From a virus (Duplodnaviria > Heunggongvirae > Uroviricota > Caudoviricetes): a stretch of DNA of 19,922 bases. The stretch lies in IMG/VR virus record IMGVR_UViG_2671180676_000002; one strand, written 5' to 3'. The notes below the pieces were generated by a model. The model worked only from the letters and a program-made list of their open reading frames with translations. It was not told the DNA's origin and did no database searches. Shown here one piece after another: positions 1-19,922 of the stretch. Both the position numbers and the translations under genes were made by a program. Positions within the stretch are counted from its first letter, which is position 1, and the number at the start of each line of letters is the position of its first letter.

Positions 1-202
1 CTTCTTTCATTCGCTGAAGGTGGAATGTATCCACGGGGAACGCTTTAGCAGCCGGGAAATAATGCGGGCAACGGTGTTTAATTATATCGAGTGTGATTAC
101 AATCGCTGGCGTCGTCACAGTGCCTGTGGCGGTCTCAGCCCGGAACAATTTGAAAACCATAATCTCGCTTAGGGCCGTGTCCACATTACGTGGGTAGGAT
201 CA
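1..202 (+). mobile_element. Right end of an IS3-family insertion sequence (element continues upstream of the window)
   Basis: Transposase C-terminus in frame 2..172, followed by a terminal inverted repeat at 173..202 (GGCCGTGTCCACATTACGTGGGTAGGATCA) ending in TCA, resembling IS3-group ends from memory. Exact IS name not determined. Confidence 0.75.
2..172 (+). CDS. IS3-family transposase OrfB, C-terminal fragment (5' end outside window)
   Basis: Translation [56 protein letters not shown] then TAG at 170-172; near-identical in pattern to the C-terminus of IS3 InsF as I recall it. Confidence 0.8.
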
Positions 203-249
203 TTATGCGGGTTTGAGCGGCATAAATTACCACTGAAAGCCCTTAAACG

Positions 250-1263
250 TTACTCTACTGTGGACACTGTGTGGACACTCTCGGCCTCAGTACCACCTCT
301 TAGCGGATTAAGAGAAATGGCGTCCTGAAGGTACTCTGGCGCAAAATGAGCGTAAACCATAGTTTGCTCAATCCGCGTGTGACCTAGTATCCGTTGTAGC
401 GTGATAATACTTCCTCCATTAATCATGAAATGAGTGGCAAAGCTGTGCCTTAGTGCATGTGTGGCTTGCCCCGTTGGCAAATCCGGTTTTATTGCTTTCA
501 TTGTTCGTCTGAAGCGAGGGTAATCAGCATCAGGGAATAAAAAACCTCGTTTGTTATCCGCGATCATTTTGGCAACAGCCTCTGAGATCGGGACGGTGCG
601 TGGTTTGTTTGTTTTCGTTTTAACAAACGTGACGCGGTTATGGATGATATTTTCTGCTTTCAAACGAGCTGCTTCTCCCCAACGTGCTCCTGTACTCAGG
701 CAAAGAATCGCAATCTTTTTATTGTCGCCGTCAAGTGCTGCAAGCAGTAAGGCAATTTCTTCCTGTGTGAGATAGCCTGTTTCTGGTTTTTCCTCCTTAA
801 GCCTCTTTGTCCCTCTGATAGGGTGCTCACCAAAGAATAACTCCGCTTCAATCAGGGCTGTAAACATGCCGCTAATACATGTTAAATCACGATTGATACT
901 CGAAGGTTTAATACCCTGACTTCTTCGGGTGGCGCAGTACTGGCTGATAAGGGATTTCGTGATTTGAAATGCGCATGGGTCATTCGTTATTTTTGTGAAG
1001 ATTTCAATTTTTCCAAGATTAGATTTCCCATGCTCTTCGTGTTTACCCTTTAAATCCCACCAGATCTGTGTCAGTTCCGACAGACGTCGTTTGTCTGTTG
1101 GTTTTGATAGCCATTCTTTATTGTGGTGGTTGTACAACGTGTATTTTTCGAAAGCGACAGCTTCGCTTTTCTTATCAAACTTCCTACGGATGCGTTTTCC
1201 GTTACGTCCAGTAGGGCGGATGTCCACTTCATATCGACCATCATCGAGTTTTTTGATTGCCAT
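250..1263 (-). CDS. int: Phage integrase, tyrosine recombinase (P2 Int type), 337 aa
   Basis: Full ORF in track; C-terminal catalytic region with HALRHSFATHF...LGHTRIEQTMVYAHF (R-H-R-Y family signature); RBS GGAGGG 7 nt upstream of ATG at 1263; length and position next to C match P2 int. Confidence 0.95.
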   Translation of the reverse strand: MAIKKLDDGRYEVDIRPTGRNGKRIRRKFDKKSEAVAFEKYTLYNHHNKEWLSKPTDKRRLSELTQIWWDLKGKHEEHGKSNLGKIEIFTKITNDPCAFQITKSLISQYCATRRSQGIKPSSINRDLTCISGMFTALIEAELFFGEHPIRGTKRLKEEKPETGYLTQEEIALLLAALDGDNKKIAILCLSTGARWGEAARLKAENIIHNRVTFVKTKTNKPRTVPISEAVAKMIADNKRGFLFPDADYPRFRRTMKAIKPDLPTGQATHALRHSFATHFMINGGSIITLQRILGHTRIEQTMVYAHFAPEYLQDAISLNPLRGGTEAESVHTVSTVE

Positions 1264-1378
1264 CAGAAAACCCTCCGAGTGGTACTTTTTTTTGCTACTA
1301 CTAATCGCTTTTTTCGTGGTGGCTGAAATTTAGCCACCAATAGTAGGCACTTGTGATGAATATATTCACGATGAATTG

Positions 1379-1678
1379 TTAACCAGTCTTTTGACCGGAG
1401 TGGGGCGACGTTGTTTCGTTTTGCCCAAAGTGTGCGAGAGCGGGCGCAATTTGCCCGGACTCAGGAGCGATCTGATTGGTCATGAACCATAAAGTGTATT
1501 TGGTGAATTGTGGGGTCTGCAGGATGTTCATCATGACATCTGTTGGAGGTGTTGAACGACCACTTTCATAGTAACTCAGCGTGCCATACGGAACCCCTGT
1601 TAAATCAGCAAGTTGTTGTCTGCTCAAATACTCAGATTTTCGCATTAAGACTATCTTCTCGCTTATCGTGTTTGACAT
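1379..1678 (-). CDS. C: Immunity repressor C, 99 aa (helix-turn-helix)
   Basis: 99-aa ORF divergent from cox, HTH-like segment LSRQQLADLTGVPYGTLSYYESG; start codon overlaps the -35 of the early promoter; matches P2 C in size and position. Confidence 0.9.
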   Translation of the reverse strand: MSNTISEKIVLMRKSEYLSRQQLADLTGVPYGTLSYYESGRSTPPTDVMMNILQTPQFTKYTLWFMTNQIAPESGQIAPALAHFGQNETTSPHSGQKTG

Positions 1679-1755
1679 GGTGTTTAGATCTCAATAGTAT
1701 TTAGTTTAGATGTAGATTGTTTAGTGCTTGGATGTGGGCACTAAAAGGCATTATA
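1672..1755. promoter_or_regulatory. Immunity switch: early promoter Pe (rightward), C operator direct repeats, and convergent Pc -10
   Basis: -35 TTGACA at 1672-1677, 17-bp spacer, -10 TAGTAT at 1695-1700. Ten-bp direct repeats TGTTTAGATC (1681-1690) and AGTTTAGATG (1703-1712), 22 bp apart, flank the -10 as described for P2 C operators. Reverse-strand TATAAT at 1750-1755 is a candidate Pc -10. Confidence 0.6.
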
Positions 1756-1792
1756 AGGCATTAAACGCAATTCATGAGGGCTGGAGGACGAC

Positions 1793-2068
1793 ATGAGCAA
1801 GCAAGTAACACTCATGACTGATGCGATTCCTTATCAGGAGTTCGCAAAACTAATAGGAAAATCGACAGGAGCGGTTCGTCGGATGATCGATAAAGGAAAG
1901 CTGCCTGTAATTGATATGACCGATCCACAATCAGCTTCAGGTCGTGCAGGTGAATATTGGGTATACCTTCCGGCATGGAATAACGGACTAAAACTGGCTT
2001 ATGAAAGCCGCCCTAAAGAGATTCGTGACGGCTGGTTGATGTGGTTAGGTCTCGGTGAACCACGTTAA
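1793..2068 (+). CDS. cox: Cox: excisionase and transcriptional regulator, 91 aa
   Basis: First gene rightward of the switch, RBS GGAGGA at 1783-1788, 91 aa as in P2 Cox. Confidence 0.9.
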   Translation: MSKQVTLMTDAIPYQEFAKLIGKSTGAVRRMIDKGKLPVIDMTDPQSASGRAGEYWVYLPAWNNGLKLAYESRPKEIRDGWLMWLGLGEPR

Positions 2069-2078
2069 GGAGAACCGT

Positions 2079-2249
2079 ATGAATGAGCCTCGTTGTATTG
2101 CTCAGTTACTGCGTAACGAAAGCCCCAGGGCGATTGACTTCACCATTACCCACGGTAAGGGGCGTAAGGGAATCATTATCCGCACCAAAAAACAGAGTCC
2201 GTTAAAGAAGGCTCTGACCTTTCTGAAAAGTCGGAGGGTCTGGAAATGA
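2079..2249 (+). CDS. Small hypothetical early protein (orf78 position of P2)
   Basis: ATG at 2079 preceded by AGGAG with 6-nt spacer; stop overlaps B start (ATGA). The ORF-track version from 2055 uses a GTG with no RBS. Confidence 0.5.
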   Translation: MNEPRCIAQLLRNESPRAIDFTITHGKGRKGIIIRTKKQSPLKKALTFLKSRRVWK

Positions 2250-2746
2250 CAGTGATGACGCTCAATCTTGTTGAAAAACAGCCAGCAGCTATGCGCCGGA
2301 TAATTGGTAAGCATCTGGCCGTCCCTCGCTGGCAGGAGACATGCGATTATTATAATCAGATGATGGAACGTGAACGGCTAACGGTTTGCTTCCATGCGCA
2401 GTTAAAACAGCGTCACACAACGATGCGTTTTGAAGAAATGAACGACGTCGAACGTGAACGACTGGTATGTGCAATTGATGAATTGCGTGGGGCATTCTCA
2501 AAACGCCGTCAGGTTGGCGCAAGTGAGTATGCATATATTAGTTTTTTAACAGTCAGTCAGCGTCGCACTTTATTTATGCACGCACGACTGACAGAAAAAG
2601 AATTTAACCAGCCATACTGGCGAATTAATGAGGAATCATGTTACTGGCGTGATGCTTTATTCCGTGCATTACGTGAATTATTCAGTCTGTTTGAGTATGC
2701 ACCGACAATTCTGACGTCGGTAAAACCAGAGCAATATCTGCATTAA
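2246..2746 (+). CDS. B: Replication protein B (helicase-loader-like), 166 aa
   Basis: 166-aa ORF, RBS GGAGG, position and length as P2 B. Confidence 0.85.
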   Translation: MTVMTLNLVEKQPAAMRRIIGKHLAVPRWQETCDYYNQMMERERLTVCFHAQLKQRHTTMRFEEMNDVERERLVCAIDELRGAFSKRRQVGASEYAYISFLTVSQRRTLFMHARLTEKEFNQPYWRINEESCYWRDALFRALRELFSLFEYAPTILTSVKPEQYLH

Positions 2747-2809
2747 GTAATTAACCAGAGTTTTTAACGCGCTTAATCGTGCGGGGCTTCTTTTTGCCCG
2801 GAGAAAGTC

Positions 2810-3034
2810 ATGCATACAGTTTCTGAAAATCAGTGCGGTAAATACGCATTACTGCTGCAACAGGCCAGAACCGAAGCACAGGCCGACGCTGCGACGCGCT
2901 TTTCTTCTCATCTTGACGCCATGATTCGCCACATCACAAAGGCGGAGTTATCCCGCGTGGAGATAGTCGAGCTGCTCAGTCAGGAGTCGGAAAAATTTCA
3001 CAATATCGGATTGTCTCGCGGGGAGGTGCTTTGA
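2810..3034 (+). CDS. Hypothetical early protein (orf80 position)
   Basis: ORF with GGAGA RBS; overlaps next gene by 4 nt. Confidence 0.7.
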
Positions 3035-3336
3035 TGTCCTGTTCTCGTTCAGTTGTATTACTGAATAACGCCTTAAAAATCGCCGTTATGGAAAATGGCG
3101 ATTTGTCTCTTATTCAACTTGGTCTTGATAAAGAAAAGCGCGACATAACTGAATCTGTTATCGCGATTTATCAGAATGAATTAAACCTCCTGTCTGATGT
3201 GGTCAATTTACTTGTTAAACGCGCTGTATTTCACAAGCAAATCTCCTCCGTGGATGAACTGACGAAATTAACGACAGAAATTGCCAGCTATTGCGCTGAT
3301 GAATTTAAAAAACTTAACGACAAAAGGAGCTGGTAA
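3031..3336 (+). CDS. Hypothetical early protein (orf81 position)
   Basis: ORF translationally coupled to neighbours. Confidence 0.7.
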
Positions 3337-3560
3337 TGCCGGACAACGTAGATTTTATTCAGGAACAACAGGCTGAATTACTGGAGCGTCAGATTAACGC
3401 GGCAAGGGTAAAACATTGCGGTGCTTCTGCGCTGGTTTGCGAAGAGTGTGACGCGCCAATACCTGCTGCCCGTCGTGCGGCTTATCCGTCAGCCACGCGT
3501 TGTGTTTCCTGTCAGTCAGTCTTTGAAGCAAAAAACAAACATTACCGGAGAACGGCATGA
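3336..3560 (+). CDS. TraR/DksA-family C4 zinc-finger protein (orf82 position)
   Basis: CEEC..x17..CVSC four-cysteine motif in a 74-aa protein; RBS AAAGGAG upstream. Confidence 0.8.
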   Translation: MPDNVDFIQEQQAELLERQINAARVKHCGASALVCEECDAPIPAARRAAYPSATRCVSCQSVFEAKNKHYRRTA

Positions 3561-3832
3561 GTATTCGTATCGAAATTGGCGAACGTTATGTTGTTACCAG
3601 TGACAGCTTTCAGTTTATTCTCCACGAGAAAAAGAGAGCGGAAAGCGGTAAAAACGCCGGTCAGGAATGGCTGGCGGTGGTTGGTTATTACCCGAAATTA
3701 AGCCAGCTCGTTTCCGGCCTGATGCATCACGATATTCTGACCGGAAGCGCAAAATCTTTTGCCGATTTAAACGCGCAGGTTGAGCAACTCAGCAGGCGTT
3801 GTTCAGAGGCTTTTGGCTCATATGGACGTTAA
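3557..3832 (+). CDS. Hypothetical early protein (orf83 position)
   Basis: 91-aa ORF overlapping the upstream gene by 4 nt and running into the start of A. Confidence 0.7.
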   Translation: MSIRIEIGERYVVTSDSFQFILHEKKRAESGKNAGQEWLAVVGYYPKLSQLVSGLMHHDILTGSAKSFADLNAQVEQLSRRCSEAFGSYGR

Positions 3833-6101
3833 AGCCTCCGGGCGTTTTGTCCCTCCGTCAGCATTTGCCGCAGGCACCGGTAAGGCGTTTACCGGTGCTT
3901 ATGCATGGAACGCGCCACGCGAGGCTGTCGGGCGCGAAAGACCTCTTACACGTGACGAGATGCGTCAGGTGCAAGGTGTTTTATCCACGATTAATCGCCT
4001 GCCTTATTTTTTGCGCTCGCTGTTTACTTCACGCTATGACTACATCCGGCGCAATAAAAGCCCGGTGCACGGGTTTTATTTCCTCACATCCACTTTTCAG
4101 CGTCGTTTATGGCCGCGCATTGAGCGCGTGAATCAGCGCCATGAAATGAACACCGACGCGTCGTTGCTGTTTCTGGCAGAGCGCGACCAGTATGCGCGCC
4201 TGCCGGGGATGAATGACAAGGAGCTGAAAAAGTTTGCCGCCCGTATCTCATCACAGCTTTTCATGATGTATGAGGAACTCTGCGATGCCTGGGTGGATGC
4301 GCATGGCGAGAAAGAATCGCTGTTTACGGATGAGGCGCAGGCTCACCTCTATGGTCATGTTGCTGGCGCTGCACGTGCTTTCAATATTTCCCCGCTTTAC
4401 TGGAAAAAATACCGTAAAGGACAGATGACCACGAGGCAGGCATATTCTGCAATTGCCCGTCTGTTTAACGATGAGTGGTGGACTCATCAGCTTAAAGGCC
4501 AGCGTATGCGCTGGCATGAGGCGTTACTGATTGCTGTCGGGGAGGTAAATAAAGACCGTTCACCTTATGCCAGTAAACATGCCATTCGTGATGTGCGTGC
4601 GCGCCGCCAGGCAAATCTGGAATTTCTTAAATCGTGTGACCTTGAAAACAGGGAAACCGGCGAACGCATCGACCTTATCAGTAAGGTGATGGGCAGTATT
4701 TCTAATCCTGAAATTCGCCGGATGGAGCTGATGAACACCATTGCCGGTATTGAGCGTTACGCCGCCGCAGAGGGTGATGTGGGGATGTTTATCACGCTGA
4801 CCGCGCCGTCAAAGTATCACCCGACTCGTCAGGTCAGAAAAGGCGAAAGTAAAACCGTTCAGCTTAATCACGGCTGGAACGATGAGGCATTTAATCCAAA
4901 GGATGCGCAGCGTTATCTCTGCCGCATCTGGAGCCTGATGCGCACGGCATTCAAGGATAATGATTTACAGGTCTACGGTTTGCGTGTCGTCGAGCCACAC
5001 CACGACGGAACGCCGCACTGGCATATGATGCTTTTTTGTAATCCACGCCAGCGTAACCAGATTATCGAAATCATGCGTCGCTATGCGCTCAAAGAGGATG
5101 GTGACGAAAGAGGAGCCGCGCGAAACCGTTTTCAGGCAAAACACCTTAACCGGGGCGGTGCTGCGGGATATATCGCAAAATACATCTCAAAAAATATCGA
5201 CGGCTATGCACTGGATGGTCAGCTCGATAACGATACCGGCAGGCCGCTGAAAGACACTGCAGCGGCTGTTACCGCATGGGCGTCAACGTGGCGCATCCCG
5301 CAATTTAAAACGGTTGGTCTGCCGACAATGGGGGCTTACCGTGAACTACGCAAATTGCCTCGCGGCGTCAGCATTGCTGATGAGTTTGACGAGCGCGTCG
5401 AGGCTGCACGCGCCGCTGCAGACAGTGGTGATTTTGCGTTGTATATCAGCGCGCAGGGCGGGGCAAATGTCCCGCGCGATTGTCAGACTGTCAGGGTCGC
5501 CCGTAGCCCGTCGGATGACGTTAACGAGTACGAGGAAGAAGTCGAGAGAGTGGTCGGCATTTACGCGCCGCATCTCGGCGCGCGTCATATTCATATCACC
5601 AGAACGACGGACTGGCGCATTGTGCCGAAAGTGCCGGTCGTTGAGCCTTTGACTTTAAAAAGCGGCATCGCCGCGCCTCGGAGTCCTGTCAATAACTGTG
5701 GAAAGCTCACCGGCGGTAATACTTCGTTACCGGCTCCCACGCCTTCTGAACACGCCGCAGCCGTGCTTAATCTGGCTGATGACGGTGTTATCGAATGGAA
5801 TGACCCGGATGTCGTGAGGGCGCTCAGGGGCGCATTAAAACACGGGCTGAGAACGCCAAATCGTCAACAAAGAAACGGAAGCCCGTTAAAACCGCATGAA
5901 ATTGCACCATCGGCCAGACTGAGCCGGTCTGAACGATTGCAAATCACCCGTATCCGCGTTGACCTTGCTCAGAACGGTATCAGGCCGCAGCGATGGGAGC
6001 TTGAGGCGCTGGCGCGTGGCGCGACCGTAAATTATGACGGGAAAAAATTCACGTATCCGGTCGCTGATGAGTGGCCGGGATTCTGGCATCAATTTGAGTA
6101 A
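3822..6101 (+). CDS. A: Replication initiation protein A (rolling-circle HUH endonuclease)
   Basis: Long ORF ending TAA at 6099-6101; HUH motif PHWHMMLF (H-W-H at 5016-5024) and paired tyrosines YIAKYISK (Y codons at 5169-5171 and 5181-5183). Start is ambiguous: the ORF track opens at TTG 3780, I prefer ATG 3822. Confidence 0.9.
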   Translation: MDVKASGRFVPPSAFAAGTGKAFTGAYAWNAPREAVGRERPLTRDEMRQVQGVLSTINRLPYFLRSLFTSRYDYIRRNKSPVHGFYFLTSTFQRRLWPRIERVNQRHEMNTDASLLFLAERDQYARLPGMNDKELKKFAARISSQLFMMYEELCDAWVDAHGEKESLFTDEAQAHLYGHVAGAARAFNISPLYWKKYRKGQMTTRQAYSAIARLFNDEWWTHQLKGQRMRWHEALLIAVGEVNKDRSPYASKHAIRDVRARRQANLEFLKSCDLENRETGERIDLISKVMGSISNPEIRRMELMNTIAGIERYAAAEGDVGMFITLTAPSKYHPTRQVRKGESKTVQLNHGWNDEAFNPKDAQRYLCRIWSLMRTAFKDNDLQVYGLRVVEPHHDGTPHWHMMLFCNPRQRNQIIEIMRRYALKEDGDERGAARNRFQAKHLNRGGAAGYIAKYISKNIDGYALDGQLDNDTGRPLKDTAAAVTAWASTWRIPQFKTVGLPTMGAYRELRKLPRGVSIADEFDERVEAARAAADSGDFALYISAQGGANVPRDCQTVRVARSPSDDVNEYEEEVERVVGIYAPHLGARHIHITRTTDWRIVPKVPVVEPLTLKSGIAAPRSPVNNCGKLTGGNTSLPAPTPSEHAAAVLNLADDGVIEWNDPDVVRALRGALKHGLRTPNRQQRNGSPLKPHEIAPSARLSRSERLQITRIRVDLAQNGIRPQRWELEALARGATVNYDGKKFTYPVADEWPGFWHQFE

Positions 6102-6191
6102 TGATCTCATCTATACAGTATTAAGCAGTTTTGACTGTAATTGATTGTTTTTTATATGGTTGCATGCATTAAATCTACGTCAATATCATTA

Positions 6192-6200
6192 TGTTATAAT
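6192..6200 (+). promoter_or_regulatory. Candidate extended -10 promoter for the plus-strand accessory genes
   Basis: TGtTATAAT (TG at 6192-6193, consensus TATAAT at 6195-6200) in an AT-rich leader, about 30 nt upstream of the ATG at 6229. Confidence 0.4.
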
Positions 6201-6228
6201 GCATTACTTAAAAATGTTGGAGACAAAA

Positions 6229-6420
6229 ATGTTAAAGCCTGCAGATGTTGTTTGTTTGAAAAGCGGTGGATTTAAAATGACTGTATCTGACTCTACTGAG
6301 ACTCATGCTAAATGTATTTGGCATGATAAAGAAGGAGTTTTGCACGAGGAGTCATTCTCCATTGATTTACTGGAAATAGCAGAGAGTAAAAGTGGTATGC
6401 TGTGTCGTCCACGTAAGTGA
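6229..6420 (+). CDS. Small DUF2158/YodC-like protein (about 63 aa)
   Basis: ATG at 6229 with GGAGA RBS (6219-6223); VVCLKSGGFKMTV...CIWHDKEG..HEESF..LLEI resembles the YodC/DUF2158 small-protein pattern from memory. The 91-aa track version starts at a TTG without RBS. Confidence 0.6.
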   Translation: MLKPADVVCLKSGGFKMTVSDSTETHAKCIWHDKEGVLHEESFSIDLLEIAESKSGMLCRPRK

Positions 6421-6447
6421 ATCACAATAAAATTCACGGGGGAAAGT

Positions 6448-7128
6448 ATGAAACAATACAGCGAATTAGAAAACAATGTTAAGAGATTCATTGTTGAGCA
6501 TGAAAAAGGGATTTCTATTGATGATATTCATCATAAGTTCCGGATGAAGGATGGTCAGAATCGCAAGATGGCAGATTATCTTATTGATAATAAAAAGATA
6601 ATTTTGGAGATGAAAAGTCTTTTTTCTGACAGGGTCAAGAATGTCAATGATAAATTGAATGAGTTGGTTAAAACTGATAGTTGGCTTGCAAAAAACTGGC
6701 ATGGTGCTATTCATTTAGAAGAGTTGATAAAAAGACACCCAGACTCAAAGCGATTTAGAAATGATATAATGAACTTTGCTTATGAAAATATTAAAACAAA
6801 GGTAGTTAAAGAAGCTAATAAGCAAATAAATGCAACAAAGGATGTTTTGGGTTTAAATGACTCGATTGGCGGATTGATTTTGTTAAATGATAATGTCTTT
6901 TCACATGAGTTTAATTATTTGTCAGATGAAATATTATATTTGCTAGGCACAAAGAGATATTCGAGTGTTGAGTTTGTGGTTTATATTGCAAAATTGATTG
7001 ATAAACAGGTTGATGTTTGTGTGCTACTTGACAGTCAATCTAAAAATAAAAATTATATTGAATGGTATATGAATAATGTTTTTTTGTTGAACTGGGCGTC
7101 TTTTAATAAATATGCAATAAAGATGTAG
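6448..7128 (+). CDS. Hypothetical protein, 226 aa, AT-rich accessory gene (candidate phage-exclusion/defence protein)
   Basis: Clean ORF with purine-rich RBS (GGGGGAAAG) 27 nt after the upstream stop; Lys/Asn/Ile-rich composition; possible D43..E54-x-K56 nuclease-like motif (ADYLIDNKKIILEMK). Function not established. Confidence 0.75.
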   Translation: MKQYSELENNVKRFIVEHEKGISIDDIHHKFRMKDGQNRKMADYLIDNKKIILEMKSLFSDRVKNVNDKLNELVKTDSWLAKNWHGAIHLEELIKRHPDSKRFRNDIMNFAYENIKTKVVKEANKQINATKDVLGLNDSIGGLILLNDNVFSHEFNYLSDEILYLLGTKRYSSVEFVVYIAKLIDKQVDVCVLLDSQSKNKNYIEWYMNNVFLLNWASFNKYAIKM

Positions 7129-7379
7129 TGGTGTGGATGGATATGAAATGAGTCAACCAAGATGCACCTTGGTCAGTAATCTCATGTGAGATACCACATA
7201 TAACACCAAAAGTGTCAGGTTGATGGCCATTGTTCACCGTTTACAGCAGATTATGGTCAACGAAAATCTGACGCCCGATGAGCTAGTCGGGTGTGCCGAA
7301 ATAGTCAGGGATAATTACGAACAGCTTAACTATATCGGTCAGTCCAGCCTTGCGCCGCCACCACGCAGACGATAGAGAA

Positions 7380-7418
7380 CCCCGCCAGCAATGAAACATG
7401 TTTTCAGTGCTGGCGGGG
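7380..7418. terminator. Hairpin between convergent accessory genes (likely terminator, mainly for the minus-strand gene)
   Basis: Perfect 11-bp stem CCCCGCCAGCA / TGCTGGCGGGG with a 17-nt loop; lies 31 nt downstream of the minus-strand gene stop. Confidence 0.45.
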
Positions 7419-7448
7419 TTGAACAACGAACGAAGTGAGGCGTTAGCA

Positions 7449-8390
7449 TTAAGTTAATTTTAATGAATGGTACTCTCGTGAGTTGACCGAAGATTTGAGA
7501 TAACCGCAATCATTAACCGACAGTATTGCCGCTAATAGGCGACAAACGAGTTTCTGCATTTGCAGTAATATATCGTTACCATATTGATTGTTGTTAACAC
7601 TGGAAAAACCAAGTGGTTGGCCAAAAAAAATAGCCTCATGAAAATTATCATTGCGGATGCCAGAAATGTTTTTTTTGCCTGATACCCATGTGGGGATTGA
7701 TAACCCATAAATTCTGCACATCCACTTTAATCGCTTGGAATGATTTGGCTGGGTTTTATCAGGAGCCTTGTCATGCTCAGCCCACGATAAAGCAAAGCAA
7801 CCATCAAGTGCCATGTAAAGGTACTGGAATTTTTCAAAAGGAAGGTATTGTGGGTTTTGAGATAAGAATAGCGCATGCACCACTGCCGCAATTCTTTTGG
7901 GGGAGTGCGCATCCTTTTGTTTGTTAGTTATATAATTAAGAGCCAGTTCTATGACTTCTTTTTCAGAGCATCCAACGAGAATAAAATCGGTTAACTTAGT
8001 GGGCTTGATAGTGGTTGCATCAAGAAAACCAGCGTCAGTGGTTGTCAATCTTATACCCTTGAAAAAAGAGAGGCACCACACAACAAAGTTGAGAGTTTCT
8101 AACGAGGATGTGTTTTTTAATTTTAGTGTGTGCGTTTTGGGCATGCCGAATACTCGGTAACTATAAGGCATTGTGCATGAGTCACCATTAAGGTTATATA
8201 CCTTTCGATTCCCAGGGTATATCCAACCATTAACAACGTTTTTATCATTGTTAATACGTTCCACTTTCTCAATAAGACCGGGTAAAGTACGCAAAGAAAA
8301 TTGTTCAGTCTCAATGTTAACTTCTACTGGATAGTATCCAAACTCCGAAATAATCTCATTTGGTTGCTGTTCGTCAACTTCGCCTTGCAT
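7449..8390 (-). CDS. Hypothetical protein, 313 aa, with HEPN-type R-N-x3-H motif (candidate abortive-infection RNase)
   Basis: ORF with GGAGA RBS 5 nt upstream of ATG at 8390; AT-rich; residues R246-N-D-N-F-H251 (plus-strand 7638-7655) fit the HEPN Rx4-6H motif with N after R. Fold not verified. Confidence 0.8.
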   Translation of the reverse strand: MQGEVDEQQPNEIISEFGYYPVEVNIETEQFSLRTLPGLIEKVERINNDKNVVNGWIYPGNRKVYNLNGDSCTMPYSYRVFGMPKTHTLKLKNTSSLETLNFVVWCLSFFKGIRLTTTDAGFLDATTIKPTKLTDFILVGCSEKEVIELALNYITNKQKDAHSPKRIAAVVHALFLSQNPQYLPFEKFQYLYMALDGCFALSWAEHDKAPDKTQPNHSKRLKWMCRIYGLSIPTWVSGKKNISGIRNDNFHEAIFFGQPLGFSSVNNNQYGNDILLQMQKLVCRLLAAILSVNDCGYLKSSVNSREYHSLKLT

Positions 8391-8628
8391 AACTTTCTCC
8401 GTTCAAAAACAGGCACGATAATTCTCGTAAGCCTATCATGTTCGCAAAGTATCCATACCTGTGGATTTTGTAAATTTAAGTTGGTTTGTCATTAAATAAG
8501 CCGTTGCATGCAACAAGTGAATGTTTTTGCATGCGTCGGGGATGTCCGTTCAGGCTGCGTGCGGTCAGGACTGGTGCGGATCCATAGTATCTATGCAACT
8601 GCATTAAAACCGCCCCATGAAGCGGGCG

Positions 8629-8647
8629 GGCGAGGCGGGGAAAGCAC
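8629..8647. other. P2-type cohesive end site (cos), 19-nt GGCGAGGCGGGGAAAGCAC
   Basis: Exact match to the P2 19-nt cohesive end as I recall it, in the GC-rich spacer upstream of the Q/P packaging operon. Confidence 0.8.
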
Positions 8648-8788
8648 TGCGCGCTGGCGGTGGTGCTGATTTTATTTTTTCAGCGTCTGAGCGCGTCGTG
8701 AAGGCGTTTACTTGGCCTGCTGGGGCGTTGGTGTGTCTGCGGGATTTTTTGTGCGGTGATGAGCGTGTGAGGGCGTGATGACGGGGTG

Positions 8789-8811
8789 TAAAAAAGCCGC
8801 CCGCAGGCGGC
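8789..8811 (-). terminator. Rho-independent terminator after Q
   Basis: GCCGCC-CGCA-GGCGGC hairpin (8796-8811) immediately past the Q stop, followed on the minus strand by a run of six T (plus-strand A tract 8790-8795). Confidence 0.6.
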
Positions 8812-8816
8812 GATGT

Positions 8817-9851
8817 TCAGCCGTTGTCAGTGTCCAGTGAGTAGTTTTTAAAGCGGATGACCTCCTGACCGAGCCAGCCGTTTATTTCCCGAATCCTGTC
8901 CTGTAACGGGATAAGCTCATTGCGGACAAAGACCTTTGCCACTTTCTCAATATCACCCAGCGACCCGACGTTCTCCGGCTTGCCGCCCATCAACTGAAAG
9001 GGGATGCGGTGCGCGTCCAGCAGGTCAGCGGCGCTGGCTTTTTTGATATTAAAAAAATCGTCCTTCGTCGCCACTTCACTGAGCGGGATAATTTTAATGC
9101 CGTCGGCTTTCCCCTGTGGTGCATAGAGAAACAGATTTTTAAAGTTGTTGCGGCCTTTCGACTTCACCATGTTTTCGCGGAGCATTTCGATATCGTTGCG
9201 ATCCTGCACGGCATCAGTGACGTACATGATGTATCCGGCATGTGCGCCGTTTTCGTAATACTTGCGGCGGAACAGCGTGGCCGACTCATTCAGCCAGGCA
9301 GAGTTAAGGGCGCTGAGATATTCCGGCAGGCCGTACAGCTCCTGATTAATATCCGGCTCCAGCAGGTGAAACACGGAGCCGGGCGCGAAGGCTGTCGGCT
9401 CGTTGAAGGACGGCACCCACCAGTAAATATCCTCTTCCACACCACGGCGGGTATATTTTGCCGGTGAGGTTTCCAGTCTGATGACCTTACCGGTGGTGCT
9501 GTAACGCTTTTCCAGAAATGCATTACCAAATACCAGAAAATCCAGCACAAAGCGGCTGAAATCCTGCTGGGAAAGCCATGGATGCGGGATAAATGTCGAG
9601 GCCAGAATATTACGTTTGACGTAAATCGGTGAGCTGTGATGCACGGCAGCACGCAGGCTTTTTGCCAGACCGGTAAAGCTGACCGGCGGCTCATACCATC
9701 TGCCGTTACTGATGCATTCGACGTAATCCAGAATGTCACGGCGGTCGAGCACCGGCACCGGCTCACCAAAGGTGAATGCCTCCATTTTCGGGGCGCTGGC
9801 AGTCATTTTTTTTGCCGCAGGTTGCGGTGTTTTCCCTTTTTTCTTGCTCAT
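8817..9851 (-). CDS. Q: Portal (capsid vertex) protein Q, 344 aa
   Basis: 344-aa ORF adjacent to cos, start overlaps P stop (ATGA); size and position as P2 Q. Confidence 0.95.
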   Translation of the reverse strand: MSKKKGKTPQPAAKKMTASAPKMEAFTFGEPVPVLDRRDILDYVECISNGRWYEPPVSFTGLAKSLRAAVHHSSPIYVKRNILASTFIPHPWLSQQDFSRFVLDFLVFGNAFLEKRYSTTGKVIRLETSPAKYTRRGVEEDIYWWVPSFNEPTAFAPGSVFHLLEPDINQELYGLPEYLSALNSAWLNESATLFRRKYYENGAHAGYIMYVTDAVQDRNDIEMLRENMVKSKGRNNFKNLFLYAPQGKADGIKIIPLSEVATKDDFFNIKKASAADLLDAHRIPFQLMGGKPENVGSLGDIEKVAKVFVRNELIPLQDRIREINGWLGQEVIRFKNYSLDTDNG

Positions 9852-11623
9852 CAGTAAAACTCCAGAATGGTGGATGTCAGCGGGGTGCTGATACCGGCGG
9901 TGAGTGGCTCATTTAACAGGGCGTGCATGGTCGCCCAGGCGAGGTCGGCGTGGCTGGCTTCCTCGCTGCGGCTGGCCTCATAGGTGGCGCTGCGTCCGCT
10001 GCTGGTCATGGTCTTGCGGATAGCCATAAACGAGCTGGTGATGTCGGTGGCGCTGACGTCATATTCCAGACAGCCACGACGGATAACGTCTTTTGCCTTG
10101 AGCACCATTGCGGTTTTCATTTCCGGTGTGTAGCGGATATCGCGCGCGGCGGGATAGAACGAGCGCACGAGCTGGAACACGCCGACACCGAGGCCGGTGG
10201 CATCAATACCGATGTATTCGACGTTATATTTTTCGGTGAGTTTGCGGATGGATTCCGCCTGGGTGGCAAAGTCCATGCCTTTCCACTGGTGACGCTCAAG
10301 TATTCTGAATTTGCCACCGGCCACCACCGGCGGTGCCAGTACCACGCATCCGGCGCTGTCGCCACGGTGTGACGGGTCGTAACCAATCCATACCGGGCGG
10401 GAGCCGAACGGATTCGCGGCAAACGGCGCATAGTCTTCCCATTCTTCCAGCGTGTCGACCATGCAGCGTTGCAGCTCCTCGAACGGGAACACCGACGCCT
10501 TGTCGTCAACAAATTCACACATGAACAGGTTTTTAAAATCGTCGGCGCTGTTTTCGCGTTTAAGCTGCTCAATGTCGAACAGCGTGCAGCCACCTTTCAG
10601 GGCGTCCTCAATGGTGACAATCTGCCGCCACTGGCCGTCCGCACAGAGAAGCCCACCGGCAAGGGCGTTATGACTGACGTCGATTTCCACGCGTTCGGCG
10701 GCGCTGGCGCGTCCCCGGTTGAACAGTTCACCCGACCAGAACGGGTAGGCGTCGTGCGCCAGCGTGGACGGGGTGGAGAAATAGGTCGAGCGCAGGTGAC
10801 TCTGTGAGGCCATACCTGATGCCACCTTACGCAGTACCTGAAAATTCGGGATCCAGAAAATCTCGTCGACGTACAGGTCGCCGTTATGGCTCTGTGCGGT
10901 GTTGGAGTTGGTGCCGAGAAAAATCAGTTTTGCGCCGTTATTGCCCAGGACAATCGGGTCACCGGTCAGGTCAACGTCAACCAGCCGGGCAAAGGCGATG
11001 ATGTATTCGCGGAACACATACGCCTGCGTTTTACTGGCCGACAGAAAAATCTGGTTATGACCGGTTTTCAGGGCGCGCAGCAGCGCCTCGCGGGAAAAAT
11101 AAAACGTCGCGCCAATCTGGCGGGATTTCAGGATATCGCGGATGCGGTGCTCAAGCCCGGCGCGATACCAGTGCAACTGATAGTCGAAAGACTGCTCAAA
11201 GAAAATCTGCTCCAGCTTTTCGATGGCCTCGTCACTGAAAAAATTCTTTTTCGGTTTGCGCCGCCCGCCTTTGTTGCGGTTAGCGACGTTCGGATTAAGG
11301 TCTGCCTCGTTGCCGGTCTGGCTGTAGCGGTTGACCCGTGCCAGTCGTTCAATCTGGCGTCCCAGCAGGTCAATTTCCTTGAAGTCACTGCCGGTTTTCT
11401 GCGGTTTGATGATGAGCTGGGTCAGCCGCGCTTCCAGGCTCATTTCGACACGGCTGATGGGGGCAACGCTGTCCCAGCCGTCGCGCTGTTTCCAGCTCTG
11501 CACCGTCGGGCGTTTCATCTGCAACATGGCGGCAATCTGCGGCACGGAAAACCCCTGCCAGTACAGCAGCGCCGCCTGACGACGCGGGTCGTGTAAAAGA
11601 GTGGTGTCTGTGGTGATGGTCAT
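9851..11623 (-). CDS. P: Terminase large (ATPase) subunit P, 590 aa
   Basis: Long ORF upstream of Q on the same strand; preferred start ATG at 11623 (MTITTDTT) with GAGG RBS, giving 590 aa as in P2 P. The track's 600-aa version starts 10 codons earlier. Confidence 0.9.
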   Translation of the reverse strand: MTITTDTTLLHDPRRQAALLYWQGFSVPQIAAMLQMKRPTVQSWKQRDGWDSVAPISRVEMSLEARLTQLIIKPQKTGSDFKEIDLLGRQIERLARVNRYSQTGNEADLNPNVANRNKGGRRKPKKNFFSDEAIEKLEQIFFEQSFDYQLHWYRAGLEHRIRDILKSRQIGATFYFSREALLRALKTGHNQIFLSASKTQAYVFREYIIAFARLVDVDLTGDPIVLGNNGAKLIFLGTNSNTAQSHNGDLYVDEIFWIPNFQVLRKVASGMASQSHLRSTYFSTPSTLAHDAYPFWSGELFNRGRASAAERVEIDVSHNALAGGLLCADGQWRQIVTIEDALKGGCTLFDIEQLKRENSADDFKNLFMCEFVDDKASVFPFEELQRCMVDTLEEWEDYAPFAANPFGSRPVWIGYDPSHRGDSAGCVVLAPPVVAGGKFRILERHQWKGMDFATQAESIRKLTEKYNVEYIGIDATGLGVGVFQLVRSFYPAARDIRYTPEMKTAMVLKAKDVIRRGCLEYDVSATDITSSFMAIRKTMTSSGRSATYEASRSEEASHADLAWATMHALLNEPLTAGISTPLTSTILEFY

Positions 11624-11796
11624 GAATACCTCGCCGTGATGAATACACGGCAAGGCTACTGAGTCGCGCCCTGCGATTCGCTAAGGTGCTGTTGTGTCAG
11701 TGATAAGCCATCCGGGACTGATGGCGGAGGATGCGCATCGTCGGGAAACTGATGCCGACATGTGACTCCTCTAATCACTATTCAGGACTCCTGACA

Positions 11797-12651
11797 ATGG
11801 CAAAAAAAGTCTCAAAATTCTTTCGTATCGGCGTTGAGGGTGACACCTGTGACGGGCGTGTCATCAGTGCGCAGGATATTCAGGAAATGGCCGAAACCTT
11901 TGACCCGCGTGTCTATGGTTGCCGTATTAACCTGGAACATCTGCGCGGCATCCTGCCTAACGGTATTTTTAAACGTTATGGTGATGTGGTCGAACTGAAG
12001 GCCGAAAAGATTGACGATGATTCGGCGCTGAAAGGCAAATGGGCGCTGTTTGCGAAAATCACCCCGACCGATGACCTTATCGCGATGAACAAGGCCGCGC
12101 AGAAGGTCTATACCTCAATGGAAATTCAGCCGAACTTTGCCAATACCGGCAAATGTTATCTGGTGGGTCTGGCCGTCACCGATGACCCGGCAAGCCTCGG
12201 CACGGAATACCTGGAATTCTGCCGCACGGCAAAACACAACCCCCTGAACCGCTTCAAATTAAGCCCTGAAAACCTGATTTCAGTGGCAACGCCCGTTGAG
12301 CTGGAATTTGAAGACCTGCCTGAAACCGTGTTCACCGCCCTGACCGAAAAGGTGAAATCCATTTTTGGCCGTAAACAGGCCAGCGATGACGCCCGTCTGA
12401 ATGACGTGCATGAAGCGGTGACCGCTGTTGCTGAACATGTGCAGGAAAAACTGAGCGCCACTGAGCAGCGCATCGCAGAAATGGAAACCGCCTTTTCCGC
12501 ACTTAAGCAGGATATGACTGACAGGGCGGATGAAACCAGCCAGGCATTCACCCGCCTGAAAAACAGTCTCGACCACACCGAAAGTCTGACCCAGCAGCGC
12601 CGCAGCAAGGCCACCGGCGGTGGCGGTGACGCCCTGATGACGAACTGCTGA
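11797..12651 (+). CDS. O: Capsid scaffolding protein O, 284 aa
   Basis: Divergent from P; start ATG 11797 (MAKKVSKFF) with AGGA upstream gives 284 aa as in P2 O; acidic coiled-coil-like C-terminal half. Confidence 0.9.
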   Translation: MAKKVSKFFRIGVEGDTCDGRVISAQDIQEMAETFDPRVYGCRINLEHLRGILPNGIFKRYGDVVELKAEKIDDDSALKGKWALFAKITPTDDLIAMNKAAQKVYTSMEIQPNFANTGKCYLVGLAVTDDPASLGTEYLEFCRTAKHNPLNRFKLSPENLISVATPVELEFEDLPETVFTALTEKVKSIFGRKQASDDARLNDVHEAVTAVAEHVQEKLSATEQRIAEMETAFSALKQDMTDRADETSQAFTRLKNSLDHTESLTQQRRSKATGGGGDALMTNC

Positions 12652-12709
12652 CCGGCGTCAGTCAGTCCGGGAAAACCTTCACGATTAACCCTTAATTTCA
12701 GGAAAAACT

Positions 12710-13783
12710 ATGCGCCAGGAAACCCGCTTTAAATTTAATGCCTACCTGTCCCGTGTTGCCGAACTGAACGGCATCGACGCCGGTGATGTGTCGAAAAAAT
12801 TCACCGTTGAACCGTCGGTCACCCAGACCCTGATGAACACCATGCAGGAGTCCTCTGATTTTCTGACCCGCATCAACATTGTGCCGGTCAGCGAAATGAA
12901 AGGGGAAAAAATTGGTATCGGTGTCACCGGCTCCATCGCCAGCACCACCGACACCGCCGGTGGCACCGAGCGTCAGCCGAAGGACTTCTCGAAGCTGGCG
13001 TCTAACAAGTACGAATGCGACCAGATTAACTTCGATTTTTATATCCGCTACAAAACGCTTGACCTGTGGGCGCGTTATCAGGATTTCCAGCTCCGTATCC
13101 GTAACGCCATTATCAAACGCCAGTCCCTTGATTTCATCATGGCCGGTTTTAACGGCGTGAAGCGTGCCGAAACCTCTGACCGCAGCAGCAATCCGATGTT
13201 GCAGGATGTGGCGGTCGGCTGGCTGCAGAAATACCGCAATGAAGCCCCGGCGCGCGTGATGAGCAAGGTCACTGACGAGGAAGGTCACACGACCTCTGAG
13301 GTCATCCGCGTGGGTAAGGGCGGTGATTATGCCAGCCTTGATGCACTGGTGATGGATGCGACCAACAACCTGATCGAACCGTGGTATCAGGAAGACCCTG
13401 ACCTTGTGGTGATAGTGGGACGTCAGTTACTGGCGGACAAGTATTTCCCCATCGTTAACAAGGAGCAGGACAACAGCGAAATGCTGGCCGCTGACGTCAT
13501 CATCAGCCAGAAACGCATCGGTAACCTGCCAGCGGTACGCGTTCCGTACTTCCCGGCGGATGCGATGCTCATCACGAAGCTGGAAAACCTGTCCATCTAC
13601 TACATGGATGACAGCCATCGCCGCGTGATTGAGGAAAACCCGAAACTCGACCGCGTGGAGAACTACGAGTCAATGAACATTGATTACGTGGTGGAGGACT
13701 ACGCCGCCGGTTGTCTGGTGGAAAAAATTAAGGTCGGTGATTTCTCCACACCGGCTAAAGCGACCGCAGAGCCGGGAGCGTAA
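12710..13783 (+). CDS. N: Major capsid protein N, 357 aa
   Basis: 357-aa ORF with AGGAAA RBS, follows the scaffold gene; length as P2 N. Confidence 0.95.
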   Translation: MRQETRFKFNAYLSRVAELNGIDAGDVSKKFTVEPSVTQTLMNTMQESSDFLTRINIVPVSEMKGEKIGIGVTGSIASTTDTAGGTERQPKDFSKLASNKYECDQINFDFYIRYKTLDLWARYQDFQLRIRNAIIKRQSLDFIMAGFNGVKRAETSDRSSNPMLQDVAVGWLQKYRNEAPARVMSKVTDEEGHTTSEVIRVGKGGDYASLDALVMDATNNLIEPWYQEDPDLVVIVGRQLLADKYFPIVNKEQDNSEMLAADVIISQKRIGNLPAVRVPYFPADAMLITKLENLSIYYMDDSHRRVIEENPKLDRVENYESMNIDYVVEDYAAGCLVEKIKVGDFSTPAKATAEPGA

Positions 13784-13786
13784 CCG

Positions 13787-14530
13787 ATGACGAGTCCCGC
13801 ACAGCGCCACATGATGCGGGTCTCGGCAGCGATGACCGCGCAGCGGGAAGCCGCCCCGCTGCGACATGCAACTGTCTATGAGCAGATGCTGGTTAAGCTC
13901 GCCGCAGACCAGCGCACACTGAAAGCGATTTATTCAAAAGAGCTGAAGGCCGCGAAAAAACGCGAACTGCTGCCGTTCTGGTTGCCGTGGGTGAACGGCG
14001 TGCTGGAGCAGGGCAAAGGTGCACAGGATGACATTCTGATGACGGTCATGCTGTGGCGTCTGGATACCGGCGATATTGCCGGTGCGCTGGAGATTGCCCG
14101 TTATGCCCTGAAGTACGGTCTGACCATGCCGGGTAAACACCGCCGCACCCCGCCGTACATGTTCACCGAGGAGGTGGCGCTCGCGGCCATGCGTGCTCAC
14201 GCTGCCGGTGAGTCTGTGGATACCCGCCTGCTGACGGAGACCCTTGAACTGACCGCCACGGCTGACATGCCTGATGAAGTGCGCGCAAAGCTGCACAAAA
14301 TCACCGGTCTGTTTCTGCGTGACGGTGGTGATGCCGCAGGGGCGCTGGCGCACCTGCAACGTGCGACACAGCTCGACTGTCAGGCAGGCGTCAAAAAAGA
14401 GATTGAACGACTGGAGCGGGAGCTGAAACCGAAGCCGGAGCCGCAGCCCAAAGCGGCCACCCGTACCCCGCGTAAGACCCGGAGCGTGACACCGGCAAAA
14501 CGTGGACGCCCGAAAAAGAAAGCCAGTTAA
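13787..14530 (+). CDS. M: Terminase small/endonuclease subunit M, 247 aa
   Basis: 247-aa ORF 3 nt after N; basic Lys/Arg/Pro-rich C-terminal tail; size and order as P2 M. Confidence 0.9.
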   Translation: MTSPAQRHMMRVSAAMTAQREAAPLRHATVYEQMLVKLAADQRTLKAIYSKELKAAKKRELLPFWLPWVNGVLEQGKGAQDDILMTVMLWRLDTGDIAGALEIARYALKYGLTMPGKHRRTPPYMFTEEVALAAMRAHAAGESVDTRLLTETLELTATADMPDEVRAKLHKITGLFLRDGGDAAGALAHLQRATQLDCQAGVKKEIERLERELKPKPEPQPKAATRTPRKTRSVTPAKRGRPKKKAS

Positions 14531-14629
14531 CAACCGAATGAGCCCCGCGCCAGGGCGGCACGCCGGTCAGTGACGGTGAATCACCTGACACTGCACCGGC
14601 GTCCACCGCCCGACTTTTCAGAGGTAGTC

Positions 14630-15139
14630 ATGATGACGCTGATTATTCCGCGAAAGGAGGCTCCTGTATCCGGTGAGGGTACGGTGGTCATCCCGCAACC
14701 GGCAGGCGACGAGCCGGTGATTAAAAACACGTTCTTTTTTCCCGATATCGACCCGAAGCGCGTCCGGGAACGTATGCGCCTTGAGCAGACCGTCGCCCCC
14801 GCCCGTCTGCGTGAGGCCATCAAGTCAGGCATGGCGGAAACAAATGCGGAGCTGTACGAGTACCGCGAACAGAAAATTGCCGCCGGTTTTACGCGTCTGG
14901 CGGACGTTCCGGCGGACGACATCGACGGTGAAAGTATCAAAGTTTTTTACTACGAGCGCGCCGTGTGTGCGATGGCGACCGCGTCGCTTTATGAGCGTTA
15001 CCGCGGCGTGGATGCCAGTGCGAAAGGAGACAAGAAGGCTGACAGCATTGACAGCACCATTGATGAGCTGTGGCGGGATATGCGCTGGGCAGTGGCGCGC
15101 ATCCAGGACAAGCCGCGCTGCATCGTGAGTCAAATCTGA
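14630..15139 (+). CDS. L: Head completion/stabilisation protein L, 169 aa
   Basis: Start ATG 14630 with GAGG RBS 5 nt upstream gives 169 aa; stop overlaps the X start. Confidence 0.85.
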   Translation: MMTLIIPRKEAPVSGEGTVVIPQPAGDEPVIKNTFFFPDIDPKRVRERMRLEQTVAPARLREAIKSGMAETNAELYEYREQKIAAGFTRLADVPADDIDGESIKVFYYERAVCAMATASLYERYRGVDASAKGDKKADSIDSTIDELWRDMRWAVARIQDKPRCIVSQI

Positions 15140-15342
15140 TGAAGACCTTTGCGCTACAGGGCGACACGCTCGACGCCATTTGTGTCCGGTATTACGGGCG
15201 CACTGAGGGCGTGGTTGAGACCGTGCTCGCCGCAAATCCGGGACTGGCTGAACTGGGTGCGGTGCTGCCACACGGCACCGCCGTCGAACTGCCCGACGTT
15301 CAGACCGCGCCCGTGGCTGAAACTGTCAATCTGTGGGAGTAA
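15139..15342 (+). CDS. X: Tail protein X, 67 aa
   Basis: ATG at 15139 overlapping the L stop (TGATG); 67 aa (MKTFALQGDTLDAI...). The track's 90-aa version lacks a start signal. Confidence 0.85.
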   Translation: MKTFALQGDTLDAICVRYYGRTEGVVETVLAANPGLAELGAVLPHGTAVELPDVQTAPVAETVNLWE

Positions 15343-15345
15343 CGC

Positions 15346-15627
15346 ATGACAGCAGAAGAAAAAAGCGTTCTGTCGCTTTTCATGATTGGGGTGCTGATTG
15401 TTGTCGGCAAGGTGCTTGCCGGTGGTGAACCCATCACCCCGCGTCTGTTTATCGGGCGCATGTTGCTCGGTGGTTTTGTCTCGATGGTTGCCGGTGTTGT
15501 TCTGGTGCAGTTTCCTGACCTGTCACTGCCTGCGGTGTGCGGCATCGGCTCCATGCTGGGTATCGCCGGTTATCAGGTGATTGAGATTGCCATTCAGCGT
15601 CGCTTTAAGGGCAGGGGGAAACCGTAA
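15346..15627 (+). CDS. Y: Holin Y, 93 aa
   Basis: Small protein with hydrophobic membrane segments (LSLFMIGVLIVVGKVLAGG, LLGGFVSMVAGVVLV) and charged C-terminus, directly upstream of the endolysin. Confidence 0.85.
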   Translation: MTAEEKSVLSLFMIGVLIVVGKVLAGGEPITPRLFIGRMLLGGFVSMVAGVVLVQFPDLSLPAVCGIGSMLGIAGYQVIEIAIQRRFKGRGKP

Positions 15628-16124
15628 TGCCGGTAATTAACACGCATCAGAATATCGCCGCCTTTCTCGACATGCTGGCCGTGTCCGAAGGGACGGCGAA
15701 TCATCCGCTGACGAAAAACCGGGGCTATGACGTGATAGTCACCGGACTGGACGGGAAGCCGGAAATCTTCACCGACTACAGTGACCACCCGTTCGCGCAT
15801 GGCCGACCGGCGAAGGTGTTTAACCGTCGCGGTGAAAAATCCACGGCCTCCGGTCGCTATCAGCAGCTTTACCTGTTCTGGCCGCATTACCGCAAACAGC
15901 TTGCCCTGCCGGATTTCAGTCCGTTGTCACAGGACAGACTCGCCATTCAGTTGATCCGCGAACGCGGTGCACTGGATGACATCCGGGCGGGACGCATTGA
16001 GCGCGCCATTTCACGCTGTCGCAATATCTGGGCGTCCCTGCCGGGTGCCGGTTACGGTCAGCGTGAGCATTCACTGGAAAAACTGGTCACCGTCTGGCGT
16101 ACCGCCGGTGGCGTACCGGCTTAA
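15627..16124 (+). CDS. K: Endolysin K, lambda R-like lytic transglycosylase, 165 aa
   Basis: AFLDMLAVSEGT, GYDVIVTG, TDYSDHPF, SGRYQQL, NIWASLPGAGYGQ segments parallel phage lambda R as I recall it; start overlaps the Y stop. Confidence 0.9.
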   Translation: MPVINTHQNIAAFLDMLAVSEGTANHPLTKNRGYDVIVTGLDGKPEIFTDYSDHPFAHGRPAKVFNRRGEKSTASGRYQQLYLFWPHYRKQLALPDFSPLSQDRLAIQLIRERGALDDIRAGRIERAISRCRNIWASLPGAGYGQREHSLEKLVTVWRTAGGVPA

Positions 16125-16138
16125 ACGGAGTAAACACC

Positions 16139-16564
16139 ATGAAGAAATTATCCCTTTCACTGATGCTGAACGTGTCGCTGGCGCTGGTGCTGGCACTGTC
16201 CCTGATTTACCCGCAGAGCGTGGCCGTCAGTTTTGTCGCCACCTGGGCGATTCTGGCGACGGTTATCTGTGTGGTTGCCGGCGGTGTCGGCGTGTATGCC
16301 ACAGAGTATGTACTGGAACGCTACGGGCGGGAGCTGCCGCCGGAATCGCTGGCCGTGAAGATTGTCACGGCGCTGTTTTTGCAGCCGGTGCCGTGGCGCA
16401 GGCGGTCAGTGGCTCTGGTAGTGATGGTGGCGACGTTTATCTCGCTGGTCGCTGCCGGGTGGATTTTTACCGCGCTGATTTATCTCGTGGCATCGGTGTT
16501 CTTCCGGCTGATACGTACGGCCTGCTGTCAGCGTTTTGAGGGGCGGGAACCATGTCAAAGCTGA
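16139..16564 (+). CDS. lysA: Lysis accessory membrane protein LysA, 141 aa
   Basis: Multi-hydrophobic-segment 141-aa ORF with GGAG RBS, after the endolysin as in P2. Confidence 0.8.
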   Translation: MKKLSLSLMLNVSLALVLALSLIYPQSVAVSFVATWAILATVICVVAGGVGVYATEYVLERYGRELPPESLAVKIVTALFLQPVPWRRRSVALVVMVATFISLVAAGWIFTALIYLVASVFFRLIRTACCQRFEGREPCQS

Positions 16565-16977
16565 TGATTGTGCTGGTTGTGTTGTTATCACTGGCGGTGG
16601 CCGGTCTGTTTCTGGTGAAACACAAAAATGCCAGCCTGCGCGCCTCGCTGGACAGGGCGAACAACGTCGCCAGCGGGCAGCAGACGACCATCACCATGCT
16701 GAAAAATCAGCTTCATGTTGCCCTCACCAGGGCAGACAAAAACGAGCTGGCGCAGGTGGCACTGCGTCAGGAACTGGAAAACGCCGCGAAGCGTGAAGCT
16801 CAGCGCGAGAAAACCATCACGAGATTACTCAATGAAAACGAAGATTTCCGCCGCTGGTACGGTGCTGACCTGCCTGATGTTGTGCGCCGGTTGCACCAGC
16901 GTCCGGCCTGCACCGACGCCAGTGATTGTCGCCAACGCCTGCCCGAAAGTGAGTCTTTGCCCGATGCCGGGCAGTGA
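16552..16977 (+). CDS. lysB: LysB, Rz-like inner-membrane spanin, 141 aa
   Basis: N-terminal transmembrane segment (LMIVLVVLLSLAVAGLFLV) followed by a charged helical periplasmic domain; 141 aa. Confidence 0.8.
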   Translation: MSKLMIVLVVLLSLAVAGLFLVKHKNASLRASLDRANNVASGQQTTITMLKNQLHVALTRADKNELAQVALRQELENAAKREAQREKTITRLLNENEDFRRWYGADLPDVVRRLHQRPACTDASDCRQRLPESESLPDAGQ

Positions 16978-17122
16978 CCCGCAGACGAACGGCGATTTAA
17001 GTGCCGATATCCGGCAGCTTGAGAACGCGCTGGCACGCTGTGCCAGCCAGGTAAAAATGATTAAACACTGTCAGGATGAAAACGATGCTCAAACCCGACA
17101 GCCTGCGCAGGGCGCTGACTGA
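16832..17122 (+). CDS. lysC: LysC, Rz1-like outer-membrane lipoprotein spanin, 96 aa, embedded in the +1 frame of lysB
   Basis: ATG 16832 inside lysB in another frame; signal-like N-terminus ending LCAGC (lipobox-like) followed by a proline-rich segment (RPAPTPV..CPKVSLCPMPGSDP). Confidence 0.7.
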   Translation: MKTKISAAGTVLTCLMLCAGCTSVRPAPTPVIVANACPKVSLCPMPGSDPQTNGDLSADIRQLENALARCASQVKMIKHCQDENDAQTRQPAQGAD

Positions 17123-17552
17123 TGCCGTCACGGTGCTGAAAACCAGTCCAGAGATGCTGCGGATATTCGTGGATAACGGGAGTATTGCCTCCACACTGGC
17201 GACGTCGTTGTCATTCGAAAAGCGTTACACGCTCAATGTGATTGTGACCGACTTTACCGGTGATTTTGACCTGCTCATCGTGCCGGTGCTGGCGTGGCTG
17301 CGGGAAAATCAGCCCGACATCATGACCACCGACGAAGGCCAGAAAAAGGGCTTCACGTTTTATGCAGACATCAACAATGACAGCAGCTTTGATATCAGTA
17401 TCAGCCTGATGCTGACCGAGCGCACGCTGGTCAGTGAGGTGGACGGCGCGCTGCATGTGAAGAATATCCCGGAACCTCCGCCGCCGGAGCCGGTCACCCG
17501 CCCGATGGAGCTGTATATCAATGGCGAACTCGTGAGTAAGTGGGATGAATGA
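17085..17552 (+). CDS. R: Tail completion protein R, 155 aa
   Basis: ATG 17085 with AGGA RBS gives 155 aa as P2 R. Confidence 0.85.
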   Translation: MLKPDSLRRALTDAVTVLKTSPEMLRIFVDNGSIASTLATSLSFEKRYTLNVIVTDFTGDFDLLIVPVLAWLRENQPDIMTTDEGQKKGFTFYADINNDSSFDISISLMLTERTLVSEVDGALHVKNIPEPPPPEPVTRPMELYINGELVSKWDE

Positions 17553-17997
17553 GTTTAAGCGTTTTGAAGACCGGCTGACCGGACTGATTGAGTCGCTGTC
17601 ACCGTCAGGGCGTCGGCGACTGAGTGCCGAACTGGCGAAACGTCTGCGGCAGAGTCAGCAGCGTCGGGTGATGGCACAGAAAGCCCCGGATGGCACACCC
17701 TATGCGCCACGCCAGCAGCAGAGCGCCAGAAAAAAGACCGGTCGCGTTAAGCGAAAAATGTTTGCGAAACTTATCACCAGTCGTTTTTTGCATATCCGCG
17801 CCAGCCCGGAACAGGCATCAATGGAATTTTACGGCGGGAAGTCACCGAAAATCGCCAGCGTGCATCAGTTTGGTCTGTCGGAAGAAACCCGGAAAGACGG
17901 TAAGAAAATTGATTATCCGGCGCGTCCTCTGCTCGGCTTTACCGGTGAGGATGTGCAGATGATTGAAGAGATTATCCTGGCTCACCTCGACCGTTAG
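17545..17997 (+). CDS. S: Tail completion protein S, 150 aa
   Basis: 150-aa ORF overlapping the R stop by 8 nt; order and size as P2 S. Confidence 0.85.
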   Translation: MNEFKRFEDRLTGLIESLSPSGRRRLSAELAKRLRQSQQRRVMAQKAPDGTPYAPRQQQSARKKTGRVKRKMFAKLITSRFLHIRASPEQASMEFYGGKSPKIASVHQFGLSEETRKDGKKIDYPARPLLGFTGEDVQMIEEIILAHLDR

Positions 17998-18063
17998 TTG
18001 TGCCATTCCCGACACCTCATCGTTACATTGCCGCCGGTATGACCCGGCGGCATCCTTCCCGTT

Positions 18064-18699
18064 ATGAACACTCTCGCAAATATCCAGGAACTCGCGCGCG
18101 CACTGCGCAACATGATCCGCACCGGCCTTGTCGTCGAAACCAACCTTAAAGCCGGTCGCTGCCGTGTGCAGACCGGCGGCATGTGCACCGACTGGCTTCA
18201 GTGGCTGACCCATCGCGCCGGTCGTTCGCGCACATGGTGGGCACCTTCCGTGGGGGAGCAGGTGCTGATTCTGGCCGTGGGCGGTGAACTTGACACGGCG
18301 TTTGTTCTGCCGGGGATTTATTCCGGCGATAACCCCGCGCCGTCTGCGTCGGCGGATGCCCTGCATATCCGTTTCCCTGACGGGGCGGTGATTGAGTATG
18401 AACCCGAAACCAGTGCACTCACGGTAAGCGGAATTAAAACGGCCAGCGTGACGGCTTCTGATTCTGTTACTGCCACGGTGCCGGTGGTCATGGTGAAAGC
18501 ATCAACCCGCGTCACCCTGGACACACCGGAGGTGGTCTGCACCAACAGGCTGATTACCGGCACGCTGGAAGTGCAGAAGGGCGGGACGATGCGCGGCAAC
18601 ATTGAACACACCGGCGGTGAACTCTCATCAAACGGTAAGGTACTGCATACCCATAAACACCCCGGCGACAGCGGCGGCACAACCGGGAGCCCTCTATGA
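18064..18699 (+). CDS. V: Baseplate central spike protein V, 211 aa
   Basis: 211-aa ORF beginning a new operon after a 66-bp intergenic gap; size and order as P2 V. Confidence 0.9.
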   Translation: MNTLANIQELARALRNMIRTGLVVETNLKAGRCRVQTGGMCTDWLQWLTHRAGRSRTWWAPSVGEQVLILAVGGELDTAFVLPGIYSGDNPAPSASADALHIRFPDGAVIEYEPETSALTVSGIKTASVTASDSVTATVPVVMVKASTRVTLDTPEVVCTNRLITGTLEVQKGGTMRGNIEHTGGELSSNGKVLHTHKHPGDSGGTTGSPL

Positions 18700-19043
18700 C
18701 AGCGCGTTATCTCGGAATGAATCGCAGTGATGGCCTGACTGTCACTGACCTTGAGCATATCAGCCAGAGTATCGGCGATATCCTGCGCACACCGGTCGGC
18801 TCACGGGTGATGCGCCGTGATTACGGCTCGTTGCTGGCGTCAATGATTGACCAGCCGCAGACCCCGGCGCTTGAGTTGCAGATTAAGGTCGCCTGTTACA
18901 TGGCGGTGCTGAAATGGGAACCCCGCGTCACCCTGTCATCCGTCACCACTGAGCGCAGTTTTGACGGGCGAATGACAGTTACGTTAACCGGCCAGCACAA
19001 CGACACCGGCCAGCCACTTTCGTTAACCATCCCTGTGAGTTGA
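18696..19043 (+). CDS. W: Baseplate wedge protein W (T4 gp25-like), 115 aa
   Basis: 115-aa ORF overlapping the V stop by 4 nt. Confidence 0.9.
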   Translation: MTARYLGMNRSDGLTVTDLEHISQSIGDILRTPVGSRVMRRDYGSLLASMIDQPQTPALELQIKVACYMAVLKWEPRVTLSSVTTERSFDGRMTVTLTGQHNDTGQPLSLTIPVS

Positions 19044-19047
19044 AACC

Positions 19048-19922
19048 ATGCCGATTATCGACCTGAACCAGCTACCTGCACCGGATGTGGTCGAGGAGCT
19101 GGACTTTGAAACCATTCTTGCCGAACGCAAGGCGACACTGATTTCCCTTTACCCGGAAGACCAGCAGGAGGCGGTCGCCCGTACCCTGACGCTGGAATCC
19201 GAGCCTCTCGTCAAACTGCTGGAGGAAAATGCTTATCGTGAGCTTATCTGGCGTCAGCGTGTGAATGAGGCCGCACGGGCGGTGATGCTGGCCTGTGCCG
19301 CGGGTAACGACCTTGATGTGATTGGTGCCAATTACAACACCACGCGTCTGACTATCACCCCGGCAGATGATTCGACCATCCCGCCGACACCGGCAGTGAT
19401 GGAATCTGATACCGATTATCGTCTGCGTATTCAGCAGGCGTTTGAAGGTTTAAGCGTCGCCGGGTCGGTGGGTGCCTATCAGTATCATGGTCGCAGTGCT
19501 GACGGGCGTGTCGCGGATATCTCTGTCACCAGTCCGTCTCCGGCCTGCGTCACCATCTCTGTGCTGTCACGTGAGAATAACGGTGTCGCATCCGAAGACC
19601 TGCTGGCGGTGGTGCGTAACGCCCTGAATGGCGAGGACGTCAGACCGGTGGCCGACCGCGTGACCGTGCAGTCTGCCGCCATTGTTGAATACCAGATAAA
19701 CGCCACGCTTTACCTTTACCCTGGTCCCGAAAGTGAACCCATCCGCGCGGCCGCCGTGAAAAAACTGGAAGCATACATCACGGCACAGCACCGGCTGGGG
19801 CGCGACATCCGTCTGTCTGCCATTTATGCCGCTTTGCATGTGGAAGGCGTGCAGCGTGTCGAACTGGCTGCACCGCTGGCCGACATCGTGCTCAACAATA
19901 CGCAGGTGCGTATTACCGTGAA
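19048..19922 (+). CDS. J: Baseplate protein J, 5' portion (3' end beyond window)
   Basis: ATG at 19048 five nt after the W stop; open frame to the window end (MPIIDLNQLPAPDVVEELDFETIL...). Confidence 0.9.
   Translation, partial: MPIIDLNQLPAPDVVEELDFETILAERKATLISLYPEDQQEAVARTLTLESEPLVKLLEENAYRELIWRQRVNEAARAVMLACAAGNDLDVIGANYNTTRLTITPADDSTIPPTPAVMESDTDYRLRIQQAFEGLSVAGSVGAYQYHGRSADGRVADISVTSPSPACVTISVLSRENNGVASEDLLAVVRNALNGEDVRPVADRVTVQSAAIVEYQINATLYLYPGPESEPIRAAAVKKLEAYITAQHRLGRDIRLSAIYAALHVEGVQRVELAAPLADIVLNNTQVRITV

Follow-up and report, generated by a model that had tools for sequence, protein, structure and literature searches.

An apparently recent ISEc16 insertion in the P' arm of a P2 prophage attL and its predicted effect on excision

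A copy of ISEc16, an insertion sequence (IS) of the IS3 family with a length of about 1.24 kb, has probably inserted in recent times into a P2 prophage, in the P' arm of its attL, and the insertion probably prevents excision of this prophage. The right-hand end of the IS is joined to the integrase-side part of attL, the attachment core is missing from the sequenced DNA, the integrase gene and its arm sites are intact, and the event is recent. The other end of the IS presumably abuts the rest of attL, as expected from simple insertion, and loss of excision is what the known layout of P2 attL would lead one to expect.

Results

The sequenced stretch and its features

The stretch of DNA analysed here, called the window, corresponds over its whole length to contig LONW01000054.1 (19,922 bp) of draft assembly GCA_001576315.1; the contig sequence retrieved from the assembly is identical to it. 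Position 1 is a contig end within a repeated IS and no biological boundary. The contig is indexed under two samples, and the ISEc16/prophage junction rests on this single draft contig. The left end of the IS, the target duplication, the displaced core and the host flank lie off the contig. At the other side the window stops within gpJ; ogr would follow about 13 kb further on, with attR beyond it. The features around the junction are the following:

1..202, plus strand: ISEc16 (IS3 family), its right-hand 202 bp, cut by the contig end and 100% identical to annotated copies
2..172, plus strand: C-terminus of the ISEc16 transposase (OrfB part), 56 codons and a stop, reading towards int
173..202, plus strand: right terminal inverted repeat of ISEc16, ending in ...GGATCA (197-202)
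203..203, no strand: orphan T, neither IS nor prophage sequence; sister prophages have C
204..260, no strand: retained part of the P2 Cox-binding region of attL, 57 of 74 bp, equal to P2 24416-24472
250..1263, minus strand: P2-type tyrosine integrase, intact, 337 aa, stop codon at 250-252, with Int_N and Phage_integrase domains
258..284, no strand: P' arm Int binding site within the 3' end of int (P2 annotation 24470-24496)

Besides the IS, no damage can be seen in int, C or cox, and the gene lengths from int through gpR, as well as those of ORFs S, V and W, resemble complete P2, as far as lengths can tell. Between gene A and the portal gene Q, in a variable slot, lies a cargo module (6229-8390) with ORFs of 63 aa (DUF2158-like), 226 aa and, convergently oriented, 313 aa; the two larger ones gave no Pfam or PADLOC match.

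The final 16 nt of the contig (19907-19922), TGCGTATTACCGTGAA, do not continue gpJ. The best matches, in about 1,500 complete E. coli genomes, all end at 19906, 50 nt short of the J stop, and a 16-mer scan of genome contigs for 19907-19922 returned scattered chance matches only. These letters may represent the edge of a further insertion or rearrangement, or else a mosaic joint.

The ISEc16 end

The first 202 nucleotides are identical (202/202) to copies in many chromosomes and plasmids of E. coli that are annotated as "IS3-like element ISEc16 family transposase". In independent copies the match stops at 202 (or at 203, by chance) and unrelated flanks follow, which fixes the IS terminus at 202. 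The transposase frame is open at the left edge of the window and closes with the stop at 170-172, and a partial gene has been called there on the contig. Its product (2-172) matches Pfam rve_2 with E=1e-20 (74 bits; cut-off, 22) and rve_3 with E=3.6e-6, and is thereby recognizable as the DDE (rve) transposase of the IS3 family, represented in the window by the C-terminal 56 aa only. An exact look-up of this 56-aa partial protein returned the source contig and one unrelated 473-bp contig.

The stop is followed by ...GGCCGTGTCCACATTACGTGGGTAGGATCA, which ends at 202. The full-length ISEc16 of E. coli 536 measures 1244 bp and starts with TGATCTTACCC...; its left repeat agrees with the reverse complement of window 173-202 at 22 of 30 positions. 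The right end in the window and the left end of the 536 copy hence make up imperfect terminal inverted repeats of the form 5'-TG...CA-3', the left end of the element being TGATCTTACCCACCAATAGTGGACAC.... Full copies are annotated with "programmed frameshift", in keeping with the programmed -1 frameshift that joins the two overlapping ORFs of IS3-family elements. ISEc16 is present at several places in many E. coli genomes, the median being 3.

The copy in E. coli 536 (about 458-1702 of the retrieved locus) lies beside a truncated mchF. Its 3-bp flanks are ATC and TAT, so that no target duplication is present, and this suggests a past IS-associated rearrangement at that locus.

Position of the junction within attL

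The annotated P2 GenBank record AF063097 was taken as the reference, window position 205 being P2 24417. The att features of P2 then correspond to the window as follows:

P2 24356-24382: attP core, equivalent to window 144-170, now IS sequence
P2 24399-24472: Cox-protected region, equivalent to window 187-260
P2 24462: int stop, window 250
P2 24470-24496: P' arm Int site, window 258-284

Alignment to P2 and to IS-free sister prophages places the insertion point at P2 24415/24416. This puts it 33 bp away from the 27-bp core, towards int, and 17 bp inside the 74-bp Cox region. Judged from this alignment, ISEc16 lies inside attL and not merely beside it. The original prediction had proposed an IS3-family end at 202, 47 bp from an int stop codon at 250-252, in or beside attL; its coordinates and identities proved correct, and the location can now be narrowed to the Cox-binding region, on the phage side of the core.

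The prediction had also failed to find the P2 core in 203-249, an observation that extends to the whole window: the core, AAAAAATAAGCCCGTGTAAGGGAGATT, has no match with five or fewer mismatches on either strand of it. Its absence from 203-249 is explained by its normal place, 80-106 bp past the int stop in P2 and in the IS-free sisters, which is where the IS now sits. At the position expected for the 27-bp core, 79 bp past the int stop, there is thus IS sequence. Nor is the Cox-binding region (about 70 bp with six cox-boxes) complete, as 57 of its 74 bp are contiguous with int.

A gap of 47 bp (203-249) separates the end of ISEc16 from the int stop. A scan with the consensus TTAAA(G/C)NC(A/C), derived from PMC3936717, marks cox-box-like motifs at 208, 234, 238 and 243, and another at the equivalent of 188, which would belong to the part beyond the IS. 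The arm-type Int sites are a pair of direct repeats, TGTGGACA, at 259-266 and 270-277; the consensus for P2-type arms is tgTGGaCa (PMC3448106). The adjoining integrase gene is of P2 type, 98.8% identical to P2 int at the DNA level. Its protein is identical to one found in 19,988 blocks of the collection, too common for an exact look-up, which led only to standard yegR-attL-int loci. A scan for terminator and promoter consensus sequences around the junction and in intact attL gave nothing informative.

The base at position 203

The sister prophages are 100% identical to the window from 204 on, and none of 725 records carries the T allele at 203. IS3-family elements duplicate 3 bp of their target, occasionally 4 bp. 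The right junction reads TTA (203-205) where the sisters have CTA, one base different, and a clean duplication of 3 bp from the sister sequence is not what it displays. T203 as a standing polymorphism, by which TTA would be a clean duplication, was considered and rejected, since T is found in 0 of 725 records. Because no other difference from the sisters occurs within 8-9 kb, the base can be tied to the IS event itself. Two possibilities may be named: an imperfect duplication, with CTA at the left and TTA at the right, or one base carried along by the IS and followed by a TAT duplication. Many ISEc16 copies, that of E. coli 536 among them, are followed by T.

A more elaborate reading takes T203 as the trace of non-canonical IS3-family integration, either a circle-junction spacer base carried along from the donor site or a retained 5' flap that overwrote the first base of the duplication, and takes the insertion in the Cox region as a selected grounding event which fixed a P2 prophage with the uncharacterised cargo module 6229-8390. 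We regard this as quite unlikely.

Sister prophages and the age of the insertion

All retrieved IS-free prophages with the same int show the arrangement host flank-core-TAGGGTGTCACCAGTAGGGGCTTTCAACGGTAC(A/T)ATGCGGG...-int next to yegR. One sister from a complete genome has the 27-bp core at both ends of a 32.7-kb prophage located between yegR and yegQ. Three further sisters, with attL intact at yegR, have zero mismatches to window 204-9327 or 204-8649. Identity over such lengths (8.4-9.1 kb) means that the ISEc16 insertion is very recent relative to any other change, and the 100% identity of the IS to its other copies counts in the same direction.

In the collections searched, the interrupted state was found in no other genome. 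The 78-bp arm segment is uninterrupted in 725/725 complete-genome records that carry it, the ISEc16/prophage junction is absent from 5,426 complete E. coli genomes, and an exact 29-mer spanning it has no match in GTDB representative genomes, JGI metagenomes or IMG/VR. The sister type itself occurs in a few dozen assemblies, as judged by look-up of the 226-aa cargo protein (6448-7128), which is rare (28 blocks of the collection). One sister draft with the same cargo (GCA_001575375.1, LOOE01000063.1) is without window 4310-4622 within replication gene A; 124 unmatched bases (1633-1756) replace it.

Several other IS copies are found in the vicinity of P2 attL. In H2-H7 (L003, L004), IS3 proper sits in the host flank, 46 bp outside the core and in the same orientation, with a GTG duplication that is clean in L003. 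This IS3 is about 88% identical (by eye) to the IS of the window. That it might represent the same event followed by an adjacent deletion of 102 bp was rejected, given that it is IS3 proper, in the host flank, with a GTG duplication of its own. IS3 lies within int in H1 (L002) and IS903B under int in H29; none of these copies lies between core and int.

The host DNA by the yegR-side core (468-547 of the complete-genome sister locus L031, and the same in L005-L025) contains a stretch, GATGTGGTCAATGGAAGACGGTGACCAG, which resembles the P arm Int site of P2, GATGTGGTCAATGTGTGGACGTGACCAG. A partial copy of the core, AAGGGAGATT, lies in the same flank about 50 nt leftward. Together these look like the relic of an older P2-type att site. 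It is this P-arm-like stretch that carries the IS3 insertion of H2-H7.

Discussion

A model of grounding

The likeliest account of these data is that a copy of ISEc16 inserted at P2 24415/24416, inside the 74-bp Cox-binding region of a P2 prophage which, like its identical sisters, would reside at the classical yegR-yegQ site. What would then lie beyond the IS is the core, the host flank and a 33-bp piece of phage arm that holds one or more cox-box-like motifs. Under simple insertion the left IS end should adjoin ...GGGAGATTTAGGGTGTCACCAGTAGGGGCTTTCAACGGTA..., and the order would be ...AAAAAATAAGCCCGTGTAAGGGAGATTTAGGGTGTCACCAGTAGGGGCTTTCAACGGTA, then CTA or CTAT, then the IS, with yegR upstream. 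About 1.25 kb or more would thereby come to lie between the core and the P' arm Int sites (259-277).

In P2 Int, core and arms are bound by separate domains (PMC3448106). In P2 attP, six cox-boxes occupy the stretch from the core to the arm sites of Int. Cox, which is needed for excision, bends DNA only if the boxes number more than four, and it is believed to give the excision complex at attL its shape (PMC3936717). P2 Int bridges arm and core sites with the aid of Cox-induced bending, and with a separation of about 1.25 kb and a split cox-box array the excision complex would probably be unable to assemble at attL. The prophage would be grounded, while immunity (C), int, cox, the cargo and, as far as the window reaches, the lytic genes would stay intact. 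The original prediction, too, had suggested that excision could be prevented and the prophage with its cargo locked in place, a reasonable expectation from the layout of P2 attL. Prophage grounding through att-site mutation is an established concept (PMC6379469), and IS insertions in prophages are commonplace (PMC2669165).

Alternatives

The most serious rival, although an unlikely one, is that the IS marks a rearranged boundary, so that the DNA to its left is no longer the rest of attL. After the insertion, or else by intramolecular transposition or by recombination between two ISEc16 copies, the core and the yegR flank could have been deleted or moved, and excision would be impossible rather than merely impaired. 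The contig ends within the IS, which keeps the left side out of view, and T203 departs from a textbook duplication of the sister sequence. The presence of ISEc16 at several places per genome and the unmatched flanks of the 536 copy, which point to ISEc16-associated rearrangements, favour this reading as well, as does the opposite contig end, which also stops at a junction, with its 16 nt not continuing gpJ. However, a deletion by intramolecular transposition would leave a flush junction, with the extra T still unexplained, and a contig break inside a multi-copy IS is a normal outcome of short-read assembly. Because short-read assemblers break in repeated IS anyway, simple insertion is the likelier explanation.

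Alternatively, the insertion could be tolerated, with arm-bound Int reaching the core by looping, or with attR-side factors sufficing, and excision would proceed at a useful rate. Some defective prophages do excise despite missing directionality factors (PMC2669165). Against this stands the division of the cox-box array: three or four of its motifs remain beside int and at least one goes with the core. Cox bending demands more than four boxes, and P2 excision depends on Cox. Heterobivalent integrases such as that of lambda moreover need a defined short spacing, with proper phasing, between arm and core for bridging. As to the extra spacing that the P2 excision complex would tolerate, the argument goes by analogy with lambda, and on the points given we hold efficient excision to be very unlikely. 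An assembly artefact, by which a chimeric read or graph error joined 202 bp of IS to the prophage arm, might be suspected from a junction only about 200 bp from the contig end, from the unmatched base at 203 and from its absence in every other collection searched, but it is extremely unlikely: IS and prophage meet precisely at the canonical IS terminus ...GGATCA, as they do in true insertions but rarely in random chimeras, the same contig is indexed for two samples, and an intact attL gives an assembler no reason to break, sister drafts running on into yegR.

Meaning of the insertion

If grounding by simple ISEc16 insertion is correct, the strain would carry a P2 prophage that is predicted to be unable to leave the chromosome. 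Immunity would persist, the cargo of the A-Q slot would still be expressed, and P4 could probably go on using the prophage as its helper. With the prophage identical to free-looking sisters, the case would present a clean and datable example of the first step in prophage domestication. Nothing here is new in principle, as it is textbook knowledge that prophages become cryptic through IS insertions and att-site lesions. A practical caution for genome scans is that the feature lies at a contig end, and claims on what is found at its other side need the rest of the assembly.

Comparison with known systems

With P2 attL (BOP', between yegR and yegQ) the window shares int, the two P' arm repeats and the distance of 46 bp from the int stop to the junction position; the gene order int-C-cox-B-A...Q-P-O-N is likewise that of P2. 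It differs in that an IS end stands in place of the 27-bp core and of the 33 arm bp next to it, and in that the Cox-binding region is cut after 17 of 74 bp. The likeness to ISEc16, as known from E. coli 536 and many other genomes, comprises 100% identity over 202 bp, the rve-type C-terminus of the transposase and the terminus ...CA, whereas the window differs in holding only the right end and in having one extra T between terminus and target. Grounded and cryptic prophages that arose through att-site or int lesions, IS insertions among them (PMC6379469), including those in O157 Sakai's pool of prophages (PMC2669165), offer the closest parallel: a cis lesion in an att site, an otherwise complete prophage and an IS as the agent. 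Most catalogued examples are old and multiply damaged; here, in contrast, we see a fresh lesion that may be, within the window, the sole one at this end, and 8.4-9.1 kb are identical to sisters that look competent for excision. ISEc16 in this attL is, in this company, an ordinary but specific and fresh instance of the well-known grounding of prophages by IS elements.

Follow-up and report, generated by a model that had tools for sequence, protein, structure and literature searches.

What fills the interval between the replication gene A and cos in this P2-like E. coli prophage, and is it anti-phage cargo, as an earlier note made from the sequence alone had proposed? In P2 the corresponding slot carries tin and old, two exclusion genes whose transcription runs leftwards from next to cos. 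Odegrip, Nilsson and Haggard-Ljungquist are said to have called it the 'TO region' in 2006. The hotspot has proved to harbour immune systems, among them Old, Tin, retrons, DUF4238 and DprA-PRTase; 1,650 gene arrangements have been recorded there and, beyond P2 old-tin, three of eight further cloned P2-hotspot systems were defensive (Rousset 2022). Our analysis covered a stretch of 19,922 nucleotides (hereafter, the window), with the interval in question at 6102-8628.

A variable slot with two cassettes

The interval is bounded by the stop codon of A (Phage_GPA) at 6101 on one side and by cos and Q on the other, and thus occupies the cos-proximal cargo location of the P2 family; the exact P2 cohesive-end sequence, GGCGAGGCGGGGAAAGCAC, begins at 8629. 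Both landmarks agree with the earlier note, as do the coordinates of the DUF2158 gene, ORF226 and ORF313 (Table 1). Collinear relatives (P2, Wphi, Yersinia phages and E. coli prophages were compared) differ in the content of the slot, and its junctions are conserved. The left junction lies inside A, the match to other P2-like phages ending at 6084, and the variable region already takes in the final 17 nt of the gene (6085-6101). The gpA encoded here is 97.6% identical to that of P2 over 754 aa and has 759 aa versus 761 in P2, with the final five residues differing; the assertion that the flanking backbone genes match those of P2 exactly in length is therefore right for Q and wrong for A. On the right, the Wphi and YPM-4 records terminate exactly at 8628. 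We regard 8501-8628 as part of the cos flank and not as cargo; its sole part matching canonical P2 is 8600-8628 (29 nt, 96.6% identity), and 8600 is the right junction of the variable region.

The G+C content of the interval as computed is 37.7%, versus 53.7% in A, 52.7% in Q and 57.6% in P, and the 2527-bp stretch of lowest G+C in the window (mean 51.9%, s.d. 6.0%) begins at 6001, with 37.5%, so that the AT-richness noticed by eye stood up to calculation. The estimate of roughly one-third G+C applies to the left part (6102-7187, 32.0%; ORF226 itself, 30.0%) but is too low for the ORF313 part (38.6-39.1%) and for the whole. Low G+C is normal for the A-to-cos slot, the orf91-tin-old interval of P2 itself having 35.3%.

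What the earlier note had treated as a single AT-rich island consists of two cassettes, 6085-7187 and 7447-~8500, parted by a 259-bp spacer whose small ORF and hairpin had escaped it. The right edge of cassette 1 is the point where alignments to other P2-like phages start. The spacer recurs, with 82-88% identity, in Wphi, NC_070904, Yersinia and other P2-like phages; sequence comparison shows it to be absent from canonical P2. Its small ORF corresponds to a 68-aa phage protein shortened at the N-terminus, the 68-aa form being found in Yersinia phage VB-YPM-4; the name given to it by PGAP, 'meiotically up-regulated 80 protein', is uninformative. The hairpin that follows (-31.8 kcal/mol, z -7.5) is probably a two-way terminator, albeit one lacking a clean T tract. 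The DNA upstream of ORF313 (8391-8500) travels with the ORF313 cassette and is the same in other phages and prophages with ORF313. Promoter-like hexamers do lie upstream of both units, as the earlier note had it, but their number in the interval (13, versus 8.0 +/- 2.8 in shuffled sequences) is not clearly above chance. A scan of the interval with Rfam returned zero RNA families, from which we conclude that it holds no retron or sRNA antitoxin.

Table 1. Features of the A-to-cos interval and its flanks (positions in the window)
Feature	Position	Strand	Basis or remark
A, replication endonuclease, 759 aa	3822-6101	+	Pfam Phage_GPA, E 6e-123; PGAP start in strain A_5 (99.9% identical)
Cassette 1: promoter-like region, DUF2158 gene and ORF226, one operon	6085-7187	+	32% G+C
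Promoter-like site TTGACT, 18-nt spacer, TATGGT	6131-6160	+	Consensus scan alone, 9/12 matches
YodC-like DUF2158 protein, 63 aa	6229-6420	+	Pfam PF09926; phrog_3261; same CDS in PGAP
ORF226, predicted PD-(D/E)xK (restriction-endonuclease-fold) nuclease, 226 aa	6448-7128	+	D43, E54-x-K56 on beta hairpin
Conserved spacer between cargo sub-slots, 259 bp	7188-7446	+	49.4% G+C; common to many P2-like phages
Small ORF, 51 aa from TTG at 7220 (ATG at 7223)	7220-7375	+	phrog_11386, E 7.6e-26
Hairpin between convergent units, 19-bp arms	7378-7420	.	Inverted repeat, 95% complementary
ORF313, 313 aa	7449-8390	-	N-terminal alpha/beta domain (~residues 11-140) and predicted C-terminal HEPN-like helical domain
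ORF313 upstream region	8391-8500	-	GGAGAAAG before ATG; promoter-like site 8492-8465
cos flank and 19-nt cohesive end (8629-8647)	8501-8647	+	54.7% G+C flank (8501-8628); P2 cohesive-end match
Q (portal), 344 aa	8817-9851		Same length as in P2

Predicted nucleases in the two cassettes

From its structural model, ORF226 is assigned to the PD-(D/E)xK nuclease fold: the prediction shows a restriction-endonuclease-like alpha/beta core, with D43, E54 and K56 mapping to strands 44-46 and 51-57, and a helical insertion of ~55 residues (78-134). These three residues are invariant in 36 ORF226-family sequences, at identities down to 19%, and among the 36 profile-linked relatives three match Mrr_cat and two DpnII-MboI. 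Searches with curated nuclease models (Pfam, PADLOC and NCBIfam among them) gave no match to ORF226 itself. The family comprises 26 sequence clusters, all enterobacterial, and the ORF226 alignment yielded no matches when species-representative genomes were scanned with it. Relatives adjoin DUF4238 and CI repressor genes, or have a DUF559 endonuclease on one side and a type I R-M system on the other, and some lie in ordinary chromosomal surroundings. PADLOC matches found in distant relatives (PDC-S12, CBASS E2, cyclase) fall outside the shared nuclease domain, for instance in C-terminal SEC-C-like tails, and were set aside.

The gene ahead of ORF226, from which it is separated by 27 nt, has a GGAG 7 nt upstream of its ATG and encodes a protein that passes the gathering score of PF09926 (E 4.7e-8; 33.1 bits, cut-off 22.3). 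The uncharacterised DUF2158/YodC family includes a conserved RpoS-dependent chromosomal protein of E. coli and Salmonella. A Citrobacter P2-like prophage carries DUF2158 and ORF227 followed by a different gene, without ORF313; since its counterparts of the DUF2158 protein and ORF226 are both ~76% identical to those here, the two have diverged together. The DUF2158 partner is present only in the P2-type cassette lineage, and was not found beside ORF226 relatives on Pantoea IncFII plasmids or at the loci of five distant relatives.

ORF313 is placed and oriented like old-tin in P2. Its C-terminal domain is predicted to be HEPN-like and to cut RNA. The motif RNDNFHE (R246-H251) lies on a helix of the model, whose confidence is low at residues 250-261, H251 among them; R246, N247, H251 and E252 are invariant in 34 ORF313-family sequences of 45-91% identity, a shallow family in which 57 of 313 alignment columns are invariant. 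One UniRef name within the family is 'Apea-like HEPN'. No HEPN sequence model of Pfam, NCBIfam or PADLOC matched ORF313 or its 33 relatives, and a Foldseek search of the PDB found nothing (best E 0.19). A similarity of the motif block to the N-terminus of NrdB in the PDB search (E 0.011) was judged to be at chance level.

ORF313 has 390 homologues, those listed spanning several gammaproteobacterial genera. Copies in Providencia adjoin AbiH, TIR, DUF3800, type I R-M together with GmrSD, and PIN genes; in P. aeruginosa, HNH and TIR-NACHT genes accompany the homologue within an integrase island; relatives in Aeromonas have ordinary chromosomal surroundings. DefensePredictor (2026) flagged an allele 74% identical to the one here as a predicted novel defence gene, with a mean log-odds of 9.68 (stringent cut-off for its E. 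coli strain set, 4).

Direct scans of the four proteins of the interval (Pfam, PADLOC, PHROGs, NCBIfam) returned DUF2158 and function-less PHROGs only, and PDB sequence and profile searches chance-level matches only. The PADLOC check proposed in the earlier note came back empty: even with E values up to 1 allowed, PADLOC 2.0 gave zero matches to the four proteins, and none of its defence models was matched over the homologous domain by the 34 ORF313-family or 36 ORF226-family sequences. PADLOC 2.0 is believed to include the Rousset systems.

'Candidate anti-phage cargo' is nonetheless a fair label, because the cassettes encode predicted nucleases, their relatives occur in defence islands and mobile elements, and ORF313 scores highly in a published model; an anti-phage role is likely. 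We favour, at a probability of roughly 0.55, the reading that the interval is a cos-proximal variable slot with two autonomous cassettes, ORF313 being an abortive-infection nuclease and ORF226 a restriction-like DNA nuclease. We infer nuclease activities, substrates, triggers, expression in the lysogen and anti-phage effect as follows. ORF313 would be a one-protein abortive-infection nuclease, made from the prophage and held inactive until its N-terminal domain senses a phage-derived cue, whereupon the HEPN domain would cut RNA (tRNA or mRNA) and halt translation before the cycle of the invader ends. HepS of Salmonella prophage Gifsy-1 and Tha of S. aureus resemble ORF313 in being prophage-borne single proteins with an Rx4-6H HEPN motif; HepS is kept inactive, is activated by a phage structural protein and cleaves tRNA anticodon loops (PMC13043305), a scheme that we propose, by analogy, as a working model for ORF313. 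ORF226 would be a stand-alone restriction-like DNA nuclease without a methyltransferase, and we would guess that the co-transcribed DUF2158 protein is its lineage-specific modulator, whether inhibitor, adaptor or sensor.

Cassette exchange and alternative roles

Of 5426 complete E. coli genomes, 27 contain cassette 1 as one block (98.8-99.8% identity) and 98 contain ORF313, 71 of the latter without cassette 1. The ORF313 alleles beside these near-identical copies of cassette 1 range from 83 to 100% identity; elsewhere ORF313 pairs with DinI-like, ImmA/IrrE or DUF3850 cargo, and one allele is interrupted by IS2. Because the counts differ, ORF313 alleles vary beside near-identical cassette 1, and the Citrobacter prophage carries cassette 1 without ORF313, the sequence comparisons indicate that the two cassettes recombine independently; they would swap through the conserved spacer. 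The cargo swap suspected in the earlier note was borne out as well: P2 backbone lies on both sides, the interior bears no relation to orf91, tin and old, and other P2-like prophages carry DinI-like, ImmA/IrrE and DUF3850 genes or a methylase at the same site.

The cassettes may instead be addiction modules of the toxin-antitoxin type that stabilise the prophage or its cargo, the DUF2158 protein neutralising a toxic ORF226 and ORF313 being a self-restrained HEPN toxin. A small gene placed shortly upstream of a predicted nuclease is the typical antitoxin-toxin order, the joint divergence of the two proteins is in keeping with it, and the P. aeruginosa homologue of ORF313 is preceded by a 73-aa XRE-type HTH gene. 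The ORF226 family nevertheless lacks the conserved small neighbour of a type II toxin-antitoxin system; relatives without DUF2158, on the Pantoea IncFII plasmids and elsewhere, are hard to fit with an obligatory antitoxin, and in P2-like phages ORF313 stands without a partner gene. Addiction is on this evidence improbable as the main role, and it overlaps with the favoured one in that many toxin-antitoxin-like modules are abortive-infection defences.

An equally low probability goes to the genes serving the phage or lysogen in some other way, be it counter-defence, hindrance of P4-type satellites or a lysogenic conversion that has nothing to do with phages. The P2 hotspot also holds partition systems and a cytolethal distending toxin, and cos, beside the slot, is shared with P4 satellites (Rousset 2022); moreover, ORF313 is present in infective Yersinia P2-like phages, so that it does not preclude the lytic growth of its carrier. 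Predicted nuclease folds with conserved catalytic residues and AbiH, TIR, R-M, GmrSD and DUF4238 neighbours fit defence better, however, as do homologues in chromosomal islands and plasmids devoid of a phage backbone and the high score of ORF313 in the defence-prediction model.

A single multi-gene system made up of the DUF2158 gene, ORF226, the small ORF and ORF313 is very unlikely. Each of the 27 complete E. coli genomes with cassette 1, like 8/8 IMG/VR contigs, has an ORF313 allele beside it, but the units are convergent and parted by a strong hairpin and backbone-like DNA, systems 63 and 11 of Rousset 2022 were curated separately, and we rejected the single system on distribution: most ORF313-bearing E. 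coli genomes (71/98) have no cassette 1, Citrobacter has cassette 1 without ORF313, and the ORF313 alleles that accompany near-identical copies of cassette 1 show as much as 17% divergence. Just as improbable is that the ORFs are passengers of a recombination hotspot, in decay or devoid of function, a notion suggested by the truncation of the small ORF relative to its 68-aa relatives, the IS2 insertion in one ORF313 allele and the narrow spread of ORF226 (just 26 clusters, enterobacterial only), and countered by full-length ORFs with good ribosome-binding sites, confidently folded models, ORF226 catalytic residues kept down to 19% identity, 390 ORF313 homologues (the listed ones across gammaproteobacterial genera) and 57 invariant columns in 34 sequences.

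Relation to catalogued and known systems

The locus is already catalogued. AM157369 (P2-EC67 ORF73/ORF226/ORF313, deposited in 2006) is 99.4% identical over 2.5 kb, and in Table S5B of Rousset 2022 the proteins of system 63 are near-identical to those of cassette 1 and that of system 11 is a recognisable ORF313 allele; these records represent the same cargo, with no biological difference. That census lists the two systems without a test, the labels being 'DUF2158' only for system 63 and none for system 11, and the ORF313 family ranks as the eleventh commonest cargo of the hotspot (218/18,150 loci). The cassette genes were not found among the systems tested in Rousset 2022, Vassallo 2022 or DefensePredictor 2026.

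With P2 tin/old the cassettes share the A-to-cos slot, a similar AT-richness (35.3% G+C in P2 vs 37.7% here), a leftward cos-proximal unit and the character of non-essential cargo. They differ in having no ABC-ATPase/Toprim protein and, relative to canonical P2, in the two sub-slots with their conserved spacer. As the earlier note had stated, there is no Old-like protein; BLASTP of the island proteins against Orf91, Tin and Old of P2 gave a best E of 0.7. Rst_3HP, a system of three hypothetical proteins which protects against P1 (Rousset 2022), likewise consists of genes without recognisable domains at this hotspot; identity of the island with it was rejected, as a PADLOC 2.0 match is lacking and the peptides are absent from Rousset's tested-systems table.

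The Apea-like and other multi-domain HEPN families (Anantharaman et al. 2013) have the architecture predicted for ORF313, an N-terminal domain followed by a C-terminal HEPN domain, and hotspot system 45, 'HEPN_Apea' (Rousset 2022), has a similar F..ALD helix ahead of the motif. We did not retain ORF313 as an Apea-like HEPN protein: hhalign comparisons with a single sequence of system 45 and with an 18-sequence profile were non-significant (E 0.21 for the profile). The system 45 family itself had no Pfam match in our analysis. ORF226 has the predicted fold and D...ExK signature of type II and IV restriction enzymes, NucC and the PD-(D/E)XK systems validated with DefensePredictor, and resembles stand-alone PD-(D/E)xK defence nucleases in being short, these often being single-gene defence cargo of mobile elements. 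It differs from the known defence nucleases of this fold in having no methyltransferase, cyclic-nucleotide sensor domain or ATPase partner, and in its helical insertion and DUF2158 partner, the latter unreported for known systems.

The value of these findings is incremental, and specialists are unlikely to be surprised by them. The ORF313 family, a common cargo without name or domain annotation, gains a testable model with R246 and H251 as putative catalytic residues, and ORF226 gains a predicted catalytic triad (D43, E54, K56). The two-sub-slot layout, with the spacer as a recombination joint, would exemplify the mixing of cargo by P2-like phages. More tentatively, it is conceivable that at least one cassette is an anti-phage system whose logic lies outside described families, either an ORF313 sensor-HEPN defence or a DUF2158-regulated PD-(D/E)xK nuclease. 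If so, ORF313 would represent a one-protein defence, widespread in gammaproteobacteria, whose hitherto unclassified N-terminal domain senses a phage product and releases a HEPN RNase, and a role of DUF2158 as nuclease regulator or sensor would be the first function for the YodC/DUF2158 family.

Setting and limits of the variable region

The window belongs to an E. coli P2-like prophage with the gene order integrase, early genes, A, cos, Q, P, O, N, M, L, then lysis and tail genes, and its interval between A and cos is 99.9% identical to that of strain A_5, where the prophage lies by yegR. The corresponding stretch of phage P2 carries plus-strand orf91 and minus-strand tin and old, the latter two being transcribed leftwards from a start adjoining cos. 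ORF calling confirmed the three genes that an earlier note had placed in the interval, and the cohesive-end sequence of P2 begins at 8629, where that note had put cos.

The end of A was aligned with its counterparts in Wphi, a second P2-like record, one P2-like phage of Yersinia and two prophages of E. coli, and the common sequence ended at 6084, 17 nt ahead of the A stop codon; the hotspot's recombination junction falls within the gene, whose last five codons (6085-6101) are swapped DNA. A therefore encodes 759 aa with a tail differing from that of P2 gpA (761 aa; 97.6% identity over 754 residues), and of the backbone genes said to keep exact P2 lengths, Q does so and A does not. At the right edge only 8600-8628 matches canonical P2, so that the region variable with respect to canonical P2 is 6085-8599. 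The records of Wphi and of Yersinia phage VB-YPM-4 both terminate exactly at 8628; the cos cut is therefore fixed.

The proposed AT-richness stands on average (backbone genes, 52.7-57.6% G+C) but not as a uniform property, because G+C differs from region to region, the spacer and the stretch preceding cos being the exceptions (Table). The lowest G+C of the window over 2.5 kb (37.5%, about 2.4 sd under the window mean) starts at 6001, and the three cargo genes have a third-position G+C of 0.30-0.37, versus 0.55-0.72 for A, Q and P. A low G+C is normal in this slot, the A-to-cos interval of P2 itself having 35.3%. Promoter-like hexamers do precede both units, as had been proposed, but their number (13, versus 8.0 +/- 2.8 in shuffled sequences) is hardly above expectation; good Shine-Dalgarno sequences precede ORF226, ORF313 and the small gene. 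We also note that the early/immunity end (1-3500) has 43-48% G+C, below the 53-62% of the late genes.

Table. Features of the prophage and composition of the A-to-cos interval (window coordinates)
Feature	Position	Strand	G+C (%)	Remark
Integrase	250-1263	minus		
Repressor-like gene	1379-1678	minus		
cox-like gene	1793-2068	plus		
A			53.7	
Whole interval	6102-8628		37.7	
Left part of interval	6102-7187		32.0	
DUF2158 gene	6229-6420	plus		
ORF226	6448-7128	plus	30.0	
Spacer	7188-7446		49.4	
Small ORF in spacer	7220/7223-7375	plus		phrog_11386
Hairpin	7378-7420			between convergent units; 19-bp arms, -31.8 kcal/mol, z -7.5
Right part of interval	7447-8500		38.6	
ORF313	7449-8390	minus		
Stretch preceding cos	8501-8628		54.7	
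Q			52.7	
P			57.6	

Two cassettes and the spacer between them

The single island proposed earlier gives way to two cassettes with separate distributions and a common spacer between them. The left cassette (DUF2158 gene and ORF226) is present in 27 of 5426 complete E. coli genomes, always at 98.8-99.8% identity; ORF313 is present in 98 of the 5426, as alleles ranging from less than 80% to 100% DNA identity. All 27 left-cassette genomes carry ORF313, the adjoining allele being either near-identical or at about 87% DNA and about 83% protein identity. In the other direction, 71 complete E. coli genomes have ORF313 without the left cassette, and the left sub-slot of the three inspected held DinI-like, ImmA/IrrE or DUF3850 genes. 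Infective Yersinia P2-like phages likewise pair ORF313 with another left gene, and a Citrobacter P2-like prophage has DUF2158 and a 227-aa homologue of ORF226 followed by an unrelated gene, with no ORF313. Since the distributions of the cassettes differ, the spacer is the joint of two independently exchanging sub-slots.

This backbone-like 259-bp spacer is 82-88% identical in Wphi, in several P2-like phages of Yersinia and Escherichia, and in many prophages of E. coli, and was not found in canonical P2 by sequence comparison. Its small ORF corresponds to a 68-aa protein of Yersinia phage VB-YPM-4 that has been shortened at the N terminus; the name given to it by the NCBI pipeline, "meiotically up-regulated 80 protein", is an evident misnomer. 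The spacer hairpin probably terminates both convergent units; it was missed by a terminator scan limited to loops of 3-8 nt and to stems followed by at least five T in eight bases.

As a separate observation, the ORF313 allele of E. coli 2013C-3492 (locus L023, 3503-5724) is truncated to 199 aa and adjoins IS2, and gene A of the same prophage is annotated as a pseudogene, an example of inactivated cargo.

Predicted nucleases of the two cassettes

Close relatives of ORF226 form only 26 sequence clusters, enterobacterial throughout, and searching 1.8 billion representative sequences with a profile returned 348 distant relatives. Across 36 relatives, down to 19% identity, only D43, E54, K56, Q126 and N147 are invariant. 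D43 and E54-x-K56 fall on consecutive strands of the ORF226 model (pLDDT 80.6), a modelled layout that corresponds to the classical PD-(D/E)xK arrangement, and Pfam matches among the relatives are to Mrr_cat (three) and DpnII-MboI (two). One relative at 41% identity follows a CI-type repressor and lies beside DUF4238, a validated defence gene of the P2 hotspot (Rousset et al. 2022), and another is flanked by a DUF559 endonuclease and a type I restriction-modification system. No methyltransferase was found with ORF226. Its neighbour, a 63-aa protein matching DUF2158 (the YodC family), is paired with it in the P2-type cassette only, where the two co-diverge (76% and 76% in Citrobacter); DUF2158 accompanies neither the homologue on Pantoea IncFII plasmids nor any distant relative examined, which shows that it is not a general partner of this nuclease family.

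The Pantoea ananatis IncFII plasmids (L004-L007; 6001-6723 in L004) carry a solitary 240-aa homologue, 63% identical and without DUF2158, that has a PLD-type nuclease gene as its neighbour, close to the replication region of the plasmid. ORF226-like domains also form the middle of 600-740-aa proteins (P0162, P0166, P0175, P0184), some with SEC-C-type zinc tails, and forms of about 340 aa have a conserved C-terminal extension.

Sequence searches of Pfam, NCBIfam, PADLOC and the PDB gave no match for ORF313 or for 33 relatives. Members of the family detectable at identities of at least 45% number 390, those named coming from Enterobacteriaceae, Aeromonas, Pseudomonas, Acinetobacter, Stenotrophomonas and Providencia, and R246, N247, H251 and E252 are invariant in 34 of its members, an RNxxxH(E) motif that corresponds in sequence to the signature of HEPN RNases. 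In the AlphaFold model (pLDDT 82, pTM 0.83) the N-terminal part (about residues 11-140) is an alpha/beta domain with no recognised counterpart, and the C-terminal part is a helical domain bearing the motif on helix 243-256, confidence falling at 250-261. Foldseek against the PDB gave no matches with this model, and the profile-profile comparison with a hotspot family labelled HEPN_Apea by Rousset was not significant. We regard it as likely that ORF313 carries a HEPN domain, of a family outside all curated models. The RNDxxHEAxFFxxPLGF block of the family profile (about residues 240-280; window about 7551-7673, minus strand) also weakly matched residues 4-44 of E. coli NrdB (E 0.011), probably by chance.

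Relatives of ORF313 adjoin AbiH and TIR genes, a type I restriction-modification system and GmrSD, or a PIN gene in Providencia, are part of an integrase island alongside HNH and TIR-NACHT genes in P. aeruginosa, and occupy a chromosomal site of ordinary appearance in Aeromonas. About 50 nt 5' of the Pseudomonas homologue there is always a 73-aa XRE-type HTH gene (L009-L011; 5729-5950 in L009), possibly a regulator or antitoxin lacking in the P2 version.

Proposed function and earlier catalogues

The analysis establishes the hotspot position, the two independently mobile units, the conserved nuclease signatures, the fold support and neighbourhoods of relatives with many defence genes and mobile elements. 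The feature is real, and the earlier reading of it as candidate anti-phage cargo is sound. We put the probability that both cassettes are anti-phage at about 0.55, and that at least one is so somewhat higher. In a working model patterned on HepS, a prophage HEPN protein for which such an abortive mode is shown (PMC13043305), ORF313 would be made in the lysogen, as are old and tin, and kept inactive until its N-terminal domain senses a phage cue, whereupon RNA would be cut and the infection aborted. ORF226 may cut invading DNA or become active during infection, with the DUF2158 protein as a lineage-specific modulator. The cassettes could instead be pure addiction modules, or serve the phage in some other way. 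A single combined system of all genes of the interval would accord with ORF313 accompanying every left cassette in E. coli and sits poorly with their separate distributions; junk would sit poorly with the invariant residues.

The hotspot is well described, and its cargo already catalogued twice. The interval is 99.4% identical to GenBank AM157369, "P2-EC67 proviral ORF226 and ORF313", in which the CDS notes name ORF73, ORF226 and ORF313 and which presumably comes from the survey of this variable locus published by Odegrip and colleagues in 2006. The census of Rousset et al. (2022) covers 18,150 copies of the locus and comprises 169 curated systems; in its Table S5B, ORF226 with DUF2158 is system 63 (67 loci, under the label "DUF2158"), and system 11 is the ORF313 family (218 loci, unlabelled). 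Neither appears in their table of cloned systems or in the Vassallo 2022 supplements examined. In the prediction table of DefensePredictor (Science 2026), WP_001161722.1, an ORF313 allele at 74% identity, is a "Predicted novel defense gene" with a mean log-odds of 9.68, the stringent cut-off for its E. coli strain set being 4; among the matches listed, this allele was found in that table only. In public records every copy is called "hypothetical protein".

What is added here is the two-cassette anatomy with its mapped junctions, the predicted PD-(D/E)xK (ORF226) and HEPN (ORF313) assignments with catalytic residues named for each, and the separation of DUF2158 from ORF226-type nucleases in general. 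More tentatively, the N-terminal domain of ORF313 may be a new kind of sensor attached to a HEPN effector, or the interval may give the DUF2158 family its first function.

Follow-up and report, generated by a model that had tools for sequence, protein, structure and literature searches.

A predicted stand-alone PD-(D/E)xK nuclease as candidate defence cargo between gpA and gpQ of a P2-like prophage

Old, a 586-aa ATPase-TOPRIM nuclease with an architecture unlike that of the 226-aa protein described here (ORF226), and Tin, whose exclusion of T-even phages acts through the single-strand DNA-binding protein gp32, are both encoded by low-GC accessory genes of P2-type prophages. Like ORF226, they occupy the slot between gpA and gpQ. 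The anti-phage activity of both, with Tin excluding T-even phages and Old excluding lambda, has been re-confirmed (PMC9122126). This slot is a hotspot of variable, often anti-phage, cargo, for which there is experimental support (Rousset et al. 2022, PMC9122126). Partition systems and toxins are also found among the cargo, so that not all of it is defensive (PMC9122126). Location in a defence hotspot or island is a generic trait of anti-phage genes, and ORF226 shares it (P2 gpA-gpQ, PMC9122126). By eye, the sequence of P2 Tin (Table S2A, PMC9122126) has a D...E-x-K-like pattern, 'GRIDIAILD...ICAIEVKG'; Pfam finds no family in this protein.

The gene pair that we describe is already on record. 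System 63 (Table S5B, PMC9122126) is composed of a 226-aa protein and a DUF2158 protein, with 67 occurrences among 18,150 loci, and its sequence is nearly identical to that of our pair; it is absent from the tables of cloned and tested systems of the same work (PMC9122126). Furthermore, the 2.4-kb hotspot has 99.5% nucleotide identity to GenBank AM157369 ("Bacteriophage P2-EC67 proviral ORF226 and ORF313"); of 5426 complete E. coli genomes, 27 carry this stretch. Both sources hold the same gene pair as here, and neither gives a function or a domain for the 226-aa protein. We found no report of a published test of the DUF2158/ORF226 pair against phages, and a literature search for "P2-EC67" returned no match. 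Our main reading, to which we give a probability of roughly 60%, is that ORF226 is a metal-dependent PD-(D/E)xK nuclease, as predicted from its family and model, and that it is defence cargo of a P2-like prophage.

The window, i.e. the whole stretch of 19,922 nucleotides that was analysed, is a P2-like prophage according to its gene calls, with the integrase followed by the repressor, cox, the early genes and gpA. The GC content falls from about 52% to 30-39% at positions 6102-8816, between gpA and the portal gene gpQ, and ORF226 is found there:
250-1263, - strand: integrase, a P2-like prophage gene
3780-6101, + strand: gpA, replication endonuclease, 5' flank of the low-GC stretch
6229-6420, + strand: DUF2158 (YodC-like) gene, 63 aa, with GGAG 7 nt before its ATG
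6448-7128, + strand: ORF226, from the ATG at 6448 to the TAG at 7128, 226 aa
7449-8390, - strand: ORF313, 313 aa, phrog_5937, convergent with ORF226
8817-9851, - strand: gpQ, portal, the other flank of the low-GC stretch, with the terminase gpP beyond

The DUF2158 gene and ORF226 form a two-gene low-GC cassette. ORF226 is a real gene under strong purifying selection, with a dN/dS of 0.08 against both the Citrobacter (76% amino acid identity) and the Pantoea (63%) homologues. An earlier reading of this DNA from sequence only had described a well-formed gene with a ribosome-binding site and a 27-nt spacing; the open reading frame, the G-rich site GGGGGAAAG just upstream (6438-6446) and the gap of 27 nt from the stop of the 63-aa gene to the ATG were all confirmed. 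The extreme Lys/Asn/Ile content that it pointed out is equally clear, with 27 K, 23 N and 19 I adding up to 30.5% of the residues, and a GC content of 30.0% compared to 51.9% for the window.

Around the cassette, the following elements were found:
6131-6200, + strand: promoter-like region 5' of the two-gene cassette, from pattern matches alone
6131-6160, + strand: TTGACT-18-TATGGT, from a consensus promoter scan
6192-6200, + strand: extended -10 TGTTATAAT, read directly from the sequence
7220-7375, strand not given: 51-aa ORF with a TTG start, RefSeq name 'meiotically up-regulated 80 protein'
7378-7420, no strand: G+C-rich hairpin of 13+5 bp, between the convergent ORF226 and ORF313

Promoter-like sites number 13 in the region, compared to 8.7 +/- 3.4 in shuffles, and this count gives no evidence of function. 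The hairpin folds as RNA at -30.9 kcal/mol (z = -7.0), with none of 200 shuffles as stable, and is probably a terminator; a consensus terminator scan did not list it. It is part of a stretch (7188-7447) that is 82-88% conserved in P2, Wphi, P22H4 and other P2-like phages, and because of this conservation we consider the stretch to be phage backbone and not cargo. The RefSeq name of the TTG ORF looks like a spurious transfer, and the ORF has no similarity to P2 orf91. Rfam gave no match anywhere in the window.

As for ORF313, it has no match in Pfam, PADLOC or NCBIfam. Yersinia phage vB_YpM_46 and Escherichia phage vB_EcoM-613R3 have ORF313 but neither ORF226 nor DUF2158, and a Citrobacter prophage has a different gene downstream of its ORF226 homologue. 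ORF313 is a separate hotspot cassette, and a second candidate in the same slot. The three-hypothetical-protein system Rst_3HP (pFR109) was also considered and rejected, with no BLASTP match below E = 0.44 for DUF2158, ORF226 or ORF313 and no match in PADLOC; Rst_3HP of Rousset 2022 is a different locus from system 63. Similarity to DUF4238 and to orf91 was sought as well, and none was found to either.

ORF226 alone has no match in Pfam, PADLOC or NCBIfam, and in PHROGs it belongs to phrog_20483, of unknown function. The sequence-only reading had suggested Tin or a Tin-like protein, which would make ORF226 a T-even exclusion protein and, on a premise that the D...E-x-K-like pattern in Tin itself makes uncertain, not a nuclease. 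The shared slot and a similar length (226 aa, compared to 253 aa for the Tin sequence used) are all that speaks for this. A BLASTP comparison with P2 Tin (from Table S2A, PMC9122126) gave best E-values of 1.2 and 7.8 over 25 residues, which is no homology, and Tin is absent among the profile matches listed (of the 349 described below). We give this identity next to no probability, and the predicted nuclease remains our preferred reading.

Nor is the protein an orphan, as it had been called, since besides being ORF226 of P2-EC67 it has both close and distant relatives. A word-indexed search found 26 close relatives with at least 63% identity, in E. coli, Salmonella, Citrobacter and Pantoea. A profile built from these and run against 1.84 billion cluster representatives matched 349 clusters (50% identity level) at E <= 1e-3, of which 74 at E <= 1e-10. 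All of the relatives are named "hypothetical protein" in their sources. A search with the alignment of close relatives found no relative among GTDB species representatives and only near-identical P2-like contigs in IMG/VR; in the distant alignments no stretch was conserved enough to serve as a query. A tblastn search of ORF226 against the plasmid collection gave no match. Members of the family occur in prophages, on plasmids, in integron-like arrays and in defence islands. When NCBIfam and PADLOC were run on all 145 relatives retained for alignment, the matches were noise or belonged to fused SEC-C and Mrr parts. Judging from these sequence comparisons, a large family exists that has no Pfam, NCBIfam or PADLOC model.

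The ORF226 unit covers about 226-231 residues, and four architectures are seen among the relatives:
Form 1, 220-265 aa: the unit alone
Form 2, 330-346 aa: the unit, lengthened at its C-terminus by about 105-120 aa
Form 3, 445-450 aa: the unit with an extension of about 210 aa
Form 4, 560-740 aa: an N-terminal region of about 345 aa with a Mrr_cat-like domain, followed by the unit and sometimes by a SEC-C motif

The fourth form is represented by P0043, P0046, P0047, P0055, P0062, P0114 and P0130, with Pfam matches to Mrr_cat at E of about 1e-5 in four of these fusions and SEC-C at the end of some. According to our alignment, the N-terminal Mrr_cat-like domain has no conserved ExK, while the ORF226-like domain keeps its D/ExK. 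This suggests that the ORF226-like domain is probably the catalytic part of the fusions.

The idea of a nuclease came from the segment ADYLIDNKKIILEMK, which is present in ORF226 and had been read as a weak D...E-x-K motif. Considering only this protein, the motif is not beyond chance, with 95% of shuffles of ORF226, which is rich in lysine and acidic residues, containing at least one D-x(5-25)-[DE]-x-K. The motif gains weight solely from its invariance across distant relatives. We aligned 145 relatives with 17-47% identity to ORF226. In this alignment Q126 (145/145), E54 and K56 (144/144 each) and D43 (143/143) are invariant. Another six positions are at least 90% conserved, namely A123 (139 of 145 relatives), T130 (138 of 145), D25 (139 relatives), N147 (138), A42 (135) and G141 (133). 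The family signature can be written as AD43...E54-x-K56...Q126-x-x-x-T130...N147, with "A42-D43" standing where classical enzymes have "P-D". The codons of two conserved blocks are located as follows:
6574-6615, + strand: putative catalytic motif A42-D43...E54-M55-K56, with D43 at 6574-6576, E54 at 6607-6609 and K56 at 6613-6615
6814-6837, + strand: second block A123-x-x-Q126-I-x-x-T130, on the long helix 113-134

Conservation also bears on the choice of residues in the proposed motif. E54-M-K56 stands, with both charged residues invariant. Where the choice had been left between D43 and D47, it falls on D43, and D47 varies already among the close relatives. The acidic residues of VEHEK, once thought to contribute, are not conserved, and the conserved acidic residue of the N-terminal part is D25.

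The same alignment bears on a reading in which ORF226 has a restriction fold but no catalysis, and acts as a DNA-binding regulator, an accessory of excision or recombination, or a sensor. Some XisH-like or RPB5-like restriction-fold domains do act without catalysis. Such domains usually lose the triad of acidic residues and lysine, which the alignment of 145 relatives shows to be invariant in this family; in the fusions, the degenerate ExK belongs to the Mrr_cat-like domain instead. A non-catalytic role is accordingly improbable next to that of an active nuclease.

The predicted structure agrees with a PD-(D/E)xK protein. AlphaFold2 reached a pLDDT of 80 with a shallow alignment, and a pLDDT of 95.3 and pTM of 0.90 with a deep one. 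The model has the following elements (residues of ORF226):
6-17 and 24-31: helices
44-46: strand, with D43 immediately before it
51-58: strand, with E54 and K56 inside
63-111: helical insert
113-134: long helix, carrying A123, Q126 and T130
140-147: strand, bounded by G141 and N147
155-166: helix
176-182 and 188-194: strands
201-219: helix

The elements follow the core order alpha-beta-beta-beta-alpha-beta, as judged by element order and not by coordinates. A nuclease core of this order is what the sequence-only reading would have had to lose in order to fall, and the model is compatible with it. The model puts the putative catalytic D where the second core strand begins and the (D/E)-x-K in the third, and these residues are conserved in the alignment of 145 relatives. 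D43, E54, K56 and Q126 would cluster in space in this model, and the block of A123, Q126 and T130 may face the active site.

Profile searches point in the same direction. PF18742 (REase_DpnII-MboI) is the sole Pfam family that recurs on the ORF226-like domain, in 8 of 145 members with a best E of 1.3e-4, all of these matches being below the Pfam gathering score. The majority consensus of the family matches it at E = 0.067, with 13.2 bits against a 27-bit cut-off, and aligns precisely on the D...ExK segment. The Mrr_cat and SEC-C matches, by comparison, fall on fused parts of the relatives. Profile searches of PDB sequences gave no match with either the close or the deep alignment, and Foldseek against PDB gave none at E <= 0.001. 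The best-ranked structural matches, none of them significant, are type IIS and nicking enzymes. The list includes BsmI (9.2 with the first model and 8.0 with the second), CdiA-CT Bp1026b (7.6), a XisH-like protein (7.2), N.BspD6I (7.0), NucC (6.9 and 6.4), CdiA-CT EC869 (6.7), Hna (6.1), AF1548 (6.0), Can2 (5.9), and NucS, PspGI, NgoMIV and LlaBIII (5.7). Fold and profile searches, as far as model and alignments go, suggest a PD-(D/E)xK enzyme and are supportive of it rather than decisive. With the invariant D43/E54/K56, their strand positions in the model and the recurrence of DpnII-MboI matches, the originally weak PD-(D/E)xK call holds.

A nuclease related to restriction enzymes could also be an orphan type II restriction endonuclease whose methyltransferase is elsewhere in the genome, which the weak sequence link to DpnII/MboI-type enzymes and the type IIS and nicking enzymes among the best structural matches would fit. 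According to the gene annotations, no methyltransferase is present in the cassette or in the early region of the prophage, and none is an immediate neighbour in the contexts of ten relatives, two of which have a restriction-modification system a few genes away. Membership in a type II restriction-modification system, for which a linked cognate methyltransferase was sought in all these places, was rejected. A mobile cassette with an unlinked methyltransferase would, in addition, kill new hosts. We regard an orphan type II enzyme as very unlikely.

The genomic neighbourhoods of the relatives are rich in defence genes: most of the contexts examined contain known defence-type neighbours, and there is no fixed partner gene. 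One relative lies directly 3' of a CI repressor and has DUF4238 and a BamHI restriction-modification system close by. Another is beside a NACHT protein, and a third is beside OLD-like TOPRIM and PIN-TPR-GreABC proteins. A 230-aa relative (L011, Vibrio sp. ED002 chromosome CP080238.1, 222824-235516) is found in a run of short genes on the same strand, with GIY-YIG, glyoxalase, APH, DUF4145, Mrr_cat and SLATT_5, that resembles a chromosomal integron cassette array. The Pantoea ananatis homologue (L003-L007, approximately 6001-6723), with 240 aa and 63% identity, is carried on conjugative plasmids of IncFII-RepA type, flanked by a PLD-family nuclease gene on one side and by a variable region with a Macro-domain gene on the other, and has no DUF2158 beside it.

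In one locus (L012 3163-5696, also L013), the stop codon of a gene for a 497-aa diadenylate cyclase (DAC with DACND/DACNH domains) overlaps the start of a 346-aa relative, which has about 115 additional residues at its C-terminus. The arrangement suggests an operon for cyclic-dinucleotide signalling in which the relative is a restriction-fold effector. The cyclase link is not general, since a relative of 340 aa stands beside DUF559 and a type I restriction-modification system, with no cyclase neighbour.

These contexts help to weigh the idea that the nuclease works for its own phage or plasmid, through recombination, degradation of host DNA or counter-defence, instead of defending the host. 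The family is found on phages and plasmids, and the hotspot cargo, as mentioned, is not all defensive. On the contrary, many relatives belong to defence islands of chromosomes, where restriction-modification, NACHT, OLD-like and PIN-TPR genes are their neighbours, and the relative that directly follows a CI repressor has a position typical of lysogen-expressed genes. The cassette is also dispensable, with other cargo filling the slot in most P2-like phages. A self-serving nuclease seems to us a rather remote explanation compared to defence cargo.

Next, the companion gene. The DUF2158 protein matches Pfam PF09926 at E = 4.7e-8, above the gathering score, and belongs to phrog_3261; its gene has a dN/dS of 0.20. 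Its annotated start differs between GenBank AM157369 (158-379), which gives 73 aa, and RefSeq, which gives 63 aa. Among complete E. coli genomes, 27 have DUF2158 or ORF226, and in all 27 the two genes adjoin; the pair is also adjacent in IMG/VR P2-like contigs and in the Citrobacter P2-like prophage (76% identity). A search of the phage collection with DUF2158 found two P2-like records and no others.

Such a pair could be a toxin-antitoxin or abortive-infection system, in which DUF2158 restrains an ORF226 nuclease toxin, and infection or loss of the prophage frees the toxin, killing the cell or stabilising the prophage. However, neither DUF2158 nor any other conserved small partner is found beside the Pantoea plasmid homologue (63% identical), the Serratia prophage homologue (41%) or any of the remote homologues examined, so that the nuclease seems tolerable alone. 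The literature on "DUF2158" consists of passing mentions, with abstracts on other subjects than antitoxins, and gives no known antitoxin role. We consider this pair model unlikely, if somewhat less so than the other alternatives. Since non-P2 homologues stand without it, DUF2158 is better described as a lineage-specific companion than as an obligate partner of the predicted nuclease.

Under our main reading, the nuclease would defend the lysogen by cutting the nucleic acid of superinfecting phages or of other mobile elements. Its self-protection would not be that of a classical restriction-modification pair, because there is no methyltransferase here or beside the relatives. More probably, the enzyme either prefers some feature of foreign DNA, be it a modified base (as type IV enzymes do) or an unusual structure, or is held inactive until infection. 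The family appears to serve both settings, in the Mrr-like fusions and in the cyclase-linked relative, and either could extend to ORF226 itself. We infer the substrate and the trigger of ORF226, like its nuclease activity and defence role; the substrate could be DNA or tRNA, because the structural neighbours include enzymes for both. DUF2158, rather than an obligate antitoxin, would be an accessory of this lineage, whether as a regulator or as unrelated co-cargo.

A broader proposal is quite possible, and we offer it tentatively. ORF226 may found a new family of stand-alone anti-phage nucleases, of about 350 clusters, that spare the host without methylation, through modified or unusual phage DNA or through an infection-triggered switch. 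DUF2158 would then be a P2-specific regulator, and the longer relatives would be effectors in other settings, including the diadenylate-cyclase operon.

The gene and its location were known beforehand. The present analysis adds a predicted domain, identifies the invariant residues and shows how large the unmodelled family is. A gene pair that has been "hypothetical" since 2006 thereby gains a domain assignment and four residues that can be mutated (D43, E54, K56 and Q126). With about 350 clusters in the family, the outcome of a single phage challenge in E. coli would annotate many genes.

Compared to the restriction enzymes that it most resembles, DpnII/MboI (PF18742), BsmI and N.BspD6I, ORF226 differs in having neither a methyltransferase partner nor a separate DNA-recognition domain. 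It also has a helical insert of about 70 residues (63-134) from the ExK strand to the next core strand, and the invariant Q126xxxT130 is specific to its family. Restriction-fold effectors activated by cyclic nucleotides (NucC/Cap4/Can2) are different again, in that ORF226 is not next to a cyclase gene and does not have the C-terminal extension (about 110 aa) of that class; no sequence similarity was detected between ORF226 and these three. The PD-(D/E)xK toxins of CdiA-CT type (the EC869 DNase, and the Bp1026b and E479 tRNases) are C-terminal domains of secreted contact-dependent inhibition toxins with dedicated immunity proteins, whereas ORF226 stands alone in the cytoplasm and lacks a conserved partner.

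Finally, membership in Shedu (SduA, DUF4263) was rejected, with no PF14082/DUF4263 or SduA match in Pfam or PADLOC for ORF226 or its 145 relatives. The likeness to Shedu, a one-gene defence whose stand-alone PD-(D/E)xK nuclease comes without a methyltransferase and is encoded in defence islands, is one of concept. Set beside these systems, ORF226 would represent one more nuclease family in a superfamily, and a defence theme, that are both well known, rather than a new principle.
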